Shown: piece after piece, positions 1 to 64,000 of the stretch
Numbering within the stretch: position 1 is the first letter of the stretch
Layout of the letters: each line of letters opens with the position of its first letter
DNA from: Dictyostelium discoideum
Taxonomy: Eukaryota
Length of the DNA stretch: 64,000 bases
Direction: 5' to 3'
Assembly: GCA_000004695.1 (NCBI GenBank)
Contig: CM000151.3
Coordinates: 4,480,001 to 4,544,000, forward strand
Notes under the pieces: generated by a model
Told to the model about the DNA's origin: nothing
The model's database searches: none
The model's input: only the letters and a program-made list of their open reading frames with translations
Translations under genes and position numbers: made by a program

Positions 1-1
1 A

Positions 2-527
2 CATGACAAGCATGACAAACATGAAGGTTATTTCCACGGCCACCGTTATCACCATGGAGGTCATCCAGAGTGTCCATCAGTAGGTTATCCAGTTCACCAT
101 GGTTACCAAGGTTTCCCAGGTCACCATTTCGGCGGTCATCATGGTCATCACTTTGGTGGTGGTCATCATAGCTATCCAGGTCATCACGGGTCATCAAGGC
201 TTCCCAGGTCATCATTTCGGTGGTGGTCATCATGGTCATCACTTTGGTGGTGGTCACCATGGTCACCATTTCGGTGGTCATCATGGTCATCATGATGCAA
301 TGAATGATTGGAGTGTACAAAGTAAAATCAATCATTTAATTAGTAAGAAACAAGTTCTTATTGCTAAAACTCAATTAATTGAATCTAAAATTGCTGCTTT
401 AACTGAAATAAATCAAACTACAACTACAACTACCACTGCTACTGCTGCACCATCAACTCCAACTCCAACTCCAACAACACCTCAACAACCAATTGACTCT
501 GTTATCGGAAGTTTTAGTCAAATGTAA
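2..527 (+). CDS. His/Gly-rich repeat protein (HHFGGGHHGHH repeats), 5' end off the window. The reading frame shifts +1 near 188-190, so it is either a pseudogene or a sequencing error.
   Basis: Frame 2 from nt 2 gives HDKHDKHEGYFHGHRYHHGG...GFPGHHFGGHHGHHFGGGHHSYPGHHG. After 'cacggg' (188-190), frame 0 continues the same repeat (GHQGFPGHHFGGGHHGHHFGGGHHGHHFGGHHGHH...) to the stop at 527. The supplied ORF 99..527 has a nonsense hydrophobic N-terminus that is the off-frame translation of the His/Gly codons. Confidence 0.45.
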
Positions 528-982
528 TTTGAATGTAAATAATCAAAATCAAAAAAATAACAATAAATTTATAATAATTTAAAATATTATTTTTTAATTT
601 TATTTATTTAAATTACTTTTTTTATTTATAAAGTACAAGTTTTGTTAAACATAAATGATATTAAATTTTTATTTTGAAAAACCTATTTAATCTAACTTTA
701 TTTGAAATATAAAATACCAAAACAAAAACCAATATTGAGATATAAATTCCTATTAAAATTCCCATACCTATCATAAATTGTAGGTGATTTAATTTTAAAT
801 ATCTTATGATTAAACAAAAAATTGACACAACCATGATGGCAACTGGTAAAAGTATTGGAATTCTTTTTACTTTTAATTTAAATTCATTGACAGTATCACC
901 AAATTCGTTGGATGAAATAATACCTTTTAATTCTTTTAGTAATGAGTGTTTTGATGTAAATCTATCAATTGTATATTAAAAC

Positions 983-1086
983 ATTTTATTTTATTTTATT
1001 TTATTTTATTTTATTTTATATTATTTTATTTTATTTTATTTTATTTTATTTTATTTTATTTTATTTTATTTTATTTTATTTTATTT
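983..1086. repeat. (TTATT)n pentanucleotide microsatellite, about 20 units
   Basis: Directly visible tandem 'ttatt' units with one variant unit around 1016. Confidence 0.9.
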
Positions 1087-1625
1087 AATTCCAATTAATT
1101 TTTTTTTTTTTTTTTTTCTACCTTAATGATTATTCTAATTTGGTTTTTATTTTTTTTTTTATTTGATTTTTTAATTTTTTTTTTTTAAATATTATTACCC
1201 CAATAAAAAAAAATATTTATAAAAAAAAAAAAAAAGGGATTTGGGGAATCCGATCAAAAAAAAAAATATACATAACATTTACATTGTCTTTTCAAAAAAA
1301 CAAGTGTTTATGTAATTTTATTTTTTAAAATATTAAGAAACTTTTTGTCACATTTTAATTTGATCGTGTAACTGTTTTAAAAAACACAATAATTTTTTTT
1401 ATTTAATTTATTTTTTTTATTTTTTATCAAAATTTCGGAAAATTTCAACATCTCTTTTAAAAGGCTGGTCGGAATTAAAAAATGAAATTAAATTTTGTTT
1501 TTTTTATTTTTTTTTTTATTTTTTTTATTTTTTTTTTTTTTATTTTCTGAAAATCATTCACACACATCACAATTCATATATTAAATAATTAAATAAACAA
1601 ATAAATAAATAAATAAATAAATAAA

Positions 1626-2490
1626 ATGACAGGAACTAGAACTTTTTTTGTTGGTGGAAATCATAAAATGGTAAATATATATTTTAATATTAATATTAAT
1701 ATTATTTTTAAAATTGTTTATTTAACATTTTTTTTTTTTAAATTAATTTTTTTAAATTTAGAATGGTAGTAAATCAATGTTAGAATCTTTAAGTAAAGGA
1801 ATGAATGAATCAGTTGAAAATAAAGAAAATGTTGATATTTTCATTGCACCATCATATCCATATTTAGAATTTTTATCAAATAAATTAGATAATAAAAAGT
1901 TTAAAGTTTGTTCACAAAATTGTTATAGTGTTGCCAAAGGTGCATTCACAGGTGAAATCAGTGCTAATATGTTGGTTGATTTAGGTATTCCATACGTTAT
2001 CATTGGTCATAGTGAGAGAAGAAATGTATTTAGCGAATCAAGTGAGTTAATTACAAAGAAAACAAAGTATGCAATTTCATTAGGTCTCACAGTTATCTTA
2101 TGTTTAGGTGAACTTTTAGCAGACAGAAAATCAAATAACACTGAACACATCCTAAGTGAACAATTGAAAGATTTCGCTTCATTCACTCCAGAAGAATGGT
2201 CAAAGATCGTAATTGCCTATGAACCAGTTTGGGCAATTGGTACTGGTGCCGTTGCAACTCCACAAGAAGCTCAAGATACTCATGTTTTCATTCGTAAATG
2301 GATTAGTGAAAAGGTTTCTGAAGATGTTGCAAAGAAAACCTCGATCATGTATGGTGGTTCTGTTAATGCTGACAATTGTCATAACCTTTCAAAGCAATCT
2401 GATATCGATGGTTTCTTAGTTGGTGGTGCTTCCCTTGTTGCCAGTGATTTCATTGCCATCATTAAATCTGCTGTTCCAAAGAAATATTGA
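1626..2490 (+). CDS. tpiA: Triose-phosphate isomerase; exon 1 is 1626..1670, the intron 1671..1761 (GTAAAT..TTTAG), exon 2 is 1762..2490.
   Basis: Exon 1 encodes MTGTRTFFVGGNHKM and joins in frame to NGSKSMLESL..., restoring the TIM N-terminal motif FVGGN-KMNG. Downstream are IGHSERR, AYEPVWAIGTG and GGASL. Codon usage is C-rich, as in highly expressed Dictyostelium genes. Confidence 0.9.
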
Positions 2491-2648
2491 ATCTCAAATT
2501 TATAAAAATAAAAATAAAAAATAAATAAAAATCTATAAGATTATTTTAATCTATAATGTAAAAAAAAAAAAAAAAATAATATATAAAATTAGATAATAAA
2601 AACTATAAATAATTTATAATAATAATCATAAAAAAAAAAAGTTTATTT

Positions 2649-2697
<49 letters not shown>

Positions 2698-2748
2698 TTT
2701 GAATGTATGTACAATTAATGGAAACTGTAATGATTTTTCCCTTTTTTT

Positions 2749-3298
2749 TTATTTCTTGGCAACTACTTTCTTTTTTGAGGCGACAACTTTTTTACCAGAT
2801 GAAGAAGCTGAAGCAGTTTTCTTTAATGCAACAACTTTCTTCTTTTCAACTTTCTTTTTGATTGCAGTGGTTGGCTAAAAATATAAAAAAAAGAAAAAAA
2901 TATTAAAAGTTAATGTGAATATAAAAAATATTTGCAAATTATTTATTATATTGTGTATATAAAAAAAAAAAACCACCAAAAAAAAAAAAAAAAAGAAAAA
3001 AAATATTTATTAATAAAACATACCTTAACTGTTGTGGTTGATTTCTTACGAACAACTTTGGAAGCAACTGGTGGTTCTATAATATAATTTTTTTTTTTAA
3101 AAAAAAAAGTATTAGAAAATAGAAAAAAAAAAAAATGACTAAAAAAAAAAAAAAAAACGTACGATCTGCTAATCTTTCTGGTGCTTTGATTATTGTTCTT
3201 GAACTGGAATGAGTAATAACACCTTGAAGAGAAAATGGTTTTCTTGTAGTTGTTGATTTCTTTGTTGTGGCAACTTTAGCAGTAGATGTTTCTGTCAT
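2749..3298 (-). CDS. Small Lys/Thr-rich basic protein of about 105 aa, histone-H1/HMG-like in composition. Three exons: 3298..3163, 3076..3024, 2874..2749.
   Basis: ATG at 3298. Donors are c|GTACGT and aag|GTATGT; acceptors are ttatag| and ttttag|. The spliced product reads MTETSTAKVATTKKSTTTRKPFSLQGVITHSSSRTIIKAPERLAD-Q-PPVASKVVRKKSTTTVK-PTTAIKKKVEKKKVVALKKTASASSSGKKVVASKKKVVAKK*. The model is built from splice consensus and frame continuity only. Confidence 0.5.
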
Positions 3299-3881
3299 TT
3301 TTTTTTTTTTTTTGGTTGGTTGAGTTATTGATAATGATAAAATTTTATTTAATTTTTTTTTTTTAGAAAAAAAGGGAAAAGTTTAGTTGGTAGTCAACTG
3401 TTTTTTTTCTATAATATATTTAAAATTGATTAAAAAAAATAAAATGTTGATATTTTTAATTTTTTTAATTTTTTTTTTTATATTTTTATTTTTATTTATT
3501 AACAGATAAAAAAAAAAAAAAAAAAAAGGGATTAGTAAAAATTAACAATGATTTTAGATTTTTTTTTTTTTTTTTTTTTTTAATACACACATGATAATAA
3601 CAAATATTTTGAAAAAATATGTATTGTCAAATATATTTTAAATAACAAAAATAAAAATGAAAAAAAAAAAAAAAAAAAAAAAAAAATATCAAAATTTCAT
3701 TTTTTTTTATTTTATTTTATTTTTTTTTAATTATTTTAAATTTCAAACCTAACGGCTATAAATAAACATTATCCACACCTTTTAAAAAAAAAACTTTTTT
3801 ATTTTTAGATTTTTTATTTTTTTTTTATTTATATCATTTTTATTTATTAACATATGATTGAAATATTATCTTATTTTAACA

Positions 3882-3917
<36 letters not shown>

Positions 3918-3983
3918 AGGTATGGAATTTTGTTTAAAAAAAAAAAAAAAATGATTTTAGATTTTAATTTTAATTTTTTATTA

Positions 3984-4016
<33 letters not shown>

Positions 4017-4018
4017 TA

Positions 4019-7000
4019 TTAAATTGTTTGGATTGTGGGGAAATTATTTATAAATAAATTAGATAAATCTTGATAACCAAGAGATTGAGATAAACTATAC
4101 CATTGTTTAACATCATTAATTTTTATAGAAGCTTTACAATTATTAATAAAAAAAGTAAAGAATTCAATATGATTTAATTCAACCAAAGAATGAATAGATT
4201 GTAATGAACTATCAATAATAATTTTATCTTTTAATTTACAATCATTTAACATCCAATCTAATAAATCAATACGTAATACTTGAATTGCTGATTTAAAAAC
4301 TAAATTAATATCTAAACAATTATTATTATTATTATTATCATTATTATTTGAAATACAAAACTCATTTATAAAACGATTTAATAATTGTTTATCTTTAAAA
4401 TTACCAAATATTTTTGATAAAACTTGTAGTAAAATATTTGAAGTATTATTATTATTATTATCATTATGAAGTTGGTCTTGATTTTGATCTTGATCTTGTT
4501 GTAATTGTTGTTTTAAAAATCCTTTAAAACATTTAAATAATGGTTCAATTTCACCAATATTACCAAAGAAATAAACATCTTTTTCATTATCTGAAAATAC
4601 ATCAATTCTAATATGTTGATGAGTAAATAAACGTGGTTGTAAATTATTATAATTTTCATTTTCATTTTCATTTTCTTGAAATAATGATTGTAATTTTAAA
4701 AGTAATTGAGTTTCACTAGAATTAAAAATTGAATCAAATGAAAATTCAGGTTTCATTAAACATTGAGATAAGAAAGGATCTTGTAAAAGTCTTGATGAAT
4801 CTTTATCTTTTTTTTTAATTAAATAATTAAATCTTTCTTTTGAAATTATAAAAGATGAAATTTTAATTGATTTAATTGTTAAATAATTAAAAGTTTCAAA
4901 TAAATCTTCAGAAACTTTATAATTACCAATTGATAATAAAATATCTCTAACTAATTTAATATTATAATAATTTGAATCAAAACATTGTATAATAGTTTTA
5001 TATAAATGTTCAAATAATGGTACTAATATATCATTATAATAATCATCACCACCACCACTACCATTACCACTACCACCTTTTTTAAAATTCCAATTTTTTA
5101 AAATTAATTCTAAAACTTTAAAAACCAATTGAAATTGAAATTTATTTTTATAAATTTTCTTTCTAAATCCATCATCTTCAGCAACTTTATAAAAACAATA
5201 TTGTTGAGTTTGATAAACGAAACCATTGATATCATTCAATTTAATTGAATCAATATTGCTATTAAAATTTAATGATGATAAAATTATTAATGCTTCTTCA
5301 AATTTATTTTCAAATATAAAATTTATTACCAACATAATTGATTCATTTTGAAATTGATTATAATTTATATTTAATTGTTTTAATAATTCAATTTTATTTT
5401 CACCCTCTAAAGTAACATGTAATGATTTAAATAATGAAGAAATATATAAAATCCAAGTTTGACAATCGAAAATTCTATAATTTGATTGATTTAGGTAATC
5501 GAAAAATTCAATAATTTTATCTTTTTCAATTTGATTTGTAATTTCATTAAAAAATTCTTTTTTATAATCAGTTTTTGCTAAAATTTCTCTTGAACCAAAG
5601 TTTTTAAATACAACACCAATTTTTAAATCCAATTCTTTTAAAATCTTTAAATTAAATGTTAATAATGATTTTAAAAATGGTATTGAAAAACAATAATAAT
5701 CTGGAATATGTTTAAATAATGATTTAAAATAATTTGAAATTGAAATTGAATTATTATTATCATCATCATCGCTCTCTAATAAATTCATTGAAATTGGTAA
5801 AAATTTAATTTCAAGTTTAATTGATGGATTTCTAATTTTAAATATAAAATCAACATCTTGTTTACATTGTATTGTTGATAAGTATTGATTTAAGCCATAG
5901 TATTCAATTTGATTATCTCTATAATTAGGTAAAATAACATTTTCATAATACCATTGATATTTTTTCATTGGTGATATTTCACCAACAGGGAAATCAATAT
6001 TAATAAAACTCTCTCTGTATGGGAATCCTTTAATATTTGTTACTTTTTCAACCAAGTCAACTGAAAATTCTCTATAGTATAATAAACAATTTGCAAATGT
6101 TGGCCAAAATAAAAATTGTAAACCTGTATCTTTTTTAAGATTTTCTTGAGACCTATATTGGCAATATTGATTTATGAATTCGATTATTCTATTCTCACTT
6201 TCTTTACTACCATCAAATAGTTTATCCTTATATGTATAATAATTATTTAAATATTTCTCTTTTAAAGTATTTGACCATTCCGGTGAGATTTTACTTTGTC
6301 TACTCAAACTTTTACTTGTTAAATATTTTAAAGCATTGATTGAAAGTAATGAAAATGTATATTCATAAACAACTGAATCAAATAATGGTAAATCTGCTAT
6401 AACATCATCATAATCTACTAAATATTCAAAATATAATAATTCTTTATCAATTGATGACATTGGTGATTTAAGTATTAAAATTTTTAATTTTTTTATATAA
6501 TCTTCATTATCACTACCACTACCATCAATTTTATTATTTAATAATAAATTATAATAAATTAATTCTTGAATTGATTTATCTTTTAAAGTTTTAATAATTT
6601 TATCAACAACAATTGAACAAATATTAGTTTCATTATCATTTTCTCTATCTAATAAATTCATTTCTAATAATTTTATTGAAATTGTTAAATTTGATTTAAT
6701 ATTTAATAAATGATTTAAATGAATTTTTTCCATTTCTTTAAAATTAATTTCATTATATAATCCTTTATTTAATACCCATTGAATAATATCTATTGATCCA
6801 TTTATTGTTGATAATTTTAATGATTTATTTTCAATCTTTCCTTTTAATAATTTACTACCACTACTACCAATACTATTTATTATAATTTCATTATATAAAT
6901 ATTCCATAACTTCAATTGAAGATGAATTTGATAAAGCATATTCAATAGTTGTTGAATCAATTTCAAATTTTTTATAATATATATCTAATTCTTTATTTAT

Positions 7001-7468
7001 TTCATTTTCTTTATCTGATTTTTGAGTTTTAAATAAATATTTTATAAAATTTAAATTATTAAATTTAATTGATAATTCTAATAAATTTGAAATTTTAAAT
7101 AAAATTTCTCTTTTTAAATTAAATAATAATAATAATGATTCTTCTTGTGATTCGTGTGATTGTTGTTGTTGTTGTGATTGTTGTTGTGATTGTGATTGTT
7201 GTTGTTTTATTAATACTTTTTTAAATAATAATTCTATACCATCTCTATTAATTTGAACAAATTCTCCACTTTTTAATTTATAATTTAATAATGGAAATTG
7301 ATTTTTTTCAACCATAAATTTTAAAGAAGAGATATGTTTAAATTTTATTCTATTCAAGTGATTGTATTGAGAGAGTTCATCATAGTTTAATTTATCATTT
7401 GAAATATGATAAAATATTTTATTTCTTAAAAATAAATTTTTATATACTTTAAAAAAGAGTTCATCCAT
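4019..7468 (-). CDS. Hypothetical protein, 1149 aa, Asn/Ile/Lys-rich, intronless
   Basis: Uninterrupted ORF starting at a genuine ATG (MDELFFKVYKN...). It has poly-Q (QQQSQSQQQSQQQQQ) and poly-N/GSGNGSGGG low-complexity tracts. I recognised no domain. Confidence 0.7.
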   Translation of the reverse strand: MDELFFKVYKNLFLRNKIFYHISNDKLNYDELSQYNHLNRIKFKHISSLKFMVEKNQFPLLNYKLKSGEFVQINRDGIELLFKKVLIKQQQSQSQQQSQQQQQSHESQEESLLLLFNLKREILFKISNLLELSIKFNNLNFIKYLFKTQKSDKENEINKELDIYYKKFEIDSTTIEYALSNSSSIEVMEYLYNEIIINSIGSSGSKLLKGKIENKSLKLSTINGSIDIIQWVLNKGLYNEINFKEMEKIHLNHLLNIKSNLTISIKLLEMNLLDRENDNETNICSIVVDKIIKTLKDKSIQELIYYNLLLNNKIDGSGSDNEDYIKKLKILILKSPMSSIDKELLYFEYLVDYDDVIADLPLFDSVVYEYTFSLLSINALKYLTSKSLSRQSKISPEWSNTLKEKYLNNYYTYKDKLFDGSKESENRIIEFINQYCQYRSQENLKKDTGLQFLFWPTFANCLLYYREFSVDLVEKVTNIKGFPYRESFINIDFPVGEISPMKKYQWYYENVILPNYRDNQIEYYGLNQYLSTIQCKQDVDFIFKIRNPSIKLEIKFLPISMNLLESDDDDNNNSISISNYFKSLFKHIPDYYCFSIPFLKSLLTFNLKILKELDLKIGVVFKNFGSREILAKTDYKKEFFNEITNQIEKDKIIEFFDYLNQSNYRIFDCQTWILYISSLFKSLHVTLEGENKIELLKQLNINYNQFQNESIMLVINFIFENKFEEALIILSSLNFNSNIDSIKLNDINGFVYQTQQYCFYKVAEDDGFRKKIYKNKFQFQLVFKVLELILKNWNFKKGGSGNGSGGGDDYYNDILVPLFEHLYKTIIQCFDSNYYNIKLVRDILLSIGNYKVSEDLFETFNYLTIKSIKISSFIISKERFNYLIKKKDKDSSRLLQDPFLSQCLMKPEFSFDSIFNSSETQLLLKLQSLFQENENENENYNNLQPRLFTHQHIRIDVFSDNEKDVYFFGNIGEIEPLFKCFKGFLKQQLQQDQDQNQDQLHNDNNNNNTSNILLQVLSKIFGNFKDKQLLNRFINEFCISNNNDNNNNNNCLDINLVFKSAIQVLRIDLLDWMLNDCKLKDKIIIDSSLQSIHSLVELNHIEFFTFFINNCKASIKINDVKQWYSLSQSLGYQDLSNLFINNFPTIQTI

Positions 7469-7499
7469 TTTTTTTTGAATATGAATACATTAAAATGAT

Positions 7500-7532
<33 letters not shown>

Positions 7533-8655
7533 AAAAAAAAAAGAAAAAAAGAAGAAATTATTTAAAATTGTTTTTTTTGAAAATAAATATCGTGATATTT
7601 TTTTTGTGTGATTGAAAAAAAAAAAAAAAAAAGAATTTATTTAATTTTTTGTTAAAAAAGTGAAATAATACAAATAGCATTACGTTTTTCAAATCATTTT
7701 ATTTTTTCATTTTTAAACTGTTATGAATAAATTAAAATAAATTATGTATAAAAAAAAAAAAAAAAATAGGTTTTAAATTAATAATATAAGGTTGAGGTAT
7801 TTAATTATTAATTTTTATTTTATATTTTTTAACCTTCTTAAATTATAATATATTTTTGATTTGCTTTAAAATGTAATTATTTGATAAAACCATTAAGAAT
7901 GATAAAAAATTGTTTTTTTTTTTTTTTTTTTATAAAAAAAAAAATTTGGTGATTGTCGTAGTAATATAATTATCTACCTATCAACAATGACATAGTGCAT
8001 AGATAAATCTTTCCTTTCTCTGTCATTGGATTAGTACCGATTTATATTAGGCAAACAAACACCTTTTTTTTTAAAATTATTTTGAGCCATCTGGAACAAG
8101 TTAACTGTTTGAATGGTTAGGTCATTTCAAAATTGATATTATTATTGAAATTTGATATTAATCTTGAAATGCACTATAGAGATTAACTATAATAATATAA
8201 TTTGAGAATATTATACTCTTTTTTTTTTTTTAAATAAACAATAATAATAATAATATTTACTTTTTTTAAAGTTAAAGTGTCTTGGTTGGTTGTAAAGGTA
8301 ATGGTGGGAAAAAAAAAAAAAACTCTTTAAATACTTTTCTTTTTTTTTTTTTCAAATAAAATCAAATTGATATATTAGGAAAATACCTTTTTTTGATTTA
8401 AAGATCTCACAAATTAGATTTTTTAAATAATAATTTTTCTAAAAAGGAATAGTTTTTCAAAGGTTTTTTATTTTTTTAATTAATTAAATTTTTTTTTTTT
8501 TAACTTTAAATTTGAAAATTTTATTTGTTTTTAAATATCAAAATGATCAAAAAAAAAAAAAAAAAAAGAAAAAAAAATAGAAATAAAAAAAGGAACAGAA
8601 ATAAAAATACCATAAATACTATTGAGTTTTTTTATTTTTTTATTTTTTTTTATTT

Positions 8656-9805
8656 TTATTCTGGACCAAATACTAATTTTGGAGGTTCTAAATTATTTTC
8701 TTTTGAATAAAATGAAGGTTCTTTAGTTTGTAATAAAGATTGTGGGAATAAATGAATTGCAAGGTCATGGAAAATAAATTGAGTTGTATAATTATTTGGA
8801 AATAATAATTCATCATGAATTCCAAATGTTTTAGTGGTATAACTGAATGGTAAATGGTCCTCCTCAACCCTATTAATACTATCAATATATAAATTAAAAC
8901 TATTTCCAATGATTATAATATTTGAAAGTGTTTCCCAATTCGCCCATAATACATTATCATATAATTTTCTACCACAAAATGGCATGTAAAATATTGTGAA
9001 ATTTTCATCATTATTAGTAGTATTCGCTTTTCTTTTTCCTTCTTCATTAATTTCAATTAATTTAAAACCAATTTTTGATATTAATTGTTTCTCTAAATTA
9101 TTCATAACTGGATCATATATATAAATTGATTCAATATTACTATACATTGATTTAATAGATGTTATATATGCTAATTGATCTAAACATTTCTTACTTGAAC
9201 TAAAATCACCAATACCATAACATACTATTTCATTAACTTTTGAAAATATATCTTTAGTGTCACTTTCTTTATTATTGTTATTAAATTTATAATTAAATTG
9301 TAATTCAAGTATATCTTTAAAAAATTTAGTTTCTTTCATTTTATTTCTTTTTTGGAAATAATATTAGTTTTGAATTTTTGAATTTTTGAATTTTTTTTTT
9401 TTTATTTTTATATTTAAAAAAAAAAACATACTCTGATTCAATTAATGAATTATATAATTTAATTAATTGTTGTTCTTCTGATAATTCTTCAACTATTAAT
9501 TTATTATTTTTCTTTTTCTTTTTATTATTATTATTATTATTGTTATTTTGTGGATTATTTTGTAATTCTTTTTCACTTTCTTGATAATTTGAAGTCCATT
9601 GATTTTGTTTTTCAAAATATTTATCTCTAATCTCTTTATTCTTTTTATTATCATTGGTTGTAATTGTTTGTTCAATCTTTTGATTTACTTTTAAAACTTT
9701 ATTTTTTTTACCTTTTACAACAATTTGAAATCCATCTTCGTCTAGCAATGCTTCTGATTTTACTTGTGGTTGTTTATTATTATTATTTTTATTATTATTT
9801 GACAT
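8656..9805 (-). CDS. SRR1-like protein. The C-terminal SRR1 domain ORF is 8656..9339, joined to the N-terminal ORF 9341..9805 by a probable intron.
   Basis: The ORF at 8656..9339 carries SRR1 family motifs (VCYGIGDFS, QLAY, YDPV, TIFYMPFCGRKLYDNVLWANW, IIIGNSF). The upstream same-strand ORF (MSNNNK...EDGFQIVVKGKKNK...) ends 1 nt before its ATG, in another frame. A GTATGT donor at 9431-9426 and an AG acceptor at 9264-9263 would join them in frame (...NSLIES-D-DTKDIFSKVNEIVCYGIG...). The acceptor choice is uncertain. Confidence 0.55.
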
Positions 9806-10493
9806 TTTAAGAAAATATAAATATGTCGTTTTTTTTTTTTATTTTCACTTTTTTTTTTTTTTTTTTTTTTTTTTTCATTCACACTTTTTTTTCATTTTAT
9901 TTTTAATTTTTTTTTTATTTTTGTTTTTATAACAGTGACCCAATTTTATTTTTCAATATGAATGTTTATAAAAATGGAGTTTTAATCTTCAACTAGAGTA
10001 TCAAACAATTGATTTTTGAGTAGCAGAACCTTTGGCTTTTGAATTGATTTCATTACCAAAAACTAACTAAATTCATAAAATAGTTTTACACTTTCAGTGA
10101 TTCTTGGGCATTAGGATTAGATTCATGGATCCTAAAAATTTCGATAGTTGCTAAATTTATCAATTACAAATATTTTTTTAAAAAAAAAAAATAAAAAAAT
10201 AAAAAAATAAAAAAATAAAATATAAAAAAGTTGGGAATAGAGGAAAAAAAAAAAAATTGGGAGGGACACAAATTTTTTTTTTTTTTTTTTTACAAACATT
10301 TTTTATTTAAAATAAAATGAAATAATAAAATAAAATTAAATTAAATTAAACTAAATCAAATCAAACCAAAACCAAAACCAAATCAAATCAAACCTAATCA
10401 TATTAAAAATATTAGTAATCTATTAATATTTTTAAATAATAAATTTTAAAAAAAAAACCTAGAAATAATATATTAGTTTTTGAAAGGGAAGGA

Positions 10494-11339
10494 ATGGAGA
10501 ATTATTTTAATAATTTAAAAGTATGTGATTGGGAAAGTATACATACAAAACAATGGTTATTGGATTTACAAAAAAGTATTAAAGTTGATAACCATGTTTT
10601 AGATATGATTGGTTCTTTAAATGGTAAATTTTTATTATCAATGGAAAAAGAAACTTTTAAATATTTCGACAAAATCAATGGTGAATTATTATATGATTCA
10701 ATTCAAAACTTTATACCATTCCATACCGAATATATCAAAGAAGCAAATTATTATAAAAAATTTAGTTTTAAAATGGTTGGATTCAATATAAAAAATATTA
10801 AAGAAAAGGGTCAAAATATTGATAAAATTAAAGAATTATATTTTAAATTAGTAAATTCAAAAAGTGGAGGAAAAAGAATAATTATAAGTGATAATAAATT
10901 AGACACAAAATCAATTGGTAAATATTTATATAACTTATATCAGACTGATAATAGACCAGTATTATATATAAATTGTAAAGGCGATTTCGAATGTACAAAT
11001 AAAAATCTTGAGAAATCTTTACAATCATTATCAACAATTGAAACAAATCAAAGATTAGCATTACCATCAGGTAAAAGATACCTTTCAAAATTAATTATTG
11101 GTTTATTAGAAAACAATATAAGTGTAATTTTAAATGAATTTCATCAATTAGATAATATACCAAATATGATGGGTTATTTTCAACAAGATTTCGATAGTAT
11201 AGGTGCATCAGTACAAAATGGTACTCTTTTTGTACTAAGCTCTGATGAAAAAAAGATGACCCATTTATTTTCAAGTGCAAGACCATTGTATATGAGAAAT
11301 TTTCTCGATCACAACATAATAAATCAAAACATTTTATAG
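10494..11339 (+). CDS. Hypothetical protein, 281 aa, with an N-terminal SAM/PNT-like region
   Basis: ORF from a genuine ATG. The N-terminal 'WESIHTKQWLLDLQKSIKVDNHVLDMIGSLNGKFLLSMEKETFKYF' resembles a sterile-alpha-motif fold. The rest is unrecognised. Confidence 0.55.
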   Translation: MENYFNNLKVCDWESIHTKQWLLDLQKSIKVDNHVLDMIGSLNGKFLLSMEKETFKYFDKINGELLYDSIQNFIPFHTEYIKEANYYKKFSFKMVGFNIKNIKEKGQNIDKIKELYFKLVNSKSGGKRIIISDNKLDTKSIGKYLYNLYQTDNRPVLYINCKGDFECTNKNLEKSLQSLSTIETNQRLALPSGKRYLSKLIIGLLENNISVILNEFHQLDNIPNMMGYFQQDFDSIGASVQNGTLFVLSSDEKKMTHLFSSARPLYMRNFLDHNIINQNIL

Positions 11340-11672
11340 AATTTCATTTTCTAAAATTTCCATTGTGTCCAAACAACACGAGACCTACCTTCATGGTGGT
11401 TTTCAATATTTAATTATCTAAGATTTGGTGTTTTGGATTTGTATAGGGCGACATTATTTTTTTTATTTTTTTTTTATTTACTTTTCATAACAAGTTTTTT
11501 TTTTTTTTTTTTTTTTGGATATTGATATTTACAACACTAAATTTATTATAATAATGGAATTGAAATTTAATTATTAGAAAAAAAAAAAATAAATAAAACC
11601 AAAAAAGAAGATATTTAGATATTTATTTTCTTTCACTAAAAAATAAAAAAAAAAAATCTTTTTTTTTTTTTT

Positions 11673-11716
<44 letters not shown>

Positions 11717-11791
11717 GTTTAAGTAATTGTTTATAAATAAATACCAAAAGAAATCATTATTATTATTATTACTGATTTTTAAAAAAAAAAA

Positions 11792-13969
11792 ATGAATGAA
11801 GCAAATTGGAAATCATTGATTGAAAATTTATTACCAATTTATAATAAAAATGGAAATGATTGTAGTAAAATTAAAACAATGAGTTTGGGAAAGAGAATGA
11901 TTTCAAGAAATTATTTAAATCATTTATATAAAGAAAATGGTGATATTTTAGAAACTATTGAACAAGATCAAATCAAATCTAATCCATTTTTAAAGGATGA
12001 AATATCAAATCAAAAAATTATTTTTAAATTTCAACCCCAATTTCCATCAATGGAATTAACAATTTTAAATTTTGTTAAATTATTATTTAAAGATGTTGAT
12101 GATATTAATAATGATGGTGAATTATCAATTATACCATTCTCTGAATTTGGAATAATTAAATCAATGAAAAAAAATGAAAAAAACAATTATCATCAATTAT
12201 TACTACAATATCAACCAAAAACAAATAATGATGATATAACAACAACATTATTAAATGTTTTAAAAAGTGATGATAAAGATGAAAAATTAAAAAAATTAGA
12301 TTCTTATTGTTTTTCAAAATTAATAATAACAACTATTTTAACTAATCCTGCAAATGGTTGCTTTGAAAATTATTTATTTACACCAATGAAAAATGGTAAT
12401 TTTAAATTGGTTTCAATGAATAATGAATTATCATTTGTACCAGAATCAACACAAACTATTAAAACTGGTATATTTTCAAGTGAAATTTCATTTTGTGTAA
12501 ATACTTGTTTATTTATGTTAGAGCAAATGCATAACCCAATTGATAAAGAAATTATTAATAAATTGAAATCATTAGATGTTTTAACATTTTTAAAAGAATG
12601 GATATCATCAATTGGTGTAATTAATAAACAAATTAATAATTTAATTCATAAAGATGGTAATTGTGAAATTGGCAAAAAGAAACCATTCATTCATAGATCT
12701 GAAAATAATAAAACTTATCCATTAACTAAATTTCCAGAAGGTTCAATTAAATTATTATATTCAAAATTAATTAGATTAAAAGAAGTTTTAATTAAAGAAT
12801 CAACTTCATTATCATCAAAGAAACCAATTACATTTTGGAAACTTTTAACAATTTTAGAACCATTAATTTCAAACCGTATGTATTTAAATAGAACTTGTTA
12901 TACAACAAAAGTATCAGTTATTGAAAATTATAATTGGTATTTAAGAACTCAAGATATTTCAAGAAATCATGAACCAATGCCATTAATATCATCAAAAATT
13001 AAAGTTTCAAGGGGAATAAATAAAAAAAATAAAAATCAATATGGTTTAAAAGATTTAGAAGTAATTGATGAAGAAATTACATTTTATAAAAATATTTCAT
13101 CAAATACTATGGATGTTGATTTAAAAAATTTAAAATCAAAATTAACAACGACAGCATCATATCCTTTTCAACCAATTTCAATTTTATTTGAAGAATTTTT
13201 AAACGGTAAATCTAATTTTAATGAATCACTAAGCACTTCACAAAAATCAATATTTTATGAACAAGTTTTGCCACTTTCAAAAGATTTAAGATATTTAAAA
13301 TTTTTAAATAATGAATATTTAACAAATAAATTATTAATATCTTCACAATTTTTAAATGGTTTAAAAAGATTGGAAATTTGTGATTGCAAAAATCTTAAAC
13401 AATTATCAAATGGTTCTGATGAATTAAAATTACCAACAGTTTCTAAAATGTTGGTTTCCAATTGCACAAATTTGAAAACAATTAATATTTTCACATTAAG
13501 TTTAAAAACATTAAATATTAAAAATTGTGAAAATCTTAAAGAATTTCAAGTTTATGCACCAGTTTTAGAGAAATTAAAATTACAATCAACATTGATAACT
13601 TCAAAATTATTATTAAAATTAGATGAATCAAAGTTTTTAAAATATATTAATTTTTCAAATTCAACAATTAATGGTGTTTCAAAATCAATTGATAGTTTAT
13701 CAAATTCAATTTGTTTAGATGTATGGGAGAATCTAATTGAATTTAAAGCAATTAATTTAAAATCACTTTCAAAAATTACAATTTCAAAAGAATTAAAACA
13801 TTTAAAACTTTTAGATTTTAATGGTTGTTCAACATTGGTTGATATTTTTAATTTTAAAAGAAATGGAAATGGTCTAGTTCCTTCTTTAGAAATTTTAAAT
13901 TTAAATGGCACAACACTTGAAGATAATGAAAAACAATTAATAATTTTTAATAATTTAAAAAATAAATAA
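11792..13969 (+). CDS. Leucine-rich-repeat protein, 725 aa
   Basis: ORF from a genuine ATG. The C-terminal third holds repeated L..L.I..C.NLK..-type units (LKRLEICDCKNLKQL, LVSNCTNLKTINI, LNIKNCENLKEF), typical of Cys-containing LRRs. Confidence 0.6.
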   Translation: MNEANWKSLIENLLPIYNKNGNDCSKIKTMSLGKRMISRNYLNHLYKENGDILETIEQDQIKSNPFLKDEISNQKIIFKFQPQFPSMELTILNFVKLLFKDVDDINNDGELSIIPFSEFGIIKSMKKNEKNNYHQLLLQYQPKTNNDDITTTLLNVLKSDDKDEKLKKLDSYCFSKLIITTILTNPANGCFENYLFTPMKNGNFKLVSMNNELSFVPESTQTIKTGIFSSEISFCVNTCLFMLEQMHNPIDKEIINKLKSLDVLTFLKEWISSIGVINKQINNLIHKDGNCEIGKKKPFIHRSENNKTYPLTKFPEGSIKLLYSKLIRLKEVLIKESTSLSSKKPITFWKLLTILEPLISNRMYLNRTCYTTKVSVIENYNWYLRTQDISRNHEPMPLISSKIKVSRGINKKNKNQYGLKDLEVIDEEITFYKNISSNTMDVDLKNLKSKLTTTASYPFQPISILFEEFLNGKSNFNESLSTSQKSIFYEQVLPLSKDLRYLKFLNNEYLTNKLLISSQFLNGLKRLEICDCKNLKQLSNGSDELKLPTVSKMLVSNCTNLKTINIFTLSLKTLNIKNCENLKEFQVYAPVLEKLKLQSTLITSKLLLKLDESKFLKYINFSNSTINGVSKSIDSLSNSICLDVWENLIEFKAINLKSLSKITISKELKHLKLLDFNGCSTLVDIFNFKRNGNGLVPSLEILNLNGTTLEDNEKQLIIFNNLKNK

Positions 13970-14013
13970 ATTATTTTATTTTTATTTTTATCTTTTTTAT
14001 TTTTATTTTATTT

Positions 14014-14496
14014 TTATGGATGAATTGAAGTCCAACCATCACCAAGTCTAAGAATGATTTCACCATTACCAGATGGTACTGGATTAACACCTGGGAATAA
14101 ATCATTTAAATTTAAATGATATGCATTGATTGTATTATTACATAATACAAAAACACAACCTGAATTTTGTAAACTTGTTAACATTGGTTGAAATTCTGGA
14201 TTTGAATTTAAATAAACATTATAACCTTTTCCAAATGCAACTAAAATTATCTCTAATCTATTAATTAATCTTGGATCTCTATAAGCATTATAGATATTTA
14301 TGAGTGTTGAATTAATTAAACCAAAATCATTAGTATCTAAAATGTACATTGTTTTATAGAGACTATGAATTGGTTTTGCTGGTTCAAATTTAACATCATT
14401 AACGACATTGATTGAATTTGTATTAATTATTGATGTTGATTTTGAAACATAAATTAATCCTAATATTAATATTAATAATAAAATTGTTGATTTCAT
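14014..14496 (-). CDS. Small predicted secreted protein, 160 aa
   Basis: A genuine ATG is followed by a hydrophobic signal peptide, MKSTILLLILILGLIYVSKS. The mature part (…GCVFVLCNNTINAYHL…) is unrecognised. Confidence 0.5.
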   Translation of the reverse strand: MKSTILLLILILGLIYVSKSTSIINTNSINVVNDVKFEPAKPIHSLYKTMYILDTNDFGLINSTLINIYNAYRDPRLINRLEIILVAFGKGYNVYLNSNPEFQPMLTSLQNSGCVFVLCNNTINAYHLNLNDLFPGVNPVPSGNGEIILRLGDGWTSIHP

Positions 14497-15092
14497 TTTT
14501 TTTTTTTTTTTTTCTTTTTTTTTTTTTTTTAATATTATTAGCTTTTAATTTTAGTTTTAAATAAAAAAAAAAAAATAAATAAAGTAATATATCGAAATTA
14601 TTTGTGGTTATACTATAAAATAAAAAATTGAAAAATAAAAAAAATTTCTGTTTAAAAAAAAAAAAAATAAAAAAATAAAAATAAAAAAAAAAATAAAAAA
14701 AAAATAAAAAAATATCATTGGATAGTTCCAAAGAATGAAACGTATTCCAAATTCTTTTTTTAATAATATAAAAAAAAACTAAAATAATAACACAAGATAC
14801 AAAAAAATAAGGTTGGTTGGAAAAATTTCACCACTCAAGTTGTGAAAAGTAATTTTATCTTTTTTTTTTTTTTGTAAAAAAAGAAATGTAAGAATTAGAA
14901 AAAAAAAAATAAAAAAAAATAATTAAAGAAAAAGAAATGGTTTTTTTTTTTTTTTACAATTAATTTTAAATAGTCGGATAAAGATCAACAACTAAAACAA
15001 AATTAATAAAAATGATTAAATAATGTATTTTATTATATATTTTACATAATTGTTTGTGAGAAGCACTTTCATCACTAGTTTTAATTGTTTGT

Positions 15093-16235
<1,143 letters not shown>

Positions 16236-16297
16236 TTATATTTAAATATTTGTTTATTAAAACTATAGAAAAAAAAAAAAAATGATTTAATTTTTCA

Positions 16298-16304
16298 TTT
16301 TATA
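16298..16304 (-). promoter_or_regulatory. TATAAAA box with an upstream G-rich element (aaggggGTATAAAAtg) about 75 nt upstream of the actin ATG
   Basis: The minus-strand sequence reads ...ttcaagggggtataaaatgaaaaatt..., followed by an oligo-T run, as in Dictyostelium actin promoters. Confidence 0.5.
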
Positions 16305-16720
16305 CCCCCTTGAAAAAAAAAAAAAAATAAAAAATAAAAAAATTAAAAACCCAATAAAATCCCATTTTTCAAAAAAAATAATAAAAAAAATTCAAAAAAA
16401 ATTTTATTTTTTTAAAATGGCTAATTTTAATTGAAATTAATATGAAATGTGGGTAACCCAATTATTTTTTTTGAAAATTATGAAAATTTTTTTTTTTTTT
16501 TTTCAAAATATCTCCGAACCATCTATTCATATAAAATAAGTAAAAAAAAAAAAAAAAATAAAAAAACTAAAAAAGATATTTTTGGTAAAAGATAATTCAA
16601 TATTTTAATTTTTTTATTTATTTTTTTTACTTATTTTATTTGGATGTTAAAATATTTTACCATTTTTTTTTTTTTTTTTTACTTTTTTATTTTTTAATAT
16701 TGATTTAATATTAATAAAAA

Positions 16721-18102
16721 TTAATAATTCTCATATGGAGAAGGTAATGGAAATAAAGATTCAAAAAAATTTGATATATCATTAATGATTTGATTATTTA
16801 AATAATGACTTTGAGAGTTTGGAAAAGTTTCAAATTTAAATAAATCATTTAAACAAATTGTTTTATAATGTTCTTGATTTTCAATTACAATATTTAAAGC
16901 TTCTTTATAATTTTCATTTGTTAATGCAAAGTATTGATTATTTAATTTCATATTTTTAAATTTCCTTGAATACTTCTTAACAAATTGATTATACACAAAT
17001 GGAATTTGAATATCATTTGAATTTCTGAATTTATTACTAGACGTAATTGAAAGTTCATTCTTTAAATCAAAACTTAATATTGACCAAATCTCTTTATTGA
17101 ATACTTGAATACCATGTTGTGCATTAAATCTTGACTTTGTTGAATTCCCAACTCTATCCAACACCCTATTGGTATTGACTAAAGTTTGAGTCCAAACATC
17201 TTTTCTTGATATATTCGGTGTCCAACTTGACACAATTTCATTAGTTTCAAATAAATTATGATAATATTCATTATCAAAGAAATCATCAATTTCAACTTTT
17301 TCTCTAAAAAATAAATCATCATTTGAATATAAAAAACAATTTGAAACTTGGTTTGGTAAATTCCAAAAATTCGATTCAATTGAATTCGAATTAAATGTTG
17401 GTAAATCTTTTCTAAAAAATAAAAAATTATTAATTATAAATTATAAATTATTAAAAAAAAAAAAAAAAAAAAAAAATATAAAAAAAAAAAAAGATTTACT
17501 TACTTATTTTTATAAAATTTTTCATGAAATATAAATTTAACATTATCACTATTTGATTGATTAAACCATGAAGGTATTTGATTAGCAGTTATTATATAAA
17601 TTTTATTTATCCATGGTGCATATTTTCTTACACTTCTTAATGAATATTTTAAACTACCATAATCTCTAAATCTTTGTGATTCCTCTTCATTATCATAATT
17701 TTCTTCTTCTTCTTCATCTTCTTCTTCATCTTGTTGTTTTAATTTTTTTAATTTTTCATTTTTTTGAATTTTTTCTAAATTATGATAATAAATTCTACTT
17801 TCAATATGTTTTAGATCTGAGCCGTTGACCCATGTATATATTAAATCAATATCTTCACAATATCTACTTTCTTTGAGACTATCCAAAACAGGTGTCCTAC
17901 TTTTAATTATAATTGATTTGGTTAAATCTTCATCAAATTCGTGATGATGTTGATGATGTTGTTGTTCTAATAGCTTTTTATTAAACTTTAATTTATTTTC
18001 ATTCATTAACAAATAAAAACTAAATAATACAAATAATGATAAAATAAATAAATAAACATATGAAATTTTATTTTTACAATATGTCAATTTTTTGGATATC
18101 AT
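16721..18102 (-). CDS. Stealth-family (GlcNAc-1-phosphotransferase-like) type II membrane protein of about 429 aa. Exon 1 is 18102..17504, the intron 17503..17412, exon 2 is 17411..16721.
   Basis: Exon 1 has an N-terminal signal anchor and the Stealth CR1/CR2 motifs (DLIYTWVNGSD; RFRDYGSLKYSLRSVRKYAPWINKIYIITANQIPSWF). The GTAAGT donor overlaps the apparent stop, and a ttttttag acceptor restores the frame (…KNK-K-DLPTFNSNSIESNFWNLPNQ…) into the downstream ORF with no stops. Confidence 0.8.
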
Positions 18103-18181
18103 CTTTTTTTTTTTAATTTTTTAAAAAGATTTATTTACAAAACTACTATATTTGTATTTATTATTATTATTATTATTATAG

Positions 18182-18214
<33 letters not shown>

Positions 18215-18817
18215 CCTTTTCCTTTTTTTTTTTTTTTTATTTTATTATTTTTTTTGAATTGTTTATATTTCTTTAAATTGTTTATTTTCCTTTTTCTTAT
18301 TATTTTACCTTTTTTTTATTTTTTTATATTTTTGTTTATTTTTTTTTTATTTTATTTTTTTTTTCCATTTATGGCACAAATGGCAAAGGTTGGAATATTC
18401 CATTTTTAAATATTTTTTGACCACATCATATCTTCAATTCCAAATATCTTTATTTAATTTTTTAAAACAAAAAATATTTTATACTCTGAAATCAAACATT
18501 GGTATGGATTTCCTAGCAACTACAAAGACAAAGAAAAAAACTAAAGTTTTTTTTTTTTTTTTTTTTTTTATAAAAAATATACCAATTTTTTAAATGTCTA
18601 TTTTATTAAAAATTTATTCCCTCTTGTAGTTTTTCGAAATAAAAAACAATTACAAATTAAAAATTAATGATTAATTAATATATTGAAATTAAAAAAAAAA
18701 ATAAAAAAAAATTTTAAAAAATAAAACAATTAAAATCATTTTTTTCTTATATAATTTTGTGTATTTTTGAGTGCTCTATTTATCTATACTAAAATTCATA
18801 ATAAAAATAAATCATTG

Positions 18818-18860
<43 letters not shown>

Positions 18861-19234
18861 AATAAAAAATAATTTCAAAAAACAAACTATATTAAATCTC
18901 AAAAGTTACTGTTTGAAAACAAAACCATTTTTTTTTTTTTTTATTTTTTTTTCTAAATACTACTTACTATATAAATATTTCTAAAAATGTAAAAAATGTG
19001 TTTTTTTTATTTTTTTTAATTTTTCTTTTTTTTTTTTTTTTACGCTTTCCATCCCCAATTTTTTTTTTTTATTTTTTTTTTTATTTTCGTCAAAAAATAA
19101 TTAAGATAAAGATTAACACACCATGTTTAATATTTGAATAATGTAAACAAAAAAAAAAAAAATAAAAAATAAAAAAAAAAACCTATTCTAATATCTTTTT
19201 AATATTATTTTTTAAAGGTTAAATAACATATTAG

Positions 19235-24150
<4,916 letters not shown>

Positions 24151-25146
24151 ACTCTCAATAAATTGTTCCTTTGTAAATATTTGATTTTTAATATTATTTT
24201 TATTTTATTTTTATTTTTATTTTTTATTTTTTATTTTTTTTTGTTTTCCCAAAGGGATAGGACCTTTACTTTGGGTAATTAATTTATATGTTGTATTTTT
24301 TATTTGTATAATATGTTATCATTTTTATATTTGCAACTATTAAATGAATTATAACAGTGTTTTTTTTTTTTTATTGGGACCATCTAAAAAATTTCAAAAC
24401 TCATACCAAGATAAGATTGGACTAGAAAAGAAGAATAGTTCATTAGTTGGTAATATCCAAAGATTTTTAATCTCTGGTGTTCACACATTAATGGCCATTT
24501 AAATGGTATTAATTATTATGCTTGATTCTTTCTAAAAAAAAAAATCAAACTCTTTTAAAGCAGATTTTTCAGTTTTAATCTTTTTATTTTTTTTGCTGGA
24601 TATTATTTGAAAAATGTAAATGCAATAATGGTACAATTATTTGAATTTTTTTTTTGTATTATATAATTATTTTTTTATTTTTCTTCAATTTTTTTTTTTT
24701 TTGTAATTACTTTTCAAATAAATAAAATAATAATTTAATCCAAAAAATAAAAATATAACATCTATTTCAAAACAAGAGTAGATAAAAAACTAAAAAAAGT
24801 ATGGACAAATTATTTAGTAGATAAAATTTCAAACACTGCTAAAAAGGAAAAAATGCATTGCGTCTGCAAAAGCCAAAACAATAAATTTATTAATTTAAAA
24901 AAAATAAAATATCTTTTTTTTTATTTTTATTTTTATTCCCATTTTTATTTTTAAAAAAAAAAAAAAAAATCAGTTTGAAAATGATTTTGAAAACTGGATG
25001 AAATTTGGAAAATAATAATATTCATTTTGATAGGTTGTGTTTACATGTAATTTGGTATTTTTATTTATTTTATGAAAAAACGAAAAAAAAAAAACGAAAA
25101 GAAAAAAACTAATAAATAATATGCACAATTTCATTTCTTCTAAAAT

Positions 25147-27593
25147 TTATTGTAAAGTTGGTGGTGGAGCACTGTAGGGATTATATTGATAAAAATTTTG
25201 GGGAAATTGTTGATGAATTTGAGGTTGCATTTGAGAGTTAATATTAATTGGACTTTGAATCCATCCATTATTGATGTTATTATTATTATTATTGTTGTTG
25301 TTGTGGTTATTTCCATTTATATCATGAATATTGGAACCATTATAGATTGGGAAAATGGGAGCCATTTGTTGAATTGGTGGTGGTGGAGGTGGTTGTGGAG
25401 TGTGATGAGGTAAATATTGTCTTTGGAAATCCATTTGATATTGCACATGTTGAATTGGTGGTGGTGGTGGTGGTGGAATTTGATGAGAATTTTGGTGTCG
25501 TAATATATTTCCCTCATTATTACCAAAACTATTTATATTATTACTATTCATATCCATATTTCCATTTCCATTTCCATTATTATTATTTATACCATTAATA
25601 TTACTGTTGTTATTATTGCTATTGTTATTATTTAAAAATGATTTGGGAATATGTCTAACATTACTATCATCACCGTCATTTGCCCTGTAAAATGGTGAAA
25701 ATACTATTTATATAAAAAAAAAAATTAGTATATTTTACTGAAAAAAAAAAAAAAAAAAAAATAAAATAAAAAAATGATAATATACATTTTCCAACAACTT
25801 GTTCAGTTTGTGAAGATTGAAAAGATTGTGGTGAAGAAGGTGAAGAAGGTGAATTTGATTTTGGTGATGATTGACTTGAAGTTGGAGTTGTATTAAAATT
25901 AGTTATTATTGTTGGTGGTTGTTTTTGTTGTGGCTGCTGTTGTGGCTGTTGTTGTAATTGTTGTTGTTGGGTAATCATTTCTTCATCTCCTTTTGTTGAA
26001 GATTTTGATTTTGTTTTTTTCGTTTTTTGTGTTTCTATTTGAAAAAAAAAAAAAAAAAATAGTTATTATTAATATAATGAACTTAATAATGATAATAAAA
26101 AAAAAAAACTTACTTTTTTCTTTATCATCTTGTTTGTTTTTATCTACATTATTTTTATTTGAATTATTTAAATTATCATCAATTAAATCTTGAAGTGATA
26201 AATCATGTATACTTCTTTTATTCTTTGTTTCTTGTTTTTGTCTTAGATAATATTTTTGTGCATGGCTTTGAATTTGAGTTGGAGTTCTTGTACCAACAAA
26301 TTGTGCAATCTCTTTCCATGCACCCTTACCATGGATTTGAATACCATTTAAAAATCTAATATGTTCCTCTTTTGTCCAACCTTGTTTTAAAGATGTTTTT
26401 TTACCTGTTGGATTTGTTTTGCCTCCACTGGTTGTTGTTGCTGTTGTTGTTGTGGTTGTCGTATTGTTAGTGTTGTTATTATTATTATTATTATTGTTAT
26501 TATTATTATTATTACTATTACTATTATTATTATTATTATTATTTATTATTGAAACTGTAATTGGAGTTGAAGTATTTGAATGAGTTGATGAAGTTGATGT
26601 GGTAGGTGAATTGAAAATTGGTGCAACAGGTGTTGATAAAGGTGTTGATAAAGGTGTTGATAATGGTGTTGATAATGGTGTTGACGAGGGTGTTACTACT
26701 GGTGTTGTAATTGGTGTTACAATTGGAGTAATGGTAGGTGTTTTACCATTAGAAGATGAAGTATCCATTGGATTCGATGTGTTTTCTATATTATCAGGTG
26801 AAACTGGTTTAGTATTATCTTGTGAATTATTTAAACTTGATGAAATTGGTGAAGATGTTACCATTACATTATTATTAGCAGATGCAAAATCTACATGATC
26901 ATTTGTATTAAAAACTACATCTGTCATCATTGTTGGTGAAGAGGTTGAATTTAAATTTGTATCTTGTTGCTCTGCTCCCTGTTGTTCAACCGCTGTTGTA
27001 GTTGTAGTTGTAGTAGTTGTAGTGTTTGATTCATTTGGTTGTTGTTCTTTTTGTTGTTGTTCTTGCTCCTCTTGTTGTTGTTGTTCTTTTTGTTGTTCTT
27101 TTTGTTGTTCCTTTTGTTGTTGATCTTTTTGTTGTTGTTGAAGATAAGAGTTTTGGAATGACAACAATGCCTCTTTTTGTTGTTGAGTTTGATTAAATGA
27201 ACCTAATGATGAGAATGAATTAAAAAATGATTGTCCAAAATTTTTATCAAATGAATCATTATTTCTATAGAAGAAAAAAAAAAAAAAAAAAAAAAAAGCG
27301 TTAATTTTTGTTTTTTTTGTAATTTGGATAAAAAAAAAAACTTACAAAATATTTAAATTTGAGTTTGAAGTTATGGAACTCGCTTGTTCATTGAATGCAT
27401 AATCTGGAGAAAATAAAGAACCAAATCCTCCATGAAATGAAGTTGAAGAAAGGAAATTAAATCCATTTGGTATTGAATTAAGATTACCATTACTTTTGAA
27501 TGGTGGAGAATTATTATTTAATAATGTACTTCCTCCGACATTGCTTGTATTTTTACTTGGTGATTCAATTTGGTTCTGTTGATTATTTGGCAT
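25147..27593 (-). CDS. Myb-like (SHAQKYF-class) transcription factor of about 734 aa. Four exons: 27593..27346, 27264..26114, 26034..25786, 25703..25147.
   Basis: The Myb repeat reads GWTKEEHIRFLNGIQIHGKGAWKEIAQFVGTRTPTQIQSHAQKYYLRQKQ. The true ATG is at 27593 (MPNNQQNQ…); the listed upstream 'M' is a GTG. Donors are tt|GTAAGT, a|GTAAGT and t|GTATAT; acceptors are tctatag|, caaatag| and ataaatag|. The phases (2,1,1) all close and join the four same-strand ORFs without stops. The C-terminal exon is Pro/Gln-rich. Confidence 0.7.
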
Positions 27594-28107
27594 ATTTAAA
27601 TAAATAATTTTATACACCTATATATTATATTATATATATATATATAAATTTATATATGAATTTGAATGCTAATAATTATAATTATTTTTTGTGGTGGAAT
27701 TTTTGTTTTTTTTTTTTTTAATTTTTTTTTTTTTTTTATTTTATTTTAAAAAAAAAAATTATAATTATTTTTTAAAAAAAAAAAAAAAAACTTATTTGGT
27801 GTTTTGTAATAAAATAATTATATATTTATATTTAAATAATTTTTTTTTCTTTTTTTTTTTTTGTTTTTGTTTTTTTATTTTTTTTTTTTTTAAAAATAAA
27901 TTAAAATTAAAAAAAAAAAAAAAAATTGAAAAATAAAAAATTAAAATATAAAAAAAAAAAAAAAAAAAAGAAACAGAATTTAGTCCTTTTTTTTTCTTTT
28001 AATGTTTCTAGTTAGTTCCTTTTTAGTAAAGTTTCGATTATTTTATTTTTTTTGTTTTTTTTTTGGTGTGTTTATTTTTATATTTTTTATTAAAAAAAAA
28101 AGATATA

Positions 28108-28216
<109 letters not shown>

Positions 28217-28644
28217 TAAAAATTTAGTTGCTTTTGAAAAAAAAAAAAAAAAAAAAAAAAAATTATATTTTAAATATTATATTTTAAGAATAGATTTGAA
28301 AAAAGTGGAAAAAATTTGAAATTAAAATTTTTTTTTTTTTTTTCTGAAAAAAAAAAATAAAAAAAAAAAAATAAAGGAAAAAAAAAAAAATAAAAATAAA
28401 AAAAAAAATTTTCGGTTGTTTTATTTAAATTATTTAATTTTTAATTTTTTTTTTTTTTTATTTTTTTTTTTTATTTTTTTTTATTTTTTTTGGAAATATA
28501 CAAATAAATTATTATTTGATATTGAACACCACTTTATCACCCCCTTAAAACCCCCACTCAATATTCACACATAAAACATTTAATTGAATTTTTGTTTTGA
28601 TGATACCAACTTAAGATCTATTATCTTTTCACCCACAATCCCCA

Positions 28645-28682
<38 letters not shown>

Positions 28683-28758
28683 AAATAAAATAAAAAATAA
28701 AAAATAAACTAAATTTTTTTTTTTTTTTTTTTCTTTCTCACCCCACTAAACTCAAACA

Positions 28759-28888
28759 ATGATTAGAAATTTAATTTTAAAATCTACAAAATCTCAAAAC
28801 CTTTCAAGATTTTATAAAACAAAAACTACAAATTTTAATAATATAACATTAACAACTAATAATAATAAAAAATGTATATTTTTTAAAG

Positions 28889-28924
<36 letters not shown>

Positions 28925-29952
28925 GAATTCAATATTCTACAAGTAGTAGTAACAGCACTATCAATAAAAATCAAACTAAAAAAGTTGAATCATTAAATAA
29001 AGAGACAAAGGATTCTAATGATAAATCAATTTATGGATCAATTGGCGATATTGATTTTAGTAAAAAGGAGAGTGGACCATCAAAGAATGCATTAAGCAGA
29101 GAGAAATTAAGTAAAAGTTTATTATTAATGAGAAAATCAGGTACACTTTCATCAGTTAATATGATGGCAAAGATGGAGAATGAAAATTCTACACCTGTTT
29201 ATGGATCATTATCAGCCTATGCGTTATTTGATAGCGAAGAGGAGGTGTCAGGTGACATCACACAAGAGCATTTGAAAACCAAAGTGACAGTATACAATCC
29301 AATCATAGCATTACATAAATCAAGTGCCCACATCAAGCATTTCAAACACTTCAATAAGGTATCACTAGTGGTGTACCCATTGACACCCATCGGCAGACCA
29401 CCAAGCGAGTATGACCTACCACGTGTGAATTTCAGTGGTCGTATGAGACTGCTACCATCACCTAACGCCAGTAAAGACACACAAGACATTCTAACCTACA
29501 CAAAAGCGAAAAGACTCTATTTCGAGAGACACCCAAATTCAGCAGTGGTGATGGGCGATCAGTGCGACAAGGATTACGATTTCTTCATTATGGATATCTC
29601 TGACGCCTACTATTATGAAAGAAATCAAAAATTAACTTCCATTCCAATCGAGGTTTTGAAATGTTGTTCAGCAGATCCTGTCACTATTCAAAGTAGAGAA
29701 ATTATTGAGACTGTAAACTCAAAGTACCAAGACTCGCTCTCTCTCATCGTTGAGCAATATGGTGATGTTAAATTGGATGATTGTTTCATGTATTTCGTTG
29801 ATAGTTTCGGTTTAAATTGTATAGGTAAGAAAAAAGGTATTGATGAATGGTTAGATATTCGTATACCTTTTGATTCATCTTTTGATAATTTTGAAAATTG
29901 TAAATCTGGATTATATGAAACTTTAAGATTAGTTCGTAATAAAATTTTTTAA
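28759..29952 (+). CDS. Hypothetical protein, 397 aa, with a basic N-terminus that could be a mitochondrial presequence
   Basis: Genuine ATG. The N-terminus MIRNLILKSTKSQNLSRFYKTKTT is basic with no acidic residues. The central part (29220..29560) is unusually GC-rich for this genome. I recognised no domain. Confidence 0.6.
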
Positions 29953-30567
29953 AAAAAAAAAAATTATAATCAATAATATTTTTTTTTGATTTTTTTTTTT
30001 TTTTTTTTTTTTTTTCAAATAATATTTATTTATCAAACTTTTAAATAAAACGTGTAAAAAAAAGATTAGATATTTTTTTATTTCTATTTTTAAAAAAAAA
30101 AAAAAAAATCAAAAAAAAAAAAGAAATCAAAAAAAAAAAAAAAATCAAAAAATACTTTGAATTTATACCAATTTTATCAATAAAATATGATTTTTTTTAA
30201 AAACTAAATGAAATCTAAAAATCATATGATAATTTTTTTTTTCATTTTTTTTTTTTTTTTTTTATTTTCCAATAATTTTTTTTTTATATGAGACAAACAC
30301 TGTTCATTCCGACAGGAAATTAAATTTTTTTTTTTTTTTTTTTAATATATTTTTTTTTATTTTCACTTTTTTTTATTTTTTATTTTTTATTTTTTTTTTT
30401 ATTTTTTATTTTTTTTTTTTTAAATCCCAGGTGTGTTCACAAAAATAACAACAACACTAAAAAAAGTCTTCATTGTTTTTTACTTTTTTTTTTAATTTTT
30501 AATTTTTTATTTAATTTAAACAATATATAAATCAATTAAAATAAACACTCACTCGATAGTGTAAAAG

Positions 30568-30618
<51 letters not shown>

Positions 30619-30634
30619 ATATAAAAAAAAAAAA

Positions 30635-33139
30635 ATGACAACAACGTCAAAAATCATTAATGATGGTGAAGGTGAAGATGTTAAAGGTAATAAAAATATA
30701 AATAAAAAAAGTTTAATTGATGAAAATAGATTAGATGAAAAAAAAGATTTATTAAGTGATAAAGTTGAGAGTAAAACCCATTGTTCAGTAAAGAGAATGG
30801 CAGTATTAACATCAGGAGGTGATAGCAGTGGTATGAATCCAGCAATTAGAGCATTTGCAAGACAAGTAATGTTAAAAGGAGCAAAAGTATTTGCAGTTAG
30901 GGAAGGTTATAATGGTTTGGTTAACGATTCAATTGTACCTTTGAATTGGGGATCAGTAGCAGGTATTATCTCCCGTGGTGGTACAATCATTGGTACAGCA
31001 AGAAGTGCTGAATTTCGTACACGTGAGGGTAGAAAGAGAGCCGTATTCAATTTGGTGAAGAATAGAATCGACAATCTATTGGTTATAGGTGGTGATGGCT
31101 CATTGACAGGCGCAAATTTATTGAGAACTGAATGGTGTTCATTGCTTGAGGAGTTGGTCAAAGATGGCAAGTTGACATTGGACGTTATGGAGCATTTCCC
31201 AATTTTATCAATCGCTGGTATAGTAGGATCGATCGATAATGATATGTGTGGCACAGATTTAACGGTTGGTGCTGATACAGCAACCAAGAGAATTTTAGAG
31301 GCAATCGATTCAATTCTATCGACAGCAGTTTCACATCAACGTAGTTTTGTCATTGAAGTTATGGGAAGAAATTGTGGTTGGTTGGCATTGGCATCGGGTG
31401 TTGCAACAGGTGCAGATTATATATTGATACCTGAATCACCACCAGATGATGGTTGGGAGCAAACTATGGCTGATAATCTTGAAAGGGGTAGATTGTCAGG
31501 AAGAAGATGCAGTTTGGTCATTGTGTCAGAAGGTGCAATCGATCGTCAAGGCAAACCAATCACTTCAGCCTATGTTAGACAATTCCTTGAGGATAAAGGC
31601 CACGATGCAAGAATCACCATTCTTGGTCATGTACAACGTGGTGGTACACCAACATTTTTAGATCGTTACATTGCAACTCGTATGGGTATAGAAGCAGCAA
31701 ACTATTTCTATGATTCAACCATTGAACAATTGAAACAACCTGTATTGATCGGTATGAGTGGTATGGATACCATTCGTTCACCATTGATGGAATGTGTACA
31801 AAAGACTCAATCAATTGCATCACTCATCAAGGAGAGACGTTTCAATGAGGTTGTCGATGTTAGAGGTGGTATGTTTAAAGAGTTTTATGAGATCTTCATT
31901 GCATGTTCAAATTTACATCGTAGAAAGGTTGAGAGCAAGGGAATGGGTGTTTTAATACTTCATAGTGGTGGTCCATCACCAGGTATGAACCCATGTGTTC
32001 GTGCTTTCACTCGTTTAGGTATTGATCATGGTTACACAATGTATGGTTGCTTCAATGGATTTGGTGGTTTAGCATTGGGTGAAATTGAACAATTACATTG
32101 GATGACTGTAAATGGTTGGTCTGTTATGGGTGGTGCAGAATTGGGTACCAATCGTTCCATTCCAAATGATAGTAACATAGAGGCTATCATTGCAACTCTT
32201 GAACGTTTTAAAATCAATGCAATTCTAATGTTTGGTGGATTCAATGGTTATTTGGGCATAGCAAAACTCTACGAATATAGAGAGAAATATCAACAACTTA
32301 AACGTATCTCAATCATTGGTGCACCTGGTACCATTGCAAACAACGTACCAGGTACAAATATCTCAATTGGAAGTGATACCTCTTTGAATAACACATTGGA
32401 TGCATTAGATAAAATCAAACAATCAGCAGTGGCATCACGTCGTTTATTCGTCGTGGAGGTCATGGGTGCCCATTGTGGTTATTTGGCTGCAATGAGTTCT
32501 TTAACCTCAGGTGCTGAACGTTCATATATAATGGAAAGAGGTATCACATTGAATACACTAACCAAGGATTTGGAAATGTTTGTTGAACGTTTCAAACGTG
32601 AACATAGAATTGGTCTAATTATTAAGAGTGAACTTGCTAGCAACACCTACTCAACTCATTTCATTTATTCACTCTTCAAAGAAGAAGGTAAACATTTATT
32701 CGATGTCCGTGAATCTATACTCGGTCATTTACAACAAGGTGGTACTCCTTCTGCAATTGATCGTATCTTTTCAACTCGTTTAATGAATCATTATTATCAA
32801 TTCTTGGAAAACGATCTCAAAGAACATGGTCATCTTCAAATGAATGGTTGTATTGGTTTCATTGATGGTGGTATTCATTACACTCCAATGCAAGAAATGA
32901 TCGAAGAAATGTCTGATAAATTTAGACGTCCTCGTTCCCAATGGTGGATGGATTTGGTTGAAACCTCTCAAAATATCTCTGTTTTCCCTTTAGATGACCC
33001 TTCCTCTACTAATTTCGAAGGTTGTAATTCAAATTTATCGGAACAAGATAGACCTATTAAAAAATCTGATATTTCTTCTCCAACCTCTTATTCTCAAAAA
33101 ACTTTTGACCCAAATGTTAATCCACAATTTACTCTATAA
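30635..33139 (+). CDS. pfkA: 6-phosphofructokinase (ATP-PFK), 834 aa
   Basis: The PFK motifs are present (MAVLTSGGDSSGMNPAIRAF, IGGDGSLTGA, a second half with GGPSPGMNPCVRAF). The duplicated two-domain eukaryotic PFK architecture is visible, and the length matches the 834-aa Dictyostelium enzyme. It is intronless. Confidence 0.93.
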   Translation: MTTTSKIINDGEGEDVKGNKNINKKSLIDENRLDEKKDLLSDKVESKTHCSVKRMAVLTSGGDSSGMNPAIRAFARQVMLKGAKVFAVREGYNGLVNDSIVPLNWGSVAGIISRGGTIIGTARSAEFRTREGRKRAVFNLVKNRIDNLLVIGGDGSLTGANLLRTEWCSLLEELVKDGKLTLDVMEHFPILSIAGIVGSIDNDMCGTDLTVGADTATKRILEAIDSILSTAVSHQRSFVIEVMGRNCGWLALASGVATGADYILIPESPPDDGWEQTMADNLERGRLSGRRCSLVIVSEGAIDRQGKPITSAYVRQFLEDKGHDARITILGHVQRGGTPTFLDRYIATRMGIEAANYFYDSTIEQLKQPVLIGMSGMDTIRSPLMECVQKTQSIASLIKERRFNEVVDVRGGMFKEFYEIFIACSNLHRRKVESKGMGVLILHSGGPSPGMNPCVRAFTRLGIDHGYTMYGCFNGFGGLALGEIEQLHWMTVNGWSVMGGAELGTNRSIPNDSNIEAIIATLERFKINAILMFGGFNGYLGIAKLYEYREKYQQLKRISIIGAPGTIANNVPGTNISIGSDTSLNNTLDALDKIKQSAVASRRLFVVEVMGAHCGYLAAMSSLTSGAERSYIMERGITLNTLTKDLEMFVERFKREHRIGLIIKSELASNTYSTHFIYSLFKEEGKHLFDVRESILGHLQQGGTPSAIDRIFSTRLMNHYYQFLENDLKEHGHLQMNGCIGFIDGGIHYTPMQEMIEEMSDKFRRPRSQWWMDLVETSQNISVFPLDDPSSTNFEGCNSNLSEQDRPIKKSDISSPTSYSQKTFDPNVNPQFTL

Positions 33140-33163
33140 ATAAATAAAAAAAATAAAAATTAA

Positions 33164-33200
<37 letters not shown>

Positions 33201-33888
33201 AATAATAGCCAATATATTTTCCATTTTATTATTTATTACTTTTTTAAAATTTATTTTTCCTTTTTTTTTCTATTAAAATAAAAAATATTTATTTTCCAAT
33301 TAAAAAAAACTTTAATTTTTCAAACCAAAAATATCAATAAATAAAAAAAAAAGACAAAAAAATAGAAAATTAAGGGAGTTTTCTTAAAATTTGGTAAATA
33401 TTATTTAAGATTTAAAAGATCAACAACTATAGCAAACCAATAGTAATATCTTAAAAATTTACCATTTAAATAAGTGACATAATTTAATCGGGTTTGTAAT
33501 ATTTATAGATTCTGAATAATAATAATTTTAAAAAACTAATTAGATATTTAAGTAAAATTAATTTTTTTTTTTTAAATAGAGAATTCAAAATAAATAAAAA
33601 TAAAAAAATAAAATTAAAATTTTTTTTCAATATCGATTTCAATCCTCCCAAATAATTTTTATTTGAAAAGAAAATATCTTTTTTTTTTTTTTTTGATTTT
33701 TTTTTTGATCTTTTCCACTGCTTTTTACTTTTTTTTTTTTATTTTTTTATTTTTATTTTTTTTACTTTATTTTTTTAAACATATTACAGTGTTATTATTT
33801 TTATCATTATTTTTTTTTTTTTTTTTTTTTTTGATTTGTATATATATTTATTTTCAAAAAAAAAAAAAAAAAAAAAAAAAAATAAAGA

Positions 33889-36194
<2,306 letters not shown>

Positions 36195-36210
<16 letters not shown>

Positions 36211-36375
36211 CGTAGTGAATTTTATTATTTAATTTCACTACAGTAGCGTAGTGAAAAAAAAAAATCACTGACCTTAAATTTTTTTTTTTTTCAAAAAACA
36301 AATAAAGTTTATTAAATTGAAATTTTATTTTTTGTTTTAATTATTATTTTATTTATTTTTATTATAATTATTGTT

Positions 36376-36414
<39 letters not shown>

Positions 36415-38671
36415 CAATTTTTTTTTTTAAATTTTTTTCAATTTTTATTTGTTTATTAAATTGTAATTTTATTTTTTGTTTTAATTATTATTTTATTTAT
36501 TATTATTGTTAATTTTTTTTTTTTTTCAATTTTTTTTTTTTTAATTTATTTTTATTAATTTATTTTTATTAACTCCCTGAGTTGTTCAATTGCTTGATTT
36601 ACCATATCACTGTAAACACTGCACACAATTGAATTTTTTCTAGCTTTGTTACCTCTGGTGCATTTGATGTTTTTGCATTTTCCTTTGTATACAAAAAAGT
36701 CCAAATATAATTCGTTTTCTATTACAGTTTTTACACAATGTTGGTGAAATTGTTTTGATTTTAATTCTAATGCTTCTAACATCATATTTGGATTTTTAAC
36801 GATTAAAGCATCACCACTATTTACATATAGTACTTTGGCTGCTTTTTCGAGGAATTTAGTCAAATTTTCCTCTGAATCTAACTATTCTTCATTGCCATAT
36901 TCAATGGCTAAATTTCTTAAGAGTTTTATCGAATCTATTAATTCTTCGATCATTCTTTTTTTTTGAAATTTTTTTTTATTTTGTTTTTTCAATTTTTTTT
37001 TTTTATTTTGTTTTTTCAATTTTTTTTAAGTTTTATTTTTTTTTATTTTTTTTTGAAGGCTATTGATTCCATCTTCCAAAAATTCAAGTTTATAAAGTTG
37101 TTTAGTGTCTTCCTGTATTACCTTATGAATTTTACACAAAATCAATATTTTCTATTAGAATTAAATATAAAATTTGTTAATTATTACTGTTTCATATATT
37201 ATTAATCTTTATGTTTTAATTACTTACATTATTTTTTTTAATTTCTAGAAAGAGTACAGTATCACCAACTTTCAATCCCTTTGGTGGTTTTGAATTCCAT
37301 TGATTTTGGTAACTTGTGAGATTTTCAAGAATAATAGCTGTTCTTTCTTCTTTTGAAACATCTGAAACACCAATTGATTGAGAGTCTTGTTCTGATTGAA
37401 CATTAATAAACAAAGGAACAATACCAACAGCTTGAGATGGTGTCATTTTAATTGTTCTTGTTTTTGTATTATTGTAATCATACAAAGCTTGTTTTAATAG
37501 TTCAGAAAGAGACCTAGAAGTACCATCAAGAAAACTAAAATTTATTTATAAATGATTAATTAATAAACATATCGATAATTTATATTGTTCACAATATCAT
37601 ACTCTTGTTGTTTTAATTTTGAGATCCTCTCCTTGATAGTTCGATTCAATCTTTCTACCATACCTTGAGTTGTTGGTGTACGAGGAGCTCCATGTGCTGA
37701 CTTGGAGCCTGGAAAAAGTTTTAGGAATTCTTTTTGGACTTTGTTTTTAAATTCACGTCCATTATCGCAGTGCCATACTTTCACAGGTTTGCCAAAGTAC
37801 GTGAGAGCCAAAAAATTGTATATGGGAACTGTTCTCTTTGTTGTCAAACATCTAAAAAATAAATGATAATTAAAATAAAAAAAGAAAACTAATAAATTAA
37901 TAAATAAAAAATAAATACCTTCCAGTAGCAAATTTTGTAAAAGAATCTATGCATAGAATAATGTAAACAACATCGGTGTCGTACGGTTGTACAGAGTCAT
38001 ATTGGATAAGATCATCTAGTTTAGTTAGTATCTTTTCATTATCATCATCGTATGTAACTTTTTCTTTATGTTCACCTTTAATTGATGTTAAATCATAAAC
38101 CAATCTTGAGTATTCCTCGGTATCTACAATTGGAGCAAAATCCTTTGTTATACCTATTAATTTATTTAAATTATTAAAAGAGTTTTAATATAAAAGTTAC
38201 AAAACATCATATAAAAATGATTGATACCAAACCTTTTATTCTATTTCGTTGGCAAATGTCACACGTATCTACTGCATCAGATACAAAAGAATACAATCCC
38301 ATATTATAATATTTAGTCTTGTAGTTCCCATAGGTTGCATCTCTTCCTATATGACCTTTATGCATTTCTTCCCAGAGTGATACCATTCTATAATCATTAA
38401 TTACTTCTAAACACACTTCTTTTGATATATTTCTATCTCCGCCACAATTCATGACTTTTTTTTCAATTCTAAATAATTTTTCTTTTCTGTTTCTGTTTTT
38501 TATTGGTCAGAATTTAAAAAATGATTGTGTTATTGTAAGGAAAAATATTTACTCATCATGTAAAAATTTATAATTTTTATGTTTAGTATTTTCAAAATTA
38601 TTATCTTCAATAAATTTTAAATAATTTATAATTTCATTTATTTTATCTTGTTTCATTTTGGGAAAATGAAA

Positions 38672-38706
<35 letters not shown>

Positions 38707-38961
38707 TGTTGGGGAAAAAAAAAAAAAGTTTTGGCCCAAAAAAAAAAAAAAAAATAAAATAAAAAAAAAAAAAAATAAAATAAAAAAAAAAAAAAATAAA
38801 AAAACTTATATAGAACTAATAATCAAATAAAAGATAATAATTTAATAAACTTTATTTGTTTTTTGAAAAAAAAAAAATTTAGGGTCAGTGATTTTTTTTT
38901 TTCACTACGCTACTGTAGTGAAATTAAATAATAAAATTCACTACGCTACTGTAGTGAAATT
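36195..38961 (-). mobile_element. DNA transposon of about 2.77 kb with roughly 78-bp terminal inverted repeats, encoding an integrase-like (rve/DDE) transposase. It is a TDD/Ginger-type element like Dictyostelium Tdd-4/Tdd-5.
   Basis: The left end (36195..36272) is aatttcactacagtagcgtagtgaattttattatttaatttcactacagtagcgtagtgaaaaaaaaaaatcactgacc. The right end (38883..38961) is its exact reverse complement. The internal minus-strand ORFs encode an H2C2 Zn-finger, a DDE core and a C-terminal domain. About 80-bp subterminal direct repeats lie at 36293..36380 and 36437..36520. Confidence 0.85.
36555..38656 (-). CDS. Transposase of the retroviral-integrase type (H2C2 zinc finger + DDE catalytic core), interrupted by several short spliceosomal introns. 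The exon coordinates are approximate.
   Basis: The ATG at 38656 gives MKQDKINEIINYLKFIEDNNFENTKHKNYKFLHD. A ga|GTAAAT donor and tttag| acceptor join it in frame to IEKKVMNCGGDRNISKEVCLEVINDYRMVSLWEEMHKGHIGRDATYGNYKTKYYNMGLYSFVSDAVDTCDICQRNRIKG (HHCC). The next exons give …IQYDSVQPYDTDVVYIILCIDSFTKFATGR and …WHCDNGREFKNK…HGAPRTPTTQGMVERLNRTIKE (D,D,E). A further exon gives …KPPKGLKVGDTVLFLEIKK. Confidence 0.7.
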
Positions 38962-38968
38962 TTATTGA

Positions 38969-41351
38969 AAATTCCCTACAACAATCATTATTCATGGTAA
39001 ACAATTTAGAAATGATTACTTTTATTCAAAATTTGGTGATCAAGCAAATTTAAATGTATTTTCAAATGGTATGTTTAAAAAACTATTTAAATTTAATTTT
39101 TTATATTATTTTTTTAAACTATTAAATTAATATTCTGGTTCTAATTTTTTTTTTTTTTTTTACTTAATTTTTTATAGATTGTTTTGAATTTCCACCAAGA
39201 GTTTCAAATTTAACTTTATTATCTAGTAATAGCGTTACATTAAACTCTAATCAAACTATTGGATGGGAAATTGTAATTGATAGTGGTGGTGGTATTAAAA
39301 TTAGTTATGTATTTATACATGTAATTTCAAATTTAGATAAAAAAGGATACACATTTGAATTCTATCCAAACTCTACCTCATGGGAAACCACAATTGGAAT
39401 TGCTCTATCACCAGAAACAACACCATCACAAATATTTAAAATTTATAATGCAACTATTATTGACGAAAGAGGAATTAGATCGGACCATATTGATAGTTTT
39501 AAAGTTGATGAAATTTTTTCAAATCAAAGTCCAATTTATCCAATTTCAATTTCACCATTTTATTTATTTGATCTTAGTTTATTTAGCATAACAGTTAATT
39601 CACCATTCATTACTGAATCTGTTCCACCAACAATTACACTTGTAACCCTACCATTTGAAAATGTAGATGATTTTTTACAATATTCAATTTTCTTTCAATT
39701 AGTGTCAACTGATAATGTTGGTATATTAAAAAGCCATATACCACAAGTTTATTTATCGCATTCATCAAACTATGGAGATTTACAAATTTTCCAATGTAAT
39801 ACAGCTATTAATGATACGTCTGAAACAACTTGTAATTATTATGTTACTTGTAAAGTTGAATATGGTTATGGTATTCAAAACCCTGTATCTGTTTTAGTTT
39901 ATGGTGTTGTTGATACTAGTTTCAATGTTGCAAGCTATAGTAGTTTAAGTGAATCCCAAACCTTTGATTTTAATGGTCTTTCCAATAAAAAAACACCTTC
40001 AATTTCAAGTTGGACACCATTAACACCATATAATAATAAATTAACAATTTTTGGTAGAAATTTCCCAACATCAGGTGGAAGTGCTTATTTATATTATACA
40101 GATAGTGATATTGATAATTTAGTAACTTTGAAATTTATTCATTCATCATCTGTAATGGCAGTTTTAGAAATTGGACAAGGTTTAAAACCATTTGTAGTTT
40201 ATACTCAAAATTCAAATAATGAAAAATCTAATAAAGTTGAAATTCATTATTTAGGAATTCCAACATCTTCTTCATCCTCATCTTCATCATCAGATGATGA
40301 TTCAACATTACCACCAGTTTTATGTTTTGATAATTGTGGTGGAACATCAAGAGGTACTTGTATTCCAAATGTTGGATGTAATTGTAAATCACCATATAGT
40401 GGTATAAATTGTCTTTCTGAAACAATTAAAATTCCAAAACCTCAAACAAATACAACATCACCAGATTCAAGAAATGAATTCCCTATTAGTGGTTCAGATA
40501 TTAAACTAAATACAATCATTTCAATTGTAGCATTAAGAGAATTAGATTTTCAAGGTAAACAGGTTAATATTCATTATTTTGATAGTTGGAATTTTACAAC
40601 AATATCTCAAACCAATTTCACATATAGATCACCAATTTTAAAAAACAATCAACATGTTTCAAATATATCAGTAGCAATGGAATGGCATGAACAATCTACA
40701 ACTATTACATTTGCAAAACAAAATCTCACAATTAATCCATCAACTTTGAAATATTATATTTCATTAGATAAATACCCATTTGCATCATCATTAAATACAC
40801 TTGATTTAATCATTAAATCAATGTTTAAAAGTTCACAAACTGATGATGTATGTGGCAGTAAAGGATTTTCATTAAATGATGGAAATGATTATATGACATT
40901 ACAAATTGGAACATACTCATTTGAAGGTAAATTTATAAAAAAAGCAATTATCAATGGCAATAGAATTGTAACAATAAATAATAAATTATTAAATGAAAAT
41001 CAACTAAATAGTAATTCAACTATAACTAAAGAAAAAGATTCATCAAATCAACTTTCATCCTTTATCTCAATTGAAATACCTCATTATGATTCAAATGTAT
41101 TATTAGATCCAAGTTTTTCAGTTTTATTAGATTCAAATGAATCATATAAAAACTCTGAAAATTCAATTTGTACTTCAAAAAAATCCTCAAAACTTACTAC
41201 CGCTCAAATAATTGCTATTGTTATTGTTTCTGTAGTTTTTGTAATAATTCTAGCTCTCTTTATAATCGTTAAATTTTCAAAATCTGATAAATTTTTATCT
41301 ATAAGAATTTTCTATTATAAATTATTTAAACGATTTAAGAAAAAGTATTAA
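38969..41351 (+). CDS. EGF-like domain / single-pass transmembrane protein, the C-terminal half of the gene split by the transposon. Exons are 38969..39068 and 39178..41351.
   Basis: The open frame begins right after a TGA at 38966-38968, next to the right TIR. It reads FPTTIIIHGKQFRNDYFYSKFGDQANLNVFSN, then a g|GTATGT donor and ttttatag| acceptor lead into …CFEFPPRVSNLTLL… An EGF-like Cys pattern follows (CFDNCGGTSRGTCIPNVGCNCKSPYSGINC), then a C-terminal TM helix (IIAIVIVSVVFVIILALFIIV) and a short cytoplasmic tail. There is no signal peptide or ATG of its own; the listed 'M' at 39702 is a GTG. Confidence 0.55.
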
Positions 41352-42176
41352 ATTTATTTTTTAAAAAATAATATTAATTGTAAAATAAAGTTTAAAAAAT
41401 AGTTTTTATTAAATAGTTAAAGATTAATGTTTTTTTTTATACCTTTATTTTAATTTTTATTTATTATTTTTATTATAATAATCAGTAAATTTTTGAAAAC
41501 TATTGAATTTTTGGAATATAAATCCACCATTTAATTAATTACTACCAAGTGGTTAAACTTGGATGAAAATCCATTAGTAATTTTATTAATTAAATAATCT
41601 TTCAAAACTGGTAATTTTGAAATAGATAATTTTTTCCCAATCGTATTCGTTGTATGGGCTATCTGTTGATAATAACCAATGAAAAAGATGAAAGCAATCT
41701 TCTTTGATAGCACACGCTAATAATTCTTGTAATAATGTTTTTAAAAAACTCTTTACCCAATTCCTTAATGATTCTATGTGAAAGAAGATATTTAAAAGTT
41801 ATTAAATCAACACCATCATCATTATTAATAATTCTTTTTAAAAAAACTGAATAAATTAAATTTGCATGATTATCTGTAAACTTTTCACAGGTTATTATTT
41901 TTTCAAGCATATCAATTCTTCTATTCTTAATTGAATGATATATTAAACTTTCAAAAAAATTGTTGAAGGGAATTTTTTTTGAAATTTCGCTTTTTAAACG
42001 GCAGTGAATTTTTACACTAAAATACACTGTTTATGCATGGTGTAAAAATTCACTAAATTTTTTTTTTTTTATAATTAAATTAAAAAACAATTTATTTAAT
42101 CAGAAAAATAAAAAACCAATTTTATTCAGTTATTTGCTTGTTATTTATTTTTTTATAACAAAAAAATTTAGTTTGC

Positions 42177-42235
<59 letters not shown>

Positions 42236-42327
42236 CAATTATTTTTTTCAATTTTTTTTTTTATCGATTGTTTTCATTTTTGGGGAATAAAATAAAATTG
42301 TTCGATAAAAAAAAAATTGAAAAAAAT

Positions 42328-42370
<43 letters not shown>

Positions 42371-42569
42371 GGTTTATATTTTAATTATGGTATTCATTAT
42401 TGTTTATATAATTATTTTTAGTATTTATATTATTTATAATTATAAACTCGAGTTAATAGAATTATTATTATTATTATTATTTAAATGTGGGTCAACTATA
42501 ATTAGTGTCTTAGTTCACTTATTTAATATTAACTTATTTTTGTGTCTTCGTTACATAAAAAAAAAAATG

Positions 42570-42603
<34 letters not shown>

Positions 42604-42699
42604 AAAAAAAAAATAAAAAAAAAAAGAAAAATAAAAAAAAAAAGAAAAATAAAAAATAAAAAAAAAAATAAAAAAAATAAAAAAAAAATAAAAAAAAAA

Positions 42700-42824
42700 G
42701 AGGGGTACCCCCTAAAAAAAAAGAGGGTACCCCCCTAAAAAAAATAATAATTTTAATAATAATAATAATAATAATAATAAAAATGAAAATTAATATTTAA
42801 ATAAAAAAAAGAGGGTACCCCCCT
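42700..42824. repeat. Three copies of a GC-rich near-palindrome, (A)GAGGGGTACCCCCCT with core GGGGTACCCC, inside the TIR element. The copies are at 42700..42713, 42722..42736 and 42811..42824.
   Basis: Directly visible. The core is self-complementary and contains GGTACC. Each copy is embedded in poly-A. Confidence 0.85.
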
Positions 42825-43082
42825 AAAAAATGTTGGAATTTAATTAAATTTATTTTTTATTTTTTTTATTTTTTAATTTTATTTTTTTTATTTTTTAATT
42901 TAAAAAATGTTGATATAAAACAAAAAAATTTTTTCAAAAAAAACATTTCAAATTATTAACAAATTATATTATTATACTTTAATGTATGTGTACAATTTTA
43001 AAAATTTAAAATTTGTTCTATTTTTATCAATCATATCATGTATATTTATTAATTAAATCTCATATATTCTTATTCCCAGCAA

Positions 43083-43223
43083 ATGACATCAGGTGGAATC
43101 GTACAACCAGGCCAAAATCTCTCACAACGTCCAATAAACGGCCAATATGGCTGGGGACCAGCAGCAGGAAGTGCCGCAAATCCACGTGGCGATCTCCGTG
43201 GTTACACTTACAATATTAGATAG
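43083..43223 (+). other. GC-rich (about 55% GC) 46-codon ORF inside the TIR element; function unknown, possibly structural RNA/DNA rather than protein
   Basis: atgacatcaggtggaatcgtacaaccaggccaaaatctctcacaacgtccaataaacggccaatatggctggggaccagcagcaggaagtgccgcaaatccacgtggcgatctccgtggttacacttacaatattagatag. Its composition is strikingly unlike the surrounding sequence. Confidence 0.2.
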
Positions 43224-43791
43224 TTTCGCTGTCTATTTCTGAATATTCAGAAATCTTTGTTTAATGCCAAAAATAGTAGATATCTATTATATTTTCTCAT
43301 TTTATAAATCTGATAAGATCTGTCTTAAATAAAAAAAATCAAATTTTTTTATAAATTAAAAAAAATCATTTCCGCAAATCCGCAAAAAATAGCGGGAATT
43401 AAATTATTTATTGTTTTTTAAATTGTTTTTTTTGCGTGATATGAAATGAACAGCAAATGAACAACGTGTGAGTTGTATTAGCTGATGGTAAATTGTTGTT
43501 AATTTATAAAAAAAAAAAAAAAATTTTAGTGAATTTTTACACTACGCATAAACAGTGTATTTTAGTGTAAAAATTCACTGCCGTTTAGAAAGCGAAATTT
43601 CAAAAAAAATTCCCTACAACAAAATCATTTAATTGCTTTTGGTTGTATTCTGGGAATAAACAACCAATTGTTTCAATGATTGTTTGGGATTTATTGGTTT
43701 TAAATATATCAATTAATAAATAAGATTTGTGTAAATTTAATTGATAAATTGGGTTTGTATGGATTTAATTTTTTTTCAAAAATACTATCAA

Positions 43792-44301
43792 TCATACTAT
43801 TATTAAAGGTATTGATACCAATACCAACCATACTATTATTAAAGATATTGATACCAATCGTACTATGGTTAAACGTATTGATACATTAATATTATTACCA
43901 ATTGTATTTAATAATAATTCTAAAAATTCTAAATCATTGGAACTTAAAACTTTTTCAATGAGATATTTAATTGTTTTAGTTTCAATATTAATGAGTTTAA
44001 TGAATGATGTTAAATTTGATTTAAAATTATTCTTTTCTGAAAAGAAATCATATAATGTTTCATCTAAATCTCTAATGAATACTAATATTTGTTTTTGTGA
44101 TGTTTCTTTAAATTTTAATAAACTTGAAATATATAATTCACTGGAAATTGGTAAAAGTTTTAATTTTAAACAATTTAAAAATGATTTTGAATTTGGATTG
44201 AATTCATTTACACTTGATAGTTTATCAATGAATTTTGATATCTTTTCACTATCTTGAATTGTTGTTGAACAATCTTGGAAACAATCTTTTTTTTTGATCA
44301 C
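43792..44301 (-). CDS. Hypothetical ORF next to the right TIR of the 1.67-kb element. It has no ATG, since the listed M is a GTG after a TAG. It may be a remnant of a gene disrupted by the insertion.
   Basis: The translation (…DCSTTIQDSEKISKFIDKLSSVNEFNPNSKSFLNCLKLKLLPISSELYISSLLKFKETSQKQILVFIRDLDETLYDFFSEKNNFKSNLTSFIKLINIETKTIKYLIEKVLSSNDLEFLELLLNTIGNN) has protein-like composition but no start. The 3' end is encoded by roughly 30-bp tandem repeats (43790..43880). Confidence 0.25.
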   Translation of the reverse strand: MIKKKDCFQDCSTTIQDSEKISKFIDKLSSVNEFNPNSKSFLNCLKLKLLPISSELYISSLLKFKETSQKQILVFIRDLDETLYDFFSEKNNFKSNLTSFIKLINIETKTIKYLIEKVLSSNDLEFLELLLNTIGNNINVSIRLTIVRLVSISLIIVWLVLVSIPLIIV

Positions 44302-44794
44302 CTATTTCTTAAAAAGTTTTTTTTTTTTTTTTTTTTATCCCTAATACTAAAATTATAATTTGATGGTCAAATTATAATTTTTACGAGTTCATTTTTTTTT
44401 TTTAGATATTTATTTAATAATTGATTATTTGATTTATTTATTTTTTTAAATTTATTATTTAGTTTTTAATAAAAAAAAAAAATAAAAAATAATTAGAAAC
44501 CAAATAATCAAATATTTATTTAATAAAAAAGAACTTAATTTATAAAACTTGTGCCAATAAAAAAAAAAAAAAAAAAAAAAAAAATAGGCACATAAAAAAA
44601 ATGCACTAAAAATAAAAAAAAAAAAAAAAAAATTAAAAAAACGAAAAAAAAAAAAACGAAGAAAAGTCCCACAAACTAGACCAATGATTGTTTTGTACTT
44701 TAGAACGAATCATAACAACCAAACAATTCGACAATAAGTAGGTAATTCTTATCTATAGAATGTTTTCTACGGAATCATTCAATACATAAAATTA

Positions 44795-44890
44795 CAACTT
44801 TATGATGACCCAATACTTTAAGAACATCCAATCATGTTTAAAAGTGTCATGCAAAGGGTAGCACCTTTGTCATGACTGTCTGATTTCCTA
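44795..44890 (+). ncRNA. Candidate box C/D snoRNA: C box TGATGA at 44803-44808 and D box CTGA at 44880-44883, about 75 nt apart
   Basis: A GC-richer (about 38%) ORF-free island sits in an intergenic region. It carries aactttaTGATGAcccaatac…tcatgaCTGTCTGAtttcc. I did not convincingly find a terminal stem. Confidence 0.2.
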
Positions 44891-45162
44891 ATGTCCACCA
44901 TTTTTTAAAATAATTAAAGAAAAAAAAAATAATAAATTAAATTAAAGTAGTAAATAATTTTTAATGTTTTTATAACAAATGAAGAAATAAATAATAATAG
45001 TAATAAGGTTTTTTTTTAATAATAATAAAAACAAAAAAAATAAAAAAATAAGGCTATGTTTTAATGAAAAAAAAAAAAAAATTAAAGGTGTAAATTTATT
45101 TTATTATTTTGGAGAAAAAAAAAAAATTAAAAATAAAAACAAAGTTTTAATTAAATAATATC

Positions 45163-46298
45163 TTATTTTTTAATTTTTTGAAGAAATGTGTTTAATGTAA
45201 TTCCAACAGTTTCTTCAATCTTTTTTTTTTTTTTTAAAAAAAAAAATTAAGGTATTAGTGTGATTGTTGGTTGGTTAGTCATAATAATAATAAAAAATTA
45301 AATTAAATTAAATTAAATTTAATACATACATCGTTCTTGAATTTAATAGTTTTAATTAGATCATCAACACGATCATCTACGAATCTCCAAGTGTTGGAAT
45401 GATCAACTGATGTATCTGATAACATAAATAATTCTGCTGAAGTGTATAATGCAATTAAAAGTCCACGTTTGGCATACCAATCAAACTTTTTTTTTTTTTT
45501 TTTTTTTTTTGATTATAAAAATAAAAATAATAAATTAGTGACAATGTTTTTTTTTTTTTTTTTTTTTAAAAAAAATATTCAACATACATCAGAAGATTTA
45601 TCACCAACTAAATACCAAATATTATCAACTAAAGTTAACATTGAAGGAGAACTATTTACGATATTTTTTGGATTTGCTAAAAGTTGCATTGCTTCAGACC
45701 ATCTTCCAATAAAAGGTTTGATCATTGATAATCTTAATTTCAAAGCTAATTTCACTTTTTCTTTTTTTGATAAACCTGATAATAATTGTTGTTCACTATT
45801 TTCAGCATCACTTAATTTAATCATTAAATCTGTATTACATTTAGTAACAAAGTATAATGCCAATTCATATGCTGAATCTTCACCCAAAATACCTTGAGTA
45901 ATTGGTGGATATCCCATTTCAATACATGCTTTACTAACTGCTTCTGATGTCCATCCATATGAATTTACATATTTTAATGAATTTTCTAAAATTTTAATTT
46001 TTAATTCAATTTCATTATTTATTTTATTAGTTTGTTGTTCTGGTTGTTGTTCTGGTTGTTGTTGTTGTTCTTGTTTTATTTGTTCTTGTTTTAATTCTAT
46101 TTTTTCATTTTGATTTGGTACTGTAGTTGAAAAGAAATTTATTTTATTATATGTTTGTTTAATATTTGTATTATTATCATTATTATTATTATTTAAAAAT
46201 AATGAATTTCTTAAAATTGTAACATTTGTAAATTTATTTGAAGATAAAGTGCTTCTTAAAAAAAGACTATTGCTTTTTTTTAATATGTTGGAAATCAT
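45163..46298 (-). CDS. coq9: Ubiquinone biosynthesis protein COQ9 homologue of about 307 aa. Three exons: 46298..45588, 45485..45330, 45219..45163.
   Basis: COQ9 domain motifs are present (SYGWTSEAVSKACIEMGYP, FIGRWSEAMQLLANP, then DWYAKRGLLIALYTSAELFMLSDTSVDHSNTWRFVDDRVDDL in exon 2). Both donors are gat|GTATGT. Acceptors are aaaaag| and aaaaaag|. Phases close, giving C-terminal …IEETVGITLNTFLQKIKK*. Confidence 0.75.
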
Positions 46299-46346
46299 GA
46301 TTTCTCTTTTCTTTCGTTTTGTTTTTTTTTTTTGAAAACAATAAAA

Positions 46347-46377
<31 letters not shown>

Positions 46378-46611
46378 AAAAAATAAAAAATAAAAAAAAA
46401 ATAAAAAAATAAAAAATTAAAAAAATAAAATAAAATTTAATATCAAAATCATAGTTAAGATGAATTGGCATTGATTATTTTAATAATAAAATTAAAACAC
46501 TTTTTTTGGAGTTGTTTAAAATTTTTATTTTTTATTTTTTTTTTCCTTTATCGTTTATTAATTCTTTTTTAATATTTTTTAAAATTATTAACTTTTTTTT
46601 TTTTTTTTTTT

Positions 46612-46663
<52 letters not shown>

Positions 46664-46719
46664 ATAAATCATAGCGCCAATCTTTAAAATTATATTTAAA
46701 ATCATATTTAAAATCATAT

Positions 46720-48613
46720 TTAAAGTTCATTAGTTTTCATATATAAATATTTATGATATAATAAATCAGTTTCATTTTTTTCATCATATTTATCAAATAG
46801 TTGCATTAAATCATATTTTGTATCATTGAAAAGTTGATATAGTTGTTTTGCTTTTTCAAGATCACTAACACCATTTGGTACATCACCATTATAATACATA
46901 TCTGATAAAATAAAAGGTGATAAACATTGATAGCCAGAAATATGTAAATATTTTACTTGAATTCCATCTGCATTTTCAATTGATTTATTAAAATAGTAAA
47001 TTGATTTCTCTAAATCAATATCTTCACCAAAAAGACCAGAACGATAAACATATCCTAAAAATTCTTGAGCTCTAATTACACCACCATTAATTTTATGTAT
47101 ATTAAATAATTCGTCATCGTTATCACTATTACCATTATTTATTAAATCAAAATTAGGTGGTAATGTTGATGCGTGTAACATTAAACCAATTATTAATTGA
47201 TTATTTCTAATATCAAAGTCTTTTGGGTTACTAGGTATTAATGAATTTGCAAATTCAAAATAAGGTTGAGCATATTTAGTTTGGTTACCTATACATCTAC
47301 TGAAAGCTTCTGCCTGTAAATCTAAATTTGGAAAAGTTCTTAATCTAACAACATCTGAAATGAATCTTTCAATTAAATGTTTTTCAGATAGTCCGAATGT
47401 AATCGAAGAATTAAAATACTTTTCATAACTTTTCCCAGTTTGTTTCTTTATTAATATTTTAAATTTATCAGTTAATACTTCTTTAAATTGATTTAAATGA
47501 AGGTTACCAAGTTTTTCAATTCTCAATTTACATTCTTTTTCAAAATCCCTTTCTTTATCAGACAATTTACATTGATTTGATAATTTTAATTTTTCATTAG
47601 TTTCAAATTTAAATTTATTAGTTTCTTCAATTGATGATTTATCATTTTGATTTTCATTATTATTAGATAATAATGATAATGAACAATCAGAAAATTGAAT
47701 TGATCTTTCAAATTTTGAGAATTTACTGAAAATTTGAGCGATTCTATAATATGGTTTAAACCAGTTTGGTCTTTTTGATAATGATAGGATTGAATAACGT
47801 AATGATTCGTGAATTGGTAATGGATATTGTTCGACAAGATTAATGATTCTCTTTGGATCATTCACTTTTGCTAAAAAACAAGTACTGATATTTAAATATA
47901 GTATACCTTTAATACTATCTGATAAACCTCCTAATGTGAATGCTCCTAAATAACTCTCAATCGCTTTATCAAATTCACCTCTACTAAATAATTTATTACC
48001 ATTATCTTTAAATGTATTAACTTGATTTTTATTATGTGGTAAAAGCCAATAATCATCCACACTATTTGAATTCATCGGTTGAATAATCTGTTCATCAACA
48101 CAAACCACTCCACTGAGCCTAATTTTTTTTAGAAATTTAACTGTCATTTCTATAATTTCTTTAAATTTTTCAATACTAATTTTAAAATCTTTTATATTAT
48201 CAACTAGAATATCATATAATTTAAAATTAATATTTAATTTTGAAAATGATTTATTATAAAAAAAAGAGTTAAGACTTACAATTTAAATTTAAATATTGTT
48301 TAAATTCTTTAATAGAGTCAACAACATTTTTAACTTCTTTTTTAACTTGTAAAATTGAAATGATATTTGTAATTAGTTTAAATGAAAAATTTTCATGGTT
48401 ACCAATTTGTAATAATAATTTTTCTGCTATTGTTAAAGCTCTATAACCTTGTAGATCATTTTGTCTATACAATGTTTCATACTTTTTTGGTGAACGTATA
48501 TCCAATGTTTTTGGAGTATTTGTTAAAATTAATTCAAATAATTTATCTTTTAATTCTGATACTAAAAGTGATTCAATCAAATATTTAATTTTAAAATAAT
48601 TATTTGTTTCCAT
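46720..48613 (-). CDS. TPR / Sel1-like repeat protein of about 605 aa. Exon 1 is 48613..48280, the intron 48279..48204, exon 2 is 48203..46720.
   Basis: Exon 1 (METNNYFKIKYL…KEFKQYLNLN) ends at t|GTAAGT. The acceptor ttctag| restores the frame into …FDNIKDFKISIEKFKEIIEMTVKFLKK…, the listed 475-aa ORF. An N-terminal TPR-like unit reads FKDNGNKLFSRGEFDKAIESY. C-terminal Sel1-like units read AQEFLGYVYRSGLFGEDIDLEKSIYYFNKS and KAKQLYQLF. Confidence 0.65.
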
Positions 48614-48670
48614 TTTATATTTCTATATTTATAAAAAATAAAAACATAAAATCAAAAAATGGTTATTTTT

Positions 48671-48706
<36 letters not shown>

Positions 48707-49283
48707 AAAAAAAACGTTCAAATGGTAAAATGTTACCTAAAAACAACTATACCGATTTTTATTTGATACTTCACTATTTATTTATTCTATTAAATATTTA
48801 TTAATTTATTTATTATTATTATTAACTTTTTTTTATTATGTACAAAATTTATTTTTTATTAACTTTTTTTTTTTTTTTTTTTTTGATAAGGAATAAACTG
48901 TATAAAATATAATTAATAAAATTAATAATGTTCTCAAACATTATAAATTATTATTAAAAAATAAGATTTATTATAAAAAAATAATAATATTAATAAAAAA
49001 ATAATAATATTAATAAAAAAATAATAAAAATAAAAAAAAATAAAAAAAACCAATAATAATAATAATAATTTTTATTTATTTATTTATTTTTTAATTTAAT
49101 TTTCAATAAAGAAGTTTAAAAAAATTAAGAAAAGTTATTTTAATAAATTAATAAATATAAATAAAAAAATTATCAAAATAAATCTAAATAATTTAAAACA
49201 GTATTTTTTATTTTTTTTTATTTTTTTTTATTTTTTTTTTATTCATTTTATTTTTTTTTTCTAATTAATTAAAATAAATTTTA

Positions 49284-49577
49284 TCAGTAATTAATTTTAT
49301 CAGTAATTAATTTATCTGTGTTTGAGGTACAATATTTCCCTATTCGTTCCATTTCTTTCTCATGTCTTTCCAACATTCTTGCATGATTTTCCATTTCAAT
49401 CATATTACTCTTTTGGATTTTAAAATTCTTTAACCTATTATTTTCCCTTTTTTTTGATAGCAATCGGTTACATGTACTACAAATAAAACTATCATTTAAA
49501 AATTTACCATCAATTGGTATTTCAAGAAAATGGAGTTCACATAAAAAATCTGGAATTTGTTCCAATAATTCTTTCAT
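49284..49577 (-). CDS. Small hypothetical protein, 97 aa, Cys-containing. A Lys-rich ORF lies just upstream on the same strand (49620..49748).
   Basis: Genuine ATG (MKELLEQIPDFLCELHFLEIPIDGKFLNDSFICSTCNRLLSKKREN…). The upstream MKKSKINKDKKEKKRVEKSEDPIPKKKKKSVLSEENKIVE* ORF could be a 5' exon, but I could not build a splice that joins them. Confidence 0.3.
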   Translation of the reverse strand: MKELLEQIPDFLCELHFLEIPIDGKFLNDSFICSTCNRLLSKKRENNRLKNFKIQKSNMIEMENHARMLERHEKEMERIGKYCTSNTDKLITDKINY

Positions 49578-49813
49578 AACCTCTTCATTATCAATAATAT
49601 TTTCATTATTTAATAAAAAATTTCATATTATTCATTCAACAATTTTATTTTCTTCAGACAATACACTTTTTTTTTTTTTTTGGAATTGGATCTTCAGATT
49701 TTTCAACTCTTTTTTTCTCTTTCTTATCTTTATTTATTTTACTCTTTTTCATTTTTTATATTACTTTATGATTTTAAATAAAACTAAAAAAAAAAAAAAT
49801 TAAAAACTTTTGT

Positions 49814-49856
<43 letters not shown>

Positions 49857-50109
49857 ATAAAAAAGAATAAAAGAAAATTCTTTTAAACCCTTTTTGGGAA
49901 AAAAATAAAAGGGGTTTTTTTTTAATTATTATTCTTTTTAAGATTCAATGGTTTTTTATTTATTTTGTTGAGGGCTCATTTTTTATTTTTTTTATTTTTT
50001 TTATTAATTACTCAGGGTGATCATTTTTTTTTTTTTTTTTTTTTTTATTAATTGCTCAGGGTGTTTATTTTTTATTTTTATTTTTATTTTTATTTTTTTT
50101 ATTTTTTTT

Positions 50110-50340
50110 GGAGACTCCTTCAATCAAGCATTGGATGGAAATTGGCCACCAAGAAATTTAGTGGAACTATCATTTGGAAGGGGATTTGAACAACCAATTA
50201 AAGTCTCATAAACTACCTCAATCGTTAACTAGTATTATTCTTCACGATGGCTATGATGAAGTTATTGAGCCAAATTCAATTCCTCAATCAGTAACAACAC
50301 AAGATTGTGAAATTAACCTATAAAAAACATTCATCAATTA
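50110..50340 (+). pseudogene. Degenerate FNIP-repeat protein fragment (gene debris). More decayed coding-like GC-richer sequence follows to about 50940.
   Basis: …NWPPRNLVELSFGRGFEQPIKVS*…LPQSLTSIILHDGYDEVIEPNSIPQSVTTQDCEINL* shows FNIP-like periodicity (L..L.FG..F.QPI…IP.SL) broken by stops and frameshifts. It is flanked upstream by three copies of a 'ctcagggtg(a/t)tcatttttt' motif (49965..50070). Confidence 0.35.
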
Positions 50341-51330
50341 GTAGTAGTGTTTTAAACTCTGTAACTAGATTATATATTACAAGTGCTTCAGCTGATCATC
50401 TAGATCCCAAATCATTTACTTCTAAAGATATATTATACCATTGATCTAAATTTGAATCAGTTATATTCTCAATTGGTGCACACCAATTGATTTCATCATG
50501 ATAATCATAATCTGCTTGTTTTCTTTTATTTGATAAATCTATATTTTGTTTAAATAACCATGGTACCCAATTATGATTTGGAAATAGTGAATAACATATT
50601 TTAATAACTGATCTACCTTAATAATTAACTAAACTTGTACCTTCAGCTATATTATTAAAATCACTTAAACCAAGTTTATAACATCATCAATTTTAGATTG
50701 ATCACATGAATTTAAAACTATATTAAATTGGTTTATGTTTTTCAATTAATTCAAAAGTACTGTACCATGTGGTGTACCATATGGTGCACCGTGAACATTA
50801 TATCCCAAACACTGGACCCCTAATGCTATATAAAATATAGATGATTCATTATAATTAATTGGTCTATCTATAATTGTTTTATTAGTTAATATTTTAGTGC
50901 TATTGCTTTTATTGAATCTTTTTAAATGTCAAGAGAAATTTAAATATTTTTTATAAAATTTATTTTGAATTAAAAAAAAAAAAAAATAAAAAAAAAATAA
51001 AAAATGGAAATAAAAAAAAAAAAAAAATTAAACAGAACAAAAGTTAAATTAAAAAAAGAAAATTATGTTTTTTTTTTTTTTTTGGTCAAGATTTTTCCCA
51101 ATAAGTGGATTCTTAATTTCATAAAAAAAAAATAAAAAAATAAAAAATAATAATTATAATAATAATACTATTTCAACATGTAATTTGAAAAAGTTTTGAT
51201 AGATTCAACAATTCAAATAAAAAGACAATACAACATAATAATGGATAAAGATGAAACAAAATAAAATTAAAAATAGATTTAATATTATTTTTTTTTTTTA
51301 TTTAAATTTTTTTTATTCCAAAAAAGGAAT

Positions 51331-51362
<32 letters not shown>

Positions 51363-51499
51363 AAAAATAAAAAAAATAAAAAAAAAAATAAATTAAAAAT
51401 TAAAAAAAATAAAAAAATAAAACAGTTTTAAAAAAAATTTTTTTTTATTGTTTTTAAAAAATATCAAGCGAGCGATACTTTTTATTGTTTTTTTTTTTA

Positions 51500-51540
<41 letters not shown>

Positions 51541-51582
51541 CCCACAATTCATAAAATTCCTCCCCCTTATAAATAAATTAAA

Positions 51583-52438
51583 ATGAGTGCACCAAACAAT
51601 AATAATAATAATAATAATACATCACCAAGACAAACAACAACATCACCAACAACAACAGCAGCAGTAACAACAAAAGCTCCTGGACCATTTCATTCACATT
51701 CCACACCTCAATATTTAAATTGTGCACCAAATTGTAATACATGTACATCACCAAATGTAAATTCAATAGAGATAGATCAATTGATAGCTAATAATCATGC
51801 CTGGTCAACTAGAATCAAACAAGAGGATCCAGGATTTTTCACACATTTAGCAGAGGCACAAAAACCACGTTTCCTTTGGATCGGTTGTTCCGATAGTCGT
51901 GTTCCAGCTGAGCGTTTAACTGGTCTTGAAAGTGGTCAACTATTTGTTCACCGTAATGTAGCCAATTTGGTAATTCACACCGATTTAAATTGTTTATCGG
52001 TTGTCCAATACGCTGTGGAAGTATTACAAGTTGAACATATCATCATTTGTGGTCATTATGGTTGTGGTGGGTGTTGCAGCCGCTTACGATAATCCAGAGT
52101 TGGGTTTAATCAATAATTGGTTACTTCACATTAGAGATCTCACCTTCAAACACGCCACTATGATCTCAATGTTGGAGGGCAATAGAAAACGTCTCTTGGA
52201 TACCTTGTGTGAATTAAATGTAGTAGAACAATGTTTCAATTTAGGTAATTCAACAGTTATGCAATCCGCCTGGAAAAGAGGTCAAGATGTTAAAATTCAT
52301 GGTTGGATTTACGGTATTCAAGATGGTTATCTTCGTGATTTAGGTATCACTGCTTCATCTCGTGATACTTTAGAATCAAATTATAAAAATTCAATTCAAA
52401 AATTAAAAGAAAATATTTCATTAAGTACAAGTAACTAA
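51583..52438 (+). CDS. Beta-class carbonic anhydrase with an apparent +1 frameshift at about 52069-52071: frame 1 runs to 52070 and frame 2 from 52072
   Basis: Frame 1 reads …[16 protein letters not shown]…[12 protein letters not shown]. Frame 2 then reads (G)[23 protein letters not shown]…, which is the canonical beta-CA CxDxR / HxxCGG(V/I)xAA arrangement. Deleting one G from 'ggtgggtgtt' makes a single 284-codon ORF. Confidence 0.8.
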
Positions 52439-52647
52439 AATTAAATTAAGTTAAATAAAAAAAAAAAAACAAATGTAAAAAAAAAAAAAAAAAAAAAAAA
52501 AAAGACCATCATTTTTTTTTTTTTATATTTACAAAAATCTTTTTTTTATTTCGGTTTTTTTTTCATTTTTTTTTTTTAGAGTTTCCGAAATTTTCAAAAA
52601 TAAATTAATCTAACTTTTAATTAATATAACTTTTAATTAATTAATTT

Positions 52648-52688
<41 letters not shown>

Positions 52689-53605
52689 AAAACCAACATC
52701 AATACAAACCTCAACATTATATCATATTAATAAAAAATTTATTCTATAAATTAAAATTAAAAAAAGGATTAAAAAAAAAAAATGAATAAAAAAAAAAAAA
52801 ATGAATAAAAAAAAAAAATGGGTTGTTTAAATTCCGATGCCATCTGTTTTATTATCAATGATTGTTGTTGAAATTTTGTTTACAAATTATGATTGTTAAA
52901 TTAGAAACAAAAAAAAAAAAAAAACAATAATATTTCCATTTTAAAAATCAATTACAAAAAAAAAAATATAAGCCATCCCTCTTATAATATGCTTTTATAA
53001 TGAAAATGACGATGAGAATGATGAGGAAGAGAAGTCAAAGATTAAGGGGATACAATTTTTTAAAAAAATGAAAAAAATAAAAAAATTAAAAAAATAAAAA
53101 TAATAAAAAAACATATTATTTTGTTGTATGAATAATGGAATCTTTACTTTATTTGTTTTTTTTTTTTTTTTTTTTTCATCTTTTTCTTCTTTTTCTGAGT
53201 TTTTTTAATCACACAAACCCAAAAAAAAAAAAAATTGATTTTTTTTTTTTTTTTTTTTAAAAAATAATAATATACAATAAAAATAAATAAAACTTAAGTT
53301 GTAGGGTTAAAAATATGTTTTTTTTTTTTTTTTTTTTTTTTTTTCCTTTTTTTTTTTTTTTTTTTTTTTTGAAGTTCTTTTTTTTTTTTTTTTTTATTTC
53401 TCATAATTACTACCACCCATGTTTAATTCTATCCTCTGCAAATATAAGGTTAATCTAGATAGAATGAAAAATAAAATTGAAAATATCTATTAAATTTATT
53501 TTTTAATCGAGATTGGCCCATGAAAATTTTTTTTTATTTTTTTTTTTATTTTTTTAAATTTTTTTTTTACCATTTTTTTTTTATTTTTTTTCTTTTTTTT
53601 CATCA

Positions 53606-53636
<31 letters not shown>

Positions 53637-54300
53637 TACTGCAACTGGTGTCATATTATATACATTTTAAATTAATTATCAACGCGCACCATCTCCTTAA
53701 ATAATTAATAGCAGTATTATTATTATTTTTATTATAATAACTATTATTTCTGTAAAAATAAACCTTGTACAAATTGTATTTAATAAAATTTTAAAAATAA
53801 AAAAAGAAGTATAATTAAAAAAAAAAAAAAAAAAAAAAGTAAAATTAAAATTAAAAAAAAAAAAAAAAAACCATATAATAATTAAAAAAAAAGGTATGTA
53901 ATGCTAGGTCCAACTTTTTTTATTTTTGTTTCATTTTTTATTTATTTTGCCTTCTTTGTTTTGAGACAAAAAATAAAAAAAATAAAATAAAATAAAAAAA
54001 AATAAAAAAAAAAAAAGGAAATTTTTTTTTTCAATTAAAAATCTTTTTTTCAACTGCATTACAACCAACTAACTTTTTTTTTCTTTTTTTTTTTTATTTT
54101 TTATTTTTTTTTTTTTTTTTATTTTCTATTGTTTATTTATTCTTGTATTATTTCCATCAATAATATAGATTTTATTAATTTTTTTTAAATATCTAATTAT
54201 TTTTTTAATTTTTTTTTTTTTATTAAAATTATTACATTTGTATTATTATCTATTTATTAAAATTTTTTTTTTTTTTTTTTTTTAATTAATTAATCTTTAT

Positions 54301-54335
<35 letters not shown>

Positions 54336-54414
54336 AACACACATATATAATTTATTTATTTATTTATTTTCAAAAAAAAGAAAATAATAATAATAAAAAA
54401 AAAATTAATAAAAA

Positions 54415-54974
54415 ATGGAAGACGATGATACCTTAAATGGTGAATACTTTCAACCAGTAGAGGATATGATTACTCTACCAATTTTAACAGAAGAATCTTT
54501 ATTACTCAATTTAAAGATGAGATATAAAAAGAAGGAGATTTACACTTACACTGGTTCAATTTTGGTAGCAGTCAATCCGTACGAAATTCTACCAATTTAT
54601 ACAGCAGACATTGTGAAAAGCTATTTCGCCAAATCACGTAATCTCATGTTACCTCATATTTTCGCTGTTTCCGATGCAGCATTTACAAATATGATCGAAG
54701 AGGGTAAAAATCAATCAATTATTATTTCTGGTGAATCTGGTGCTGGTAAAACTGAATCAACAAAACTTATCATTCAATATCTCGCCGCAAGAACAAATCG
54801 TCATTCCCAAGTCGAACAAATGATTGTTGAATCTTCTCCAATCTTGGAAGCTTTTGGTAATGCAAAAACAATTAGAAATAATAACTCTTCTAGATTTGGT
54901 AAATTTATTGAAATTCAATTTAATAGAGAAGGTCATATTTCTGGTGCTAGAATTATAAATTGTAAGTTTTCCAG

Positions 54975-55014
<40 letters not shown>

Positions 55015-55550
55015 GTATTAATATTTTTTTATTTCACTTTTTTTTTCATCAACCCTCTTGTCAAAATTTTTTATTTTTTTTATTTCTCAATTCTATCAAA
55101 CCATACCAAAAAAAAAAAAAGACTTATTAGAAAAATCTAGAATTTCACATCAAGCTAGTTCAGAAAGAAATTATCATATTTTTTATCAATTATTAGCAGG
55201 TGCATCAGATGAATTAAAAGAGAAATTAAAATTGGGTGAACCAGAAGATTATCACTATTTAAGTCAAAGTGGTTGTATTAGAATTGAAAATATTAATGAT
55301 GTTGAAGATTTTGAACATGTCAAATATGCAATGAATGTTTTAGGTCTCCCAGAAGATAAACAATTTACAATCTTTTCAATTGTTTCAGCAGTTTTACATA
55401 TTGGTAATTTAAAATTTGAAAAATCTGAAAAAACTCAAGGTGCTGAAGGTTCTGAAGTTTCAAATAAAGATAGTAAGTTATTTAATTTTTTTTTTTATTT
55501 TTTTTTTTTTTTTTTTCATTTTTCAAAATTTATTTAAGCATATATACTAA

Positions 55551-55581
<31 letters not shown>

Positions 55582-58500
55582 TTTAGCATTAAAAATTATT
55601 GCACAATTATTAAGTGTTGATCCAGTTAAATTGGAAACTTGTTTAACAATTCGTCATGTTTTAATTCGTGGTCAAAATTTCGTAATTCCATTAAAAGTTA
55701 ATGAAGCAGAAGATACTAGAGATTCTTTAGCAAAAGCATTATATGGTAATGTTTTCAATTGGCTCGTAGTTTTCATCAATTCTAAAATTCATAAACCACA
55801 AAAAAATTCAACATTTATTGGTGTATTGGATATTTTTGGTTTTGAAAATTTTAAAAAGAATAGTTTTGAACAATTTTGGTAAGTTTTTTTTTTTTTAAAA
55901 ATATATATATAAAAAAAAAAAAATAATTTCTAATATATTTTATTTATTTTTTTTAAAAAAAAAGTATTAATTTTGCAAATGAAAAATTACAACAACATTT
56001 TAATCAACATATTTTTAAATTAGAACAAGAAGAATATGAAAAAGAAAAAATTAATTGGAGTAAGATCGTATATAATGATAATCAAGAATGTTTAGATTTA
56101 ATTGAAAAGAGACCATTAGGTATTTTAAGTTTATTGGATGAGGAGAGTAGATTCCCACAAGCAACAGATTTAACCTATTTGGATAAATTACATACCAATC
56201 ACGAGAAACATCCATACTATGAAAAACCAAGACGTTCAAAGAATACATTTGTTGTGAAACATTATGCTGGTGAAGTACATTATGATACTCAAGGTTTCTT
56301 GGATAAGAATAAGGATACCGTTAGTGATGATCTTTCAAGCTTACTTCAAGGAAGTAAGAGTAAATTCATCATTGAATTATTTACACCACCAAGAGAAGAG
56401 GGTGATGACAGTGATAAGGGCAGAGAGAAGAAAAAGACAACAGCAGGTCAAACATTCAAGACACAATTACAATCGTTGATTAATATTTTATCATCAACTC
56501 AACCACATTACGTTCGTTGTATTAAACCAAACACAACCAAAGAACCAGCAGTATACGATCGTGAATTGATTCAAGCTCAATTAAGATATGCAGGTATGAT
56601 GGAAACCATTAGAATTAGAAAATTGGGTTACCCAATCCGTCATACACACAAAGAGTTTAGAGATCGTTATTTGATTTTAGATTATCGTGCTCGTTCCACC
56701 GATCATAAACAAACTTGTGCAGGTTTAATCAATTTACTCTCTGGTACAGGTGGTCTCGAAAGGGATGAATGGCAATTGGGTAATACTAAAGTTTTTATTA
56801 GAGATCATCAATATTTGAAACTTGAGGAACTTAGAAAATTAAAACTCCTCAAAAAAGTTACACTCATTCAATCAGTTTGGAGAATGTATCGTTGTAAGAA
56901 ACGTTATCAACAAATACGTGCCTCTGCAAAGATCTTGGGTGCCGCCATGTTATCCCATTCTTCAAGAAGAGACTTCCAAGAACAACGTCAAGCCGTTCAA
57001 AGAATTAAAGGTTTCTTTAAGATGCTTACCTATCAAAAACAATTTAAAATCATTCAAATCAACCTTAGAATCGTTCAAAATAATATTCGTTCATTCATTG
57101 CTCGTCGTCATTCAAGAAATGCAGTTTTACTAAAAAGAGATAGAAATGCAAGAATGTTGGAAATTCAAAGAGAAAAAGATGAGGAAGAACGTAATCGTCA
57201 AGAAAAAGAAGAACGTGATCGTCAAGAAAAAGAAGATAAAGAGAAAGAAACCGCTGATAGAAGACAACTCCAAGAAGAACAAAAACGTCGTGAAGAAGAG
57301 TTGCGTGCTAAACGTGAAGAAGAAGAATTGAAGAAATTGGAAGAAAAGAAATCACAATTAAAAGAGTTGAATCAAATCGATGAATTATCATCACTCGAAA
57401 GAATGCTCAAAGAACAACAAGATAAAAATATTAACGAACTCGATGATTTTGTTAATTCTTTAGAGGCTTTCTCATTCGAAGGTGGTGTAGACGATTCTCA
57501 ACCATACTCTTTCAATCATAAAATGTATGAAATGTCCCCAGAAGCACTCGATAAAATTTCAATCACTGATTTACTTCAAGGTTTAAAACAAACCGTTAGA
57601 TCCGTTACTAAATTTGAAGTTGATGAATCTAAATTTGAATTACCACCAGGTATTGAAAATGTACTTAAAAGAGCACCAGGTATTAAAAGACAAGCTTCTT
57701 CTTTCTTACCAGGTCAACCAATCCCAGATGTTTATTCTTCACCACAATATCCAGTTGATGAAGCTGATGATGATGATAGTAATAATAATTACATAAATAG
57801 TAATAATGGTGATTTACCACTTCCAACATCACAATCCTCCGATTTCTCATTACCACCACCACCATCATCATCTTCAATGGACTTTGGTTTACCACCACCA
57901 CCACCATCATCATCATCAGGTGGTACATATTCATTACCACCAATGCCAGTATTTGATTTCGGTATGATTGATCCAATTTTAGGTGCACCACCACCACCAC
58001 CATCAACATCAGATTCAACATCACCATCAGCAACAGCAACAGGTAATAATACACCAAATTCATCATCGGCATCAGCAAGTCAATCAACTAATCAAGTAAA
58101 TCCACAACCAACTGTTTCAGTTGTTGAATTACCACAAATTTTAAATGATGAAGAGATTTCATTATATTCATTCTATGATTATGCAAATAAGAATTTCAAT
58201 ATTGAAAAATTAAAACAAAAAGATGATATTTTCAGTTATCAAAAATCTCATATCAAATCATCATTATTGGTACACAGTGATGCAGAACAAACTAAAGTTG
58301 CAGTTGAAATCTTTAGTAAGGTTCTTCATTATATGAATAGCAATCCATTGGTTTCAAAGAAAGATCCAGCCGATTTCTATTCACCAGTTAAATTCATCTT
58401 AACCAAAGGTTTAGCCATTGAGAGTTTAAGAGATGAAATCTATTGTCAATTGATTAAACAATCCACTAGTAATCCAATTCAAGATTTAAATATTCGTGTT

Positions 58501-61500
58501 TGGGAATTAATTCATTTCACTTGTTCAACATTCCCACCAACTAGAAAATTAATTAAATATTTTGCAGCTTATCTTAAAACTACCATTCAACAAAGTGATG
58601 TTTCAAAATCTGTAAAGGATTCAGCACAAGCCTCCTATTTCATTCTTCAAAGATTCACATTAAATGGTGCACGTAAACAAGTACCATCTGTAACTGAATT
58701 AGAATCAATTAAAGAGAATCGTCCAATTTTCGTTCGTATTACCGCCACCGATGGTTCATTGAAGGGTTTACATATTGATAGTGCCACTACTTGTCAAGAG
58801 TCTTCAAATGATTTATCACAACGTTCGAGAATGCGTGTAAATTCAAAAGAGAATGGTTTCACTATCATTGAATCATTCAATGGCATTGAAAGAGATATCG
58901 CACCAACCGATAAGTTATGTGATGTATTGAGTAAGGTTGAGAATTTACAAGCAACCCTCTCAAGTAAGATTCAAGTTAATTTCAAATTTGTTTTCAAAAA
59001 GAAATTATTCTTTGATAATATCACCAATAATGTACCAACCACTTCAATCAATGTTGAAAATGAATTTTATTATCATCAATTGTTTAATGATTTATTCAAT
59101 TCCAATTATTGTAAGGATCAAGATTATCAAATTTCAATTGGTTCTTTGAAATTACAATTTGAGTCTTCTGATTACACCGATGAGATAAGAGCTTGGCTAC
59201 CAGGTAATGGTCGTGGTAAATATTTCACTACTGATATCGAAAAGAATAGATTCGATGATTTCATCAATAAATATAAATCACACAAAGGTTTATCACCAGA
59301 GGATGCAAAGAAACAAATGGTTCAATTGTTAGAGAAACATCCATTGGCAAATTGTTCATTGGTTGTATGTGAACATCAATCTGAATCACTCCCATACCCA
59401 AAGAATTTCGTTTTAGCATTGAATGTCAATGGTATTAATATCTATGATCCTGCCACTAGTAAAATGTTAGAGTCTGTCAAATACTCAAATCAATCTCAAC
59501 AAAATTTAAAGAGTGATGATAAATCAGTTTCGATCATTTTAGAGAATAAGAGTACTTTACAAGCATTCACTGGTGATGTTCAAAAATTGGTTTCATTAAT
59601 TAAAGAGTATTCATTATATTTAAGAAACAATGCTAAATATGCCAGAGCCTTAAAGGATTACAATGTTTCAGATACTTCATTGCTACCATTCAAGAGAAAT
59701 GATATCATAACTATCACATTTAAAGATCAAGAGAATAAATGGTTCATGGGTCAACTCAATGGTAAAGAAGGTTCATTCCCAGTTGATCATGTTGAAATTT
59801 TATTATCTGATGTACCACCACCACAACCAGTTCATCCAGTTGCTACTTTATCACCCCCAATGTCACCAACTATTCCAAACATTACAAATACTCCACCACC
59901 ACCACCATCAATTAGTGATTCAATGTCACCACCACCACAAGTTGGTATGTTACCACCACCACCTCCACCATCAGTTATGGGTTCGACCAAACCAATTGAA
60001 ATTCCATCATTAGGTATTCCACCACCACCACCATCATCATCAAATTCATCAGTACCAAATTCACCAATTGGTTCACCAATGATGGGTATTCCACCACCAC
60101 CACCAACTATTTCAGTTCATTCATTGTCAAACAGTGGTAATAGTACTCCTCCACCACCACTACCATCACTTTCAACTCCACCAACACTTTCAACTCCACC
60201 ACCAATTTCATCACCACCAAACTTTAGATCATCATTAAGAGTATCAATGCTTAATACATCAAATGATGGTGGTGATAATAGTTCTGATGATCCATCAAAG
60301 AGATTAACAGTTTCGCCAGCCATTGGTACCGATAGTCAATTGGCACAATGGGCATCAACTCGTTTCCGTTCATTCAAGAGAGCATCAACATTGAATCAAC
60401 AACAAGCAACCTTAAAGAGAAAAGCACCAGTCGATCCAAATACAGCATTCTACTTTAACAAGGATCCAATTAAAGAGTCATTGATTGAAATGGAAGCAAA
60501 ATTATCAAAGAAAGCCATTAAAAACTTTTCAGAGATTATGATGTGGATGGGTGATTATCCAATTCCAAAGGGTCAAACAGCATCATTGGTAATTCAATCA
60601 ATTATTTCACGTGGTATTGAAAATCATGAATTACGTGATGAAATCTATTGTCAAGCCTATCGTCAAACCAATAAGAATCCAAAGGTTGAATCAGCCAAGA
60701 AAGGTTTCGAATTAATCTATTTCCTTAGTATCACATTCTCACCATCAGACTCATTGTTACAACCATTCATGGAACAATTAATGTCAAGAAATATTGCAAT
60801 TCAATCAAGTTCACCACAATTGGCTTCATTGATTGCAGTTTGTATTGAGAAATTAGAATCTCATCCAATTCCATCCTATCAACAACGTAAGATGGGTCCA
60901 TCAGCCACTGAAATTCAATCATTCCGTTCAAATCTTGAGAATGGTGATATTAGCACATGTAAAATTCGTTTCATTGATCAATCTACTAAACTCGCTAAAA
61001 TCAACACCTATACAACCATCAGAGAGATCACCGATACCGTTTGTCGTCAATATGGTATCTCACAACAATCGATTAAAATGTTTGGCATTAGTGCAGTCAA
61101 TGAAACCGCAGGTATTAGTAAAGTGGTATCCGAGACCGATATGATTTACGATGTTTTGGCTCGTTGGGAACAAAGTGAAGAAAAGGGTGAATTCTATTTC
61201 CAAGTTCGTCGTAGATTCTTCTTGGATGATGTAAATAAAATTTTGGATCAAGAGCATCTTTGGACTGATGATGATATTTGTTTCGAGTTAACCTATTGTC
61301 AAATTCGTGATGAATGGATGAAAGGTTTATACACAAATGTCAATGAGAAAGATTCATCGATTATTGCCGCAATCTTAATTCAATTGTTATATCCAAATCA
61401 ATCCAAATTGGTTTTAACCAAAGAGGTTGTTCGTCAAGTTTTACCTGATCAAATTTTGAACTCTCAAAATATAAAGGTTTGGATCTCAATGATTGAATCT

Positions 61501-61848
61501 CAAATCTTTGAATTGGTCTCTCAAACCCCAGAATACTTGAAATTGATGTTTATCAATTTAATTGGTTCAAAATCACCATTATTCGGTTGTACATTATTTA
61601 ACATTCAACAAAAAGAAAATCCACCAAAAGCTTGGTTGGCCATCAACAAAAAAGGTGTTTCCATTTTCGATCCACACACTAAAGAATCTAAAAACTTTTG
61701 GACTTTCCAATCAATCTCAAATGTCGCTTTCACTGATGACACTTTTTGTATTATGACTGGTAATTTAATGAAACCAATTAAACAAACCTTTACAACTGAT
61801 GAACATTCTTCAATTGCTTCAGTTTATCAATTTTATTCTTCTCAATAA
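54415..61848 (+). CDS. myoI: Unconventional myosin VII with motor, IQ motifs, coiled coil, two MyTH4-FERM modules and an SH3 domain; 2357 aa. Four exons: 54415..54961, 55122..55472, 55587..55878, 55965..61848.
   Basis: Motor motifs are present ([26 protein letters not shown] restored across intron 1, [17 protein letters not shown] restored across intron 3, LDEESRFPQ). All donors are GTAAGT and the acceptors are aaaaaag|, ttttag| and aaaag|. The spliced length of 7074 nt gives 2357 codons, matching Dictyostelium myosin VII. The MyTH4/FERM and SH3 signatures are in the 3' exon. Confidence 0.9.
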
Positions 61849-62145
61849 AAAAATTAAAATAAAATAAAATAAATAAATAAAAAAAAAAAACAAATAAATA
61901 AATAAATAAAAAAAAAAATTAAAAAAATTAAAAAAATTAAAAATACATATTAAATTTTTGTTGTTAAAAATGGAAATTTTGGTTATTTGGGCTCCCTTTT
62001 TTTCAGATAAATAATTGAAATCAAAAAAATGAGTTTTGGGATATTTTAATTTATTTTCGTAAAAAAAAAGTTGTGGTGTGAAAAAAAAATAAAATTTTGT
62101 TGGTGTTTAAAATTTAAAAAAAAAAATTTTAAAAATAAAGAATAA

Positions 62146-63714
62146 ATGATTTTAAAGTTTTTAATTTTTATTTGTTTTGTGAGTATACTTTTTTTATGTG
62201 AAAAAGCTTTAGGGGAATTAATCATTAAAGATGTAACAATTGATAAAAATGCAAGTACTAAATATAAGTTTCAAGGGAGCTGCTCATATTCACTATTTGC
62301 TTTAGTAATTGATGATAGTTCTCCCTCTTCACTTACAATATATACCGACTCCAACAAAGGTATGGGATTCGATGCTTATGCATTTGTTGCGCAATCATAC
62401 AAAAATTCCACTTATTCATCTACTCTTTTCACCATTTCAGTTTTTTCTTATAATGGAGAAGGTGAACCTGTTCTTATTGCTTCTAATGATATTGTAAATT
62501 CAACTTTATATTTACCCTTAAAATGTTTAGGTAAAGATTAAAAAAAAAAAAAAAAAAAAAATTAAACAATAAAAAAAAAAGATTAATTAACACTAATTTA
62601 ATTAAACAAACAAATAAAAAAAAAAAAAAAAAATTAAAAATTTAAAATCAATTTAAAGAAATTCAAACTGGCCAAATGACACTATTAAAAAAAACAGACA
62701 TGCAACCAGATATTTTTGGATTATTATCATATCAGTTTCAAGTTGGTGGATTAATATCAAATTATCCATCAGGTGGAATTACGGGTTATAACTCTTTTAA
62801 TTCTTTAATGACTAATTATGTATATATAAGTTTTTCTTCTGGGCCAAAAGGAGATACTCCAAAATCACCATCAACACATTTTGTGTTTAGTGATTTTACT
62901 GTTTCTTTGGGTGAATATTATAATAATACAAGTAAGTTTTATTTTTATTTAATTAATTTTAATTTCAAAATCCTTATTAATATAAATTCTTTTTTTAATG
63001 ATAATAATTATAATAGATGTGGATTCTGTAACCAATATTAAGAGATTCCCAAACGTTCAAGATGTTCAATTAATGGGCAAATCTTTTGTACCACTGTTCA
63101 CATTCGAGTCTGACACACCATATTTAATTCCAAGTTTTTCATTAATGGTTATTTCTTCCTTTCTTAATTTTTATTTTAGACCAATTTCAAAAAAAAACAA
63201 TATAACAACATTTATTGGTGCCTATGGTTATATGGATAGTGGATTATTAACTAATTATACTTTTTATGCACAACATCAATCAATTTCAACAATAAGAGAT
63301 ACATTTAGTTTTAATATTAAAGGTAAAAATTTATAATTTATTAATTAATATTAACTCGATAATTAATTAATTAATTAATTAATTTATTTATTTATTGAAA
63401 AGAATTTGAAAAGAATTTAATACCTATAAATACAAATAATATTACTCAAATCAATAGTTGGTTGATTATAGATTTTAGTTCTACTAGTCCATATGATTTC
63501 ACACCATTCTATATCACTCATTTATCAACAAAATATTATAAATTTCCATTTGGTTTCAAAAAAGGTGGGTTAGGAGGTTATCAATATTCTGCAACATTTT
63601 TATTACCAGACGTCATCTCAAATCCAGAAAATATTTCATTTTCAACAAACAGTTTTTTTAAAAGTTCTGATAGCGATGGTTTTACATCATTTGTTAAATC
63701 TCCAAATCAAGGTA

Positions 63715-63755
<41 letters not shown>

Positions 63756-64000
63756 GTCCTAAAGGAATATATAATAACATTTTTTTTATTTACGAAAAAA
63801 AGCTCCTTATAGTGCGCCTGTATATGTTGATCACAAATTTTATCATATATATGATTCATTTTATTTATTACTATTTAATATCAAACATGAAAGTCCAATT
63901 TATAAAATATCAAATAATTATAGAGATTATTTCATAACTACGCTATCTTCTGGAACCGACATGGATGGTTGGTTTGAAATGATAGTCGATACAAGAAGAA
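62146..64000 (+). CDS. Secreted protein gene of the same Dictyostelium-specific family as 33889..36210, multi-exon, 3' end off the window
   Basis: Genuine ATG and signal peptide (MILKFLIFICFVSILFLCEKALG). Exon 1 ends at g|GTAAAG (62526). Downstream exon-like ORFs (62676.., 63016.., 63186.., 63462..) are separated by short AT-rich GT..AG segments. The exon-intron pattern is similar to the 33889 gene. Confidence 0.45.

Follow-up and report, generated by a model that had tools for sequence, protein, structure and literature searches.

Results

We analysed a 64,000-nt stretch of Dictyostelium discoideum DNA, referred to here as the window, in which a ComC-family host gene (33889–41351, plus strand) situated downstream of pfkA is interrupted by a 2,786-bp element (36198–38983, minus strand). 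With high confidence we identify this element as a Tdd-4 copy, recently inserted and damaged in two ways; Tdd-4 is a D. discoideum DNA transposon of the Ginger2/TDD group. Its limits were taken from blastn comparison with three intact copies and from an empty site, L003, which was found by a pfkA-anchored look-up and lies beside the same pfkA protein. The element sits antisense within a coding exon, between the sequences for ...CTGTLPFL and IIIHGKQF..., with integration at ATCAT. In its uninterrupted form the host gene encodes a 1380-aa membrane or secreted protein and has a homologue in D. purpureum; in a strict E-value search, the host junction peptide retrieved only a D. purpureum partial protein, which stops at the insertion point. 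At L003 the gene is uninterrupted (4,675 bp) and the empty site reads ...TTTTTAATCATTATTC..., while in silico excision of 36198–38985 from the window reproduces the L003 gene with 0 differences. Since removal of this segment restores the gene exactly, the insertion is recent and polymorphic. About 11 substitutions in 22.5 kb separate the window from the L003 genome.

The minus strand of the element carries an integrase-like transposase gene of six exons and five GT..AG introns (60, 79, 67, 68 and 76 nt) with a spliced ORF of 1281 nt. Exon 1 (38553–38656) starts with the ATG at 38656 and is followed by intron 1 (38493–38552, GT..AG, 60 nt), exon 2 (38233–38492) contains the HHCC zinc-binding motif and precedes intron 2 (38154–38232, 79 nt), and exon 3 (37919–38153) holds the first catalytic Asp, D142 (VYDLTS), ahead of intron 3 (37852–37918, 67 nt). 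D229 (HCDNG) and E266 (GMVERLN) are encoded by exon 4 (37603–37851), which is separated by intron 4 (37535–37602, 68 nt) from exon 5 (37228–37534), ending in the first strands of an SH3-like beta domain (KVGDTVLFLEIKK). Intron 5 (37152–37227, 76 nt) leads into a truncated exon 6 (37026–37151), which is native up to ...INSLQKK, continues with six new codons (IKKNKT) and ends with TAA at 37026–37028. The spliced product of 426 aa consequently consists of the first 420 residues of the intact transposase plus IKKNKT. These 420 residues are identical (420/420) to the annotated 715-aa D. discoideum protein P0035, and because that protein was annotated independently, every splice site is validated. 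A first-pass annotation had followed at least four GT..AG introns, which are indeed real but number five; the spliced ORF, whose absence it had named as refuting its reading, was recovered.

Both motifs expected of an integrase-type transposase are present in the product, with the HHCC residues at H79, H82, C112 and C115 and the catalytic triad at D142, D229 and E266, although the spacing is D-x36-E and not the D,D(35)E first proposed. Pfam Integrase_H2C2 was matched at 32.9 bits (cut-off 25.5), while rve (27.9 bits) and rve_3 (23.7 bits) both remained slightly below their cut-offs. RSV and PFV integrases were matched at E ~4e-6, with DNG and VER aligning with their catalytic residues, and V(Y/F)DLTS is kept in the alignment with Tdd-5-like proteins. 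IQYDSV, suggested as the first catalytic Asp by the PFV alignment, was rejected, since Tdd-5-like proteins conserve V(Y/F)DLTS but lack conservation in the IQYDSV segment. A GPY/F motif is absent, the beta domain reading CKIHKV at this place, and the protein thus combines an H2C2 zinc finger and a DDE core without YPYY and GPY/F motifs, as is characteristic of Ginger2/TDD. Of the SH3/chromo-like C-terminal piece proposed earlier, the SH3-like beta domain could be retained, in a form clipped by an internal deletion, but not the chromodomain: PF00385 gave no Pfam match at E up to 1 in the window protein, and it is present in the distant relatives P0018–P0033, in a region to which Tdd-4 proteins do not align.

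For structural comparison the AlphaFold model of the relative P0001 (90% identical) was used, which has a mean pLDDT of 51 and reaches 70–90 only in the core and the beta domain. Foldseek matched this predicted fold best to the integrases of PFV, HIV, SIV and Ty3, with E-values of 5e-10 or weaker. Retroviral and Ty3 integrases are therefore the nearest solved structures of the protein, as would be expected if the locus were an integrase fragment of an LTR retrotransposon such as Skipper or DGLT-A. We nevertheless regard this origin as vanishingly improbable, since an ORF for RT or RNase H is absent within 36198–38983, beside the element and in the intact copies, the terminal repeats are inverted and not direct, and the intact 3.8-kb copies hold an integrase-like gene and a second ORF between terminal inverted repeats (TIRs) with 5-bp target-site duplications (TSDs). 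The flanks of the window element are likewise TIRs, and the elements most closely related to it are Tdd-4 copies bounded by 5-bp target duplications, so that the LTR element mentioned as a counter-possibility in the first-pass annotation was not encountered.

Over 79 nt the two arms, which begin at 36195 and 38961, show exact complementarity, bearing out the exact TIRs of about 78 bp noticed before, and the complementarity extends to about 124 nt with one mismatch and one indel. The limits of 36195–38961 originally assigned to the element require correction, however, because the right terminus lies 22 nt further out at 38983, where the sequence finishes ...CCCTACAACA, and on the left the element breaks off at about 36198 without a terminus. 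The complete 5' TIR in gene orientation (38839–38983, minus strand) comprises 145 bp, a near-perfect TIR length defined on copy L001; its minus strand begins TGTTGTAGGGAATTTTCAATAAAATTTCAC, a terminus common to L001 and L002. From comparison with the L001 3' end and gapped alignment of the window ends, the 3' TIR (36198–36318, minus strand) is truncated and keeps TIR positions 26–145. This TIR has lost its outermost 25 nt, TGTTGTAGGGAATTTTCCATAAAAT, and its truncated end has the form host|TTCACTACAG. Comparison with the L003 empty site showed that the right copy of the 5-bp TSD, ATCAT (38984–38988, plus strand), is intact, while only AT (36196–36197) remains of the left copy, from which 3 nt are gone. 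Across the left junction the loss thus amounts to 28 bp, of which 3 bp belong to the target duplication and 25 to the outer end of the TIR. It is flanked by AAT microhomology, which renders the left boundary ambiguous within 36195–36198.

The doubled terminal motif described in the first-pass annotation was found again as the 23-nt sequence TTTCACTACAGTAGCGTAGTGAA, occurring at 36197–36219 and 36233–36255 (plus strand) with mirror copies at 38901–38923 and 38937–38959. These four matches (0 expected in shuffles) are arranged as two per end, 36 nt apart, and both are still present at the truncated end. Each consists of an 8-nt palindrome around a 6-nt spacer. The motifs are putative transposase-binding sites. 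Subterminal direct repeats of about 80 bp had also been proposed at this locus; a repeat of about 90 nt does exist (36307–36400 and 36451–36538, plus strand; one mismatch and a 9-nt indel), but at the left end only, within the 3' untranslated part of 4–9% GC.

As reference copies we used the intact L009, L010 and L011 from another D. discoideum assembly, with L001 and L002 additionally for the termini. L009 measures 3,821 bp (TSD CATAT) and L011 3,831 bp (TSD ATGAC), and L001 is flanked by TCATC; ARAGORN did not support a tRNA-like stretch noticed in the MITE of L001. Intact Tdd-4 is accordingly an element of about 3.82–3.84 kb with TIRs of 145 bp, TGTTG...CAACA termini and 5-bp target duplications, and all complete copies examined start with TGTTG and end with CAACA beside the TSD. 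Between the TIRs, the intact 3.8-kb copies contain only the integrase-like gene and ORF2. The intact transposase of 715 aa is composed of the HHCC zinc module, an RNase-H-fold D,D,E core, the SH3-like beta domain and a long C-terminal tail, in which an RGRP (AT-hook-like) element is accompanied by about 17 SPXX repeats.

Compared with L009–L011, the window copy aligned by blastn in two blocks, with a single substitution over 2,789 aligned bp plus homopolymer indels. The gap between the blocks is an internal deletion of about 1028–1033 bp between two A8 runs. The junction (37047–37054, minus strand; CCTTCAAAAAAAAATAAAAAAAAATAAAAC) is one A8 run, T8 on the plus strand; intact copies carry such a run at each of the two breakpoints. 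The deletion takes away the C-terminal 295 of the 715 residues. With them go the final two strands predicted for the beta domain and all of the DNA-binding tail, including the SPXX repeats; this repeat region is absent from the window copy, while 17 SPxx occur in the 715-aa relative. The lengths add up, with 2,786 + 25 + ~1,028 giving ~3,839 bp. As the internal deletion of 1,028–1,033 bp and the terminal deletion of 25 nt explain the whole shortfall, the window copy is a Tdd-4 derivative and does not represent a separate family. A second Tdd-4 fragment was found nowhere else in the window. Of the two explanations offered earlier for the short length, the deletion derivative therefore holds, with a single gap of about 1.03 kb relative to the 3.82–3.83 kb copies, while the different family member does not, given only one substitution from the same copies.

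A compact Tdd-4 relative, that is, a distinct 2.8-kb member which is autonomous or potentially active with a shorter functional transposase, would be in keeping with the intact 5' 1.9 kb, with an ORF free of defects up to residue 420 and with the presence of HHCC and D,D,E. Such a relative appears extremely unlikely, however, because the copy departs from the 3.8-kb elements by one substitution and a simple gap at A8 microhomology, its beta domain is clipped and one terminus is missing. Moreover, the new C-terminus amounts to six codons from an A-rich spacer, and the IKKNKT ending was seen in no protein among the 33 matches or the retrieved cluster members.

Gene callers annotate ORF2, the 3' ORF, separately downstream of the transposase in intact copies. 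In the window it lies at 36555–36953 (minus strand) and is split by an in-frame TAG (36884–36882) into a first part MIEELIDS...GNEE (36953–36885) and a second part LDSEEN...LIKIN (108 codons, 36881–36558) that runs into a stop. Its GC content of 27–30% is coding-like. No Pfam family was matched, and in a search of 1.8 billion proteins only repetitive junk translations were obtained outside Tdd-4 copies. Inspection of one Tdd-5-like locus, L007, brought up no counterpart. ORF2 is a small orphan ORF 3' of the transposase gene, found only in Tdd-4 copies.

Discussion

The family call of the first-pass annotation, Tdd-4/Ginger2 on account of an intron-containing integrase-like transposase gene between TIRs, proved correct. 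In a protein homology search the spliced product was 90–99% identical to D. discoideum proteins; this protein occurs at no fewer than 11 AX4 loci and the 715-aa P0035 at 4 loci of one assembly. Wells reportedly described Tdd-4 in 1999 with 145-bp ITRs, TG...CA ends, GT-AG introns 1–5 and SPXX repeats. A sixth, unusual intron further 3' is said to belong to the same description, and we take its place to be inside the segment deleted from the window copy. A sister protein cluster at about 48% identity includes DDB_G0290955, which is named Tdd-5 in PMC3386910. Tdd-4 and Tdd-5 are the only integrase-type DNA transposons listed for D. discoideum, both with 5-bp TSDs and TGTNR termini, and Tdd-4 is given as 3,839 bp with more than 10 copies (Bao et al. 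2010, PMC2836005). The name Tdd-4 is assigned by exclusion of Tdd-5, by copy number, length, TSD and termini, and by the features reportedly described by Wells in 1999. Tdd-4, for which AAFI02000006.1:352615–356458 is a reference sequence, is a long-known cut-and-paste transposon of D. discoideum, and the window copy is nothing unusual except for its very recent insertion.

The suggestion that the element is potentially active cannot be upheld, since its product lacks the C-terminal 295 of 715 residues and one TIR lacks the terminal 25 nt including the TGTTG/CAACA tip. Action at a terminal CA is established for retroviral and IS3-type DDE enzymes. The conserved terminal CA is also the site where integrase-type enzymes act (Bao et al. 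2010, PMC2836005). As it has lost a cleavage terminus and its transposase is truncated, the window copy is probably dead, neither autonomous nor mobilisable. Alternatively, it could be a non-autonomous derivative still mobilised in trans by full-length Tdd-4 transposase, with the missing 25 nt as an aberrant but tolerated end. In favour of this, intact transposase genes are present in the species, both 23-nt subterminal motifs are kept at each end, and internally deleted Tdd-4 forms do propagate, since a form without exon 3 and the beginning of exon 4 is present at at least five AX4 loci and in another assembly. We consider such mobilisation very unlikely all the same, because the complete copies examined all carry the TGTTG/CAACA tips beside the TSD and integrase-type enzymes use the terminal CA, whereas here the tip and part of the TSD are lost at one end.

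In the history of this one allele, Tdd-4 integrated antisense at ATCAT in the ComC-family coding exon. The internal deletion could have been brought along from the donor or could have arisen by slippage or abortive gap repair, and the junction deletion would reflect a repaired break at the transposon end, for example after failed one-ended excision and microhomology-mediated joining. In this strain the window copy would make the host gene a fixed null allele.

Two further readings are unlikely in our estimate. The 28-bp loss is centred exactly on one transposon–host junction and may be the scar of excision by Tdd-4 transposase, a failed one-ended event repaired at the AAT microhomology. By analogy with KP/P-element repressors, the 426-aa product, which keeps HHCC, DDE and a clipped beta domain but has no SPXX/AT-hook tail, may regulate Tdd-4 in a dominant-negative manner; a truncated Tdd-4 isoform was reportedly proposed as an inhibitor by Wells. 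If either were true, the allele would naturally document, for near-isogenic D. discoideum strains, that Tdd-4 remains active and limits itself.

The empty site in a near-identical genome and the single substitution relative to intact copies provide direct evidence of very recent Tdd-4 movement in this lineage and show that Tdd-4 is able to inactivate genes where the genome is haploid and gene-dense. For annotation, 36198–38983 should be masked as a Tdd-4 remnant, the ComC-family gene should be treated as an insertion-disrupted allele in the window genome, and the integrase-like ORF should not be named a host "integrase catalytic domain-containing protein".

Comparison with known systems

With Tdd-4 (Wells 1999; Repbase TDD-4) the window copy shares the species, the multi-copy nature, five GT-AG introns and HHCC plus DDE. 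Its intact end also has the TGTTG...CAACA-type terminus, the 145-bp TIR and the 5-bp TSD. In contrast to the 3,839 bp of Tdd-4, it measures 2,786 bp; about 1.03 kb is missing internally, one TIR is 25 nt short at its outer end, and the TSD has lost 3 nt. A recurrent deleted version of about 3.4 kb was reportedly described by Wells in 1999; this version (here cluster 2, e.g. DDB_G0292352) likewise derives from the same element by internal deletion. Unlike the window copy, it has lost exon 3 together with the first part of exon 4, so that VWHCDNG directly follows CQRNRIK. It retains the C-terminal tail and is found at many loci, while the internal deletion of the window copy was not seen in the other Tdd-4 copies examined. 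Ds from Ac and KP from the P element resemble the window copy in an internal deletion at a short repeat that leaves the ends and an N-terminal transposase fragment; here, however, one end is destroyed, rendering mobilisation in trans unlikely, and a repressor role of the fragment is speculative.

Tdd-5 (DDB_G0290955 family) has the same host and architecture, shares the V(Y/F)DLTS, CDNG and GMVER motifs and is also conserved in a C-terminal region, but shows only about 45–48% identity with the window protein. [quoted passage not shown] 2010, PMC2836005).

Results

The Tdd-4 copy studied here (window 36198–38983, transposase gene on the minus strand) lies in a window of 22.8% G+C. Its arms, followed from 36195 and 38961, are exactly complementary over 79 nt and reach ~124 nt once one mismatch and one indel are allowed. 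The 23-nt motif TTTCACTACAGTAGCGTAGTGAA, each copy of which is an 8-nt inverted repeat flanking a 6-nt spacer, occurs four times, two at each element end and 36 nt apart, against an expectation of zero in shuffled sequence; these palindromes are putative transposase-binding sites. The inverted arms and doubled motif of the first-pass annotation could be confirmed, while its subterminal direct repeat was found near the left end only, with a length of ~90 nt (36307–36400 and 36451–36538).

Three intact copies from another D. discoideum assembly, L009 (3,821 bp, target-site duplication CATAT), L011 (3,831 bp, ATGAC) and L001 (TCATC), all start TGTTGTAGGGAATTTTCAATAAAATTTCAC and finish ...CCCTACAACA, with a nearly perfect terminal inverted repeat (TIR) of 145 bp. 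Since this terminus is found at the right end of the window element, the right limit lies at 38983 rather than, as annotated before, at 38961; the earlier left limit of 36195 marks a broken end, where the outer 25 nt of the TIR are gone and TTCACTAC... runs directly into host DNA. Compared to the intact copies, the element forms two aligned blocks with one substitution overall, separated by a gap of 1,028–1,033 bp with an A8 run (window 37047–37054) common to both edges, which bears out the initial suspicion of a deletion derivative. The lengths (2,786 + 25 + ~1,028) sum to ~3,839 bp.

The minus-strand gene comprises six exons (29% G+C) and five GT..AG introns of 60, 79, 67, 68 and 76 nt (7.5–22% G+C), and the joined exons form a 1281-nt ORF of 426 codons. 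In its product, Pfam detects Integrase_H2C2 over threshold and rve and rve_3 slightly under theirs, and phmmer against PDB sequences returned RSV and PFV integrases (E ~4e-6) with the catalytic motifs DNG and VER aligned. The zinc ligands are H79, H82, C112 and C115, and the catalytic triad of D142, D229 and E266 gives a D-x36-E spacing. D142 was taken as the first catalytic Asp on the strength of the V(Y/F)DLTS motif, which a 45–48%-identical sister family conserves; an alternative Asp from the PFV alignment is not conserved there and was dropped. The proposed intron-split integrase gene with HHCC and DDE motifs stands, with five introns where at least four had been followed, and without the D,D(35)E spacing.

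Residues 1–420 are identical to P0035, a 715-aa full-length transposase for which assembly GCA_054883475.1 has four coding loci, and independent gene models therefore share exactly these splice sites. P0035 carries 295 further residues, including RLRGRPHK and 17 SPxx units. The internal deletion begins directly after ...INSLQKK, appends IKKNKT and a stop and removes the C-terminal tail; judging from the AlphaFold model of P0001, a 90%-identical relative, it also takes away the final two strands predicted for the C-terminal beta domain (P0001 residues 346–409, pLDDT ~70–83; breakpoint corresponding to residue 395). Foldseek with this model gave PFV, SIV, HIV, MVV and Ty3 integrases as top matches (E 5e-10 or weaker), which supports a predicted layout of integrase-like NTD, core and SH3-like domain. 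Of the C-terminal SH3/chromo-like piece suggested earlier, the SH3-like part is thus retained, and no chromodomain was detectable in the Tdd-4-type product by Pfam search or alignment with relatives. With one end broken and the transposase tail deleted, potential activity is not tenable.

Downstream of the transposase gene, the minus-strand ORF2 (window 36953–36558, span 36555–36953; L009 5231–5629) consists of a 23-codon leader and 108 codons with an in-frame TAG between, also present in L001 and AX4 models. It is Cys/His-rich (HQHC...CKNIKC...C), shows coding-like G+C (27–30% vs 4–9% in the flanks) and is separately annotated by gene callers in intact copies, with a product of 110–114 aa. 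Pfam returned no family and protein searches no homologues outside Tdd-4 copies, leaving ORF2 an orphan.

The orthologous empty-site locus L003 was retrieved with the intronless pfkA protein of the window (30635–33139) as anchor. There, the neighbour of pfkA is an uninterrupted ComC-family gene of 4,675 bp (1,380 aa; DUF7743, DUF7035, DUF7034 and ComC_SSD), whose disrupted counterpart occupies window 33889–41351 on the plus strand, directly downstream of pfkA. The insertion site in L003 reads ...CCATTTTTAATCATTATTC..., translated ...CTGTLPFLIIIHGKQF..., a coding stretch as confirmed by a D. purpureum homologue. Removal of 36198–38985 from the window restores the L003 gene with zero differences, and the target was therefore ATCAT. 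Its right duplicate is intact (38984–38988), while CAT and 25 nt of TIR, 28 bp altogether, are missing at the left junction, the deleted segment having AAT at both sides. Lying antisense within an exon, the Tdd-4 copy disrupts the host gene in the window genome, and since this gene is otherwise 100% identical to the intact allele, it looks like a fresh null allele. Apart from the Tdd-4 insertion, window 20597–45994 and L003 are set apart over 22.5 kb by only ~11 substitutions together with a dozen indels in homopolymers; the window genome and GCA_054883475.1 are therefore near-isogenic, possibly as related laboratory lineages. At window 34734–35120 (plus strand), the host gene has an exon-like ORF that enters a run of more than 40 consecutive tyrosine codons (TAT repeat).

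Discussion

The comparisons show a cut-and-paste integrase-type element that entered the target ATCAT in a recent and polymorphic insertion. They also show an internal deletion at homopolymer microhomology, with a truncated transposase product, and a 28-bp deletion centred on the transposon-host junction. Slippage or an abortive repair of a gap, perhaps as early as in the donor copy, may have produced the first deletion, and the second could result from the repair of a break at this end of the transposon. Without its terminal CA tip, the window copy would be immobile.

Another deletion form, in which CQRNRIK is joined directly to VWHCDNG and exon 3, together with the first catalytic Asp, is consequently missing, recurs at many loci (proteins P0003, P0049, P0051–P0053 and P0055; AX4 DDB_G0292352, DDB_G0276645, DDB_G0282083, DDB_G0287117, DDB_G0292954 and others). 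This form presumably corresponds to the reported ~3.4-kb version of Tdd-4 that propagates, so that some deletion derivatives would be mobilised in trans. In locus L008, a heavily deleted Tdd-4 copy (7675–8729, minus strand; 282-aa model with H2C2 and rve, ORF2 tail at the end) adjoins a Tdd-5-like copy, which suggests that Tdd-4/Tdd-5-type elements cluster. The Tdd-4 copy in L001 (GCA_054883475.1) carries three same-orientation insertions (3108–3867, 5299–6056 and 7108–7867) of a MITE-like element of 758–760 bp, with CACAGC...GCTGTG termini and 98–99.6% mutual identity. The first of them is flanked by a TA duplication, and ARAGORN found no tRNA in the element. The end of AX4 protein DDB_G0282355 (P0036) reads into this sequence; a gene homologous to both Tdd-4 and thug-S is mentioned in PMC3386910, and the element might be thug-S.

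The window product is 90–99% identical to D. discoideum proteins annotated as 'hypothetical' or 'integrase catalytic domain', and these protein matches assign the window to this species. Only TDD-4 (3,839 bp, more than 10 copies) and TDD-5 (3,783 bp, at least 1 copy) are listed as integrase-type DNA transposons of D. discoideum, both with 5-bp target-site duplications, and Ginger2 termini fit TGTNR (Bao et al. 2010, PMC2836005). DDB_G0290955, named Tdd-5 in PMC3386910, where 19 Tdd-4 elements were counted, is a member of a cluster 48% identical to the window family. With this cluster being Tdd-5, only two transposons listed and at least 11 loci of the window family in AX4, the element is therefore Tdd-4. 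The first-pass annotation thus named the right group, and the window feature is a degenerate copy of a known element. Tdd-4 reportedly features 145-bp inverted terminal repeats, TG...CA ends, GT-AG introns 1–5 and SPXX repeats, in agreement with this name.

Follow-up and report, generated by a model that had tools for sequence, protein, structure and literature searches.

A 1.66-kb transposase-less element of Dictyostelium discoideum AX4 and its probable place in the integrase-type Tdd/Ginger2 lineage

Introduction

What kind of element keeps long inverted ends, carries three GC-rich palindromes and a small GC-rich ORF, and encodes no transposase? The question is raised by a segment of chromosome 2 of D. 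discoideum AX4, lying in a window of 64,000 nucleotides (the whole stretch of DNA that was analysed) with an average GC content of 22.8 %. An earlier note had delimited the segment at 41960–43633 and compared it with the short 'thug'/DDT-S-type elements. DNA transposons of D. discoideum fall into three groups, Tdd, DDT and thug (PMC5633606). The termini of Ginger2 elements follow the pattern TGTNR, their preferred target is RTATAY, and their target site duplication (TSD) is 4 bp in most cases, 5 bp being reported for TDD-4 and TDD-5 (PMC2836005). The analysis described here indicates that the segment very probably belongs, as a non-autonomous DNA transposon, to the integrase-type (H2C2 plus DDE) Tdd/Ginger2 lineage, and that only its orphan ORF and its palindromes lack an explanation.

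Boundaries, ends and target site of the element

The segment delimited earlier proved to be a real element of 1,661 bp bounded by terminal inverted repeats (TIRs), with its true termini at 41961 and 43621, one base inside the coordinates given (41960–42086 and 43496–43622 for the inverted arms). These arms, of 127 nt each, are 92 % complementary, with five mismatches across the first ~112 nt when the two ends of the element are aligned, and a 28-nt TIR core is found at exactly two places in the window, one on each strand (0 expected), which bears out the near-perfect inverted ends described before. The left TIR (41961–42086, plus strand) begins with TGTTGAAGGGAATTTT; within it, two motifs in inverted orientation, AGTGAATTTTTACAC at 42003–42017 and GTGTAAAAATTCACT at 42040–42054, are predicted to form a hairpin (folding z=−4.4). 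The right TIR (43496–43621, minus strand) finishes with AAAATTCCCTACAACA. The termini are of the TG/CA type, TGTTG at 41961 and CAACA at 43621, so that TGTTG stands at both ends; the position of this terminus is fixed because the left flanks differ in two related loci of other Dictyostelium genomes, L007 (...TTTAC/TGTTG) and L008.

On both sides the element is flanked by the tetranucleotide AAAT, at 41957–41960 and, in an identical copy, at 43622–43625, a coincidence expected with a probability of 1.4–1.7 % for a 4-mer at such spacing. A 5-bp TSD would include one mismatch and would leave the flanking frame broken, as judged from the single insertion examined, whereas the excision of 1661+4 = 1665 nt joins the minus-strand flanking ORF in frame. 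The latter is a weak test, since a search of 5.8 billion proteins found no homologue of this putative host ORF, which also lacks a Pfam domain. The target at this single site, AAAAAAAT/CATTT, is AT-rich and differs from RTATAY. No ORF inside the element gave a Pfam match above noise, and there is accordingly no transposase domain, as had been noted previously.

Kinship with integrase-type transposons

The kinship of the element is revealed by its 5′ side. Nucleotides 1–314 match positions 9644–9969 of L007 at 82 % and nucleotides 1–302 match positions 9667–9971 of L008 at 81 %, each locus belonging to a different Dictyostelium genome. The matched ~310 nt comprise the TIR and the 5′ leader and, in both loci, lie directly upstream of an integrase-like gene, whose product carries Pfam Integrase_H2C2 in L007 (P0055) and Pfam rve in L008 (P0046). 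In L007, the homology stops about 25–30 nt before the transposase ATG. Both autonomous relatives are truncated, their right ends being missing, and the comparison thus covers the 5′ side of the element.

Another relative, designated element 1, is found within the window itself. This damaged, Tdd-like copy (36190–38983, minus strand) encodes Integrase_H2C2 (36.7 bits, cut-off 25.5) and rve pieces, the rve matches being weak, and matches an AX4 'Integrase catalytic domain' protein at 98 % identity. The same terminal TGTTGTAGGGAATTTT recurs at its right end, and the terminal 16 nt are invariant at five ends, namely both ends of the 1.66-kb element and those of L007, L008 and element 1. The ends thus belong to a repeated family, as shown by the termini common to element 1 and by the match of the 5′ ~310 nt to two other genomes. 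P0055, the transposase tied to the TIR type of the 1.66-kb element, is just 58 % identical to the transposase of element 1, and the 1.66-kb element therefore probably belongs to a sister family.

The element has further features expected of Ginger2/Tdd transposons: its 127-nt arms fall within the TIR range of roughly 50–300 bp, its termini conform to TGTNR, its TSD is short, and its ends are shared with elements encoding an H2C2 plus DDE integrase, of which the available autonomous copies, L007 and L008, are truncated. Like TDD-4 and TDD-5, it combines long TIRs with TGTNR termini and a short TSD in an AT-rich host, and the relatives that share its ends and leader encode an H2C2 plus DDE integrase-like protein in a gene with introns. 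Unlike TDD-4/5, it has no transposase, measures 1.66 kb as against about 3.8 kb, and appears to have a 4-bp TSD in place of the reported 5 bp, which suggests that its branch makes 4-bp instead of 5-bp duplications. A second parallel is Ginger2-1N1_NV of Nematostella (Bao et al. 2010, Table 2), which is also non-autonomous, has integrase-type Ginger2 ends and belongs to the 4-bp-TSD group. That element, however, is a MITE-like sequence of 252 bp present in more than 50 copies, whereas the D. discoideum element is 1.66 kb long, low-copy (at least four copies by its annotated ORF) and carries an ORF, palindromes and a foldback. This copy number is counted from the annotated 46-codon ORF alone, one complete element having been seen directly.

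The element might instead be a catalogued thug (thug-S or thug-T) or DDT-S transposon, distinct from Tdd and mobilised by an enzyme of its own. This assignment is possible but appears unlikely. The 1.66-kb size, the TIRs and the absent transposase do suit such short families, and thug-S, which yields miRNAs, is likewise a short multicopy D. discoideum TIR element without a recognisable transposase, reported alongside Tdd-4 homology in one gene model. However, the thug-S-derived miRNA sequences miRNA_can_D3 5p and 3p (PMC4894637) are absent from the window on either strand, even with up to four mismatches, and identification as thug-S by this marker was rejected; moreover, thug-S is described as having an intron-containing gene while the element has a single 46-codon ORF. 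The kinship that can be demonstrated by sequence is with integrase-type elements, and the issue is in part one of naming, as a thug-T or DDT-S label could fit an element of Tdd/Ginger2 descent. Far less credible is the suggestion that no mobile element exists and that a local inverted duplication flanks ordinary intergenic DNA: a single complete copy was seen directly in a region full of low-complexity inverted A/T repeats, but its ends recur on element 1 as well as at unrelated loci of two further genomes, the termini obey the TG...CA integrase rule with a perfect 4-bp TSD, and the ORF has at least four annotated copies on three contigs.

Interior of the element

Behind the left TIR lies the 5′ subterminal leader (42087–42271, plus strand), a homologue of the untranslated leader found in autonomous Tdd-like elements, with a conserved GTTTGCGCCA motif and a T56 run. 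It overlaps an A/T foldback (42202–42365; arms 42202–42280 and 42289–42365, z=−7.1) at the putative deletion breakpoint, the right arm of which is an inverted copy of the leader. Farther inward, a poly(A)-rich tract (42556–42699, plus strand) precedes the three GC palindromes, which, as originally described, are embedded in poly-A between 42700 and 42824. One copy reads GAGGGGTACCCCCT (42700–42713) and two read GAGGGTACCCCCCT (42723–42736 and 42811–42824). The common motif GAGGG(G)TACCCCC(C)T gives seven strand-matches against 0.2 expected; it occurs nowhere else in the 64 kb, and the palindromes are absent from all eight compared loci. The 3′ subterminal region (43224–43495, plus strand) contains an 18-nt palindrome, TTTCTGAATATTCAGAAA, and CCGC/GCGG motifs; a search for its homologue found none. 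A candidate third TIR remnant at 43224–43433 (z=4.9 against L008) was dropped, as comparison with the element's own TIR using dinucleotide shuffles gave a z of about 1.

The GC island and its open reading frame

The 55 %-GC stretch and the 46-codon ORF reported before were both recovered. The GC content reaches 55 % over 43100–43199, and the island is accounted for by an ORF of 46 codons plus stop (43083–43223, plus strand; MTSGG...YNIR), rich in Gly, Pro, Ala and Arg. In AX4 this ORF is annotated as a hypothetical protein, with exact matches to at least four accessions on three contigs, of which EAL70122.1 is probably that of the present window; the description of the element as 'ORF-less' was thus inaccurate. 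GC content by codon position is 0.61/0.59/0.28 (Fisher p=0.0006), and the synonymous-codon log-likelihood under host usage is positive solely in the annotated frame. GC1 and GC2 (about 0.6) far exceed those of the window genes (0.26–0.46 and 0.20–0.41, respectively), while GC3 is as low as in the residents.

Isolated GC-rich islands in the intergenic DNA of D. discoideum are often RNA genes, and the GC block is sharply delimited, which would suit a non-coding RNA gene or a structured cis-element such as a small RNA or a transposase-recognition hairpin. The earlier idea of a structured RNA is nevertheless very improbable, given that the block shows no Rfam family at the gathering threshold or at E≤10, contains no tRNA and folds no better than shuffled sequence on either strand (z=+0.80 and +0.22), whereas its 3-base periodicity is strong and a single frame shows host-like codon usage. 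On these grounds the island looks like coding sequence rather than structured RNA. The block is not part of a known transposase ORF, and the encoded peptide shows no similarity to Tdd-like proteins or loci. Capture of a host or foreign gene fragment, by Pack-type transduplication or as a horizontal piece, would explain the GC content, and the elevated GC1 and GC2 relative to the window genes agree with it. The element does resemble Pack-MULE-type transposons, being a non-autonomous TIR element with an interior coding-like ORF unrelated to transposition, although its superfamily is different. A full HMMER scan also gave E values of 1e-8 to 8e-4 against repeat units of long bacterial-type proteins. 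However, these matches sum three to six stretches per repeat protein, and in the sole pairwise check (P0002) five units scored ~25 bits each at 32–35 % identity over 34 residues, which is insignificant against 1.84 billion proteins. Further points against capture are that the comparison with 5.8 billion proteins returned only self-matches and no D. discoideum parent gene, that the degenerate GQYGWGPAAG pattern had no occurrence in metagenome and prokaryote genome collections, and that GC3 is low, as in resident genes. The captured fragment suggested earlier is therefore an improbable source of the ORF.

Pattern scans with the ORF motif and the TIR DNA returned nothing from metagenome, prokaryote-genome and viral collections, and nine further ORFs, taken from the element and from the AX4-specific segment around it, had no exact counterpart in the protein collection. 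The 46-codon ORF can be read as a passenger micro-gene or else as a relic exon. It may conceivably be functional micro-gene cargo, with the palindromes serving as its regulatory sites or as transposition sites, but this proposal is rather doubtful. If it were true, a transposase-less element would persist through the small protein it encodes, which might, for instance, modulate the Tdd transposase or host silencing, and its spread or retention in the AX4 lineage would be recent.

Proposed origin and movement

The features shared with L007 and L008 suggest a model in which the parent was an autonomous element whose transposase comprised an H2C2 zinc finger and a DDE (rve) core. The derivative would have retained both ~110–126-nt TIRs and the whole 5′ untranslated leader, and would have lost the coding region at a breakpoint about 25–30 nt ahead of the start codon, presumably marked by the foldback. 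The transposase region would thus have been replaced by the foldback and by unrelated sequence, i.e. poly-A, the three GC palindromes and the small ORF, the latter possibly being expressed. Movement would depend entirely on transposase provided in trans by a related autonomous element. Such an enzyme would be expected to recognise the invariant terminal TGTTG.AGGGAATTTT and inverted AGTGAATTTT motifs as putative binding sites, to cut at the TG...CA ends and to integrate with a 4-bp stagger, giving rise to the AAAT duplication.

Significance and strain polymorphism

The element is probably an ordinary repeat that has already been catalogued and, in one of the best-annotated protist genomes, its importance is small. 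Its value lies in the fact that a short transposase-less element of D. discoideum is tied directly to autonomous, integrase-type Tdd/Ginger2 elements by the TIR and 5′ leader that they have in common.

The locus also differs between strains. The element is nested in an AX4-specific segment of ~3.0 kb (41578–44587), the ends of which showed no TIRs, and both this segment and element 1 are absent from four other strains. These loci are informative for element 1 but, as the whole ~3 kb around the 1.66-kb element is missing there, uninformative for the latter. Element 1 is missing at a clean empty site in two of the compared loci, L002 and L003, and this transposon group has therefore been recently active. 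The 1.66-kb element and element 1 together set AX4 apart from four other sequenced strains by an insertion polymorphism, which includes a 1,379-aa gene disrupted in AX4 and is of relevance to users of AX4 as a reference.

Termini and target site

The element at 41961-43621 (1,661 bp) is bounded by inverted arms of 127 nt that are 92 % identical (41960-42086 and 43496-43622). The 64-kb window, with a GC content of 22.8 %, contains exactly two copies of the 28-nt core of the terminal inverted repeat (TIR), against an expectation of none, and several of its ORFs exactly match annotated proteins of D. discoideum AX4 (triose-phosphate isomerase, DDB_G0274461, DDB_G0274653, DDB_G0274919 and an actin gene). 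No transposase domain was detected in any of the internal ORFs, in agreement with the earlier note, and its proposal of a non-autonomous TIR element from a repeated family is supported by the presence of the same end sequence in two other Dictyostelium genomes, at the loci L007 and L008, which carry Tdd-like elements. The left flanks of these copies differ (...TTTAC/TGTTGTAGGG in L007 and ...ATATCT/TGTTGTAGGG in L008), and the termini are therefore TGTTG (41961) and CAACA (43621), which fit TGTNR, a pattern described for both Ginger2 elements and Gypsy LTRs (PMC2836005).

Both ends thus fixed are flanked by AAAT, a 4-mer match that at such spacing has a chance probability of 1.4-1.7 %. Deletion of the element together with one copy of the 4-mer (1661 + 4 = 1665 nt) yields an uninterrupted minus-strand frame (...EYNQKQLND/FFESLIYHS...), although the interrupted ORF has no known homologue or domain. 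The alternative, GTTG...CAAC ends with a 5-bp duplication, gives mismatched flanks (AAATT versus AAAAT), and the removal of 1664 nt does not restore the frame. Target duplications of 5 bp have been reported for TDD-4/5 and of 4 bp for other Ginger2 elements (PMC2836005); the one insertion seen here favours a 4-bp duplication.

The element most likely moves by cut-and-paste transposition, with an integrase-like DDE transposase provided in trans. Putative binding sites for such an enzyme are the 16 invariant nt at the termini and the inverted motif pair AGTGAATTTT/AAATTCACT; it would cut at the TG...CA ends and integrate with a 4-bp stagger. The terminal sequence features underlying this scheme are directly observed, while trans mobilization and the binding sites are drawn by analogy from Ginger2 elements and retroviral-type integrases.

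Kinship with integrase-type Tdd elements

The neighbouring element 1 (~36190-38983, minus strand), the first of the elements in the earlier note, has an intron-interrupted coding region, the product of which matches Integrase_H2C2 (36.7 bits, cut-off 25.5) and, weakly, rve/rve_3, and shares 98 % identity with DDB_G0292352 of AX4 ('Integrase catalytic domain'). Its right end has the terminal TGTTGTAGGGAATTTT in common with the element, as well as further scattered blocks across ~110 nt. Stronger evidence of kinship comes from the two loci reached via homologues of the element 1 transposase: L007 (D. discoideum, GCA_054859355.1) matches element nt 1-314 at 9644-9969 (82 %), and L008 (D. cf. discoideum, GCA_054859205.1) matches nt 1-302 at 9667-9971 (81 %). 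An integrase-like gene lies immediately downstream of the match in both, encoding P0055 with Integrase_H2C2 in L007 and P0046 with rve in L008. In L007 the homology extends from the TIR over the conserved motif GTTTGCGCCA and the T-rich leader, ending ~25-30 nt short of the transposase ATG. The element therefore retains the ends and the entire 5' leader of an autonomous transposon of the integrase type, the gene of which has been lost. Since P0055 and the element 1 protein share 58 % identity, the parent family is probably sister to that of element 1 rather than the same one.

A conserved leader motif, GTT(T/C)GCGCCA, lies at 42172-42180 in the window, ~9863-9872 in L007 and ~9874-9883 in L008, and GCGGGAA and TTTCCGC motifs are found in the 3' subterminal region of the element (43370-43400). 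Judged by sequence, these motifs look E2F-like; strong de-repression of Tdd-4 and Tdd-5 ORFs has been reported when rblA (Rb) is mutated, and one Tdd-5 copy contains a consensus E2F site (PMC3386910). The truncated Tdd-like elements adjoin LTR-retrotransposon genes (RVT_1, RNase H, Integrase_H2C2 and rve) at 11099-14556 in L007 and 17343-20815 in L008, which agrees with reports that D. discoideum transposons cluster.

The repeats of AX4 have been exhaustively inventoried, and the 46-codon ORF of the element has been annotated four times; for these reasons the element is rated as already known. Non-autonomous Ginger2/Tdd elements are well established as a kind, with Ginger2-1N1_NV as a known example (PMC2836005). 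The DNA transposons of D. discoideum are catalogued as Tdd, DDT and thug families (PMC5633606), and thug-T, DDT-S and an unnamed Tdd derivative are candidate identities. Within the likeness to thug/DDT-S elements suggested previously, thug-S identity was rejected on a single marker, the thug-S miRNA sequences (PMC4894637), which are absent; the kinship found is with integrase-type Tdd elements.

The GC island and its ORF

The GC-rich block, which peaks at 55 % GC (43100-43199), coincides with the 46-codon ORF at 43083-43223; both were found as previously described, and the label 'ORF-less' does not apply. The suggestion of a structured RNA also failed: the island matches no Rfam family at a threshold as lax as E<=10, and on both strands it folds no more strongly than shuffled sequence (z=+0.80 and +0.22). 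The island is not a structured RNA and resembles coding sequence. G or C occupies the first, second and third codon positions in 28/46, 27/46 and 13/46 codons (Fisher p=0.0006), and the only frame with a positive synonymous-codon score, referred to the large ORFs of the window itself, is the annotated one (+0.17), the five others being negative. The high GC content results from the amino acid composition (nine Gly; four each of Pro, Ala, Arg, Gln and Asn), with codons including CCA, GCA, CGT and GGT/GGA.

The peptide, MTSGGIVQPGQNLSQRPINGQYGWGPAAGSAANPRGDLRGYTYNIR, exactly matches the AX4 'hypothetical protein DDB_G0269070 / DDB_G0294605 / Q54ZF4', which is listed in GenBank under four accessions from three contigs. 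EAL70122.1 is presumably the copy in the window, as it is numbered next to EAL70123.1, encoded at 28759-29952. No further homologues were found among 5.8 billion proteins, and no similarity to the Tdd-like proteins or loci fetched. A HMMER scan of 1.84 billion representatives returned only hits that sum three to six matched stretches inside long repeat proteins; in P0002, the one aligned pairwise, each unit scores ~25 bits (32-35 % identity over 34 residues) and is not significant singly, and these hits were treated as compositional. The ORF has the orientation of the lost transposase gene, its stop lies 398 nt from the 3' end of the element, a distance similar to that in element 1 (~360 nt between the last-exon stop and the end), and a splice-acceptor-like ...TTATTCCCAG precedes it; for these reasons it is possibly a relic terminal exon of the parent transposon.

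Foldback and palindromes

Where homology to the autonomous leader stops, the element contains a foldback (arms 42202-42280 and 42289-42365), the right arm of which is the leader copied inverted (T-run, CAATTATTTTTTTCAATTTTTTTTTTTATCGA) and which folds as RNA with z=-7.1. We infer that it is the trace of a strand-switch or hairpin event during abortive repair or replication in which the coding region was deleted. From 42367 to 43500, no significant similarity was found to element 1, nor to L007 and L008 as far as these are available. The autonomous copies at both loci are truncated and have no right TIR, so that the comparison with a parent is confined to the 5' half of the element.

The three GC palindromes in poly-A were confirmed at 42700-42713 (GAGGGGTACCCCCT, containing the perfect 12-nt palindrome AGGGGTACCCCT), 42723-42736 and 42811-42824 (both GAGGGTACCCCCCT, identical over 28 nt). 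The three units are nearly identical, with the pattern A8-10 GAGGG(G)TACCCCC(C)T A6-9. They are situated 260-380 nt 5' of the ORF and were found neither elsewhere in the 64-kb window nor in the eight fetched loci. The block folds with z=-3.2, and the units are able to form short hairpins or pair mutually. Our best guess, held with low confidence, is a putative binding site for a dimeric factor, either in the ORF promoter or for transposition.

Strain comparison

In the orthologous loci of four other strains (L002-L005), element 1 is absent throughout. A clean empty site (...CCATTTTTAATCATTATTC...) is present in L002 (~17037-17130) and L003 (~17025-17120), where the 1,379-aa gene is intact; the host gene is also uninterrupted in L004 (1,377 aa) and L005 (1,391 aa). 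Tdd-type elements have therefore moved after the divergence of the compared strains. The insertion lies in a coding exon of this gene (Pfam DUF7035/DUF7034/ComC_SSD in other strains). The AX4 copy lacks the terminal ~24-27 nt of its left end (TGTTGTAGGGAATTTTCAATAAAA), with an AAT microhomology at the junction, consistent with a small post-insertion deletion.

An AX4-specific segment of ~3.0 kb (41578-44587), including both the element and the ORF it interrupts, is missing from all four strains; hence the locus yields no empty site for the element, and the surrounding DNA is polymorphic among strains. The outer segment has no TIRs, and its minus-strand ORF (~400 codons) has no homologue or Pfam domain. 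The segment terminates in A26 on the plus strand; the L002 junction reads CCATTAG/GTACAAAA, with TAG on both sides in AX4. Within it, three tandem 30-36-nt repeats (TATCAATCATACTATTATTAAAGGTATTGATACCAA) lie at 43786-43887, the minus strand encoding ...NNSMVGIGINTF...-type repeats. The intergenic spacer adjoining the insertion point of the segment is rearranged between L003 (~19596-19700) and L002 (~19620-19680), with a AATCCATTAGGT segment inverted and CCACCATTTACTACC duplicated in L003, suggesting an unstable palindromic spot (CCAAGTGATTAAACTTGG). Elsewhere in the window, inverted matches of 130-180 nt (74-94 %) connect 22185-23811, 28046-28259 and 34918-35131, and are probably simple-sequence or coding repeats common to genes; one of the three sites also matches L002 4465-4630 (96 %).

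Follow-up and report, generated by a model that had tools for sequence, protein, structure and literature searches.

Does the single extra G that splits a conserved gene in the Dictyostelium discoideum AX4 chromosome 2 reference belong to the organism or only to its sequence? The base lies in a stretch of 64,000 nucleotides (hereafter the window; G+C content 23 %), inside the β-carbonic anhydrase gene DDB_G0274643 (Q555A3). The whole gene spans 51583..52438 on the plus strand, like all its parts described below, and is intron-less with 284 codons plus stop if the extra G is ignored. As found, the frame-1 ORF runs from the ATG at 51583 to 52092 and encodes 163 residues of the true protein, among them the four zinc ligands (C102, D104, H158 and C161), followed by the out-of-frame residues CCSRLR and a stop. 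The frame-2 continuation at 52073..52438 covers the C-terminal half of the enzyme, V164 to N284, and ends with the stop codon at 52436-52438. The extra base sits in the GGG run at 52069..52071, where all other genomes have GGT GGT GTT. From 52060 the window reads GGT TGT GGT GGG TGT TGC AGC CGC TTA CGA TAA; the junction has the form GGTGGGTGTT with the extra G and GGTGGTGTT without it, and deletion of one G from 52069-52071 yields a 284-aa protein. The class VII-like myosin gene (MyTH4/FERM, ~2357 aa) lies downstream at about 54400-62000 on the same strand.

The initial annotation had given 52060-52075 as GGT TGT GGT GGG TGT T and had placed the break within a CGG(V)AA motif, and both readings are exact, the former taken directly from the sequence. 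Translation confirmed the frame-1 end and the frame-2 continuation that it had described. Its statement that the removal of a single G restores a 284-codon β-carbonic anhydrase is also exact, as the repaired protein contains one full Pfam PF00484 domain and aligns with E. coli Can without a gap at the junction.

With the frame mended, DDB_G0274643 is an intact, intron-less gene of 284 codons for a predicted type II (Can-like) β-carbonic anhydrase. The repaired protein matches PF00484 (Pro_CA) with 173 bits over profile positions 2-155 of 156 (cut-off 25.7), and the separate frame-1 and frame-2 pieces match positions 2-69 and 73-155, respectively, so that they are the two neighbouring halves of a single domain rather than paired by chance. 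The score against the NCBIfam model NF007756 (carbonate dehydratase, Can type) is 390 bits (equivalog cut-off 251). E. coli Can (YadF; PDB 1I6O/1I6P) aligns to residues 63-275 with a single two-residue gap, and the match to 1I6O (364 bits) shows no gap across the junction. By this alignment C102, D104, R106, H158 and C161 correspond to C42, D44, R46, H98 and C101 of the E. coli enzyme, and the zinc ligands, arranged as Cys-x-Asp-x-Arg and His-x-x-Cys, are invariant in 19 sequences. Type II enzymes have a non-catalytic bicarbonate site with Trp39, Arg64 and Tyr181 (E. coli numbering), and W99, R124 and Y243 of the Dictyostelium protein stand at the aligned positions. The Cys-Asp-His-Cys zinc ligands and the Trp/Arg/Tyr bicarbonate-site residues are thus shared by both proteins. 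The Dictyostelium protein differs from E. coli Can by a 60-residue eukaryotic N-terminal extension, which is Asn/Thr-rich and bears a phosphorylated SPR site, by an added C-terminal tail and by its presence in mitochondrial preparations.

The best database matches of the repaired protein are D. discoideum proteins. To enterobacterial homologues its identity is about 72-74 %, and dictyostelid β-carbonic anhydrases in general are 70-74 % identical to the Can proteins of enterobacteria (Erwinia, Yersinia, E. coli). Such identity is unusually high for a eukaryote-bacterium pair and would be consistent with horizontal transfer. A gammaproteobacterial link of the dictyostelid enzymes has already been proposed (PMC4793742).

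The AX4 reference also contains a paralogue, Q55BU2 / XP_646739 (cDNA Q94473), which we presume to lie on AX4 chromosome 1. The two proteins are 79 % identical and share the family, the architecture and the motif GCGGVAA(A/S)YDNPELG. The paralogue differs in its N-terminus, in its C-terminus, which reads LKDNCSLGDSN, and in that its gene is intact in the AX4 reference.

The repaired 284-aa sequence is an exact match to KAM9945295.1 (ACTFIT_003551) from assembly GCA_054883475.1. Locus L001 of this assembly aligns to positions 46548-57473 of the window, and within the carbonic anhydrase coding sequence the G at 52069 is the sole difference between the two. BioProject PRJNA1300491 (Holland et al. 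2025, PMC12745789) comprises ten isolates sequenced with Nanopore and Illumina reads, three of which carry the label D. discoideum: AX2-214, a laboratory strain, as well as CR116C and OT3A, which are diverged. We infer that GCA_054883475.1 (ACTFIT) represents AX2-214, since no other D. discoideum genome of that project is near-identical to the window and since the identity of its loci L001, L005 and L008 to the window (99.3-99.7 %) fits the 99.5 % published for AX2 versus AX4 (PMC12745789).

The extra G is missing also from four further assemblies that are 5-9 % divergent at the locus. All four of the other genomic loci (L001-L004, of which L001 is the inferred AX2-214) read GGT GGT GTT and hold single-exon carbonic anhydrase genes; between the window and L002 the coding sequence shows 16 substitutions, two of them amino-acid changing. 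At the protein level the motif GCGGVAA(A/S)YDNPELG is unbroken in 18/18 dictyostelid orthologues and paralogues, among them the D. purpureum gene, sequenced by the Sanger method, and the AX4 paralogue Q55BU2. Across the sequences compared, the extra G is shown to be private to the AX4 reference sequence, and the gene is intact in the other genomes. A decayed pseudogene was rejected, because the gene carries no other lesion and the remainder of its coding sequence is identical to the inferred AX2 gene.

We also searched for the shifted form in public data. Neither the 169-aa truncated product nor any of four possible frame-2 products, one of them with a TTG start, was found by exact look-up among 15 billion public proteins, so no independent assembly with the shift is known, although this is weak negative evidence. 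A homology search with the frameshifted ORF1 in the Logan assemblies of public runs recovered no fragment with the out-of-frame end; bacterial homologues scoring ~190 bits hide fragments shorter than ~95 aa in this search, and fragments of at least ~190 aa would already have shown in the homology search with the repaired protein. A metagenome scan using a pattern that covers both versions of the junction returned 0 matches.

The AX4 protein record itself bears the trace of the extra base. Excision of exactly 52067-52097 from the window reproduces the 274-aa Q555A3 of AX4, which is identical to the window translation on both sides of the gap and lacks ten residues. After loss of 31 nt the frame is maintained only in a sequence with the extra base, so the AX4 reference carries the G and the shift is spanned by its gene model; we take the window to be that reference on the strength of the reconstructed protein. 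The interval (52067..52097, 31 nt, plus strand) has GT and AG ends, and the frame left after its removal is open and identical to Q555A3, as would be expected of a genuine small intron with a real 274-aa product. Its length of 31 nt and its composition, with 55 % GC in a genome of 23 % GC, argue against this, and so do the ten residues that it would cost. These have counterparts in E. coli Can and, except for one position with A or S, are conserved in 18/18 relatives. Moreover, the genes of the inferred AX2, CR116C/OT3A, M4B and S6B are single exons, with a gene span equal to the coding length. On the composition, the deleted conserved residues and the lack of an intron there in relatives we rejected a genuine intron, whose probability we consider negligible. 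The spurious 'intron' implied by the protein record is an annotation device.

Two published proteomic data sets bear on the translation of the gene. A C-terminal 11-residue phosphopeptide was reported from the mitochondrial phosphoproteome of Ax2 and of a strain derived from it (PMC8584165). We mapped it to the end of the frame-2 part, downstream of the shift, and it is specific to DDB_G0274643, as the paralogue ends with LKDNCSLGDSN. The chemotaxis phosphoproteome, obtained mainly from Ax2, contains the phosphorylated Ser-14 of the DDB_G0274643 product (PMC6397043). These data show that in Ax2 translation covers the part beyond the shift, and hence that the gene is expressed and read through there.

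To see the extra G in its context we compared 51 kb of the window (within 1-57473) with loci L008, L005 and L001 of GCA_054883475.1. The window is the longer sequence at 35 of the 37 indels, nearly all of them in long A/T runs. This bias points to systematic under-calling of homopolymers, as expected of a long-read assembly, or else to their over-calling in the reference, and with under-calling in A/T runs GCA_054883475.1 would itself not be error-free. Only two single-base indels fall in ordinary coding sequence, at 52069 and at 188, and both are GGG in the window and GG in the comparison assembly. Position 188 (run 186-188) lies inside a His/Gly-rich gene with a 263-aa product at L008 16785-17686; here the reading frame of the window changes from 2 to 3, while the comparison assembly is continuous (SYPGHHGHQGFPGHHFGGGHH). 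The extra G at 186-188 is likely a reference error of the same kind as that at 52069. A protein cluster look-up with a 256-aa single-ORF version of this gene, whose annotated 263-aa product is spliced, gave no match. Among 177 GGG/CCC runs only these two differ between the window and the comparison assembly, and in both the comparison version gives an intact protein that is consistent with its repeats or homologues, so that these two are not compression errors of GCA_054883475.1.

Further differences are found close to the gene. At five clearly alignable sites (52069, 52505, 52554, 53871 and 53950) the state of the window is matched by no other genome. At 52069, 52554 and 53950 the outgroups agree with the inferred AX2 assembly, as they do less clearly at 52505. 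Their sequence at 53871 corresponds to neither version, which leaves that site unpolarised, and the differences at 52536 and 52685 are ambiguous. The differences at 52505-52685 flank the carbonic anhydrase gene on its 3′ side, and those at 53871 and 53950 belong to the next intergenic region. Three of the sites are G/C doublings present only in the window (52554 CGT to CGG, 53871 C to CC, 53950 TC to CC). The cluster at 52505-53950 suggests a low-quality stretch of the reference.

Elsewhere in the window, the phosphofructokinase gene (834 aa, PF00365; 30635-33139, plus strand) is identical in the inferred AX2 and in contigs of public sequencing runs. A 2.8-kb element at 36198-38982 has terminal inverted repeats (arms 36195-36414 and 38742-38961), and split ORFs on its minus strand match the integrase zinc-binding domain PF17921, with the rve_3 integrase core below its curated cut-off. 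The element is absent from the inferred AX2, where its flanks overlap by ~3 bases inside a gene for a 1380-aa protein (L005 13249-17923). It has the appearance of a DNA transposon, perhaps resembling the Tdd-4 type, whose insertion distinguishes the two laboratory lines.

What, then, is the nature of the extra G? The initial annotation had named a sequencing or assembly error among the possible explanations, and this is the one favoured here: the base is private to the AX4 reference sequence, and it is a true feature of the window but most likely not of the organism. A programmed +1 frameshift, which had been listed as much less likely, is effectively removed by the absence of the extra G from all orthologues and paralogues. 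Such a mechanism would have the ribosome stall at the very rare GGG codon and make the full-length enzyme from the shifted mRNA. GGG accounts for just one of 285 glycine codons in the long ORFs of the window and would be a 'hungry' zero-frame codon at the shift site, and reading either GGT-G-GGT-GTT or GGT-GGG-T-GTT gives the correct protein, but an inserted base explains the rare codon equally well. A rare zero-frame codon at the shift point is also a feature of the +1 shifts of antizyme, yeast Ty1/Ty3 and bacterial prfB. The shift sites of these systems are conserved across species and have defined heptamers and stimulators. In contrast, the site in the window exists in one reference sequence alone, being absent from the inferred AX2 gene, from the four other assemblies and from 18/18 orthologues and paralogues, and it contains no known +1 heptamer. 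The sole protein evidence comes from Ax2, whose inferred genome assembly has no shift. It is not credible that a single laboratory reference should possess a programmed signal of its own, and with the conservation test failing completely we rejected this mechanism despite the rare codon; it would be extraordinary if it proved correct.

A real one-base insertion in the AX3/AX4 line or in the sequenced clone, in line with the recent inactivating mutation named in the initial annotation, deserves more weight, though we judge it improbable. It would inactivate one of two β-carbonic anhydrase paralogues, with the intact second one in AX4 (Q55BU2 / XP_646739) covering the loss. Since AX2 and AX3/AX4 descend from NC4 by separate derivations, a mutation private to AX3/AX4 fits every comparison made, including the intact gene in the inferred AX2 assembly and in the Ax2 proteomics. 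The lack of any other lesion in the gene is what a very recent event would predict, and the transposon in the window that is absent from the comparison assembly indicates that genuine differences between the lines exist. Against this, a real mutation needs two independent frame-breaking +G events within 52 kb (188 and 52069) in addition to several G/C doublings specific to the window. Mutation was measured at 2.9e-11 per site and generation, and of 1917 candidate substitutions that AX4-derived lines showed relative to the reference, 1916 were common to more than one line (PMC3466296). Given these two figures, real divergence of laboratory lines cannot supply so many changes, and documented errors of the reference far outnumber plausible laboratory mutations.

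We consider it very probable, on the genome comparisons and protein data above, that the AX4 chromosome 2 reference has a single-base error at 52069-52071, namely the extra G. In the 2002/2005 Sanger reference GG would have been called as GGG at 52069-52071, and the annotation of the reference would then have taken out 31 nt as an intron to hold the frame open. This removal gives Q555A3 (274 aa), without the ten residues directly after the zinc-ligand cysteine. The AX4 strain itself would presumably lack the extra G. The change of GG to GGG at 188 together with the G/C doublings specific to the window fits a pattern of reference base-calling errors, and the scarcity of GGG among glycine codons points the same way for 52069-52071.

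A comparable case is clcD (DDB_G0278639; Singh et al. 2017, PMC5282741), for which a two-base 'intron' in dictyBase hides a base missing from the reference. In both genes a single-base indel of the reference breaks a conserved ORF and an artificial intron conceals it. They differ in that clcD lacks a base and has an 'intron' of 2 nt, whereas DDB_G0274643 has an extra base and an 'intron' of 31 nt with GT..AG ends, at the cost of ten residues. The clcD error was proved by RNA-seq (22 of 23 reads; PMC5282741), whereas the case of DDB_G0274643 rests on other genomes and Ax2 peptides. In dictyBase the same study counted 102 gene models with a total of 119 introns of less than 5 bp (PMC5282741). 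DDB_G0274643 is not mentioned in its supplements, and since its 'intron' has 31 nt and GT..AG ends, a screen for introns <5 bp would miss such cases.

Should the G after all be real, AX3/AX4 would be a natural null for a mitochondria-associated β-carbonic anhydrase that AX2 keeps, a metabolic difference between the lines unrecognised so far. We regard this outcome as doubtful; such a strain difference would be worth knowing, though modest. The main value of the finding is the correction of the reference gene model. Q555A3 / XP_644170 (274 aa) lacks ten residues beside the active-site cysteine, and the correct product has 284 residues and equals KAM9945295.1. The 274-aa form has already entered a phylogeny of β-carbonic anhydrases (PMC4793742), and the phosphosites Ser-273/Thr-272 in Table 1 of PMC8584165, numbered on the 274-aa model, become Ser-283/Thr-282 on the 284-aa protein. 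More generally, indel errors of this reference can hide behind normal-looking GT..AG 'introns'.
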